Shown: positions 1-64,000 of the stretch, piece by piece
Layout: the number at the start of each line of letters is the position of its first letter
Position numbering within the stretch: position 1 is the stretch's first letter
NCBI RefSeq assembly: GCF_037042905.1
Contig: NC_087245.1
Coordinates: 8,930,001 to 8,994,000, forward strand
Source: Lytechinus pictus
Taxonomy: Eukaryota
Length of the DNA stretch: 64,000 bases
Direction: 5' to 3'
Notes under the pieces: generated by a model
Told to the model about the DNA's origin: nothing
The model's database searches: none
What the model saw: the letters and a program-made list of their open reading frames with translations, nothing else
Made by a program: the position numbers and the translations under genes

Positions 1-1704
1 TCCAGATTGGTGTATACAACAGTAGTACTGTAATCGTCTTTCTTTATTGTGCGGTATATAGACTGCGATAATGGCGCAATTTCACTGTATTGAATATCAG
101 TGGAAAGACGTGATATAATTTGACTTGTTAAATTTGATTAATGACAGACAGTAAAGTACAAATCGGAATTCGTATAAACCTGTGAGGCATTTGTATGTCA
201 CAAAGCATAATCCGTTTTATTGTGTAGTACAAACACCTATATTTTCCTTTGAAGATCTATGTTTAATATAAAAAAGATTACATTAAAGATAAAACGAGGT
301 AAATGCATTATTGCTGTGTTACAAATTTGGTTAGAGCAGTGGAAATGAAAATAATTCGCTTTTATATCTCTCTAAATACATCGTAACGAGGTCTACATTG
401 ATTTCATACATTATTGACTTTCCAAGGCATATTTTTTATATATCCCTTCATCTCGTTTCATTTCTTCTAAAAATATTTTTTGATCACTTGCATCCTGTCT
501 TCTATTCATTACTTAATTTTTCATTTTTCATTATTATTTTTTATACTAAAGTAAGAAAGTTCAGAGAACTGCGCAACCGCCATAACATGTACACCACTCT
601 CTCCCACCACTTTCACCACCTCAAGAAGATTTAAAACTGTCACCTTTCTTGTTCTACTTTCTTAGTCACTTTCACCGGAAACACCATTATATTTGACATG
701 GAATATAACGCCTCATAGCAACTCTATGGACCTGCATACCCACTATCATCAATACTACCTTGCTATATGTGAAATTCTAGTCTCTTTGCTCACCAGAAAT
801 TATAACAAGACAACGGCAAACCATCACCACTGACAAAACTGCTACCACGGCTACGACTACTAACAAAAAAACGAAAATCATTGCAACTTCTTACAACATC
901 AAATCATTCATAATAAATATCACCACAATTACCACCGCAAATATCGCTTTCAGAACTTACTTTCTTGATTACATGGTTATCTAATGAAGATATGAAGTAA
1001 GGCATATTTACATGTCTGAACTTCCTTCTCTCGACCTTATTACTCTTTCCTGATACAACAGCCTTGTTACTGTTTAAAGTAAAGACAATGCCCCCTCGTA
1101 CATGTCAAAACTTTTCAAAGGGGTTTGTTTAATATTACATTCCCATTCATTTTTACTTCCCTCTCTTTAACAATGAAAATGTTCCAATTACTCAAACTAA
1201 AGAGATAGAAAAATGTATTCAGTGTGATCACGATTTTATGTGTTTTTCCCAAAATAATATCGTTTCTGTGTGTTACCTGTCATTTTCCATCTTTTCTTTG
1301 TGTTCTTGTAATCATCTCATTCTCATATTCTTTGGGATTTCAACATTGAGTATTAGCTACTTCCTAGTCGTTTCCACATCGCATGTAAATTCTTTGTACA
1401 TCTAATGGCTAAATTAATGTTCTTGGTGTGGTCCACAGTTTTATCTTAATTATGTGATAGCCTAGCATAGAATAGCATACACGGGACCAGGGCATAATAC
1501 CTTAGTCTCTTATATTCTCTAGCAGTGACATATGTTTTGTAAATACATCCCACCAGTCGTCAAGTTGAACGTCACCCACTACCAGTAAATCATCGTCCTG
1601 AATACATAGCTTCCACAGCTATACCGTCTCCAGTCCAGTCTCTGCGATAATAAACAACACAGTGATCAAAGACTCAACATAACATTCTTTTCTCTCCGTT
1701 GTAG

Positions 1705-1803
1705 ACTCAGTGAACATAACAAGACCCACTGCGATACTGCAAATCTACATTAGCTCGCAGATAATCAATAAGATATGGAAATATTTGTTGGACAAATTGC
1801 AGT
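1705..1803 (+). other. Candidate 99-nt internal exon of an unknown gene
   Basis: Strong acceptor (ttcttttctctccgttgtag) and donor (gtaagt). Only one frame is open (phase 1-1: SVNITRPTAILQIYISSQIINKIWKYLLDKLQ). No recognisable homology. Confidence 0.25.
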
Positions 1804-2749
1804 GTAAGTGAAAGTGATGGTAATACCCAAGTCTCCGCGGAAAAGTTACTCAACACATCGTCGTCCGTGACTTCATTCGTCTAAAACGCAAGACCTGATA
1901 TCGATTGATTTTTAATGCTCTTATGAAGGCCAGATAATAGGGAATTGGCTGGTAATCAATTCCGAAATAATTGTCTAACTTGTCTAATGGGTTGTCAAAT
2001 TTCGTTAATAGTTGTCATGTATAGCTTGATAAAAAAATACATAATTGTATAGAAACTGCTTTAGATATTGATAACTAAAAATACAACTAATTTATAGAAA
2101 GTGGGAGCTGTAGGTGACCTGGAGTCCTGTAGTAACAATCGTCAATATATAGGTGTTATTAAAAGTAACATTTTGGTAAAAATAAAGAGTTTGTTGCTGC
2201 GTGTAAAGTGATGATTAAAAACCTTTTAAGTGGACGTGTTAAGAAATAACATTAAAACACTAGTGCTGGTGAAACGGAATTTAGAGAAAGAAAATATACA
2301 AATTTCTGGCAATTGAAATACTTTCAGTATAGGATTATGGATGTTGTAAACCACAAAAAAAAAACTACTAGGAGGAAATCGAGAAGCGAGAGAGACGGGG
2401 GGGGGGGGTGAGAGACAGGGAATATTGATGGAGAAACTGATCTTCCATGATCCTATTTTTGTAGCCCCTGTCTAAAAATCTGTTATGGAGGTAAAGCCCA
2501 CGAGATTGTTGGTAGTCATAAAAGTACACAAGCTTCAATCCACCATCTAAGAAATTATGTAAACAATATGCAATCACTTACAGCGAGTACACCCATCGTC
2601 AAGCAGAGTAATTAGACAGAGAGGACTTGGGGAGGCTAAAAGCAGAAGCAGCTAGAGAACCACCAAACATCACTGGATATGAATTTATGGATCTTAGGTT
2701 TGTAGGAAGAAGAGAACAGATGGGGAGGGCAGGCACATCGGAGAGGAAT

Positions 2750-3150
2750 CGTGATGATGATGGTGATGATGATGATGATGATTATGATGATAGTAGTAGT
2801 AATTACGAAGTTGGTGGTGTTGACGATGATAGTCGTGGTGGTAATGGTGGTGATGATGATGGTGATGGTGGTGAGGATAATGATGATGATCGTGGTGGTA
2901 GTAATGTTGGCGGTAGTTGAGATGGTGGTGGTAATGATAATTGTGTTAAAATGATGATGGTGATGTTGCCGGAGGTGGTAGTGATGATGATGGAGAGGAT
3001 GATTATGGTGATGATGGGGTGGTTGCAGTGTTGGTAGAGGTAGTGAGGATGGTGGTGATAATGGTGATGATGAGGATGATGGTGATGGTGGTGTTGATGA
3101 TGATGGCGATGGCGGTGGTGATAGTTATGATGATGGTGTGGCGGTGATGA
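2750..3150. repeat. (GAT/GGT)n low-complexity trinucleotide region
   Basis: Degenerate gat/ggt repeats; these explain the D/G-rich and M/V-rich spurious ORFs. Confidence 0.9.
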
Positions 3151-3811
3151 TAATTTTATTTATTTGTTTGTTTAAAAACAGGGAAGCCCATTAAAAAATG
3201 TGTTGGTCTCCCATGGGGCCCTGTGACAATGTACGTAGCATAACATAACGATTATAACAATTAATTTACATAACAACATCATAATGATAATGAGACGATG
3301 ATGTGGACGTGATAATGATGATTTCAGTTACATTAAATACAACACACAGACCTACTATTTGGCGCTTTAAAACTATATCAGAAGTCTATATGCATTCCTT
3401 CAGAATGCAATATAATGACACCGGGCTTAGCAGAGTACCTATTGACGTTGATGACAATGGGGATTTTGATGATTGTGGTGTCTGTTGAAGGTGCTTTTTG
3501 TCATAACGATGTTGATAATAATGGTGATGCCAATAATAGTGGTGGTGATGATGATGTTGAAAGAAATGGCGAGATGGCGGCGGTGGAATTGTTGGTAATT
3601 TTGATATAACCCAATAATTATAATAAATTCAAAGAATGATGATAAGGAAGGGAAAGGGGGGTCGCCTAATAACATTGATTATGACCTCGATGATATATCA
3701 GAACAGGAAGAGATATATGAGAAAATTTTGACCTGCTATAAAGATAGAGGTTCTGGTAACCAGTTAATGGAAAAAATTCTGACTCTGATGATACCAACAA
3801 AATTATATATG

Positions 3812-3850
<39 letters not shown>

Positions 3851-4346
3851 CATCCTTATGTTGATAATAATGTACAACGTCTTTATACCATTTACAACTT
3901 CGGTTACTTGCAATTATGCTCTATTGTAATCCCGCATTAAACCATACTGCCTCCTCTCTTAACAAGCGCCGTCTTCATCTCGCCTCTCGCATTTACTCCT
4001 GTTACCTGATAATTACACTAAAGCAATTAACTGAGATTTAAACTAAAGGTAACAGCTGAATTTGTAATAGGTATACGGCTAACTGGAGGTGTTATATTGT
4101 TACAAATGCAACAATCTAATTTACATTTGCTTGCTTTGCTATGATTAATTTTAAAGCGTTTTATATATTCGTTATCATCTAACCTGAAAAAGAGTTAGAG
4201 GGAATACAAATAGTTTGTCTAATAATTGATGGCTTCATAGATCATTGTCAACAATAAGCATGTACTAATACCCATGCATGATATTAATATTTCATTCTAT
4301 TATTTTCTTAATTCTTTCATTGAATCCATTGCACTTCAGAATTCAG

Positions 4347-4620
4347 GGGCTCGTACCGAAATGATAGATAGCGTCGCGTTAACGGGAACTCCATTCGTCA
4401 ATCCCCCTCTCCATCCCGAGTTTTGCCAAAAGGGTGCGTTTTGACCTATTTTGTTTACTCATTATTTGGTTCAATTACGATGATTATTATTTTGTCTATA
4501 GTCAATTCTTCTAATAGCCTTTGGGCTATAACTTCTAAAAATTGGTCTAATACCGATTTGACTAAGGGTGGGGTTCCTGTTAACGCGTCGCGACGCTATC
4601 CACCCTTTCGGTCCAAGCCG
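4347..4620. mobile_element. MITE with ~50-bp imperfect TIRs
   Basis: Left end ggctcgtaccgaaatgatagatagcgtcgcgttaacgggaac matches the reverse complement of the right end, ggcttggaccgaaagggtggatagcgtcgcgacgcgttaacaggaac. TSD unclear. Confidence 0.7.
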
Positions 4621-7600
4621 AATGTATCTGCAGAACTGATCATAAATAATATTTTATTACGGGCTTTTATTGCCCTTTTACCATCTCAGCCTAAGAATAC
4701 CTTCTGATTACATCTCAGCACCGATACGTGTCACAATGCTAAACTGGTGTTACAGAGCTTCTTTTAGTGTAAATCATTTGATCAAGATTTATTTTCTGAA
4801 TACTAATTTAGCCTTGTCCGTATCAAGTTGCGAGGTAAATCATATTCAATGGTAATGATGTTCACTCGCTTGAAGCAAACGTGCTTAATCAAGACTGTAT
4901 TTTCAGTCTACACATCGGTGCCAATGGCACTTAATAATTTGAAAGTAATCTATTTGAATTGCACATGGCATTTTGAGATCATGAAATATTATTCATTAGA
5001 AACATCACCTCCTGAAATAAAATACTGTCTTAGTTACCAGTGACCACGGGACGGGGGAATCAGTCCCCGTTTTATTTTTGTCAAACATTAACAAAAACGC
5101 TAAAGTGATAACAAAAATGTAATTTTATGCGTGTTCAGCCCCATGCATCACACCCCTCCCGCTTTTAGTTTTTTTTCCGCCTACGTAAAGTCCATCTCCT
5201 AACTTAGATAAAAATATAAACAGAATAAGGAAATGCATTTTATACCACGCAATCCTAGTATACGACATTGTTTCTCAGACTACTCGAATGCTCGAGGGGA
5301 ACATGGAACATTGCGTGTGAAAAGAGAAATTTCGGAGAAACTGAAAATAAATTTGGGAAGAAGCAAACGATTGTGAATATTCCTATGGAACGTTTTTGTG
5401 AATCTTTGTCTCTATTAATCCATCCCTTTAAGATCACGATGAATATGCAGAGTCAACTGAGATAATTAATTTAACAAATCGATCACTGTTGAGCATAGAT
5501 GATGTCAAATTACTCCTAATCGTGTAGTCTCCCTCATCCTTTATCACCATCATCCGGCATGTCCATTCAGACTCCATCTATCTTCAGGACCATGTTCTCT
5601 ATGTTTGGAGTCTTAATAATTATCTATCAGGGATGAAGGATACAGATCAGATACATTTGAGAGAAAAAATCATGGATAATTATGAAGAAAATTCAATATT
5701 GCATGGCGAGTCTGGTATGGTATACGGACGATAAAGGACACTTGGACATAATTCTTTGGGATATCATGCATCTTAATCTTGACAAATAGACTCTTGGTGG
5801 TATAATGTATAGACTGCTTAATTTAATAGACCATTGACCGACATGATTAGACTAAAAAAGAGTGAAACAAACTCATAATTTGTTCGAAGGAAAATATTCA
5901 GAAATAGATTTGATTGAAAACTGAAGCGTGAGGAAGGAAATATGAAAATGGATTTGTACAAAACTCTGGAAGAGGGAGATGTTTATTTATGAAACGGAAT
6001 GGGGAATGATGAATAAGAAATAAATTAAGTAGGGAAAAGGAATGATGGAAAACTCAGAAAAGGAGAGGGGGGGTAGTAGACGAACCCATTATCCCAGGCA
6101 CATAATCACAAGTAATTCACGCACACAATAACCACCATCGCTCTGTTATGCTATATTTATACCATGAAACCGACTCCAGACCGATCAACGCTATACAGTT
6201 TATTCCCAATGAATTACCATTGGTTTGGTTCGAAATCGTATTATATTATCTACACCGCCGTTTTTCATTGTTTAGAAGACGACACTGGAAGGAAGCACCA
6301 ATATCAAAAGCTCCCAGACAATTTAAGGTTAGTTGTCTTTTTTTTTCTTTAAAACATAAAGATATAGATGATTACAAGCATCTTCGCTGAATGTCCTTCG
6401 AAATGTCGAGTAGAAGGAGAGGATCATTTATTCCTTTCAACAGTATTTTCATGGCTTTCTGAATGTGGATGCGGAACACCTTAGGCACTTTTTTTTTCTA
6501 TATAGGACATTCCCGTCTTTAAAAACACTTTACGTGTCACCGCAGTCTATATACCGAGATTGGGGGAAAGGTCTTTCCATTTAATTTCCATTTTAGATGC
6601 ACGGCACGAGTAGTTAATCCCAATTAATATGTCGAGTCCTTAGAATATGTGCCTCGGAATCATTTAATTTCAAACCGGGTAAATTCATGTAAGGAGATTT
6701 CCATCCTTATTTGTGACTTTCATAAAGCAGATGTAAATCTATTCAATGTTATAAATTCAATATTCAATGTATAAAATTTTAGATATAACCTTCATATAAT
6801 ATGTGTGGTAAGAACTTGACTTTTAGAATGGGTATAGTATTAAGGCGGAAGAAGATAATAAAGATAGAGTGAGATGAGTAGAGAAACTCTTTTATGCTGA
6901 AGAAATCAGATAAAGGTTAAAACCCGATAGAATTCCTATTAAAAGAACCCAACGATGGTCATGCTTTTAGTGGAATAGGAATATCAAGAAATGTAAGAAA
7001 TAATTATCTATATAGTTAGATTATTTTTGAAAATTTGTGATCATGTAATATTATATTGTTATGTGCTCCTCGAAATTTGAAGAAAAAAAAACATAAAAAA
7101 CCCCCAGATTTTGGACGTCTGAAAGATATTGGTCAAGGAATGAGGTATTGTTTTGAATGTCTGACTGAATAATCAGATCACTCTGACAAATGTAAATCCC
7201 AAAGTGGGAATTTGGTGAAGAGAGTTGTGACAAGTTTGCCATGTACTTTATTATGAAGATTTTATTTTTGTTCTTCTAAGTATTCCCCCTGATGATAATC
7301 ACATTGTATCATATTGGTAAAATGTCCTCAAGAATATTACACAAATCTGACTAAAGATTTTGAGCAAAAAAAAATTAAAAATGCCTATAGTGATTACAGT
7401 TTATCACAAATTTTAAATATAATTTTCTTAAGTTTGTCCGATTTGTTCAGTCTTTTACTTGTCCCCTTTCCCAGCTTTTCTCCTTCTTTAAAAACAGCTT
7501 CATATTCGGGTTGGATTTTCTTTTAAGGTCCATCAAAATGTTTATTTAAATAGAGAAAGAAAAATTAAAGAAGGATAACACTGATAGTTCCATTAAAATC

Positions 7601-8399
7601 GGAGTTATATAATACAGAATAATTTGTCATTTCAAAGTTTGCTTTATTTCATAAAATATGCAACATGCCTCAAATGGAAATGTCAGACTCGATGACACAC
7701 TCACCATTTTCATCATAATTTCATGATTTTTGTAGATTTGACAATAAGTAAGGTATTTTTGTTATTGAATAATGTCTATTCCACATGCCCATTATAAAAG
7801 TTGACCGTGTGATAGTTCATGCAAGGAAAAAAATACCGGCTGTGCTGTTAAATAATCGAAGATTTAGATTGGCATAGTAATTTTTATTTTTTACAACTAT
7901 TTTTTTTCATTAGTGATACGTTTTTCCCCCTATTTTTTACAACTAACTAACATGTCGGAGTGAAATTTGTCATTAACTGAAAGAATATCTATAAGAACGT
8001 GTAGGAGTTTTGGTGTTTATGGTGATGCGTAGGCGCTTGTGTGTGTGTGTGTTTGCCAGTGTGGAGATCTGTGATAGAGAAGGGGTGAGACAGAAAAAGA
8101 CAGGAGGAAGAAATTCTGGTTAAAAAAAAAAGTGCACCATTGGAAGATCCAGTATAAAATGAGGGAAGGAGACAGAGAGAAGAAAAAGAGGGGTGGGTTA
8201 CATAAAAGAAAAGAATAGAAAAGTAATCAAACAAGATCTTGGTTAAAAGGAATGGCATTCAATTTTATACTTCCGAAAACTGCCAAGTAAAAGAAGTTAC
8301 AGCCATGACGATCATGCATTAAATTTCCCCCCCCCCCCGATCTCGCACGTGCATTACGGTTTAGAAGTGAAGCGCATGATGATCGTCATGCTGACATCT

Positions 8400-8927
8400 C
8401 GCAAACCCCGCCCTGAAAACCTGACCAAAAAGTAGAAGAGCAAGAAACATCCGACTCAATAGCGCCAAAGTTGTAACGCTATCAACAACACGGTTAAATC
8501 ATCGGTCAGTCGTTTGTAAATTGTCGGAGAGGTAGCGGACAAATCATCTCCTCGTTCTCGACGGTACTGGCGTTCGCGCGCAAACTCAAACTTATCGGCA
8601 TCTCACCATCCTAACATCTGGGGTAAAAGATCAAAAGCAATAAAGCAGTCATCCTATCTCCTTCTCATCGCTGTTTCTTTTGCTTTCTCTCAACTATCTT
8701 GGATCAAGAGTGATTGCCGCGTCTTGATTTGTTGCTTCAATATCTTTTCGCATTTGCGCGAATTTGAAGGGGATCAGTAACCGTGTTGTGAGCCGAGAGG
8801 ACTTCATTTAAACGTCAATCGAATGTTATTGAATGTGATTTTATCTTCTCCTTCAAGCTCTGCCTCGTTACTCGCTCTATCAACCAACATCTTCTTTCCC
8901 TTGGGGAGACAATTACTTTGATTTAAG
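8400..8927 (+). promoter_or_regulatory. Candidate promoter plus non-coding first exon
   Basis: Locally CpG-rich stretch ending in a consensus donor AAG|GTAAGT at 8927/8928. No ORF or repeat hallmarks. Confidence 0.35.
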
Positions 8928-9412
8928 GTAAGTGTATGATCGTGCACTCACAAATAAACTTTATATTACATGAAACCTATCAGTTCTCGCTTAATGCGTT
9001 ACTTTGTTTGTGAAAAGTCATTTTACACTGATTACAAACCTGAAGAAGAGTCCCATGCATAAAAGATACTTCATTCATAAAATTGCTACTGCAAATTTTC
9101 CTACCAACCTGGAATAAACTTGTTCGTTTCTCTTCTTGCTTTTTGCCTCCACTAAAAAATCCCCCTGAATGTCTTTTCCCCATATGCTATTCTGATGCAT
9201 CGCTCTGCAGGAATCACATTAAAATGTTGTTAATGATGAAAATAGTATAATAATCATAGTAATAATAATAACTTAGTGTTATATAGCGCTTTTTCACGAG
9301 ATCCATATCAAAGCGCTTTACAATGTAGAGAATTTGAAATATACAAACAAACGTGAATTAGAAATTATATAACAAGAAATAAAAATATCAAGGTGACTGT
9401 AAGTGGTGTATG

Positions 9413-9443
<31 letters not shown>

Positions 9444-9465
9444 TTGATGTATATATATGTATGTA

Positions 9466-9706
9466 CACTGCAAAAACTCCAGTGTTAATTTATCACCAGC
9501 CTGGTATCTATATCAGTCGACACCAGAAAAGCGTTGAAACAACACCAGTTAAGAATCAAACCGATATTGGTTAAACACTAATCGGTGTTGCTTAAATGCC
9601 ACATTGGTGTTAGCCATACACCAATTGATGTTGTTTCAATACCTCTCCGGTATAGACCAATATAGATACCAGGCAGGTGTTAAATTAACGCCTGCTTTTT
9701 GCGGTG
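9466..9706. mobile_element. Palindromic MITE with CAC(T/C)GCAAAAA termini in a TA microsatellite
   Basis: cactgcaaaaactccagtgttaattt ... aaattaacgcctgctttttgcggtg; ~80-bp inverted arms flanked by TA on both sides. Confidence 0.8.
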
Positions 9707-12521
9707 TATGTATGTATGTATATGTTTTCGCATTAATGGAGGAAGATGATTCGGTGAAATTATGTTCTAAACAAACATATACTTGAAAAAGGTGGAATTT
9801 TACTACGTACGCATGATTAACGAAGTTCATATAATCACTCTTTAATATTTCAATTACATTGTCTATGAAACATGAAACGTCAATTTCGATGTTGAAACAT
9901 GTGCACACATATTAAAATGAGATTTTCAAGAGTGTGCTGAGCCAGCTAACATAGGGTAGAATGCAAACAAAGTGACACTAGTTTTTGAAGGTTTTAATCG
10001 TTCAAGTGGTTGAGAGCGAAATTCAGTTTGATTTTTTTTTTCAATCTGGTCACATCAAACCACATGCACACTGTGAGCTATTAATTAATAACCATATCAA
10101 TGCAGTGCTTTTCAGAGACTGAATCATTGTATTTAATCCGAGAAAATATTTTTGAAAAGCTTTTTCAGAACTTCAAAATCCCTTAACATGCAGGCAAATG
10201 TGCATTTCCCCCATCTTATGAAATTTTGTTCAACCTTATAGATTTTTTTACGATCTTTGAAATTGTTTGTGCATTTAGATTGTAGAAATCACCACATAAT
10301 TATTGATATCGTTTAAGCGCTCTCACCTTTTGACCATATGTAACACATTCTTAACCATATTGTATACATATCAGGCCTGCGTCTGAAGGAAATCATAACA
10401 CTTTTCAAACAATACATGTACTTGTTTGCATAATCCCTGGAAGGAAAATAATTTAGGCAAGTAAAGTTATACATGTAATGACTCAAAGGATTAAAAATAA
10501 ATATTGATGTTGAGTAAAAAAAAATTATTGGCGTATCTGTGAAAATATGATTGTATTGATGTGACAAGTAAGTTGAAGGTGTACGAACGTTTTCATATTT
10601 ATCGCCTTATTCGTTAAAGTAGCGCACAATAAGTGACGCTTAAGATTTTGAATTCATCCAATATCTTTATTTTATCGTAACACCGGACGGTTTGATTATT
10701 TGCCTGTACTCGATAAGCTTTAACAAATTACTTATCTTTTTTTCTCGAAAGCTTTACTCAATCGTGTGTCGATTGGAATTGTTTCAGAGCTCTTTTATTA
10801 ATCGATGTTCTTTGTATTAAAGAAATATAAACGGGTAACAGCGTGATACTTGCTAAATGCCCCCCCCCCCTTGTTCTGTGCTTACAAGTCTGGAAATAAT
10901 CCATGGAGCTATTAAAAACTAAATAAACTATACTGTGATGTTTTTCGTTTTTTTTTTGTGGAGGAAAACCTTAACAATTTGCTTAAACCTAAACAATTTA
11001 CATATAAACGAGGATAAAATGAACATTTAAACACTTTGGTAAATCATATCATTCATTACTAGTCATTTTGTCGATGTACGTGTGTTATTTGTGTTTTGTC
11101 TATTTACCGTTTGGTAAAATAGAACATTCATGATCATACACTATAATCACATTTTATTAGTTTTGAAATTCTATTGTATGATGAATAGAATATGTAAAAT
11201 TACCATGAATTGCATAAAAAAAATAATGAAAGAGATTATTTTTTAAATCCACATTTATAATTTTGATCATTCTTATACTGATTTAATGAAGGAGGGCAAT
11301 ATAATGTTACTAATTTATAATCGAAGTACTCTTTTTAAATTGTCAGTGTTTTACTATCTGATTACGACTCTGCAATCCCAAATTTTGTATCATTGCAATT
11401 TTGTTATCACTTTGTTTTATATTTTTTATATTATTTCTTGAAATTGCAACATCATTCAATATAGTATTACTAAATTTCATGATTGGTAAATTTCTGGCTA
11501 TTTTAAAGAAATTTAATGAAACCCAATTTTAAGACTTGTCGATTACACTTATTTCACATATCTAGAAAAATGTCTGGAAGAGATAGATTAGTTTAACCGT
11601 GTCAAAATGCTTAAAAATGAAATTTGAAAGTTACATTGTTAATGATCATTTGCAATATTGTGTTACAACGTGTATAGTCAAGTGGTTACCATGCATATTG
11701 CACTGGCAGATCCGGAATTAAAAATAGAGGGTGCGTGAAGAAAAAATTTGAAATTATTTTCTGAGATTAAGCAATATCGGCGCGTGTTCCTTGCGCCCCG
11801 GTCTTGATTCGCCACTGTATATATCATCATGATGAATAATCAACAATCTTTACAAAAGTTCAACTTGCTCCAAACCAGCTAGTGAAACTTTATCCGTCAG
11901 ATCTAACCAAAGAAAATTGTGGAAATTAAAATGTGAGATTATATATTATTTAAAAAAATGGGTGAAAAGGAATTTTTTTTTTTCAACAGGCTTGCAGGCG
12001 GATGGTACAGTCACGACAGTGTGACTTCAGGCCCCATACGCGGTCTTAGACATGAATACATTTCCGAACCCCTCCGGGATATTTTATATGCAGTAACCTC
12101 AATCGGAATTGCTGATTCCTAATGTTTTCTTTACCAATATCCTAAGTTTTAAAGAGCAAGCACTTTAGTCGCGATGCAGATATTTCCACGCTCTTTATTT
12201 TTCAAAATGATTGAATGTCTTGTATATTGTAAATACACACGTATATTAGGACATACTTCTACACAATACGGGCTATTTTCCGAATAAAAACATTCAAATT
12301 TAATGTTATTATTATAGGAGACGGCATTTTCTTCTCGTATTGCTTTGTTATTATGATTAGAGAGCATTAATAAATATGGATGTTTATCAGTTCCGTGTCT
12401 TGATTCAAAAGGTTGGCTGCCGCACTTGCATTGCGCATTCGACGGATTCCCATACAGTGCTTTCAACGTTCAGAATTCCAAAATTGACTTTGTTTTGTGT
12501 GTATTCTACATGGATTTTTAA

Positions 12522-13073
12522 TGAGATTATCCTAGGAAGAGGTTAGCTTGGGTGAACACAAAATAATCAAAGAAAAAAATCAGTGAAAATGTGAGAAAAA
12601 TTGTACAAATAATAGGAAAGTTATTAGTATTTTAATTTTGTCACCCCTAATGCTGTGGATAACCTTCCGTTGGTTGTGCCACCACATGGTGTTATTTCAC
12701 AGTTGTTCAACTCCCCAATTACTATACATATTTTACTTACATTAGGACTTTAATAAATCAGGTTTTTTGTGTCATTGGATGACATGTTAGAGTTCCATAA
12801 ACTATTTTCATGACAAATATTGCACTATATAGAACGAGCAAAAATATATGTTTTGGAGTATATTTTCAGTATACCAAGGGGAGAGTTGTACTTCTGTGAC
12901 ATCACATATATTGGTCGCATTGCAACGAGATGATATCCATAGCAGTTGTGATTTTAACATTCAAATGCTCATAATGTTTTTATTGTTTGTCCAGTTCTCA
13001 AACTTTTGTTGATCTTATCCTTGGATTTGTATGTGTTCATACAGGCTAACTTGATCAAGGGTTTCGTTCTCCT
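12522..13073. mobile_element. Degenerate TTAA-flanked (Kolobok-type) MITE, family A
   Basis: TTAA at 12518-12521 and 13074-13077 with long imperfect inverted arms. The reverse complement of the right end (aggagaacgaaaccc...attatgagcatttgaat) matches the left end of the 30046 copy. Confidence 0.65.
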
Positions 13074-13077
13074 TTAA

Positions 13078-13677
13078 AGTGATGGTCCAGGCTGGAGAGA
13101 TAGTTATATCTCAATGAATAGAGTAAAATTCACAAAGCAAAATGCTGAAAATTTGATCAAAATCGGATAGCAAATAACGAAGTTATTGAATTTTAAAGAT
13201 TTGAATTATTCCAGTGAAACAGTTCAAGGCATGTCTTTATGAATATTCATTAGGTTGGCTGATGATGTCACATCCCCACTTGTTGTTTTGTATTTTGTTA
13301 TATGAAATTAGGATTAGTCAAAAATTTTCTACCAAGACAACAATTGGATTGACAACTGATTAAGTGCATTAGTTTTTTACTGCCGCAACTTATTTCATCA
13401 TAATGGAGACACATCATTTACACATGTATGAAAAAATGAAACATTCATGATTTCATGTAATAACATAAGAAAGAGGAAAGTGGAGATGTGACATCATCAG
13501 CCCACCTAATGAATATTCATGACGATGTGCATATAACTGATTTCACAAAATATTGATAAACTTTAAAATTCAATAATTTCATTATTTGTTATCCGATTTT
13601 AATGAAATTTTCAGCATTTTGCTCTGAATTTTACTCTATTTATTTAGATATAAATGTTTTCAGCCCGGACCATCCCT
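13078..13677. mobile_element. 600-bp TTAA-flanked (Kolobok-type) MITE, family B
   Basis: TTAA|agtgatggtccaggctg ... cagcccggaccatccct|TTAA, with ~210-bp inverted arms. AG..CT termini plus a TTAA TSD fit Kolobok. Confidence 0.85.
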
Positions 13678-14030
13678 TTAAGTTAGAATGTGTAATGAAC
13701 ATTAAGGCCGATATCCGTATCCTTTATAGCCTGCATCTAAGAAACTAACACTTGGTTCCAAGCCACAAATTGAAGCTTGGATGGATGTGAGCGTTTACTG
13801 TTTCCATGCCGACAGCATATCTGGGTATGATGCATTAACAAAGTCAAGATTAAATGTGCTCTATTTACCACATGTGAATTCTTAAGTCTATTCTTATTCA
13901 ACAAATCTTAGATTTCGCATGGCTAATTTCAAACTAAATTTTTGGCATTTTGAATTATTTCAAATTAATTGATATTCATGTTTTAGAAGTTTCCAGCGCT
14001 GTGCAATTAAATGATGAATTTTGCAAGTTA

Positions 14031-14140
14031 CCATGTCACAGCGCATTGTGAGTAAAATTTTTGGCTGAAGGGAAGCACACACTGGATTCGAGCCCACGTC
14101 CCTCTGATATAAAGGAGAGTGCCGAAACCACTAAACCACG
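14031..14140 (-). mobile_element. Truncated tRNA-derived SINE
   Basis: Minus strand reads cgtggtttagtgg (A box) ... gggctcgaatcc (B box) then cttcagccaaaaattttactcac, similar to the 40186 SINE. Confidence 0.55.
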
Positions 14141-14812
14141 AACCCCCCCCCCCCACACACACACAATTATCACGTTGATAAATTATTATGTTGATAACTT
14201 GGATAAAGATTCATTTTCATGAATGAATAGACAACGGTGAAACGGGCATAACAAATTTTATCGAAATCGAATAAAAAAAAACAAAGCATTTTAAATGTTG
14301 GCAAATTTCAACGAAATATGCACATCATAGACGATATGCAAATGAGGGAACCGAAAAAACAGTTACATATGTCATGATATATCGTAGGAAATATCAAACA
14401 TTGTTAATCCCTCATTTAGTTTAAACCTGTTTTTATTGTCCATAGAGTATATGAATATTAGTATTTAAATGATTATTAATTTTATCATTAATCATTAGCT
14501 TCTCATCTCCAAAGTTATGATGTTTAAGTGGTTTTTTATTATACATAATAGTGTTTGCATACATGTCTACATTTTGCATAATTATCATTCTTATGGTGAA
14601 ACTGAAAACTTCTTTTTTCATCCGAGTTTCATGATTTTCATTATGTTTGTCTGATTTTTTTTATTCATTTAAACAATTTTGTTAGAATTCACATTGCATT
14701 TTATTATGTCTAAAGGTTTGTTTTTTATTTCACATTTCCACTTTTGCTATGAGAGGTGATATTAGTCATGCAATTATATTTTCGAATCATATTCTGGACA
14801 AGGTCCATTGAA

Positions 14813-14940
14813 ACTTTTACCTCGGCCATTTTTTACCTCAGCCATTCTTATTTCTGCCATTTTTTCCTCTGCAATTTTTACTTCTGCCATTCCTATCTCT
14901 GCCATTTTTACTTCTGCCTTTTTGCCTCTGCCATGTTTAC
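14813..14940. repeat. ~15-16-bp tandem repeat (tctgccatttttact)
   Basis: About 8 degenerate copies; these explain the (SAIF/T)n ORF. Confidence 0.8.
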
Positions 14941-17900
14941 ATTCCCGATCGCATCATTCATTTTGTGCGATACGTAACCTCTCCATATGTCAAACAGTAT
15001 TTAAAATATGCCTTTTTTCGTATTATTCAGCTCGCACTTCGCGCTCGCATTAGTTGTGAAGTGAGAGAAAATGTCCCATCTTCAGGCCTGATTATCAACA
15101 ATTTTCAATGCATGCTTCGCGCTCACATTAATTGAATATAAAGATCAGTATTATGTTGACAAATTCATGCAAAGAATCTTTAAAATGTTCCTTTGTTAGG
15201 TCAGTGTGGTAAAAATGTCTTTTTGTCATTTAACAGCATGCAAAACAATGCAAATCTTAAATTAGAGTGAAAAAAAAACAGTCTAACTGTATTTTCTTAT
15301 ATTAATTTGTTATAATCCTTTCTTGATAAAAGAAAATGTACTAGAAAAGATAGAATTAGAATGATTGTAAATTCCCGATATGTAATCGAATTTATTGAGA
15401 AAATATTAATGCTTGTAATGCTAATAAATATACAATAAACGAAACGGTCATCAGTGAAGCTAAACAGCGCGAAAAAAAATATAACTAGAAATAAAGGGGG
15501 GTTATAGCAAAATTATCAGTTATAACACTTTAAGTACTTGAAAAGCTGTTAAGGAGTTTAACCCTTCCCCCTCGAAGTTCGAGTTCGATGTGACGCCCAT
15601 GGTCAATTGGACATAATCCGCACCAAAAGAAATAATGTTCACTTACCACTTTACCTGAAAGCAATCACAAAATACATTGTAAGGACGGATTAAGATTCAT
15701 AGTCATGTTAGTCAACTAAGACACCTCTAGCTAATAGTGTTCGCCGATCATAAGTAGAAGAATCAGAGGATGGCTGTAATTGCATTGTGAACTATACCAC
15801 TTTTGCCAGGAGGACTGTGCTCTGAAAAGAACGTTATTAGATAGACACAAGCAACTAGTTTTATGTAAATTATATCGAACGTTGGGAGAATGTTAACAGT
15901 TGAAGGGCAACTCTTTGGAAGATGAAAAGGATGAGTGTTAATTAAACAAAAAATGCATGGTTTGGAGTAAAGGACCATAATCAGCTATGTGACCACGAAA
16001 AAAATACATAATTTACATAATAATGATTGCAAGCATGAAATATTTGAAATAAATCCATAAAACAAGGATTCAATCAGGAAACAACTTTTAGAATATTGGA
16101 TTGAAACATGAAATGAAAAAAAAGGACAGTATAAGGAAGGGCGCTTGGTAAATTTAGAATGTCATGCGTGTGAATTATCCGCCTCGAAAAGGATTCTAGC
16201 TCGTATGCAAAAGCAAGAACGGAAGTATCAAATATGTACGAATGTGGCAATGTTAAAGTCACTTTTCGTAACAACTAAACAACCTTACAAAATTGGATGG
16301 GGATATTCAAACATACAGGATGACTTTTTATTTCTACTAGATAGAATGATAGTACTTAGAGAAAGAAAGGGGAAGTAGAAGAGGAGGAATAAGAGGAGAC
16401 AGACATAAGATCAGTATTACATCTGGTCTAAAGTTACTTAACCACAGACACTGTAAATAATACATGCACATCTTAACAACTGTATCTTGGCTTTAACAAG
16501 TCAGTCGCAGTATTTTGGAGTGGTGCACTGCCTTTCCGCATCGCATCTCTCATTTCGTAATGAGAGGCCATTCAAGTAGGCCCTTAACGTGCAACGACTC
16601 GTGATGAATTACATACCGAACTGAATTATTTATTCAGAAAGAATTGATTGAGTTGAACTTGTTTTTATAGATCAACAAAACCCGATATTGTGGTAATTAT
16701 GACAGCGATAGGGGCAATTAAAGGTTGTGATTTGAACGTTCTAACCGGATGCCTGTGAGACAATTCGTTTGACCTTGATTTCTGAAACGCGCCATGGTAA
16801 ACTTTCTTTACAACGATTCAAGGGAATCAAGTACAGTCGATGGAGAATGAAAGGCATGAAGGCTTCATGAAGGGCATAGACATTACGCCCGATTCACATT
16901 AATTGGGTTTAGTTGCTTTCTTGCTCTTAGCAAACCAGTATAAGGTAATTTTTGACGTCAAGTCAGTTTTCAAGGTCACGACATGAAGGACTTCATACCA
17001 CCTGACAGTATTGTTTTTAGAAAGTTTGTATTGACTTGCTGTTTTTCGCTGTGATTATCAGGGTGATAAAATAAACTTTTTTATGGAAACAATTGGCAAC
17101 TCCTATCCCTGCTTTAGAGTAGGCGTTGGTTTTATGGTTTATATTATTACCCGATTATTTTGAGGGCATTTGCGAAATTGCACCCTCTTGCACTTTTTTT
17201 TATCTTGGTGTGCGGGAGCAATAATTTCGACATTAAGATCGTAGAGTGCAATTATTGCAGGGCGATATAATTAGCACAATGGATTCCTTATAACGGCCGC
17301 CTTAAGTGTAGAACGTGTATTTTCTAAACTTCTTCCAAACACTGAAGAAACATGAATAACAGTGATAAGATGCAGATGAATATTTTTCAACTATAGTCCT
17401 GAAGCAGAAACTAAATTTTGGATAGGAAATTAAGATTTACCATGGTATGCTTACCAGGAGTGCATTGACGAGAGCTATACACTGACAGAGTCTATTATCT
17501 CCTCAAAAAATGTATAAATTGTAATCGTTACATTGGAAGTTATCTATTCATCGACATCGCATTTCAATAGTCTCTGGAAGTTTCCTAGTAGCTGATCTTG
17601 GAACAGCCAGCGGGGTAGTCAAAAGCGCTGGCTCAGGCTCGTGAGCCTAATCGGTAGCTGACCAGCGCATGGGGTCTGTACTCACTTGGTTCACTACCCG
17701 AAATAGTCTAAATCTCAGATCATAACATTATAATGTCTTAACCCACTATCAGTGTGGTCCAATTTACACTTGATCACTTTGCCAATACTCACTTGAGCAA
17801 ACTGCTAAAGTAGTTTAATCTAATGAAATAATGCTCAAAATCAACAAACAATCATTAAAGTGTACGTTACTAAAATCCAGCAAATCACTTGACATTATTT

Positions 17901-20900
17901 TGCACAAATTGGTAACATGAGAGCTCTGTCACTACCGGCGTAAATCGGTAAGGAATTCCAGTTGTAAAATAAAGCATTTACCAAAGTTAGCGGTAACTTG
18001 AAACTTCGCATTTTCGTAACTTCATATTTTGGTTTTGTCACCAAATTGACAATTAACGAAATTGTGCGGTAACCATCGTAACACACTCTGGTTAGGCAAT
18101 TTTTTTGCACAATTTAACCAGTTTCTGGAAAGATTTTCAACATGTTCAATGTGAAAGCAGTTTTTGTTGGTGCAAAGTTGCGCCCCCACAATAACCCTAT
18201 AGTTATGCAAATAAACGATAAAAAATTAATCTTTTTTCGAAACAATATGCAGAAGGAGTTGGAAGGGCAAAAATGAAAAAAAGAGAAAAAAGAGAGGGAG
18301 AATAGGTCGGGCCAAAAAGTAAATGATGGGGAAATATTTAAAACTTGTTAATGTAATTTACTTCCTCTAGATCTTCAGCTTAACTTATCTACCGAAACTC
18401 CAAATGCAGTACCAAATAGAGAGACAATTTCAGATAATTTAGCTTAGAACAAACTAAATAAGTCGACAGAAAGACGTCTGACCGACAATTGTTCTTTCAT
18501 AGCACATCAACGCTCACCTCTGTGTCTCTCCCTCTCTCGCTCCCTTTTCCATGTTTTTATTTTCTCCTCTCTGTCTCTCTTCGATCCCCATCTTCTCATC
18601 TTCATTCTGGTATGCCTCCTCTTTTATTTTACATTCTGATTGATTTGCCTCTCTTTTTACATTGTGACTCCTGATGACACCCATTGGGGGTACGAGGCCA
18701 TGAATGGTGTTGATCGGTAACCAAATTATTACCACGTTAATTACTACGGATCTACATTATTCAGTCCAACACATATGGTAAAGACAGTACAGGTTGTAAT
18801 GCTTGTCTTCAAATCGCCCGCCTTGATATCGTATTGCGCAATTCCTTGTCGCTTTCGCTAGTGCATTTGTGATCCCTGAAGTGCAATCTAATTCATTTAA
18901 AAGCAGATTATGAGCAATATTTGATTTATTATTAGCTTACCAGCTGACGAAAATGGTCAAAGCACTTTCATTTTTTTTTACTTTCTTTACAAATTCTGTC
19001 TGCTTATTTTATTCATTGTTATGGTGTAAAAAGGTATACATTTATTTATTTTTGTTTTGTTTTTGATATAAACGATATTTCCCTTTCTTCTCTTAAATAT
19101 TGTATGTATTCTTCTACTTTTTTCATCTTTATTGTTTTGGTATATTTTCCTTATTATTTAGTGGTAAGTATTGTCTTCATTATTATCATCATTATTAGTA
19201 TTACTATTATTATCATGTCTTCATTTTTATCATCATTATTAGTATAACTATTATCACTATTATTATTATTATTGAACAAAAGTTCTACCCACATTTTTCT
19301 TCATTGTTCATTTTCTATGATTGATTTAGAAGCAAGGTAAAAATTGAAATTTATCAAATCACGGCTGCAATTTTTGCATAGGCTTACCCTGTCATTTCTG
19401 TAGTACCTGCATGCGAGTACCTCAGAAGTCATGTTTGTTCATGATTTCAGATTTAATTTCTTGAAACACATGCGTCAGTTGTTTCCAGTCCGAAGCGCCC
19501 AAAGATGAATGGACGGAAATATATACGAAGTTACCAAGGGCGTCTCATTTTAATACTGTGATGCTGTCTCTAAGATCTTTCAATAGAACCTTTCTAGTGA
19601 TGATAAATTATTATTTCTTAAACATACAGACATATACGCTTGCAAATCCCCCACCCCCTCTCTCTCTCTCTCTCTGTCCATTTCTTCGCTGTTTCATCGC
19701 TTACAATGCGTAAAATCCGTGAAATGATCCCCGGTAGCTCATTGTCTTTTTAATTCCGATTCAACTTTGTTGAATGATTACGAGCCCAGTGAGGGAATTT
19801 TCTAGGACGATATGATTATAATTTGATATCTTTTGCAGATTTCTCTTCTTTTGTTTGGCATTATCTGAATTCGTTTCACTTTGACGCTTATATAACTAGA
19901 TTTTAATTATTTTCAACACGCCTCACCCATTGCCGAAAATCTAGAGATAACACAATGCATATCTTGATTACTCCATGGACCTTCTACATGTCCATGATTA
20001 CTCCGTATGAGTGATAAATCCTGACTTTTCGCATTTACTACGGGGAAACTCTCTACAACGCAATAATTCCTTTGATAATGCTAGTCAAATTACAATGGAG
20101 AGCTGAGAGGCTTTTGTCGAAAGTTGATGGACCGGGACAGCATCAGAATCTTGACTCTGGACAACGACATATTTGCAATTGTTCGTCCGTTGCAAATCCT
20201 CTCAGCTCTCCATTGTGATTATGATTGCATTTTCGTATAGGAATCGATGCATTGTAGAATTTCTCCATATTAAATGCGAAAACTACTCATTATCTCTACG
20301 AGTGAATGAGAAAAGCTTCCCAGGACGAGCGCTCACTTGGAATATTGAATCTGACATAATAAAAAAAATAAAGTCCTAAATTTACCTGATACCATGCACT
20401 AAACCAGCACAATGTCTATACCTCCACAAATGTTAATAGACATCATAACAAGAGACCCTTTGTCATTCTCAAGGTTTCCTGCTATTAAAGAATGAATTCG
20501 GTCACTTTTCAACATGACTAAAACACTCCGATGTTTCATCTGTATAAAGTATAACATTTTGAGAGTGTATCAAACTGACACAAATTATGTGTCCTCTATC
20601 ACTTTGTGATCATAAGAGTATATTGTAATCTATTGTAATACCGCATATCAAACACACATTGGCATGAATTGATTAGCACAGCATTCCGGTGTTTTATTGG
20701 AAATTCAAGAGCCGAGAGGTATCGGAACCTTTTATTTTCAATAATTGAAAGAGCGATGGGGGGCACGACACCGTCTCTATTTCATCTGGATGGGATAGTC
20801 CTTCGAATTTTAAAATTTTCATTTATTTATTTCTCATTTTAAGCTAATTCCCTACATTGAAGGTGAATCATATAAAATAATATCAGGATTGATGTTCTTT

Positions 20901-22392
20901 GAAGCCCCACACTCAAAATCAAAGTTAAAAGAACATCATAAATTACTCAAATTATCCGAAATATCTGAATATCATTACATAATCTTAGTCGATACCGGAT
21001 GTTCTATTTAATGTGATGTCATCAGTATTCTAGTCTGTTTGCAGGTGACATGGTCACCGGTTCAACTAAATGAAGATTAGATGATAGGTAAAAGGTTTGA
21101 AATAGATACTAATAGAAATAACAACAATGGCAGCGAATCGGATCGGATATCTGTGGCAATCAGAGGATAAATGCTCGGATCATTTCAGATAGGATGACTG
21201 AATGAGAACGTGAAAAATAGCGAAAATAATGCGACATGATTGTCCAAAGGATAGGGGTAATTCCCCACAAGAGACCTATGTATCATGCACGGGTGTATCA
21301 TTTTGCTAGTGAGAAAGGGCGGTAGTAGCTACTTCTGGTTTCCCTGAGGAAGTTGCAATATTACTGGAAACTTGTAGAATTAGGTCAATATGGCTATCAT
21401 ACAGGTAAAAGGGGAATGTCGAGTAGATTCGTAGAGATACCAAGTGATCGTCATGGGGAGCCATGAAAACGTTCACTTATTGATGATACTATAATCATAG
21501 GCGAAATCATGAATTAAAATTGTTTTAAAGTATAATGGAGAAGCATCTTTACCTTTAGCGATAAAAAAATCAAGTTACTTTTAAAGAGGCTAAATTGCAG
21601 TACCATGGAGCAGTTTTTAAATGTGTTTAAAAAAACACACCACATTTATATTTGTAATAGCCTTTGGGTTTAGTTTTATGATTGATTTAATAATAATTGA
21701 TTCCTATCAGTGATTTTTAGTCTCTCTTGTGCTTCTCTGACACCAAAATCAAGTTAAGCTTAAGACAATCCTTCTGAATGTTTATAAGTGATGAAAAGGG
21801 GGCTTTAATAGTCCAAATAACCAATGTTTAGGTAAATATGACTGTGTCCGACCGATAAAAATGTGCAAAATAACATACATGTATTTATTGTTTTAGAATC
21901 TACTAGAATTTAGGTTAATAATTACAATTTTTGTTCGATCGGACACAGATTTACCAACAATTTGGTTAATTTGACAAATCCAAAATTATTGCGTAAAACT
22001 AGAACAGACAAGGGGATGATATACATGTATGTATATCAGTATGGGATAACTAATTTAAGTAAGTGGAAGAGAGAGAAAGAAAACATTCGAGAGTTCAAGC
22101 AGGAGACAAAATAGACTAGAAGCTTAGATAACATAGCAACGCATTGCCGACGCCACTTTCTAATATAGTTATAAACTGATATTGTCATTTCTATAGGTAA
22201 TTAGGAATTTTCTGTTTCAAAATTTAAAAAATGACGCAAAATATATAAAAGGTAAAAGGATAACACTAAAAGTTAAGAGTTTAGGAAGGTATAGCGATCG
22301 AGGAGTAATTAAAAAGAAGTTAATTGTAAACTACCTTGTATGAGAATTGTAATAGCTGTCATCGGACTGGGAGGTTTGATGTAAAAACAAAT

Positions 22393-23220
22393 ACAAGTGG
22401 AGCTCCTCTGGCAGTCTCACCTGCATCACGCGATTCAATATAGCAGCAGTGCTGACTTTGAAAACTACTATAAAATGATTATTCTCAAAAAACACCATTT
22501 ATATAATGATACAATACTACGTTCATTGACCCTAAATTATATTTGACCTTGATCATGTGACCTAAGTCTTTTTAGTGATACTTGATTACCGCTATTTCCA
22601 CAATTCATAAACTATGTCCATAAACTTTGAAAGTTATGACAGCAATTTAATAATTACCTCCAAAATGGCCAAAGTTCAATGACCTTAAAGGACTTTTGAC
22701 TTTGGTTATGTGACCTGAAACTCGCATGAGATGTTCAGTGATACTTAATTACTCTTATGTCCAGGTTTTATGAACTATAAAGATGCATACACTTTCAGAG
22801 TTATGATGGTTATTCAACAAATACACCCAACATGGCCAAAGTTCATAGACCTTTGACCTTGGTCATGTGACTTAAAAATCGCACAGGATGTACAGTGATA
22901 CTTGCTTACTCTTATGTCCAAGTTTCACGAATCAGATCCATAAACTTTCAAAGTCAACAGATACCCCCAACTTGGCCAAAGCTCATTGACCCTAAATGAC
23001 CTTTGACTTTGGTCATGTGACTTGAAACTCGGGCAGGATGGTCAGTAATACTCGATTAACCTTATGTCCAAGATTTATGGACTATAGATGTCCATATACT
23101 TTTTAAGTTATGCCGTCATTTCAAAAACTTAACCTTCGGTTGAGATTAAGTGTTGACGCCGCCGCCGCCATCGGAAAAACGGTGCCTATAGTCTCACTCT
23201 GCTATGCAGGTGAGACAAAA
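22393..23220 (-). mobile_element. Helentron-associated non-autonomous element (HINE/DINE-1-like) with internal ~120-bp tandem repeats
   Basis: Minus strand order: tttt-GTCTCACCTGCAT (subTIR), nearby inverted GTGAGAC, (GGC)n microsatellite, tandem units containing aggtcaaaggtca-like motifs, ATGCAGGTGAGAC (subTIR), then ...ccacttgt. No TSD. Confidence 0.75.
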
Positions 23221-24736
23221 ACGAAGGGAAGAGACAACTATAGAGAAAAATCTAAATAACGAAAACTTGTAAAGGTGGAGGGACATTCTTGGCATTTAAC
23301 CTCCGCCGATGTTTGGTGAGAAATGCATTTGCTTTGGGGTTTCCCCTTATGAATAGTTTAACCTACTCTACTTCCTGAAGCTGATGTTAACTTATCATTG
23401 ACATACGAAGGATAGAAATGCTTAAATGTAACGCATGATTTTTGTAAATCTGCTGAAATTTTGCTATTTCAGTTTGAAATTCGATTTTCGCTCGACTTTC
23501 CCCCTCGTAGGATAATGTCCTATCTACTGCTGATATGAACTTACTAATACCATAATACATGCGGACTTTATCATCAATGACGATGTATCACATTGTCAAT
23601 CACCAGCGGCGATAGGTCACACACCTACTGCTCCACCATTTCCAATGGTGACCAATTTCCATCGATGATCTATCACCACTGGATTTGAAGACGCGATGTG
23701 ATGACGTCTGACTACCATGCTACCAATCACAAGTGGTGATAACTTGGTGGAGCTTCAGATAAAGCTTTATACAGCGCACCTATTTTCATTGTGACGTATT
23801 TAAAATCACCATTATACATTGGATATTTTGCTTTGAGGCAATTTATGTCACAATGCTGCTCGTTGGATTAGGAAACGTGCTACACATCGCAAGTGGATAT
23901 GACGTCTAAAATGACGTGTTAATGATCACCTGCTGCGATGGAATCGCTAGAGGTGACAGCGTTTAGATGGCATGTTACTGATCATCAGTGGCGATTGTTC
24001 GTGCTAGCCATTCCTACCGATGATAACAATGATTTCACCCTGTTTCATTGAAAATGTATCATATTGATCTTCGACTTTCTCCCCGTGTCTATTTTGCAGT
24101 CTAAAGCTGATATGAACTTGTTACATTTCAATAACTTGAGATGAGGCTAGTGTGATAAAATAAAAAAAAAAGAATACAAGCTTTAGGATTCAAGATATTA
24201 AGACTAATAATAAATAACACTAATAATAATTATAGGCCTACAGATAACGTAAGAGATGTTGTATTTCCAGACATATCATCGCGTTTAGAATTCATCTAAT
24301 TTATATCAAGATGTGCGAAAGTAGGGGTTTGCTTGAAAGCGAGAGAGAGAGAGAGGGAGGGGGGAGAAATTACGAGTGAGATGGTCATAATATTCCGCAT
24401 CACTGTGTAAAATATTGTTTTGGCGTTTTATCATTAAATGTAATGTATAAATTGATATCTAATGATGATATGAACATACCTAACTGACGTTAATATTGCA
24501 TTAAAACAAATACTACCACTATAGATTTTTTTATTTATGCTGCTGCTTTCACCCATCCCGCCCTTTTCCTGCTCCTTTTCTAACTACTACTACTGCTATT
24601 ATTACTATTACTACTACTCCTTTTACTACTACCAGTGGCGGATCTAGGGGGAGGTTAAACCTATACTACTACTGCTACTGCTATTGCTACTCACTTCATT
24701 AAATTATTTTACGACTTCTGCTGCAGCTTCTATCAC

Positions 24737-25504
24737 CAGAGGCGTCGATCCTGGGGGGGGGGGGGGCAGGGGGGCGATCGCCCCACCAATGAAAATATTG
24801 GGGGGGCAAACATAGCGTTTTGCCCCCCCCCAATAATTCCGCATGTGCAAAAAATAAAATAAGATTGTAATGTTACACAGAAATCAGCAAGCGAGATTGA
24901 ATACACAACTCGTTCTTCATCTAAAATCGTGTTCAAAATGTCCGCTTTTCAGATTGGAATTTTAAAAAATTTCAGCTCGCACTTCGCGCTCGCATCATTT
25001 CCAAAGCAAAAACCATACTTTTCATGATTAAATAGGTGAATAGAATGTCTGTTTTCAGTTCTAAACCCAAAAAGAACTCCCACTTCGATTTGCAATTTGC
25101 AATAATCTTTTGTTGGATATATATATCTTGTTCTTTATTAAAAACGTCCATTAAACTCATTTTTTTTTCAGATCGAAATATCAAAATTTTCAGCTCGCGC
25201 TTCGCGCTCGCATCTATTGTTTTTTTTTAGATACCCATCTTAATCATAGGTACCAAAATTTTTTAGAATATCAAGCTTTCATGTCATAATATAAAGAAAT
25301 TTCAGCTCGCGCCTCGCGCTTGCATTTAATTTGTTGGTGAGATATGTGTGTGTATATATATATGTGTGGGTGTGTGTGTGTATATATATTTATAGGCATA
25401 TATATGTGTGTGTGTGTGAGTTTGTTTTGTGTGATCGAGCGCCTTTGAAAAGTTGATTCATGATTTTGCCCCCCCCCAATCTGAAAAATGGATCGACGCC
25501 CCTG
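24737..25504. mobile_element. hAT-like non-autonomous DNA transposon
   Basis: TIR cagaggcgtcgatcc / ggatcgacgcccctg; perfect 8-bp TSD tctatcac (24729-24736, 25505-25512); three internal cagctcgcgcttcgcgctcgcat-like motifs. Confidence 0.9.
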
Positions 25505-25811
25505 TCTATCACCATTACCACCAACAACAGTATTACCACTGACACTAATACAACCGCCTCTCCTTCTTTCTCATCTTATACTTCTATCCCCACCACCACC
25601 TCCACCAATTATCTAACAAAGATATGAAAACATTGAAACAATAATTGTAAAAAAAATTAAAACAAAGATCTACTTCTACGGCTAATTCTACTTCACTACT
25701 ACTATATCACTAGAACTGTATTAAAAAACAATGGAATTTTAAGAACCTTCTAAATAAATAAAACTCTTTGAATACTATGTGACGTTTAATTTTGATCTAG
25801 TTCTTGCAACG

Positions 25812-26932
25812 TGTCACAGATAATGTAGATGAGAGTATTTTATAAGGCTATACACAAATAAAAAAGAATCGCACAGAAATTGAAAAGTTACAAGTTAGAT
25901 CGAGTTTAAATTCAAGAAGACAAATTGTCTAAACTTGTAAATTCAAATCAATATAAATCACATAATATAAAACAAATATCACAGATAGGTTGACAACAAA
26001 TGATTCTTTAAAATATGAAATAATTAGAAGGCTTAATTGATTAAGTGCTTGTGAGGGTCTTCACTCAATAGCAGAGTATTAAATTCAAATAAAAAAATCC
26101 GTAGTGATGATCTTAACTTAATTAAAGTACAAGATAACGGACCAGTTCATAAGTTCTTGAAAACGGCGAATAACTGAAATTCGTCAATCTAAAATGTAGG
26201 TGGTCCTCGTAGACGAAAGGTAGACTTTTGGTCCGATGACCAAGTCCTTGTATCCAGTGCCTTTCGATCACGGCCAATGTCTCATCAATTCGATGATGGC
26301 TTTAAAGCCAGCCTATGTATATACGGAGTTATTTCTGGTTATCGGAGATCCCGTTGCCTGCCGCCTCCTGAAAGGATCACGTCAAACGCCGACACTCTGC
26401 CCAATCGAGCTCCAAAGCAGCAAGAATGTTGGCTAGATATAAAGGGGGAAAATATACGCTAACACGCACATCAAGTTTCCCTCTCATAAGCAGTCAGACT
26501 CCTTTCCCCTGGGTTGGCAAAACAGGACTTTCTCCAAAAGCGGCGAGAATTGCTTCTGCCCACAATCGCTTTCTCTCCTTTCCACCACACATAGAATCGC
26601 GCCACCAATAACAAATCCGACAGATCACGTTCCCGTCATCAAACCACATGACCACTTCTCGTTCGTTCTCACTCCATTACCCTCATTACTCCATTATACT
26701 CGTAGCAACGAAGAAAAGGACAATTCGATTGAGTGGAATTACAAGACATTCGCGCGAAAACATTAACAAAACGCTTGCCTACTATAACGGCGGGGCTCTT
26801 ATAAAAGAACATATATTTGATGCATTCGAAAACTCGCCTGGTAATTAAGGAAAAATCAAAAAGCCCTAGGTAAAGCAGTAAATACTTTATTAAGGGGTGA
26901 AAAAAAAAACTTCAGTGCATTACATTTTGACA
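25812..26932. mobile_element. Probable solo LTR (1121 bp)
   Basis: TGTCA...TGACA termini; 5-bp TSD caacg (25807-25811, 26933-26937); non-coding and GC-richer than the flanks. Confidence 0.75.
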
Positions 26933-29900
26933 CAACGAACTCTACTTCGTCGGCAATACATCAACATTAGATCATCCAGCTTTATATTTTGTGGTGTCCC
27001 CGTGATTTGATGACGTCATCACTCAGAAATTGAACTCGATTCTAACACGGGGAGTGACACGCTTTCGAAACAAGCAAAGATCCGATAACTAACACTTATT
27101 ATCCCATTGTAGATAAGCAGCCCATTACAGCTTGCTTTACGGGCAATTGACATTGTATTGGCTGAAAAGTGCAATTCGACGTGAAAGTAGGCGGTTTTTA
27201 GGTATTATGTTTCATTTTGGTTTTTTTATGCTAATAATGATCGAATGGGAGTGGAAAACATTCGAGGATATGTGCATTGGATATGCGAACTGTATGGGGA
27301 ATGCTAATCTTAGAGTATATATTTATATACTCATATTTTTAAAATATTGCTATAATAATCCATAATCAAATGAATCGTTACATTAGAGTTGGGTGATGCT
27401 TTGAATAACTGTAATGGTAGTTGAATGGGCAAAAATATAAAGGGGTTTGCTCGAGTAAATTGTGATTATAATCATGTGAGTAAAATTAACCGATCAGAAC
27501 AATGTCATTGACAAAATGGAATGGAAAATAAAGAAGTTAATGAATTTTATTATGTTAAAAAGTAACTATGCATTTTATTATGTTTGCCCAAAGAGTGAAT
27601 TGATGATCTTATTACATGAAAATCATGATTATCATTTGTTTTTCATACAAAAAATCGCTTCGATAGAAACTAAGTTGCATTTTGGGGCACCTTTTGAAGT
27701 GACTATCGAATAATTTTAATTCTACATAGTAAAATCAAAATGAAGAGTTCGGTGATGACATCTGATTTCGCTCATTGCATGTTCAGGATGTTGTGACATC
27801 ATTCATAGAAAAGTGCTCAATGCGCAGATTCATGACTCTGATATTTTTCAGTTCGACTTTGGTGACGTTATCTTTGTTTTCTTCGGCCAATTTCATTTAA
27901 TTTATTGGAATTATATTATCTTTTGCGTGGATTTTTGCAAATGAAGAAAAAATTATATTCTGATATTATCTTCATAGAACTCGAAGTCACTGCGTCCCGT
28001 TTAGGCATCTATCAACATGATGTAAATGAATGGAATAGTTTTTCCTATGAGTTTGCATGATATCTTGGTGTTTATTCTATTTACTAATTGATTTTTCGTG
28101 ACTGCAAAACTCAAACTTTTATTGACAAAATTGGGATTATGTTATAAGTTTTTAACTTTTTAAATGATCCCCCACATTTACATTTACATACTGTTTCTCT
28201 TCTTGTCTGATTTAAGTATTGTTCATATTTTGGTATATTGTTTTGTGTAGTGTATGTTCTCTTTATGCATCGGAATATATTGTACTGTATTTTGTAATAC
28301 CATCTTTACTCTGTATTGTTCTTTTTATGAAGTGTGGAAATAAATGAATCAATCAATCAAAAAAAAAAAAAAAAAATGATGTAACAAAACTTCTTTGTAA
28401 GCAAAATCAGTTTTTTTTTCTCTCATTTATAACACCATCCAGCAGTAGCCTCAGAGATTAAGTGGGTCAGTTGAAGGTGATATTATCGCCACCTCAGTAA
28501 CAGTGTTTTTGTGATAATGGTATAAATGATTCGTTGTACTCAGTGCGGAGAGCGATTGTAGAACATATATAATTGGAAGAAAGCAGTAGAGAACAAAATA
28601 ATGTAAAGGACTTGTTGTACTATAGGCTTATAAAAAGGGCCTTGGGTCTATTGATGTGATTGTGTATTTTTTTTCTCGCAAAGTCATCGAGATCGAGCGC
28701 TAATTACCATAGGTAATGGGGTTTCATTGCCAATTTATTGAATGATTTATTGGTTTAGGCAATTACCCAAATAATTCTAGTCGTTGAATGTAATTGGGTC
28801 TGATAATCCATTAAACACATGAACTATTTACTGATTTGTATTGTGTTTTTTCATAACTGCAAGGATTCTATACTTTATTTAGACTTAAGTCGGTCAGAAA
28901 ATATATACTACTAAAGCTAGAAACTTGATATTTAAAAAAAAATTATATGGGAGCTGAATATCTTCAAATGCAAGGATCAACTTTGTCACATAAAATCACA
29001 TAACAAAAAACAACAACGTATGAACAAAAAATAAAAGCAAACTTTTACCGATTAGAATGTTGAATGATACTACATTTTAAGTTGGATTACTATTTTTGCT
29101 ATTTACAGAGAATCTTATCAGGTGATTTATTGGTGGTTTTGGGGTGGTAGGTCGCATATATTCTAAGATGTTCTGAGTTGGTACCTAATTCCAGCCAAAA
29201 TATTCGAAAGAGACTACCGTTTTCGTTCATAACTATCGATCGCATTCGTAATTAAATCATATCAAGTTGCTACTTCCTGTAGAAGAATTATAAACAATCT
29301 TTCTTTCATCCATTACCTGTACAATAGTTGGTTGTCTTTAACAATGTATAATGACAAAATAACATGTTGTAAAGATTCTGACCTCATATCAGGAGATGCA
29401 TCCAAACCATAAAATTGAATTTTTATTCTTAGAAGGCTTATTCGTGTAAATAACATACTGCTCTATCTAAAATATACCACATAGGGGGCCTAATATAAAA
29501 ATCCCAAAGGATAAATCATTTCTTTTATCAACATAATATTCCTGTTCTTGGTACATTTGAAAACAACTATCAGTGCATATTTCAAAACAATCAAAAAGGA
29601 AATTAATTTTCCTCATCAAAGCGAATAAGCAATGTAAAGAATGTTATTTAATGCACAAAAGTGATATTCAGAAAAATTGGCTAGCGGCGACATTGGTAAT
29701 TCTTCCTTTATTAACCTTCGATGGTCGTATTTCATGGATAGTGTGTGAGGGGTGAACATCATTCTTATGACGCACTGTCTATAGACATAATTCAAGTTGA
29801 TCATAATAAACACCTAGTGGGAGGTGTAGGCATGGTAGGTGATGGTATGTTTGTTCCAGCCCCCCCCCCCCTTCACCGCTTACATGTTCCATTCATCACT

Positions 29901-30045
29901 ACAGGATCATCACAGTTCTTTCTTCATCACCAAAGCTCATTTTGTGTCATCATCATAATTATAATCATATTTTTTTTTACATCGTCGCCACCATCACCAC
30001 TTCCTTAAACATATTCTATACCATCACAATTGCCATTATTCTTAA

Positions 30046-30588
30046 AGGGGAATGAAACATTTAGAACAAGCGGGCTTGTGTGGAAACAGAAAAAATCAAA
30101 GAACAAGGTCAAAGTAAGTTTGAGGAAAATCGGACAAATAATGAGAAAGTTATGAGCATTTGAATATTGCGATCACTAATGCATTAGCAATGCGACAAAA
30201 ATAAATGATGTAAAATGTGAACAACTTTCCCTTTGATGGACTATAAAATGCCCCCAAAACGTCTTTTCGTTCTTTCTTATGGTGATACAAACTCTTTATC
30301 CACAATGCATTCTCTGAAAATCTGTATTACATGCCCTCCTATAAAAAGAATACATGATCTACTGATAGATGTAATAAAAGAGGCAGTTTAAAAAAAGTAA
30401 TGGCAAAGTTGTTCACAAGTCATGTGTCATCACCTATCTTTGTCGCATTGAAATGGGAGGATCTACATTACAACAATGATCTAAACTTTAAATTCTTATA
30501 ACTTTCTAATCATTTATTTAACTTTTCTCAAACTTTTTTTGATCTGTTTCTTTGATTTTTCTGTTTTTGCACAATATTTTATTTTCCA
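30046..30588. mobile_element. TTAA-flanked (Kolobok-type) MITE, family A
   Basis: TTAA|aggggaatgaaac...; the inverted right arm (ctcaaacttt...gatctgtttctttgatttttctgtt) ends at TTAA 30589-30592. Homologous to 12522-13073. Confidence 0.7.
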
Positions 30589-31212
30589 TTAACATGCTTG
30601 ATGTAAATTTTTCATTATTATCATCGTCATTATCATCAACAACCTTTACAACAACACCAGCAATAACATAATCTATCATTATCAACGGGGTGATCGGGCT
30701 ACCAAGTATCAACATAAAACAAACCATATAAACACTATCATCATCTTCATCATCATCATTTTCTTTATATAGGGGTAACAAGTTGAGTTTGCATATTGGG
30801 GAGCGCCTAAACCTTTACTCTAACAGATAAAGAAATAGAGAAAGTTCATTTGCCCAACGAGTCCAACTTTAGAAGTTCGCCTGTGCATATTCATTGCCTT
30901 GGCCTACACGGTGGAATTGGTGTAGTATGATGTGATATTCAGAAGAAGGCATGTGTCTTCATGAATTCATCTAAAAGATGAGAACCGCAATCAGCGCGAT
31001 TAGAGGAATTACAATAATACGTGCGTAGAATCCCATTCTTCTTATTGGTCGAAAGGTATGTTCCAATTAAAAAAAATAATGGAAAGGTAGTATGCAGATT
31101 AAATATTCTAATCACATTCCCACGAGAATCAGACTAATATCTTTTAAAATGAGAAATGCTTAGGTCTTTTAGATCTATTGATTTTTAATTTCTTGTTTGG
31201 GTATAAAAGCTA

Positions 31213-31530
31213 TTATCATCATCATCATCATCGATCATAATTAATATTATCATTATTTGGCGTTATCTATGCCTGGGAGGCGAAAAGCGATCTGAATCAC
31301 TTTGACCCATATGTTTCTCCTCCCTATTTATCTGATTAGGGGAGTGCACGTAGAACATGGATTCTCAAATTAACGTCCTATCTGAGGAACGGCATATTTT
31401 CCACTATAACATAGCCTGCATTTATGAAACAGGGTAGAGACGCTTACACGCAATGTATAGGCTTCAGTCATCCGCCCGGGGTGGACTCGAACCCACGACG
31501 TTTAATTTGACAGGCAGACGCTTTACCGAG
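31213..31530 (-). mobile_element. tRNA(Asp-like)-derived SINE with Deu-like core and (GAT)n tail
   Basis: Minus strand: ctcggtaaagcgtctgcctGTCaaattaaacgtcgtgGGTTCGAGTCCaccccgggcgg head, central ttcctcagataggacgttaa, 3' (gat)n tail. Confidence 0.65.
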
Positions 31531-33601
31531 AACAACTAACTAAAGTGGTGCTCAAAATTTAGCCAACCCCGCCAGAATGTGTTGAGGTATTTTATTTAGA
31601 AGCCAGATAATATACTATTACATCCAATATTTTTTCCCCTCTGGGCTCGCCGAAAAATGTAGAGTTGTCTATGTTCAATAACCAGCAGGAAGGAGGGCAT
31701 TTGCTGATGGGTTCACTAACTTTTGAGCACAACTGTATGTTTATGTATGTAGCTGTGTGGCATTTTCTATCCTTCGTTTGCATTGTGAATTTTTACTGAT
31801 GATTTCTACGTCTACACATTTTAAATTGGACTGAAGACGGCGTCGGAGGCGGCTCGACTTATGTATATCACTCTTTTTTGATTGCCAGACTGACGCCGCC
31901 TCGAACTGATTCCCCTTTGGATGTGGTTTGAAAGCGCCTTCAAATCCACTTAGGCCGGCTTGACCACTGAACTAGAAATAGCAAACAATAGTATTGCTAA
32001 CGAACAATAGAAAATGTTGACATGAAAAGAAAGGCGGCTCATGTCACGTGATTAAGCGACATAAGCCTGCTGCGCTTTTGCATGTTATGTGTATCAGGGG
32101 AAAAATGATCTCGAAGCGGCTTGAGTCCACTTTCCGCTTTTGTGTATCACCACATTAATGACCGGGGCAACACTGTCACCGGTTTGATGTGCCCCCGGAA
32201 AATCTGGGTCTCTCACACGACACAGCGTACTCGATTATAAAGCAGGTTTAATCTCATCTTTAACCCTATGCCACTAACTTCTTGCCTGTTAGGATCTGGG
32301 ACATTGGGATATACTCTCTTCCTCTTGTATCTCACAAAGGTATAACATTGTTCTTATTTCCGATATCAAGTTATCATGCTTAAATACCTTTGGATCAATA
32401 TTGAGAACGTCCTTCAGGGGCATCCATTTTCATCTAATGGATGGGGTAGAAGAGGGACCTGGTGGAAAGAGGGATATCCGTAGTGAGAAAGAGAGATAGA
32501 ACTGGGAGCAAGGATAGTCATGTTTCATAGGTATGTTGGAGAACGAAGGTATGCAGTTTAAGAAAACAATTCGGAACTAAATTCCGAGCTGGGAGAAAAT
32601 ATTTTGAAGGATCACTTTTTAAACTTAATGAGAAAATTACAGAGCAAAGGCGTGGTTTCGGAGGGTAATTGTACAGAATAGGTTTAGATGTAAAGATAGA
32701 ATACATTTTATCTAATTATGTAACTGAGATGGAAGGAAACAACCGGATGAACATTTGCTATATAAGAACGGGTCCTAGTATACACGGAAATATTCAAAGT
32801 TAGGTTGACCCTCTGTTAATCCGACAATTCGAAGCAAAATTACATTTAAGATGACAGGAAAATCAATTTAAAACAATTATAGAAAAGAATTGAGTTGTGA
32901 AATAAAACCACTTTATGATATATACGAGGGGGCATGTTGGTGATCGAAACTAAGGAAAAGATGAGGGCTGGTAAGCGTCGGCGTGTTGCTAGAATGTAAA
33001 CTCAATCAACAGCATATTATTAACAATTGTTTGATGATTTTACCAAAAACTAGGAAGCAAAACAGTAAATTACAAACCAATAAAACATTTTGGATCTGCC
33101 ACTAATCACTCTCAGAGTGTTGCATCAATTCCTCCAACGCACTCTAACTCTACTACCATCAACCTTCCTATACACTGTAAAATCGTCCAATATGTTATCT
33201 TCAAATCGCCTTGAAGGATAAAATAGAATCCAAAATAAAAATGTTTCATTTACCAAGGAATTGTCCCAAATGATTGGTAGAGGTTGTTGGTATAATGGTA
33301 TTTGAGGTTTCGTTTCCTTTGGGGGAAGTACGATTAGTTTGATAGTATATGATTGTATACCCTTTTATCAGGACTAAGACCGATATCACTAACCAAAAAA
33401 CACTTATCTTTGTCAAAGGTAGTCATAATTGTAACTCTTTTTATTAAAAGTGTAAATAAATGTGAGTTTAGTCACTGGCAATGAATGAATGAAACCCGTT
33501 TCATTAGTGAACATGTTGTTTCCGTCGTTGCTAATAAGGCGAAACCTTCGTAAATGAATTAAACATCGCACACCCACACAGTACGTGGAACACACACTCA
33601 C

Positions 33602-34110
33602 CTGTTGAAGTGGTTAGGGCGAAAGGTGCACAACAAGTGAGCATACTCGTCGTACATTGTGATATTTCGTTTGGTGTGTTTTGGGTTTTAGTGTGCGCGT
33701 TTTTTTAAATCCTATTTTTCCATTTTTGCGGGAACGTATTGTGTCGTCTGCTTCTCAGAGTCACGATCATGCTCGTATTACAGTCTCGGAAAGACGATAG
33801 CATCATCGAGCGGGTGTTCGATGCTCGTTGAGTACCTCTTGCGTGGGAAATGAACCAAGAGAGATGCGGTAAGGCACACCCCTCTTCACCTGGGTGAGTG
33901 CCCTGATGGACCATCGAAGGGGGTACGTTCAGGTGCATAGTCGCATGTGAGGTCGATGAAGAGCAATAAGAGACGTTTAGTTTGTTTCCAAACTTTCTTT
34001 TACGCTGTCCGAAAATTAAACCAAGGGTGCAAAGTCCTAACAAACTTATTTTGATCCCATAATACCGCATTTTCTTATTTCGGTCATATTCTTCTAGGCG
34101 TATACGTCAC
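33602..34110 (-). promoter_or_regulatory. Candidate promoter and first exon of a minus-strand transcript
   Basis: CpG-rich block ending in a consensus donor CAG|GTGAGT at 33602/33601. Possible start acaATG at 33657 (MYDEYAHLLCTFRPNHFN, phase 2). No recognised homology. Confidence 0.35.
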
Positions 34111-37100
34111 CCCACCCCCTTCATTTCAAACCTACTGAAAGCCTTTTCTAAATTTCTGTTCAAAAGTACCAATTGTGAAATCGCTTTACTTACATCATTA
34201 TTGTGAACGTTATCATTAACATATAAGAGTAATGATTGTCACATAAATAATTACAGACACCCTTTCTCAAATAAATCAACCAATTGCTATATGATTACGT
34301 GAGCCCTTTGCGGCGTCTGCTCATCATAAACGTTGTTATATTGAATGGGATGAAATCCTAATTAAACACGGTTGATTTAACAGAAATCCATTACACGGGT
34401 ACACATTCTATTCATGTGTGTATCAGACAATATTTGAACCTGGTGGACTCTCTCTCTCGACACAGTGCAAGCGCAGTTAGACACAAAAGTAATTTTAGCA
34501 CATGCTCTATCGTATTATGACTGCCGAATAATAATTGACTTCAAACAAGCTCGTATATTATTGCTTATGATACTATCATGATTGTCATAAACATTGTTTT
34601 CATTTATAGGCCCATAAACACATTAATCACTTTCATTAATATGAATTATTACTTTTCTAATTTTAATTCATTTAAAACGGTTTATTGCAGCAAGGGTATA
34701 TATAGCGGCTCTAAAACCGAATTGCACAACCCTTTCCAAACATTTACATAAAATACATTCAACATCAAATAAAAATGCTCAATTTACACGAATTCTACAT
34801 CATGAGAAACATTAAAACACATAGGAGGGTTGCTTATCATGTTGGGGACCCATGTATTAAATTATGACATGCATCCCCATCATGATAAACCAAAATTGAA
34901 AATAATGAAAAATACATGCGGCCAAATAACATAAAAACAATGAGTCCTGACTAACCAGAAGTTAGCACGGAAGAGAGGGGAATAAAGAAAAGGGGGAAAA
35001 AAGAGGAAGAGAGAGAGAGAGAGAGAGGATGTGTGTGTGAGTGAGTGTAATAATGAAAATTTCTACTATCCTAGATAGATTTGACTGGATCAGTATGAGG
35101 AGTATATTATTGGAGTTTGGTGGTCACAATGAGATGAAGCATACAATACATAAATACACTTATAATATCATGATATAAATTAACATGAATACTGATAGTA
35201 CATGTATTTAGTGATAAAATTGTGTTTTAAAGTTGAATGGCAAGATTCGTTTTTCTTTCCAGTATTAACATGATTCAAATAATGAAATAATGAGTTCATT
35301 ATCTTAAGTTGTTTACACAGAGCAAAGGACAGAGAGAAGAAAATAAGATAGAATAGGAATTAGAAAGAGAGAGAAATTGAGCGAAAATCAAAAAAAAGAG
35401 GAAGGGAGGGAAAGAGGGAGAATAGGAAGAAAGAGAAAAGTAAAGAGGTGAATTGAGGTAGTAAAACAAAGACAATGGACATAAAGACAGATTGCGAGTG
35501 TACTTGTTATCATTGGTGTCAATATTTTTATTTATTTTTGTATTACTATCTCAATTTCCTCTATTTCGGTTCAGAATCTACCCCAGTCAATGCCAGATGT
35601 CTGCATTGATTCTGTTTTTGCAGAAACAGCATTTAGAGTGAGGTACACAACGATAAGATGGGTCAACTGACTGCCTTTTTCCTTATCTCTGGAATAGGTA
35701 AGAATCTTTTAATATTTTAACGGTTGTATGAAATCGAATTCACTAGCCACATCCAATTTCAGATAGTATTCCGTGTAAATATTCGAACAATATTTGTGAG
35801 AACGTCCTCCCATTTTCAATATTCAATTTCATCCGCTGTATTATCTTTTGATTTTTTAATTTGCCATTTGACAAGTACTAAAAAACCTTTTTATTTAACC
35901 GTAATCTTAGAGCAAGAAACGTTGGAAATTTATTACTGATGGACAAGAAACTTATAAAAAAAAATAGCAGACTTTAAAAAGTAGCAGGCGTATCAAACTA
36001 CATGTATGCTCTACGAAGAAACAGAACCCGAACTAGGAGGAAACTTATTCCAAAACAAATCTATCAACATCGCGGTTAGACGAAAGTGACGTAATTATAA
36101 ACATTTATTGGGAATGTATGAAGCACATGGTGAAGCCCATGAAACTTGTGTTAAGAAGAGTGACATCATCCTTTCATTAATATTGACGGGTATACCAAAA
36201 CATGAAAGGTTATCAAAATCGTCAGAGATTGTCGGTTGGTCGTACATCAAATTATGACATGTCACGTTATACGTGTATCAACAAGTCATAGATATACGGT
36301 ACATCTCACGATTGACACTTTCTTGGTCATTATTTCGTGTGCTCCCTGCCCAACCATGATGGATTTTCTTTCATTGGCATTTACTTTGTTAATGGTATTA
36401 TCAAGGAAACTTATGATTTTGATAAGTGAACAAATCTGATGTTATACATCATTATACACGTGGAAAGAAATCAAAGGGACATTTTCCAACCTTGTGTTTT
36501 TCAAAAATGGATTGTTGCAAACACTATAATCGTTTAGGCATGATATTACAGGATAATATAGACTAAAGAAAATATGTTTGGAAAAAAGTTAGATTTTAAA
36601 CGAGCAAATCTATGAAAATATCATCAAAATCTGATGAAAGATGACCGATTTATGTAATATTTTATATGAGATTACAAATATTATCGTTATTATTTTGTTA
36701 CTTTTTTTTGTGGGGGGGGGGGGTGCTGGATTGTAAAAAGATAATTGGGTTAATATAATAATGCTTAAGATTACCATTTTTGTTACTCAGTATCTGCTCA
36801 CTCAATCATGTAAATCGTATCCATACATATTTTTCACAATCAAATAATGCAAAACGAAATAAAATATGAACGTCACTGTTTTGTGTTTTAATGCAGTTTC
36901 TTTAAGATTTTCAGAGTTTTCTTCTCTTATTTTACTCTTTTTATTGAATTCACATATTTTCAGCCTGAAGTACCTTTCAGCGTCAATTAGTCAAGTTTAT
37001 ACATTATTCATGATTTTATTGACGGCGTCCCATGAATCTGATACGTTCTCTTTATGTTATTTTTTTTTCCCAGGTTTCTGGTCGTCTAGTGATTTGGATA

Positions 37101-38797
37101 GTTGTTTTGGAGCTATTCAAATTAATAATTATTGGCATGAGGGAGGATGGGGTAGATATGTATTGTATGGGATAATATTGATTATTTAAAATATTTCTGT
37201 CAATGTTTTTTTTTATTACGCAATCTTAATTAATGACAGAACTTAGTGAAATGCTGCAATCGTTCGACTTCGTTCTAAAGAATCTTAAGACAGTCCTGCT
37301 ATACAAGTCTATTATCATACTACGGAATTTTTAAGACTTTCATTTCTGCGGTAGGTGTTTGTCAAAAGGGCCGACCGCAGATATATTAATGATAAAAAGC
37401 CTATAAATCATAATTGTTTAGGTTCTATGACGAGATGCAGACCGGATAGTATTAAAAAGGGAGCGTTCATCCTGTTAGCATTTTATGACTTGTAGATTTG
37501 ATGAAATATTATATTTATCGATTATCATTATCATCATCTTCATCATCATACTCATTATCATGAATATAATTTTTATTACTATTATCATTGTTATTATTAT
37601 TATTGTTAATATTATTATATCATAATAAAGTTATACAGAACACGATTTTTCAAACCATATTCTCACCTTCTCAATCTTTCGATTTCCCCCTTTTTTACGC
37701 CCCGTGCATAAATGCAAGAAATCTCTGGTGTAGCAATGAAATACAAGAGCAGTTCATGGTATCGTTATCTATTATGATATTAAATCATGATATTAAGGAA
37801 AAGTTTAATTTAAATACGTCAGAAAGTAATCGGCAATGTGAACTCAATGTTCGTGTCTCTTCTCCTATCAATTCTTGAGCAAATAAATATTGGAGGGTTT
37901 GGTTTGACGGCGTGAAGTGATGCGATCTGCTGAAGATCTGCCAAGAGATCTTGGGAAGTAATCGAAAAAAACAAATGATGTGATTAAATACTGTGTGCTC
38001 AATATCGAGACACGAAAACATTGGTCGATAAATCACCAATAATAATGATTAATCTCATGCAGGGAAATCTAGATTAAAACTGTGAAGGGAAGTAGAAGAC
38101 ACCGTGACACACCCATTATTATTATATTTAATTTTCATGTTTTACTAAAAATCCACTGGATTAAAAAAAAAAAAAACACGTTTCCATTTCAATTTGTGAA
38201 ACATCCGTCATGATGGATTATCTGGTATTAACTCGCCTAAATAATCATGACGAAATTGAATGTTACGAATCATACCTGTCATACCGCCGAATGTGAGTGT
38301 GACGATGTGAATAATGGGAGCGTTTATTGGTCACAATAACGGGTTAACAGTGTTGACCATCCCGACTAGGCTCCTGTTATCATTTCTTAATGTTTACTCA
38401 AGTTTGTTTGATGATCTCATAATAAAAGTTTGAATAATATACTTTAGAGCTCGGTTGGTGTCCAACGACGGGTTAAAGCGACGGATCATCCTTTCCTCGG
38501 CTGTGATAAAAACGGAAAAGAATAATAAAGACTTGTCTACTTAATTCTATTCACACATTCCGTTGAGTGGTGGTGGAGATTAAATCGGAATATGCTTAAT
38601 AACTGTAACGTTTTTTTTTTCTCTCCAAAGAGATGCTTTTCCCCCAAAAGACTAAATTCATTCCCGTAAACACATTATTTTGATATAAAGAGAAAAAAGT
38701 CACCTTTCCACTTTTTAGTTCCCATTTGCAGCAATCTATACAAAGTTGGCATCAAAAATATTAATATGATTTAATTCTTGTACCACCTTAACCCAAA

Positions 38798-39033
38798 CAC
38801 TCTAAATTGCAGGGATGTAAAATAAATCCAGGTGGACTGTGTTTAGGAACCATTTAAATTCCAGACTTATTTTAAATCTTAAAGATTATTTTTTTTTATC
38901 TCGAAGGTTTGAATTTAAATTTTTTGATATTAAAAAAGGGGTTCTTCAGGATTAAAACTAAATCTAGAATTCGATTGGTCGTTATAACTACAGTCCACCT
39001 GGATTTATTTTAAATCCCTTTAATTTAGATATG
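38798..39033. mobile_element. Palindromic MITE
   Basis: cactctaaattgcagggatgtaaaataaatccaggtggactgt is the inverse of acagtccacctggatttattttaaatccctttaatttagatatg. Confidence 0.75.
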
Positions 39034-40185
39034 CCATGTTATTTTTATATCATTATTAGGCCTACTTCTTCCACTTCTGACCTTCTGGTAGAAACTGGTA
39101 TCGATACATGTTGGCGAATAACTGTAATTATTGTAACAATTATTTCTCCGAAGGGAGTTTTATCACTGATTAGAGGTGTACCGAATAATACCCCCCCCCC
39201 CGTGGCGTAATGAGACAAAAATGAGGTGCTAGATATGGCGCATCGGGCAAAATTTATAGAATAAACAAAAAGTTGCGAGCGAGCCAAAAAATTCGACATT
39301 TTTATTACAAATTCCAATTTTGTGATTTATCTTGACATAATGATCAGAATTTTTTTTCTCAAGATATAGGTATTTTGATCTCTAAATTATAATTCATATT
39401 AAGACGTTGATGAAACAATTATGAAACTAGAACTACAGGCATATAATTACAATTATACACGTTATTACCGTCTAATAATAACATACATAGAATGTGAATC
39501 ATTCAAACAAATATTTTAAATTAAATCAATGGATTATCTGTAATATATATAACTTCCAAATGTCAACCAGGATAAACAACTTGAACTAGATAAGGCTAAC
39601 TCGTATATATTACAGTTTTCACATTTATTAGTTTGTCATATTTTAAAATATTATAATTGAAATATCTCTCATAACAAGATTCTATGAATATGAATAAGTA
39701 TATAATACGTTACATGCAAACACTGTTTTCGTTGTGGCGACGTGTACTTGTATTATATATGAATGTATATATCTTCATCACAAAGTGATGGTTTCTCTTT
39801 TGCATTTTCCTACTGTCTGGCCCCTCTCTCCATCTCTCTTTCATTGATACAGTCACCTTTCTTTTTCATTTAACTTGCTTGTCTCTTCCCGCATACTGTA
39901 CGTCATTCCATTTAGTCAAGTATAACTTAATATACAGCTTTCTTATGTAATGTAAATTAACATGTGTCAACTCTTATGTATTGTACCTTATGAATTGTAC
40001 CTGTTCAATCAATATCATGTATTATCACCCTGCCTATTGCCAGTGAAGGGGAGTTTGTCCCATCATCACTGGCAGAGGACCTGGGTTTATTGTACCTTCT
40101 CTATTTTGATTATGAAATAAAGATGATTTATATATATATTTCAGCCTTTTCTCTTCCCTGAATTATTCATTATTTCTTGAAACTT

Positions 40186-40435
40186 GTGGCCCAGTGGATT
40201 AGCCTCCGGAATTTGAAACAGGGGGTTTGAATCCCAGCCATTGCGTAAATTCCTTCAGCAAGAAATTGATTCACATCGTTCTGCTCTCGACCCAGGTGAA
40301 GTAAATGGGTACCCGGCCGGACTAATTCTTTGCACCAAGTGCCTTAAGCCGTTGGATCTAAAGCAGGGGTGATATAGGACGCCATTGAATAGGCAACTAG
40401 ATTAAATAATCGGCGCCTCTCAATGCTATACATCA
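40186..40435 (+). mobile_element. tRNA-derived SINE
   Basis: A box tggcccagtgg and B box ggtttgaatccc, then ccttcagcaagaaattg...ctcgacccaggtgaagtaaatgggtacc, resembling the central motifs of invertebrate tRNA-SINEs. Confidence 0.7.
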
Positions 40436-43400
40436 TCGATTTAAGTTATGGAGGGGTACAAGAATAAGATCAATATTATGTTTAGAACTATCGAGAAACA
40501 ACTCAAATAAAACAATTTCAAATCATCTATTAACTTTTGATAAATCTTATTGTTATTTGCATTTTACATCTATTTTCAGAAATAATGAGGAATTGTTTCA
40601 CGAAACGACTATGTAAAAGATATAAGTGATAGCATTGTTATTTTGTATGAATAAAATCACTGCTGAATTAGCTGAAAATTTACTTTATCTAGTTAGATTC
40701 ATTAAGTTAAATTACTTGATTTATTCAATTAATCAAAAAAAGTTTGCGTCACCCAATATATGGTATGTTTCTTCCGGAACGAAAAAAAAGCGAAAAAGAA
40801 ACAAATAATCAAAAGCATGATGTATGCGTACCGATTTGATTTACAAAAAAATATATTTTCTGCACTGGTAGAGTCCGATAGTAAGCTAAAACTTTTGTTT
40901 CGATACTAAAAAATCGGTAACTGAAAGGTTAATTTGTTTAAAAAGTTTTATTTCCGGGATCACAAAATGCAAATAATAAACAGTTAACAATTGCAGATCA
41001 CTTCCGTCGTTAAGCAGTGTCCTATCTTGTAAACAGTAATAAGCGATGATTGGCATTAAGTCGAAAATGAAATTATAAGCCGTTTTAACTGGCATTGATT
41101 CAAATGCTCTCTAACTATATAACAAACTCTCCTTTGTTGATTACCTATCTGATTTGTGTAATTAACCACGTCGATGATGCATTTGAATCTTAAATTATCC
41201 GCATAGTTTATTTTTTTCGGAAGCGTCCATGAAGGCTTGTGGTTTGATTTACAAACAATACATTCTAGGTCATAAGTAATTTTTGTAATCACCGCTCAAA
41301 TATAAGTAAATACCTGGTAAAAATAAAATGTTTCCTCTCGTGCTTCTATCATATTATGTGACAAAGGGTCGGTGTTTCTGGTCAGAAACAGAATTGAACA
41401 GACTTGGAAAATAAAATCCGTTTTCTACTCATCCAACATTCATCAATAGGGGAAAAAGTTAAATCGATACAATTCAGTACCAACAAAGGGTCGGGAGGGG
41501 GGGGGGGGGGGAGGGGGGTAAGGATAGAAAATATTTGAAAAATGAGGCCAAGGTGTTGGGGTTTTTATGGTAAATCTTTGTTAATGGCTTCAATTCGACT
41601 AGGTTGTATTAATCTTTTATTTTGTGTATTTGGAAATCTCTATGTTGTGAATATTTGACACTAGAAAAGAATTGAGTACATTGATTTTATTAGGTTTTAT
41701 TGTAACACTAAAGGAAAAAAGAGAAAATGTAAAGTGTAAATTATATGAGTTTTCAATGTATTCATATATTAATTTGTAAATATATATTTCATTAGATGTA
41801 TGTATTTAATTTTGCATATGAATTGAAGTTGTTGACAAATAAAAACTTTTTAATACAAAAAAAAATTATTTCTATGAGGCGCTTTCAGCAAAGAGAAGAT
41901 TATACCAGTTGTCTCTATAAATTCTGATGGATAATATTTTAGGGAAAAAATGTTGGATGAGAGGAAATAAGATTTTACTTGTACATCTATTTACTTCGCT
42001 TTTAAACATACGTATGCACTTGATCAACACCACATTATATCTACTACTCCATTGTAGTGCGCGTTCAAAAATAATTATATTCGTGATCAATGAATCGTTT
42101 TCTTTTAAAACCATTTTGCCAGATGTGGTAGTTGAAAGTGCAGTCAATTACTCAGCAAGTATAGATATGAAAAACAAGATGTCGATATTTACGCTTGCAT
42201 GTTTCTGATATTGTTACAACTTTAGAAAATGCGCCCACGCTCAAGCTTTGGAATAAAAAAGGATCGGATTTCATATTTCTTATATGAATAGAAGTGCAGT
42301 CATACTTAACATTATATCGAAAGGCTGTCTCTAGCTCATTTTAAGGAGTATCAGCTGTAAAAAGGTCACAGGTGATTTTGCAAGTAACTCCTACTTACCT
42401 GCTTTATTCACAATTTTCTCGCGATGAAATTTCATATCGAACTCAAACAATCGTACTAATATCCGTATTCGACCCACTTTCCGTCTTGTTACACCAAAGA
42501 TTCTCAAAGTCATTGTGCCATTGGATTTCATTTGACGCGTTTTTCTAAAGAGAATCGCGCCCTCTGGCTACGAAGGATTCATATTTCATGATCATGTTCG
42601 ATCGAAGGAGGGAGGTGATTCCTTGCAAACACAAATCAGTTGCGTCTCAAATCGATGACGACAATACAGTGGATTATAATAGCGCCCTCGACAAAGCTTG
42701 TCGTGCCCCTTTTATTATTTTTTTGTAGTGGAATATATTATTGGAAATCAAAGAAAGGCAACTTTATCGTCGTTATGAACTTTCAGCCTGACAACTTTAC
42801 CGCTTAACAGTTTGACTACCACGCCTATGCGAGAAAGGTGTGGTTGTTTCGCGTCTTTGACCATCTTTTAAATAAATTATCGTTCCTTTTTTCATTCGTT
42901 GCGGATCTTCTTCTTCTTTATCTTCTTCAACAGCATGGAAACTCTAGGATGTAATTAAAACATGCACGCACCCCATTCACATGCACGTCCATGTTACATC
43001 CACAAAATAATGTAATAACGCCAACAAATGTAATAACACTTTACCCACAAATGTAATAATTTCACCCACAAATGTAAAAATGCACTTTACCCACAAATGT
43101 AATAATTTTTTATCATGTAATAATGACTTTACCCACACATGTAATAAATTTGAAGGGATTTTCGGCGAATTTGTTCTAAACTAAAACCCTATAGTAATGC
43201 GTTCATATAGCTCAAAGTCACATTCTTTTCTCCAGACTCGGTAACATTTAAACAATCTTCCAAGCAAAGACCCCACAATTAAATCTTCCTAATGTTGAAT
43301 AAAATAGAAATATAGCGAAGTCTTTCCTCCAGACCCAGATATTTCAAATAGCAAATAATACAACAAAACAGATAATGATAATAACAATAATAATGATGAT

Positions 43401-43859
43401 AATAAAAAAGATCCCATGATCTTATTAATGTTAAATAACATGGAAATATAGCGTAATCTTTCCTTCAGACCTAGTTATTAAAAAATCATAAAAAAACAAA
43501 CAACAACAAAAGACCCCACAGTCTTATCAACGTTGAATAGCCTTCTTCTTCTTTTGTCTTGGGGTGTGTTGGCAACCAGTCAAGAAAATGACTATTTTTG
43601 CCACTGCTTTAATTTAGAGCCTTCTTTGAGAGGATGAAAAAGCTTCTTTCCCTTCATCTTTTTTCTCCTTTTTCTATTCTACTTTCCTTTTTTTTCTTCT
43701 CATTTTTTTCATTTTTTCTCCCTTTGTTTTCTTTTCTGTTAATCTTTCTCTTTATGTCTTTTTCTTTTCTTTTCTTTTTTCTACCTCTTTTTTTCTTTTA
43801 TCTTTTTTTACTTAATTTTTTTTCTGTTTTCTTTTTGTTTTCTTATGCTTTTTCTTCAA

Positions 43860-44445
43860 AATCTTAACCTGAGGTTAAGTTTTTGAAAGGTCGTCATAAC
43901 TTAGAAAATATATACACCTAGTTCATGAAACTTGGACATAAGATGAATCAAGTATTACTAAACATCCTGCCGGAGTTTCAAGTCACATGACTAAGGTCAA
44001 AGGTCAATTAGGGTCAATGAACTTTGGCCAAGTTGGGGGTATCTGTTGAATTACCATCATAACTTTGAAAGTTTTTTGGTCTAGTTCATAAAACATGGAC
44101 ACAAGAGTAATCAAGTATCACTGAACATCCTGTGCGACTATCAGATCTAATGATCAAGGTCAAAGGTCATTAAAGGTCATTGATCTTTGGCCATTTTTAG
44201 ATTGCTGTCATAACTTTCAAAGTTTATAGATATAGTTTATAACATGTGGATATAGGGGTAATCAAGTATCACTGACAAGTCTTAGGTCGCATGATCAAGG
44301 TCAAATGTCATTTATTTTCAATGAATATAGTATTGTATCATTATGTGAATGGTGTGTTTTGGGAATAATTATTTTATAGTAGTTTTCACAGTCAGCACTG
44401 CTGCTATATAGAATCGCGTTAGACTGCCAGAGGCGCTCCACTTGT
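43860..44445 (+). mobile_element. 5'-truncated copy of the HINE-like element, nested in the foldback element
   Basis: Inverse homologue of 22393-23140; ends agactgccagaggcgctccacttgt; contains aaggtcaaaggtca units. Confidence 0.8.
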
Positions 44446-44501
44446 TTTGTTCTGTTTTGCTATTCTAAATAAACTGGTCTGGTAAAACTAAGTATACGTA
44501 A

Positions 44502-44976
44502 AGCCCCCGTCACACTTATTCCGAATCAAACATAATCAGCCGGAATTAAATTACTATTGTTCGACCACAAACTGGTCTAGTTTTAGAAGAAAAATAATAC
44601 ATAGAATGCAGTAAGAATGTACTTTGAACACCGTTCGATATTCTTTCCACTTCGAACACACCTCAAAATTTCGAACATTACCTAAACGTTTTAGCGCCCA
44701 CAAGAACTGGCCCGAATATTCCGAATGCAATTATGAAACAGTCAGAATTTTTAGAATGCCCCTCGAATATCCAAGAACTCAGCACAAATTGTAAACCTGA
44801 CTCCATTGAGGCTCATTTCGACGTATAGTGAGTCGCCTGATAAATTTACCCTATTAGAACTCCAGTTGGGTGAATTCGGACCCCCTCCCATAATTTTTCT
44901 AGATTTTTTAAATCTTTATTCATTCCAGCTGATTCTGCTTGATTCCTACTGATTCCTAATACGTGTGATGGGGGTT
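44502..44976. mobile_element. PIF/Harbinger-like MITE nested in the foldback element
   Basis: TIR agcccccgtcacac / gtgtgatgggggtt; flanks taa and tta form an imperfect TWA-type target. Confidence 0.6.
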
Positions 44977-45079
44977 TTATAGTTTGGAAAATGCTGGGGT
45001 CTTAGTTATAATGTTAATGTTTTGTTTAATTTGTATTTTTAAAAGAACTGGGTGTGGAGTAGACAGTGCTCTAAACCCA

Positions 45080-45258
45080 TGTGTGTGTGTGTGTGTGTAC
45101 TTGAGTTTTGTCAGACGTGTATAAATCAGATATGATTATTTACGTCTGGGACCGACCTTTAACGTCACCATCCGAAAGACGTGACCAGGGCTCGAAACTC
45201 TGCATCAATTTGTAACTTCCCCACAGCTTGGATTACAGGCGCACGCCACAACGCCCAG
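45080..45258 (-). mobile_element. 7SL RNA-derived SINE, copy 1
   Basis: Minus strand starts ctgggcgttgtggcgtgcgcctgtaatccaagct, like the 5' Alu domain of 7SL. It continues with B-box-like tttcgagccc, core gtctttcggatggtgacgttaaaggtcggtccc and a (CA)n tail. Confidence 0.75.
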
Positions 45259-45467
45259 TTAATTGCATGCATTTTTAAAAGATCAGTCTTAGCTTCAGAT
45301 TTTTTTTTTCATTTTTTTTTAATAACCGGGTCTAGACGAAAGATTAAGCTTAATACTTAATGTTACTCCACTGGAATAAGAATAAAACAGGGTCTTAAGT
45401 TTTTAAGATTGTTTAAATTATTTGTAAATGACTTGGTCTGAAATAAAGACAACACTCTAGACGTGCT

Positions 45468-45650
45468 CTGGGCGTTGTGGCGTGCGCCTGTAATCCAAGC
45501 TGTGGGGAAGTTACAAATTGATGCAGAGGTTCGAGGTTCGAGCCCTGGTCACGTCTTTCGGATGGTGACGTTAAAGGTCGGTCCCAGACGTAAATAATCA
45601 TATCTGATTGATACACGTCTGACAAAACTCAAATATACACACACACACAC
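45468..45650 (+). mobile_element. 7SL RNA-derived SINE, copy 2
   Basis: Near-identical inverted copy of 45080-45258; B box ggttcgagccc with a 7-nt duplication gaggttc; (CA)n tail. Confidence 0.75.
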
Positions 45651-47993
45651 TCTTCTACATGGTCTTAGTTTTAGAGAAGTATTGGTTCTTGGATTCATAT
45701 TTAGGGGGTTGGGTCTTATTGCTTTTTATTCTTGAAATAACCGGGTCTGGAGGAAGGTCTACAATTGATTTTCATGTTATTCCACAGGAATTAGATTACG
45801 GGGTATTTGTTTGGAATATTTTTAAAACTGTTTTATTAAAAAAAATATTAATAACCGAGTCTGGAGTAAGAATGCTTTCTTAACCCATGCATTATTACAA
45901 TGTTTTGTTGTGGTCTTAGTTTGTATAAAAAAAAAGAAAAATACTATGTGTGGGTTAGAGACAATTCTCTAAACCCACATTTTGTCTTTACTGGATCTCA
46001 ATTTTGCAGATTGGTCTTAGCTTTGAGGTTTTTTATTCATTTTTAAATAACCGATTCTGGAGGAAAGACTACGATTTAATACTTGTGTTATTCTACAAGA
46101 ATAAGAATATGATAGGGTCTTAGTTTATAATATTTTTCCCGTAATTTTTTAAATGACTAGGTCTGGAAAAAAGACAACGCTCTAAACCTCTAATTTATTA
46201 CAGGTTCTTAATTTAAAGATTTTGAGTTTTTTTAATCATTATTAGCGTTATTTCCCAAAAAAAAGTAATTAATGAGATTATTGGTTCTTTATATATTTTT
46301 TGTATTGTTATTCATCATTTTGAAATAACTGGGTTTGGAGGAAAGACTATATTTTCATGATATTCAACATTACCAAGAGTGTAGGCTCTTTGTTTTTGTT
46401 TTTTTCGTTTTTGAGATTTTTTTTTATAAAAAAAAAAACTGGGTCTGGAGAAAAGAGTACGCTTTATTTCCATGTTATTCAACATTATTAAGATTGTGTG
46501 GTCTTTTTTATGTTGGAAGATTCGTTAAATGTTATAAATACTAGCAACCCGGTCCGGAGAAAAGTCTTTGCGCCTTTGCCCTAACTGAATGCATTGTTAC
46601 AGGGTTTTAGTTTGGAAAATATTACTTCAACTTTATTACATTTGTGGGTAAAGTCAGTATTACATTTGTGGGTAAAGTGCATTATTACATTTTGTGGGTG
46701 AAATTATTACATTTGTTGGTAAAGTGTTATTACATTTGTGGACGTTATTACATTTTTGGGAGTTATTACATTTGTGGGTGTAGCAGTCCATGACCTTACT
46801 TTCACACACGTACCTTCCCACACACACCATCCCTCACCTTCACCCTCACACACCGGCGCACGAACACCTACCCCATAACCTGCATATGCCCACCATTTCA
46901 CCTTCACACACGCACGCCCACCGGAACCCACGAATGCCACTCTCACCTATACACAAATCCACTCACTCACCTTCACTCTCGCACGCCCACCCCCACCCAC
47001 ACACTTCACATACGCACGCCCACCCCTACCTTACGCAAGCACCTTCACACGTTTTTTTTTTCATGATCTTTTTTGTAATTACATTTCATTTAAAAATAGA
47101 ATATCGATACATCCATATCAATAAACATATTTAATCATATACAAGAAGGAATTTAACCTATTCTAATAATATTTTACACACACATTCACCCTTACACACG
47201 CCAACCTTACCACTCACACATACCCTCGCCCTCACCATCTTTTTCACTCACACACTCTCACTCCCTCCTTCACACGCGCACACAATTATACAGAAGGAAA
47301 GGGTGGGAGCGGAAGTTGCTGATACAGCAAAACGAACATACATTTAAATGAAATTGTGATTTACCGGCATCTTTATTGGAATCCAATCATGATGATCAAA
47401 TTCAAGGGCAAAATAATATAAGGGGTGAGGGTGATCAGGGTTTACGGGCCTTATTTCACCCAATTATGATTATTCTGTTCATTCTTACAGATTTTTGTTT
47501 GTATATATTTGTTTATGTTGTAGGCGTACGAATATTAGGAAAACCAACTAAGATGTAATAAAATACTTACACGATTTTGATCTTTGATTAAAAAAAGTTT
47601 TACAGTTATTAGTAAGCTCTTACTTGCCAGGATGTACGCTTCGTCGGACTTTCAACGTAGATGGCGTTGTAGCTGATGCAGCACATTCCCAGATTTTCAG
47701 CTGATGAATAAAATTGTTTATTTTCCGTAACGGAGAAAAAATAGGGAGGGTAATATATATTATTTTTTCCTTTTTTTTTAAGCTATGATAATTTTATAAA
47801 AAATAGATCTTATATTAATTCAATATGCGGATTGGGTTTCTTCCAGCCACAATGGTTTTCTGCTCACATTGTGGACGATTTTTACTACACTATTCACCAA
47901 TTATATCAGGTTTATTTGTTTAAAAAATGAGGATAAATGTATGAACATTAGTGTCGATCGGTTTACGGGAAATAAACTTTTTTATGAGTAACT

Positions 47994-48292
47994 AACCGCC
48001 CTATCACACGGTGAAAAAAAAAATCGTAATTTGAGTGACTCCAGTGAAAGATAAGGCTAATGACGAATTTTTAGCACGTGTGAAACCAAACTAGAATCAC
48101 GAACGCTAATCACAATCACAAATTAAAATTCTACTCTGGAGGTGAATTCCAGTCAGGTTTCACTCAAATTACGGTACGAATTTTACATGTGAAAAGCTTG
48201 ACCTCGAAAATATCTTTTGGGGAGGAGCTTGTAATTTGAATTGTAATCATCAATACAATGGTGATTCAAGATTCACGGGTGAAAAGGCCCTT
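47994..48292. mobile_element. Degenerate MITE (Harbinger-like termini)
   Basis: ccgccctatcacacggtg ... cacgggtgaaaaggccc are imperfect inverted termini, with internal cacgtgtgaaa-like repeats. Confidence 0.45.
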
Positions 48293-48405
48293 AAACAATA
48301 GAAGGAACGTGTATTTCCTTAAGCATGCTCAAGATCCAACCAGTCGTGCAAATTGCTCCTTACTAGAATTATGTTCACATTTTCATTTATTTTTTTCGTA
48401 ATTAG

Positions 48406-48558
48406 TTCTTGTCAGCACTGTTGTCGGGGTCAATATTCGCCAGTGCGACGTTGAGACGGAATTCGAGTGTGAGCCTGGAGTCTGCATACCAAGAAACCTG
48501 ACATGTAATGGTATATTCGATTGCGAACTTGGTCAGGACGAGGAAGTTGCATTTTGCG
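48406..48558 (+). CDS. Coding exon with one LDL-receptor class A (LDLa) domain
   Basis: ttttttcgtaattag|...|gtaaga; 153 nt, phase 1-1. Translates (x)LVSTVVGVNIRQCDVETEFECEPGVCIPRNLTCNGIFDCELGQDEEVAFC, with six Cys in LDLa spacing, FxC, CIP and the DCxxGxDE acidic motif. Confidence 0.9.
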
Positions 48559-48949
48559 GTAAGAATGTTATGTTTATAATGAGTTTCGTGAGGTCAACCC
48601 TAACGTTGAATTAAAATATTTGACAGTAAATACGGATTATTAGGATGATCACCAAAATCACCGTATATCTGTCATTTCTGATACATATTTCACTTGATTG
48701 TGTCTCAGAGAAAATCATTGAGAAGATATTGCATAATTACCGGTATATATTTTATCATTGAATTTAAAATTCAGTGTAAATATTCAATTTGTATCTTATT
48801 TGTGATAGTTAAAGCCAAACTAGAAGTACATTAAATCTAGGTCTAACATTTGATATCGGTAATAAACATTTTAAGTGTGATCAACAAGTATGACGTTTTC
48901 TATGCCTGTTCGTAAAACTCATTCAGATTTCGATTTTCTTCTGCCACAG

Positions 48950-48969
48950 GCCAGTATTTTATCGGATAA
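48950..48969 (+). CDS. Candidate terminal coding exon of the LDLa gene
   Basis: Acceptor ttttcttctgccacag, phase-compatible (G)QYFIG-TAA, and an aataaa about 90 nt downstream. Confidence 0.3.
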
Positions 48970-49626
48970 CTTTTTGATTAATGTTTTTATGACTTCAAAA
49001 TTTACTTAAATGTGGATTTATCATAACATACTTTATATACACATGTCATAAAAGGGCAAAATAAATCAATTCACTGGAAAACGGTGCGTATGCTCGTAAA
49101 ACCCGCTACCGGTTGTATTAAAGAACGAATGTAATAGGTTAATAATTTTCAGTTTGATCACATTACCGGAGCAAATCAGTTTACAAACTAAACCAAGCAA
49201 TCTAAAAAAAATCCTTATCATTGTTGAAATTGCTATGGAATAAAACTATTACTGGACACCCAGTAACGTCGAGGATCCCGCTAAACGCAACCATGACAAC
49301 CGCACACCTCACAGCTGCAATACGATCAGTGTTTGGAACAAATCTGGAAATGTATGAATATGATTTTCTATATGAGGTTCAAGTTATCAATTTTTGTAAA
49401 AATTGCATGAATTTGTTTTGGAGTAAAGTCTAAAGTGCTTTGAAATCGCAACCGATCGTAATATCCGATTATTCTAATGTTGTGACGTTCTCACGATTAA
49501 AAACTCGCATCATTTAGCTACATTTTATTCCAAAATCGGATCACAGACCAATCGGAAGGTGGGCGGTGGCCTTGACGCAACCATGCGTTCTGACGTACAC
49601 TGCTACTGCAGCTATGTTGTCATTGT

Positions 49627-50220
49627 CTACACCGCATCGATGACATGTACTGCCTGTACCTGACTTCTATGATGGTACCCAACGCATGTTTTCACGGTGG
49701 CCTTAAATTCATTTGATCTAACCCAATAAATAACTGGGTTGGCAATCAAATTGGTATTATATGATAAATTTCCGATTCTATACCATGTTGTATTCAATTT
49801 ATTCGATAATCCATAAACACATAGCGGCATCCAAAGAGAGAACGATGTGACATAAATAGCGGCAAATGTTTTCAGCAACTGGCGATTTTCCTTCAAGCGG
49901 AGATCATTTACACCTGCCCCTGTCCGCGTCACACTGGTGTAAAGAAGTGTATAAGAGAGTCCTGTAAGTATGAACAATAAGAGGATACAAATAGATAGCG
50001 GCACTCCTATCCGATTTTCGGAAAGGATCAGCTCTACGTAAAGCGGGAAAAAGCCGGTCATCCAGGCCAGTATGCAGGCAACGATACATCGCGGTGTGGT
50101 GACGAGATTATTGACTCCAAACGGATCAACTTGCACGGTAACGAAGCGATAGATAGCCACAAGAAGAATATTGAGTGTCGAGACAGCTGTACACGAATTC
50201 CATGAAGCGTTGTATAGAGG
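49627..50220 (-). CDS. Rhodopsin-class GPCR paralogue 1, coding exon 2 (TM3-TM7)
   Basis: Acceptor ...ccaaatgcag|CCT, phase 0. Motifs AIYRF (DRY position), TM4 W, FSLWMP and NPVIY; stop TAG at 49627-49629. Confidence 0.92.
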   Translation of the reverse strand, partial: PLYNASWNSCTAVSTLNILLVAIYRFVTVQVDPFGVNNLVTTPRCIVACILAWMTGFFPLYVELILSENRIGVPLSICILLLFILTGLSYTLLYTSVTRTGAGVNDLRLKENRQLLKTFAAIYVTSFSLWMPLCVYGLSNKLNTTWYRIGNLSYNTNLIANPVIYWVRSNEFKATVKTCVGYHHRSQVQAVHVIDAV

Positions 50221-51828
50221 CTGCATTTGGAATTGAAACAAATACAAAAAATTCCATTTACTTATATTTACCTAATTATTCATAACGCGATTTGTGATGT
50301 CAAAATTTATCAAAACAGCTGCATGTGCCAGATCATAATATTTGTGGGTATTTGTTTGTTAAACTCGTAACTTGCTCTTGACGTTTGAACCTTTAGGAAA
50401 TAATGATTTTGACTTTTGAAAGCTTAGCGGTATGAACTAAAATCCAGATCACACTATTGGTCTGCCCAGTCAGGGGGGGGGGGGCAGGGATATGTCCCTT
50501 GCATGGGTTGTGACTCGACAGGGGGGCAGTCTGCCCCCTCTGCCCCCCCCCCCCCCCCGTGTAGGTACGCGAGTGGGTCTGCCTCGTAGTGATTTTTACC
50601 TGATTGCTAAGAAAACATAAAAAGCCTGTAAGCAAGCAGCCAGGGGATCGAATTTTCTCAATTCACTTATTGACCTGCGTCTTACCTCAGTTGACGACAG
50701 GTATGCGTCATTGAGCAAGAAAACATAGACCTGCACTTAGAGGCATTGCAAGAAACTTATATTCAACTGTAAAGCAGGCGCAAAGCCCAAATCAGTCGTA
50801 ATTAGGCGGTGCAAGAAATTTGAGTTGCCATTCAACGCAAATTAATTACATTGTATGCAACTTACGTAGAGGGCAGCAACACACATCAGTGTTGCTATTA
50901 ATGGAGTTTTAGGAGCAGTGAACGAGAACGACGTAGCAGTCCTCTGATCGTTTGAGTCAACGTCGTCGTCTGCCCTTGTTCATTACAATTGCGAATACTT
51001 TAGATTTCACTCGACTTGTACGTGTACGTACATCCACGTGAAACAGCGCGATAACCAGCGGGTCATGATCCGCTGCCCGACCCGGAAGATCAGGCGTACC
51101 ATCGCCTGGCGACCCGGTCGGGTGATGCGAAGGTGCAGCAACTTCCACTATGATTTAGGAGAACCTCAAAATGGATGTGGCGAGGTTCTCGATTCTGATA
51201 GTGGACGTGTGTGAGGACCTGATGCATATGGCAGGCCAAAAAATGACGTCATCTCGTACCAGATCACTATGTGGACGTACATTTCTAAAAGTGCTCAATG
51301 GAAGGTCCACTCGATACGCGCATACAATGTTTTGAAATCGGCCGTGAATAATGCGTGTGAGGAATTTGATACTGGCCCAAAATCACAAATTTTGAGGATA
51401 ACCGGAGGATGGACACGGAGTGAAATACGGGTGTAGAGTAAGTTATTAAGCTATTTATCTTTCTCGTTATATTTTTTTTCTCTATTTTTTACAATAAACC
51501 ATCATTTCATCCCCCATTGTCACTCGGTATATCCGAACTGGTTCACCGTCCCGAAGTTCGGGTAGGTGGAGCGTAGTTTAGCGGTAGTGAAGTGGAGTGG
51601 AGCCTGCACGAACTTCGCCCGAGGTAACTGTACATGTGTCCATAGTGTTGAATTGTCTTCGCACTACTTAATTTCAATTATGTGAATCACGTCTTCACAT
51701 AGTACACTGGGTGAAACCGTGTTCTTTCCAGCAAGTTTAATTTAGAATTTAATTTACATATATATTTTTTGCAAGCTTCATAATAATATCCGAGAAACAT
51801 ATTCTATGTGCTGAAATTTTAGACCTAC

Positions 51829-52095
51829 CCTTGGTTGACTGTCGTACATACCGAGGAGGGAAATAACAGCAGAGGTGAGGTCTATAAGCGCCATGTTGAA
51901 AGTGAAGATGTTATGCTGTTTTCTTAATCTAGGTGATGAGAGGATGAAGAGGAGAATGAGCCCGTTGAGAATGACAGATATGGCAGTCAATGGAGTATTC
52001 ACCATCTCGTAATAGGTATACCCTGATTCAGCAAGCTGATTTTCATTTGGAGTAGGAATGCTTTGCACTTTATCTGTTCCCATATCTGATTCCAT
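51829..52095 (-). CDS. Rhodopsin-class GPCR paralogue 1, coding exon 1 (N-terminus, TM1-TM2)
   Basis: ATG at 52095 (MESDMGTDK...); ILNGLI (N1.50), SPRLRKQHNIFTFNMALIDL (D2.50); donor AGG|gtaggt, phase 0. Spliced product is 286 aa. Confidence 0.9.
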
Positions 52096-52659
52096 TACTG
52101 AATCTAAGTAAAATCGAGATGTCAATGTATTCACGATGACGATACGCTTCTATAGCTCTAACCAATATTGATCAATGAGGTTTTTAATATTACTTTTGAA
52201 GTAGGCGTTCAAATTGTTTTAAAAAGTCGTTCATAGGACTCGTTTTTTCACAATATCTATTTCTGACTTTGAAAAGCTTCGCAATCCTATAGGTGCCAGT
52301 GTTCAGTGCAAAACGTCATTTTACTCAGCGACACGTTTTCTCAGATAAAATGTCACAATGAAATGAAGATCGGGAGAGTATAACCAGTCTCCTAAGTCCG
52401 TTTTAATAAACGTAAGTATCCACAATTCACCGGACATGCTTGTCATCATATAGTCTGGAATTACCTGAACCAGGCACACGAATTTATATCATTGCATTTT
52501 TCTTATTAAAATGAAATGCGTGATTGCAAAAGGGACTAAAATCCACTTTTGACAAAAATAGATTTTTTTTGTATAAATATTTATATCTTAGACCTGGCTA
52601 TCAAATGCAACATATCTCTTTTGAAAAAAAAATGGAAAGTTGGAATTTATTGCAAATTT

Positions 52660-53255
52660 GAGTTTATTCCAAAAGGAGGTAATCCAAACAGTATTATTAA
52701 AAAAAGAGCTAAACCCACTACCGGGTCATTTAAAATTGGTTAACTTTACTACTTTACACAAAGTTATGCATACAAATTTGCAGGTACATGTTGTAGAAAC
52801 AAGTTCACACCATCTGTGCAAATTTGATGAAAATAATAACAATATATAAGTTTACTATTTTTATTAATATTTCTGGGGATTTAGTTCCTTCAATATCGAA
52901 AAGTCATCGTCTTAGAAAAGATGAAAAATATTTTTTTTCTTTTTAAATTTTCAGTGGATAAACATTAGATACGATTTAATTTCCAATATCAAACATGTTT
53001 AAATTGGCAAAATGGACATTCAACTAAGGTTTTAGTCCAAAAGGAGCTAAATCCAATAAGAATAAAAAATTTAAAAATTCTTTAAAAAATGATATCAAAT
53101 GCTAGATTAAAAAAAGGGTGATTAAATCATTCTGAGAGGATAACATATATATGTCAAAATAAAACAGATGTGATAAAGGGAAAGTGGTGAATTAAAAAAA
53201 AATGATTTACAGAAAAATACTAGAAGAGGATTTAGCTCCTTTTGGAATAAAACTC
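52660..53255. mobile_element. Non-autonomous DNA transposon segment with GAG...CTC TIRs (possibly Sola-like)
   Basis: gagtttattccaaaaggaggtaatcc / ggatttagctccttttggaataaaactc, with extra internal copies of the motif. TSD not clean, and the element may extend left to ~52530. Confidence 0.5.
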
Positions 53256-54565
53256 TTACATATATTTATATATATATATAGATTTGTATTTCGAGTCTCC
53301 ACTGGCGTCTTAGTCACGTACTTTTAAGCCGTTTTGTTTGATTTTTCTGAAAGGGAGATGTGTTTATTAAACTAAATGTATGGTATATCATTTCTTTCTC
53401 ATTTCACGAATATGGCGAGTGTATAACGTGTAAAAAAATTGACAGAAAATATATTTTTCTCTTGATAGGTGCAGATTTTATTTCTTTGTTTTATTTAATA
53501 GTCATCGAATTAAATTTATTACAAAGAAATCATATGTTAAGGAACCATGCACACATGGCACATATCAAAACCATAAAAAAGACAACAACTTTATAGGCGA
53601 AATTACAAAGATTTGTAACGTGTGACAAAATGATAGCCTGCTTCTGTTCACAGTGACCATTTATTTTTTTATGGGGATTTACGTTACAAGGAAGTTTCTA
53701 TGTTTTCTACCATCCAATTCAGTTGAGCATGCACTAATATCCTTGTTCTACAGAAATACCTGGCTCATTGCATGGACACTCATCGTAAGATTTGTGTTAT
53801 TTCGGCCACCCGCTATTACTAGCTATTACATTACCTACCAATGTGTAATGCATCTTTACCTAATCAAAATCTGGTCTACCCCGGTCCTTCTCTCTCTGAT
53901 ATTTCTCCTTCCTTTTTTTTGTTCCTTTTATTTTCAGTTTGTTTTCCTCTTTCTTCCTTTCTTGATTTATTTAGTTTTCTTTCTTTCTTCCTTTTTTCCT
54001 TCCTTTCTTTCTTCCTTCCTTTCTTTCTTTCTTTCTTTATTTCTTTTTTTAATTTCTTTTTTTTTTCTATCTATTATTTCCCCTTTTTCTTTCCTTTGTC
54101 TCCCTTCTTTTTTTCCTCCCTTTCTTTTCTTCATTTTTCCGTCGGCAATGTAGATTTACCGACAATATCCAGAGTAGTGGGGGAGGGGGAGTCGCACCCC
54201 CTCCCCACCCCCTCCCTTTAGCAACGGCCCTACATGTGATGATCTGCAAGTACTAAAAACGTATAAATAGGTTACGTGACGTCTTTACAGGTTGAAGACA
54301 CCCAGCATCAACAAGTTTATTATTGTGGCAATAAAGATTCAAACTAAACTTGACATGGACTTGCCCCGTTTAGCAATTCAGGTGCTATTTACATGTACAT
54401 GCATTTAAGTGTATCAAACCGTGCGCTAGACATATTATTATTATAAATTTTGGCTCCTGAATATTTTTATATACTGCAAATTAATCTGTAAAAATAGGGG
54501 GAAAGCCTGTAATAAAAATTTCAAGTTCCATTTTCAATCACGACAAATAAGTGGGAAAGATTGCG

Positions 54566-55126
54566 TTACACCATTATTGGTCCAATGTTGGTTTTGAATA
54601 AGAGTCTCTTAAGTTCCGTCCTAAAGTCATTTGAGCGCGCCCAGAAAATTACAGGATTGACAATCAAATTAGCGTTTAATGAAAGTACACATATATCTTC
54701 TATCAAATCATTCTCGGAGTAGAAAATTGTCAAAGCTAAGCCTGGGATCCAGAAAGCAACCGATGTTATGTATATGGAGACAAAAGTTATCAGCAAACGG
54801 CGATTCTCTTTCAAACGGCGCACGTCTCGTGAACTCGTCACTCCGCGGTATATAAGTGCATACGAGATCCCTGTCAGAGCAAAGAAGAATAGGATAAAGC
54901 TCGAAACCCACGTACTTCCTTCATCAAAGATGACGAAAATATGAACCAAAAAACCGTTCAACCACGTCAACACACAGGCTAAGATGCATCGAGGTGTAGT
55001 GACAAGATTTCTAATTCCGAAAGGGTCAACCTGAACGGTCACATAGCGGTAGAGGGCCAGTAAGAGAATGTTCAGACTCGCTGAAACTATACTCGATCCC
55101 CAGGTTGTGAGGAGAATACGGGGTAC
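54566..55126 (-). CDS. Rhodopsin-class GPCR paralogue 2, coding exon 2 (TM3-TM7)
   Basis: Acceptor ttttttcaattacag|GTA, phase 0. Reads VPRILLTTWGSSIVSASLNILLLALYRYVTVQVDPFG...AFWIP...NPVIFWARS; stop TAA. Confidence 0.92.
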   Translation of the reverse strand, partial: VPRILLTTWGSSIVSASLNILLLALYRYVTVQVDPFGIRNLVTTPRCILACVLTWLNGFLVHIFVIFDEGSTWVSSFILFFFALTGISYALIYRGVTSSRDVRRLKENRRLLITFVSIYITSVAFWIPGLALTIFYSENDLIEDICVLSLNANLIVNPVIFWARSNDFRTELKRLLFKTNIGPIMV

Positions 55127-55174
55127 CTGTAATTGAAAAAAAATATATAATATACATTAATTTATACATATATA

Positions 55175-55275
55175 CATTGGCGGCGGAGCAGAGGATTATC
55201 TTTTGTGTTTGGGGGGGACGCAACAATACGCGTCCCCCCAAACACAAAAGATAATCCTCTGCTCCGCCGCCAATG
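55175..55275. mobile_element. 101-bp hairpin MITE (hAT-like 8-bp TSD)
   Basis: ~46-bp arms perfect except one extra G, 8-nt loop; TSD catatata (55167-55174, 55276-55283). Confidence 0.85.
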
Positions 55276-55299
55276 CATATATATATATGTATATATATA

Positions 55300-57425
55300 T
55301 ATAAACAGTGAAACAAAGAAAACTGAGAGAATAATAGATGCATAGCTTTACACCTAAAATGCGAATTGGAAGTCTGCGAGTGCATGCAATGCGCGCGCAG
55401 AAAATATTTGATATTTTACGTGATCTAAAACTGGATGATTTAAATATAGAACTAGAGGCGTATCTGAATAAACATGCGTGCGCGTGTGTCAGATTTTGAC
55501 CTAGAATCTGGGCATTCTAAATATCTTTTTTATCATGAAAATCAATAAAGCAAGCGCGAAGCACGAGCTATTTGATATTCCGATCTGAAAAAGGGTCAAT
55601 TTCAAGCACTTTGTAGAAAATTGTGAGGTAGATATGGATCACTGTTAAAAAGAGCTGGTGTGTTTCATTATTATTACTTCGAGTTTTGACATAGGACCGG
55701 GACATTCTAAGAACATTATGTCATCATATGAAATGATGACTTACTTCTTATTTCTCTTCCTAAGCGCGAGATGAAACTTGTCGATATTCCATTCTGAAAA
55801 AAGGACAATTTGATTAATTGAATTAATATCTTATTTATTAATCTAATAAGCCTAATGAGAGCTCGAAATCTGTTATATAATACCATGGCCTGAAAACTGG
55901 CCATTTAAAGCACTTTTGAAATTATGAATAAGATGCATGAGTTAATACATTTTCAACAATCAATGCGAGCGCAAATCGCGAGCCTTAATTTGTGATGAAC
56001 TGTCATGAAATGTGGATTTTAAGTAGTGTTTTTTTTATAGAAATAATATTAATTTAACTCATCAATCAAAATGCGAGCGTCCAACGCTAGCTGATATGTT
56101 ATGTTATATATAAGTAGAATTGTATGAGCAATTACATTCATTTATTTAGTTATTTCCTCTTTAAGGATATTCATAGCATAGAATGATTAAGAATATTCCA
56201 GAATATCTCAGTAAAGCTTTGTTAGGCATGCCTACACCTATCTAAAGACTGAGGAATTTTGTTATTTCTGAATAGAGGTTGGTTCACAATAGACTCGTAG
56301 TGGCAGTGAAAAGAACAATAGGATTAGCTATGTTGTTTACATTGTTAATTTCACTGAGGCCATTCAAGAGTCTTCTAAAATTAGACTGCTCTAGAAATTG
56401 GTAAATGTTCTTTTTGTAGACAATACTAGAAACTTCCAGAATAGTGAATAATTTGTATAAAAGCTGGCAGTTTCTTCAAGGACATCATCACATCAGATCA
56501 GAACTCAGAATTTCACACCAGACTTTATGTCAGAGTATAGTTTATTCCCAACTGGGATACAACATCTATCTTCTGTCGAATTATTTGCACGCCATCAATG
56601 AACTGTTTGCAATTACTTTGAGAGAGGAATTCTCAGTTCTCATCGAGATCATCAACCTGTTTTAATGAACGCTTTTCAACCGATGGATTGCTGAAATTGA
56701 CTGTTAATCATCATCAACATCGTCTTCACAGACATTTCAACTCGTTACAGTGACTCTTGTTATTCATCGTGCTTCAACATCGATTTCATCATCGCCATCA
56801 TTGTGAACTTTAATTTAAGGAATCTTCGCCAACCAATTTTGATTTATTTTGATTTATATCATAACCTTGGATTGCACATCTAACTCTTCAAGACATGTAA
56901 GATGTTTTATTTATGTTTGTTTAGTAATCTATATCTTTCCTGTAATAAAAGAAAAGGAAATGAAATTTAAAACTAAATTATTTTTTGTTGCAATATCGTA
57001 ACAGTTAATATTCACACCATGAAACATAATTTTTTTACAAAGCACTTTTTTAAAATCAATTTGTAAATCAAAAAAAATAATGAAAGTTCGATTTCCGAGG
57101 TGAAATATGTTTTGTATATTGACTTCAAAGTCTGATATTTTAAGCTCCATATTGAACAGAATATGTGAATCACCTAAAAGGCAATGCGAGCGCGAAGCGC
57201 GAGCGAAATTTTCATATAGTGACATGAAAGTTTTTTTTAATTATTTTACAAGTTTTCCCCTCATCTTATTTTATTCACTCATCTTCCTCTTATGTTTCCC
57301 CTTCCTTTTTTCTCCTCTTTTCCCTTCTTTTTCATTTTTTTCTTCCCCCTTTTTTCCCTTTTTTGGTCCGCCAATAGAGGGGGGGGGGGGGGGCGAGGGG
57401 CCTGGGCCCCCTGGATCCGCCTATG
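55300..57425. mobile_element. Older non-autonomous element with repeated gcgagcgcgaagcgcgagc units, interrupted by a solo LTR
   Basis: Repeated units sharing the motif seen in 24737-25504; right end gggccccctggatccgcctatg; left boundary uncertain. Confidence 0.5.
56102..57003 (+). mobile_element. Probable solo LTR (902 bp, Gypsy-type 4-bp TSD)
   Basis: TGTTA...TAACA termini; TSD gtta (56098-56101, 57004-57007); aataaa near the 3' end. Removing it restores the host repeat unit. Confidence 0.8.
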
Positions 57426-57931
57426 TTTATGGTGAAACTTTGTTCTTTTTTTGAAACTTTGCACCTTTCAGAGAGGTGCAAAGCTGCACATTTAAAGGTG
57501 CGAAGTTGAACATATTTTTATAAGTGTGTACATGTATCGATATTTCCATTTGGCTATTACAAAGTGTTTAAAGACTTCTCGTTTTCAGTTCTAATAATTA
57601 TGAGGTCTACGCATCGTATATTTTATTATCAAATAGTATTAACCCTTTTCAAATAACATAGAAGAAAAAAAATCAGATAACTATTGATATCCGCATCATC
57701 TGATTGTTTAAATGGAATCTCTATGTCCGTGATAATTACAAAATGTATTTGAAGTATCAATAAGAATAAACCTACATCCAAATTAGAAGATATGGGATTC
57801 CACCGATAAAAACAATCATAATGTTACCTTTTCCTAATATTTAAACAAGTTCACTGTATGTTGAATTGTCTAATAACACTACTAACCTTAAACTATAGGA
57901 TTACATTATGTTACACGCCGTACACACTTAC

Positions 57932-58204
57932 CTTTCTTGTCATGAAAACAGCCAGTGATATCAGCATTACGAAGGCGGAAAATATATCAATAACTGCCAT
58001 ATTAAATGTAAATATGTTATGCTGTTTCCTTAGTCTCGGTGAGCAGACAACTAAAATGATGATAGAACTGTTTAAAAACACTGATGTGGCAGCCAAAAGT
58101 ATATTACATATCTCAATCATGTCAATAATGAGATCTTGTGGTTCCCTTGTAGTCACCGTAGGTTGAGTGAAATTACCCACTTCGTTAGTTGTGGAAGGAA
58201 TCAT
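57932..58204 (-). CDS. Rhodopsin-class GPCR paralogue 2, coding exon 1 (N-terminus, TM1-TM2)
   Basis: MIPSTTNEVGNFTQ...FLNSSII...SPRLRKQHNIFTFNMAVIDI...MTRK; donor AAG|gtaagt, phase 0. Spliced product is 277 aa. Confidence 0.9.
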
Positions 58205-58760
58205 CCTCTATAAAGCGTTTGGATACCTGACAAATAAGCAGTTCGGATTGGATTTAGAATCAAATAATCCCCTATCACGTATAGTCAGTGCTCATACCCC
58301 CCCCCCTTAACGGTTTCTATATCGCATGCGAAGACAGGCTTGTTGGTAGGCCTATGTATTTTATGAGTTTTATTTGATAATAATGAGATCCTTACACACT
58401 TTCAAACACTTTAAATCAATATCAGGTCTCGCCCGATCGCCTAAAATGAGTTACTTCGTGAGTCACTGCTATCTGACTTAGAATTACTGCCACTGTGTTA
58501 AACATTCAACATTAATTAATTAACCTAGAAATGACATGCACTGATATGATTAATAACCTGGCTCATTCATACCCTGTCGATCATGATGCCTAGTGCTTTT
58601 AATATTGTAGCTTTCAATAACTTCTTATATCCATTAGGCTAATATATCGATGCATCAGTCATCTGTTTAGTATCCACTTTACTTGATAATGTTGATTACT
58701 TCGAGAAAATAATTATACCAAGCGTGCCACTCAGTGGGCAATGCAAGGTACCAACAATTA

Positions 58761-59193
58761 GGGGGAAGTGGGGTAATGACAAACACCTTTCTGATCAGAG
58801 CGATAGCAAGAATCAAAGTGAGCCTTATTCCAAAACTAGTACATAATTTGATAAAAACACACCATATATTGACTGTAACAACGTCTTTATTCAACATCAA
58901 GCATTCCTTTATAATTTATAGTACAAAACGCAGATTTTCGGGATTACCCCGCACTTCCGGGCCACAGGGTAATCGCGAACGCTATTCGTGGAAACATAAA
59001 CAAGTAAAGATATGTAATTTGGATTCTTTTCGATTATTCTTTAATCGGAAGAGACAAGTCAACAGATCACTGAATGGGAAGTCAGACAACATTCTGTGTT
59101 ACGGCTATTATGCCGTGACAGCAGAACCTCACCTCTCCTATAGATATTAAGGTGTTCGGGATTACCCCGCGTTCGTGATTACCCCACTCTCCC
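58761..59193. mobile_element. TA-flanked MITE
   Basis: TA|gggggaagtggggtaat ... attaccccactctccc|TA, with internal ttcgggattaccccgc repeats. Confidence 0.75.
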
Positions 59194-59619
59194 TATGTTT
59201 ATCATTATCACTGATTTGCAGGTTAAAAGAACGCAGAATGCACCTCCACTATTAGTCTAACATGTCTAATTTTATATAGGTACATTTTTTAAAAGGATGA
59301 TTTTATTGTATTCTCTCAAATCAAAATACACATTCGCAGTTCATAAACCAGTTGTAGAAATGATTTGAAACAAGATTATGAATTATACAATAAATCCATA
59401 TCCCATATAATTATACAACATATACATCAAACTTCTAAGATACCGCACCTTCCCCATGGAAGGGACACCAATTCCCCGTATTATATTCATGTTTTTTTTC
59501 TGGGAAAAAAAATATGTGTTTTTGTTTGATGGTTTTTGTTTAGTTTTGTGGTTTTGTCTCTCGCTCTATATATACCTTTGCCTCTCTCTCTCTCCCTATA
59601 TATTACTTTAATTTAGATT

Positions 59620-60200
59620 TTTCCCATTTCCTTAAACGTAGAGACATCTTGCCTCTAACGCCATCCTTTTTTCTTCCCACTCTTCTTTTTTAAATTTCCT
59701 TTTAATTTCACCCATGGTTACGAGTGCACCATTTTCCCCTCCCTTTGAAGAAATTTTTACAAAGATTACAAAATGATTGACTAAACGTTCCTTTTCTTCA
59801 TCCATTGATTCTACACCTACAAGGATTTTCTCCCAGTTTGAATTACCAATAGATGGCGATTAGATATGTTTCCTCCTCTTTTTTTTTTACAATAACAACG
59901 ATTATTTTTCGAGATTTTAAAACGGGACAAGTGGTGATTTTGTATAAGCAATGCCGTGCAACATTTTAAATTGAAACTCTCGTAATCTGCTGTTAAGAGT
60001 ACATTGTCTTGGTCTCATAAAAATGTGTTCAATTTTTTCATAAGAAAAACTATATTTGTTTTTTAACCTTTCGAAAACATCAGGTATTGCAAAGTTACAT
60101 TTCATAAAACTTTCACAAACATTTTTAGATACTAACTCATCTATTTTTAAAATAGATCGACTTAAAGACAAAGCTGTTTGGCCGTATACATAAAACAATG
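59620..60200 (-). mobile_element. Degenerate 3' fragment of an L1/Tx1-clade LINE ORF2
   Basis: Translation includes TLNSRLREFQFKMLHGIAYT followed by a frameshifted Cys-x-Cys...EET segment, resembling the zf-RVT region C-terminal to RT. Frameshifts and stops present. Confidence 0.6.
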
Positions 60201-61150
60201 TAAAAGTAGTGATTGCTTGCAAGATTTCACTTCAATCAAAACATGCACAACATAAACAATATTGTGTATTTTGTTATGTTTGAAATAAATTAATGAAGTG
60301 ATGCATTTCCTTCCATTTTAAAGATAGATTATATGAACTTTAGCATTGGCCGAATCTGGGGTGTTAGTGAGGTACAGGTAAAAAACAACAACAACATGGA
60401 AACATAAGTTATGCACACCTAAGACGTCCATGATGATGAAATTGAAAAAAAAAAACCCACATGTATATTCCTGCCATGTTTATTGTAGACATTCAAATCA
60501 GTTATTAAAATCATCCGATAATACTGACACTACTTTAACTAAACTCAAAGCTGGAAAACAAAAGTGTTGTAACGAAAATAATATTGTAGTTCTGTAAATT
60601 AATCGTACGCCATTATTGCCATGATTATTTCCAACCCTCTTGAAATTCTAGATACTGGTATCAGTTGTTACGATACCAGTATTGATATCTAAGCACTTCA
60701 TACACCTCCCGCAACATGGATACCATGCCTGTTGATTGACCTGCCTGGCCTGTATAATAAAACTGTATCATACGTTCACTACCAAAGTCTCCACCAGTGT
60801 CCTTTGTATTGGATCATCAGTGTCCGGTAATAAACCGTTTGTGATTGATCGCATTAGGAATGGCAAATCTAATTTGTTCCTGGACAGTGTTTAGCCTAAA
60901 AAACATCTAATATTTACCTTAATTAACCAAAGCTCTTTTCTCACTGAATACAAATTTTGTGTTGCAAAAGCTAAGATTGCGTTGTCCTCAAAACACTGCT
61001 TTTATCAAATTAACAAAATTATGTAAATGAATACTTACTCCAACAAAAAATATTCATCTCAATTTATTTTTTTTATTTACAGTTCTAAGGCCTACTTTTC
61101 AGGTAAAAGAGAAATTAATTGATTCTTTCGCACCTAATTAGTCCTCAAGC

Positions 61151-63665
61151 CTATACAACTTCCATGATACTGAATGGCGCCACGCGACTTCCCCAGATAC
61201 ATTGCCTCACTGCAGTCTTGAATACATTTGATCTTAACGTGTAAATTACAGTATTCACAGTCATATTGGAGTTATACAAAGCTACTAAGATATCCATTGT
61301 AGTCATAGCATGCTTTCCGACTAGCCCAGCAAACATATCGGTAGGGAGAAAGAGACGGATGTAAGGTAAATACCTGCGAATGTTTTCAACACACGACGAT
61401 TCTCTCTCAACCTCTCTCCGCGTACTCCCACTCCGCCCTCCATCGATACTTGCCGCGTCAAACCGCGGTAAATTAGCCGATGGTGCCATGAGCCTAATTA
61501 CATCAGGAGGGCTAAAGATATTCGTTCGACCCAACCCATTCGAATTTTTTTAATTTGATATTGCTGATTGACAAAAGTGTATGAATATGATTCAAAATCT
61601 AACACTGATTCTAGAAATGGTAACTACTGAACTTCCTTTGCCCAAATTGGGAAGATATATCAATGATTTGGAACTATTTTTTGACTGGCGGAAGAATTGG
61701 GGCTTTTTTACTGTTTCAGTTGATGAATTTGATCCCATCATAGTTATCTTCATAAATGGCGATTTATTTTTAAAATGAGCTGGCTACGATACCCTTCTCT
61801 GGTCAGATATGGAATGTCAGATATATATCCTATCTAAAGGTAGTAAACATTCGACCCTCTAATTTCACATTTATTTTTTATGAATTTTTCTTAAGTGCCA
61901 TTTTAACACACAAGTCTATGGGGAATGTTTTACGCGCGTGAGACCTATAGGTAATACAGGCGAGTTCCCTATAGTGGATGGAATACCTGCCCAAACTCCT
62001 CAGTAGCAAACAATTTCTAACTGATATCATCATGTTTAGTCATCAAGTGGTGCAAAAAATGGATTTAATGGCTTAGCAAGGCTATATATCAGGTAAAGTT
62101 AGTAGGTATGTGTATGTAAGCCTAGGAATGCATATAGACTGGCCAATGTGAGTCTAGGCCTCTTTATGTTTTGATTCATCATTGGTTTGTGCTAGTGTAT
62201 GATCACCTACTTAATGTTAGAAAGACCTTTACAAATTGCTCATGTTAAAATTGTTCTTTGGAATGGGGTAGAGAGGAAATAGAACTTTGTGAACTTTACT
62301 GAAGAGAACTAGAGTGGTACCTTCAAGAAGGTATTTAGAAAAAGGCACATAGTAAGGTAAGGTATATAATAGTGCTCAACTAAGGAGGGAGGGGGGGTGG
62401 CTGTGTGCTCCAATCTTATTCTAGCCCCCCCCCCTCTTTATAAGCCATGCCATCTATAAAATTATCTTTCTTTCTTTCTTTCTCTCTCTCTCTTTCTCTC
62501 TCTCTTTCTATCTATTTATGTATCTCTTCCTTCTTACATCTGATAGGCAATAGCCCTAGGAAGATTTTGATACAATAGGTCAAGTTTAAATGTACTAAAG
62601 TAATATGTTCTCATTCTTTTATTGTTTCCTCATTCAATCTCATGTATATCTGGTAATTATGTTTGGGGGCAGTTCTGGTATCCTGATATCTACACAAAAT
62701 TTACATACACCTTTATATTACAAGGAGGGGCCTATATATATTGTCATTGCATTCACTCATTGGGCTATATGCAGGTAGGATATGTAGACATCCATATAGT
62801 GAATATAACATGTATGAGTAACACATTAAAATGGGTCATTGCATAGAAAATAGGCATTTTCAATGCATTTCTTTGTGCTAGTGTGAGTGTACAGATATAA
62901 AAGAATAGCAAAGTAGCTATTAAAAAAAATAAAATTCATAGGTCATATAATAAAGGTGCCATGAGCCTAATTACATCAGGAGGGCTAAAGATATTTGTTC
63001 GACCCAACCCATTCGAATTTTTTAAATTTGATATTGCTGATTGACAAAAGTGTATGAATATGATTCAAAATCTAACACTGATTCTAGAAATGGTAACTAC
63101 TGAACTTCCTTTGCCCAAATTGGGAAGATATATCAATGATTTGGAACTATTTTTTGACTGGCGGAAGAATTGGGGCTATTTTACTGTTTCAGTTGATGAA
63201 TGTGATCCCATCATAGTTATCTTCATAAATGGCGATTTATTTTTAAAATGAGCTGGCTACGATACCCTTCTCTGGTCAGATATGGAATGTCAGATATATA
63301 TCCTATCCAAAGGTAGTAAACATTCGACCCTCTAATTTCACATTTATGCCATTTTAACACACAAGTCTATGGGGAATGTTTTACGCGCGTGAGACCCGAT
63401 AGCAGATTCCCGTGGACACAAAAACTACAATGTTCGCAATACCTATATGTATTCCTATGCCATTCGCTACAAACTCCATGGCAGGAAAAGAGCCGACTAC
63501 CCATGCCATAAAACAAGCGAAGATATATCGAGGTGTTGTTACGATATTCTTGACTCCAAACGGATCGACCTGAACCGTCACAAAGCGGTAGATGGCCACA
63601 AGTAGAATATTGAGACCGGATATAACTGTGCAACAGCTCCAAATCGTGAAGTACATGTTTCTTAC
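61151..63665 (-). pseudogene. Rhodopsin-class GPCR paralogue 3, exon 2, disrupted
   Basis: Acceptor tttttcattgcag|GTA at 63665. Reads VRNMYF...AIYRFVTVQVDPFG...STGICYR, then the insertion, then LIYRGLTRQ...LRENRRVLKTFAGIYLTSVSFSLPICLLG-TAG (61321-61323). TM7 (NTVIYTLRSNVFK) is in another frame. Exon 1 would lie beyond the window. Confidence 0.9.
61482..63396. mobile_element. Non-autonomous composite-like DNA transposon with long terminal direct repeats (KolobokP-like)
   Basis: Direct repeats 61482-61945 (464 bp) and 62955-63396 (442 bp). Each has an imperfect TIR, ggtgccatgagcctaa vs (rc) ggtctcacgcgcgtaa. 1009-bp core; TSD cgat (61478-61481, 63397-63400); inner junctions tata / taaa. Confidence 0.8.
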
Positions 63666-64000
63666 CTGCAATGAAAAACAACAATATAAGTTTAATTCAT
63701 AGAATTATCAAACGTTTGCAGATTCATTTTCTCTATGAAAGATGTGTTCTCTTAAACTGCTCTTTAATAAATTAAATTATTTTCATGCCGTTGAATTCAG
63801 TTGATTTACTTTTGTTTCTATATGCTTTCTCTGTAAACACTCAATTTTAATCGAGTAAATGTTATTATATTTTTTCATTCATTCTTGCTCGTAAGATTTG
63901 TTTTAAGAGCCTTCACGACTCTCCGTCAAAGGCCCTGGTCAAATGCCCATGCTGTGTCCTGTCAAATGTAAATGGTCCTGGATATAGTAGGGTTTAAAAA

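Follow-up and report, generated by a model that had tools for sequence, protein, structure and literature searches.

In Lytechinus pictus, an exon of a rhodopsin-like GPCR gene is interrupted by two long direct repeats enclosing a core, and the locus raises the question of what kind of element was inserted, where its core came from and how its two end repeats are kept alike. The window, i.e., the whole stretch of 64,000 nucleotides that was analysed, contains the following features at this site:

61151..61477, minus strand: 3' part of the interrupted GPCR exon, a probable pseudogene aside from the insertion
61478..61481, no strand: left target-site duplication (TSD) CGAT, 4 bp, read directly from the sequence; the empty site of a related organism has just one such unit
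61482..61945, minus strand: first long terminal direct repeat (LTDR), 464 bp, delimited by sequence and by its match to the published N1 repeat
61482-61497 and 61930-61945: imperfect 16-bp TIRs of the first LTDR
61946..62954, minus strand: internal region (INT), non-coding, 1009 bp, one N1-type unit whose two ends are homologous to those of the coding family's INT
62955..63396, minus strand: second LTDR, 442 bp, carrying a 22-bp deletion
63397..63400, no strand: right TSD CGAT, 4 bp
63401..63665, minus strand: 5' part of the interrupted rhodopsin-like GPCR exon, starting after the splice acceptor and aligning with two paralogous exons

The whole element (LTDR-INT-LTDR) is a monomer of 1,915 bp. 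Its layout, described in the initial annotation as CGAT, 464 bp, 1009 bp, 442 bp and CGAT, was reproduced exactly with outer coordinates 61478-63400, and the comparison of LTDR 1 with LTDR 2 again gave 5 substitutions and one 22-bp gap. The GGT...ACC ends of the LTDRs and the 11/16 TIR matches were both measured again and returned the same values. The ends are GG..CC, in keeping with the absence of TG..CA ends reported earlier, and no stop-to-stop frame longer than 80 aa lies wholly within the element, which agrees with the remark that no ORF is recognisable. The core of the window copy has TATA at its start and TAAA at its end, the latter being a one-base variant of the family's TATA. Within the core, G-rich/C-rich arms of 14 bp form an inverted repeat around a 20-base loop (62389-62436), directly before a CT-rich tract. 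The 22-bp deletion of the second LTDR sits between 63346 and 63347; its pattern had one match in the genome, the window copy itself, and the deletion was rejected as a subfamily mark on account of this single match. When the element and one CGAT are removed, the GPCR exon frame is continuous across the site, and the coding context does fix the boundaries as had been proposed.

An empty site was recovered from run X4 (DNA of a related organism), in which a contig covering 60989-61478 resumes at 63399 with one letter between, so that a single 4-bp unit is present and the whole element is absent. The X4 reads cover the repeat and the core deeply, and the KolobokP family is therefore present in that second organism too. 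Another X4 contig joins 61948 to 62954 in the order repeat end, TATA, repeat start, at a depth of 108; as its short side has only 22 letters, no conclusion is drawn from it. Among the matches listed for runs X1, X5 and X12, no contig spans the insertion site. Head-to-tail repeat joints, the trace expected of repeat circles, had 0 exact matches in the assembly.

Regarding the interrupted gene, the minus strand of the window carries three rhodopsin-like GPCR paralogues in tandem, to one of which the exon belongs. The exons seen of the other two, 57911-58207 with 54569-55156 and 51781-52149 with 49630-50271, both on the minus strand, have open frames. PF00001 matches, all below the curated cut-off, were obtained for one paralogous exon and two first exons, and the 63401..63665 piece alone had no Pfam match. 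The restored frame of the interrupted copy ends at an in-frame stop (61321-61323) that is separate from the insertion, its last helix lies in a different frame, and its NPxxY motif reads NTVIY, features which point to a probable pseudogene apart from the insertion. An assembly error is an unlikely source of the stop and frame lesion because run X1 has the same stretch gap-free (60912-61441, 3 differences, 0 gaps; X1 is perhaps not independent of the assembly). The insertion, a further member of a numerous and published family, lies in a gene that is defective in any case, and is itself of little weight.

The element is almost certainly a monomer of the non-autonomous family KolobokP-N1_LyPi, whose published orientation corresponds to the minus strand of the window. 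In a line-by-line comparison by eye with the reverse complement, 461/464 bases of the window repeat were the same as in KolobokP-N1_LyPi-LTDR, and the first 210 bases of the core showed 2 differences from N1-I and more from N2-I, also by eye. The non-autonomous KolobokP derivative suggested in the initial annotation can accordingly be named. Table S1 of Kojima & Bao 2022 (Mob DNA 13:24; PMC9587614; Data S1/S2) has four Lytechinus pictus families: KolobokP-1_LyPi (4,984 bp), N1_LyPi (3,486 bp, repeat 464/465, TIR 12, TSD 4, 400 repeats, 3 INT), N2_LyPi (1,904 bp, 313 repeats, 156 INT) and N2BDR. KolobokP-N2_LyPi resembles the window copy in architecture, in its size of 1,904 bp and in its homologous repeat and core; by eye, its repeat has 3 differences from the window within the first 70 bases, and its core differs early at several places where N1 agrees with the window. 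With KolobokP-N1_LyPi, the window copy shares the 464-bp repeat, the N1 internal unit, the 4-bp TSD and TATA at the core ends, as well as the occurrence of solo repeats, multimers and INT-INT joints among the family's copies. The difference is in length, 3,486 bp for the published full-length N1 and 1,915 bp for the window copy. The published N1 INT (2,557 bp) can be read as a pair of ~1-kb units that meet at one TATA, the first with a nested insertion of ~540 bp, and the window core matches one unit. Such a dimeric INT accounts both for the difference in size and for an INT copy number of only 3, and the published N1 consensus should shrink to the monomer of ~1.93 kb, the common form. Locus L040 (C3:68.97 Mb) has a layout like the published N1-I; its insertion, related and 583 bp long, occupies a TTAA site and has TIRs of its own.

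The genome was scanned with profiles PF05551 (106 matches among 112 candidates) and PF20700 (114 matches), and 11 loci (L061-L071) were inspected. The nearest coding relative in this assembly, L070 (G000:C7:10448292-10453248), is a copy of KolobokP-1_LyPi of 4,957 bp with the TSD TTCT and an INT of 4,026 bp. It resembles the window copy in its LTDRs (91% alike), TIR pattern, core ends and 4-bp TSD. Its INT bears a His-Me nuclease frame and, convergent to it, a transposase that a frameshift divides between two frames, whereas the window copy has lost both genes. By eye, the L070 His-Me protein differs by 3 residues from the published KolobokP_1_LyPi stretch; acidic motifs and CxxH were located by pattern in the coding relatives. 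No second copy of L070 was found among the 36 of 203 candidates that were scored. In the sister family represented by L065 and L067, the repeats are 82% like those of the window, with different tips; the transposase frame is open over 696 aa (PF20700, E 4e-49), and the His-Me frame covers 146 aa (PF05551, E 3e-11). The longer copies that the initial annotation had envisaged were thus found in two families sharing the repeat, and both show transposase and His-Me frames instead of gag, RT, integrase or a tyrosine recombinase.

Alignment to L070 also bears on the origin of the core. The first 250 bases align with the L070 INT end over 158/206 columns (score 66, shuffle maximum -3) and the last 450 bases over 291/380 columns (score 211, shuffle maximum 20); the middle (250-460), compared with one stretch of the L070 INT, scored -19 against a shuffle maximum of -11. 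Judged from these alignments, the core is a deletion derivative of the coding element with a diverged or replaced middle. It is not host DNA, since its ends align with the coding INT ends. The initial annotation had left two origins for the core, and only the deletion remnant stood; captured host DNA was rejected on the grounds that the core is multicopy and family-bound and has ends homologous to the coding INT ends. The genome search with the core gave multiple copies between KolobokP repeats.

Other coding loci varied in type and organization. L065 is an array at G000:C8:21.258-21.297 Mb and L067 a monomer at C17:13.474-13.479 Mb. Head-to-tail arrays of this coding family, with a period of ~4,461 bp, hold 83/106 of the His-Me matches; within L065, adjacent units show 100% identity over 2,139 bp, and the 696-aa transposase frame is retained in most of them. 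Arrays of the L065 type also occur on contigs C109, C157, C174, C200, C214, C219, C273 and C361, and the unplaced contigs with such units may be redundant pieces of one array. L066 (G000:C5:35.936-35.969 Mb) is a second array, with 8 units of a period of ~4,349 bp and a 723-aa transposase frame with a convergent His-Me frame, and has no match to the window's repeat. L061-L064 (C8:3.88, C16:27.43, C6:26.78 and C7:10.44 Mb) represent a third type with His-Me and transposase, while L068 and L069 (C5:13.26 and 13.33 Mb) have His-Me frames with no long transposase frame nearby. L071 (C14:19.68 Mb) contains His-Me fragments and a 216-bp tandem repeat, along with a frame that we take to resemble a piece of a piggyBac-type transposase. 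Related His-Me or transposase frames are thus present at L061-L064, L066, L068, L069 and L071, and none of these loci has a full-length match to the window's repeat. The L065/L067 family, 81% alike to L070, falls outside the four L. pictus families given in Table S1 of PMC9587614.

The 811.7-Mb assembly containing the window was searched for further copies. The repeat gave 2,754 first-look candidates, of which 40 were scored, all 98-100% alike, and the core gave 1,815, of which 40 were likewise scored. A 23-base repeat-end motif (<=1 mismatch) had 1,138 genome matches compared to 0 for the reversed control pattern, and a core-repeat junction motif (<=2 mismatches) had 578 compared to 0, both counts taking in sister subfamilies as well; among the 100 junction matches listed, many lie in arrays. 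Arrays of the non-autonomous unit were observed at C2:46.17-46.23 Mb, C7:31.70-31.72 Mb, C9:14.31-14.35 Mb and C2:67.63-67.65 Mb, with mixed spacings of ~1.46 kb (repeat-core) and ~2.45 kb (repeat-core-core); the array at C2:67.6 has a period of 6.7 kb. Sixty loci were reduced to 45 by dropping 8 duplicates and 7 pieces of the C9 array. These 45 non-redundant, non-array loci comprise 21 solo repeats, 14 monomers (1,904-1,952 bp) and 10 partial or compound copies, so that both the solo repeats and the arrays foreseen earlier exist, and the repeat-core-repeat unit is present at numerous loci. INT-INT joints, in which the two cores meet at a single TATA, occur at L040, L046, L048 and in the C9 array (C9:14.31-14.35 Mb), and the cores of the monomers start with TATA in 12/14 cases and end with it in 12/14; the INT of another KolobokP family also begins and ends with TATA (PMC9587614). 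At L050 (C6:7.35 Mb), repeats of two KolobokP families, 76-87% and 91-95% like the window's, are nested or abutting.

A perfect 4-bp TSD flanks 17/21 solo repeats and 10/14 monomers (27/35 together). The 27 duplications represent 23 different 4-mers, none of them TTAA, with an apparent weak lean towards a pyrimidine in the first position (21/27) and a purine in the last (19/27). CGAT had been regarded as an atypical target, a view rejected by this table and by the statement in PMC9587614 that KolobokP has no strong target preference. The expectation of TTAA targeting, also raised in the initial annotation, holds for canonical Kolobok and fails for KolobokP, both in that source and here (0/27).

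When compared to known systems, the window's family agrees with KolobokP in the following features. KolobokP direct repeats are ~450 or 660 bp long, and the window has 464 and 442 bp around 1009 bp; their TIRs are 11-18 bp with 5'-RR..YY-3' ends, compared to GG..CC and 11/16 matches here; and their TSDs of 3-5 bp show no strong specificity, as in the 27/35 perfect 4-bp duplications. Solo repeats, multimers and INT-INT joints are all seen, and a DDD/E transposase with a convergent His-Me nuclease is encoded by the relatives L070, L065 and L067, the window copy being non-coding. Canonical Kolobok elements (Kol0, KolobokE, KolobokH) share the RR..YY ends and the 4-bp TSD; in contrast, they have no long direct repeats and use a strict TTAA target, which is absent from KolobokP (PMC9587614) and from the window's family. 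The likeness to a bacterial composite transposon, drawn in the initial annotation, holds in form: as in the IS26 pseudo-compound type, two direct-repeat modules with ends of their own flank a passenger and move alone or together. It does not extend further, since the KolobokP repeats are non-coding, the transposase gene is central, and the passenger is the element's own core and not captured DNA.

Several traits of the family, namely direct repeats, solos with TSD, arrays and sister repeats closer than non-sisters, are those of LTR elements and would suit a TRIM-like small non-autonomous retroelement moved by reverse transcription. We consider this origin extremely improbable, as the ends are GG..CC with TIRs and not TG..CA, and the longer elements with the shared repeat (L065, L070) carry a PF20700 transposase and a PF05551 nuclease where an LTR element would have RT and integrase partners. 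Inspection by eye of the frames of at least 100-120 aa in those elements revealed no RT, gag or integrase, the INT-INT joints with one TATA fit repeat excision, and the match to a published KolobokP family refutes the reading in practice. An equally negligible probability is given to an ad hoc composite, in which 1 kb of host DNA was caught between two nearby solo insertions, or which arose by local duplication. Solo repeats are indeed common and mobile-looking (21/45 loci); however, copies of this core are enclosed by repeats at numerous loci whose TSDs differ, 578 core-repeat junctions occur genome-wide, the core ends are homologous to those of the coding element's INT, and the empty site of the related organism lacks the whole unit.

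As a history of the window copy, we propose that a coding element like KolobokP-1 lost ~3 kb of its INT while keeping the two repeats and the core ends. A KolobokP DDD/E transposase supplied by another locus would then have recognised the two outer TIRs and mobilised the unit in trans, and the whole unit would have been inserted into the GPCR exon through a 4-bp staggered cut, giving the CGAT duplication. After insertion, the 5 substitutions between the repeats and the private 22-bp deletion would have accumulated. As each repeat has both TIRs, the same enzyme may also move or excise a single repeat, with solo repeats and INT-INT joints as products, and recombination between repeats may yield solo repeats and arrays. 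Of the coding relatives, L070, the nearest, has a frameshifted transposase, and the open-frame L065 and L067 have repeats only 82% alike, with different tips, so neither family stands out as the source of the enzyme that moved the window copy.

How the two repeats stay alike was examined in 14 KolobokP monomers, a small sample picked by likeness to the window. Sister repeats differ at an average of 4.8 sites compared to 10.0 for non-sisters, and 0/20,000 permutations were as low. Left-left, right-right and left-right comparisons all averaged 10.0, by which separate left and right repeat lineages were rejected. With runs and tips masked, 418/464 columns entered the allele count: 27 non-consensus alleles are common to both sisters, distributed over 10/14 monomers, compared to 0.23 expected and a maximum of 2 in 50,000 random pairings, and 28 alleles per side are unshared. 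Five of the 27 recur at other loci of a 49-repeat sample, and shared tracts reach 337 bp. In the whole genome, three two-allele haplotypes are confined to the sister pair of the element concerned; a fourth was found in one sister only, the other having an additional change inside the pattern, and 0/4 of the tested haplotypes occurred at another locus. Private core divergence is 0.98 per 100 sites, against a total repeat divergence of 0.94 and an unshared part of 0.48; per element, core and repeat divergence showed no correlation (Spearman ~0.1, n = 14). The window's own copy has 0 shared and 4 unshared alleles, and 4/14 monomers have no shared allele. In the C9 array, the repeats are on average 3.0 sites from each other and 15.2 from the family consensus (5 distinct sequences).

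These data indicate that sister repeats are re-homogenised after they have started to diverge, and that roughly one in two repeat mutations passed from sister to sister by copying, or both repeats were remade from one. With about half of the mutations shared, each element would have passed through about one near-whole-repeat event in its lifetime. Since sisters differ at 4.8 and non-sisters at 10.0 sites, recombination of a circle into an unrelated solo repeat (route b1 of PMC9587614) is disfavoured as the main source of monomers. Re-homogenisation is what the untested unequal-crossover model predicts, a model that awaits experimental confirmation according to a 2026 review (PMC13565253), and ordinary gene conversion would fit equally well. 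The sister-repeat pattern was not found in print among the papers searched; the main-text passages of PMC9587614 examined on identity and on gene conversion make no comparison between sister repeats.

We lean slightly towards in-place homogenisation independent of the element, by ordinary gene conversion or unequal crossover (monomer-dimer-monomer). The excess of shared alleles in tracts of up to 337 bp is consistent with it, as are the haplotypes confined to the sisters of one element and a core divergence equal to the total repeat divergence and twice its unshared part; gene conversion between sister LTRs has been reported in plants (PMC7251063). Against it, the window copy has no shared allele, and the rate may not be the ordinary one for direct repeats of like length and spacing. 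The same data would also follow if homogenisation in place were driven by the element's His-Me nuclease cutting in the repeat, i.e., by induced unequal crossover (PMC9587614). The near parity of 27 shared and 28 unshared alleles per side, the occurrence of very long arrays and the closeness of the C9 array repeats to each other speak for this possibility, which we nevertheless hold to be doubtful: a cleavage site is only postulated, the His-Me nuclease has never been assayed according to the review (PMC13565253), and the sample consists of only 14 monomers selected by likeness to the window. The repeats might instead be reset at transposition. IS26 moves by a replicative step, and a similar step inserting a circle of one repeat plus core would duplicate the repeat, so that direct orientation, TSD, long shared tracts and a lasting composite form would all result at once; the equal clock of core and repeat agrees with this, and the IS26 parallel was drawn in PMC9587614. 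We judge such a reset unlikely, since it predicts the haplotype of a donor or sibling copy and none of the four was found at another locus, though one assembly may miss the donor, and since 4/14 monomers have no shared alleles. Ordinary homogenisation in place remains our preferred reading, and it is only tentatively that we consider the element itself to keep its two end repeats alike, whether through nuclease-induced repair or through re-duplication at transposition. If true, this would be the first sequence evidence on the means by which a eukaryotic composite-like transposon preserves its structure.

The way in which KolobokP preserves its composite structure is a question on which the sister-repeat result bears; the result also implies that the divergence of a repeat pair is no insertion clock in KolobokP. 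A further coding KolobokP family (L065, L067), whose frames are open, forms long arrays in this genome and offers a ready source for the biochemistry of the nuclease.
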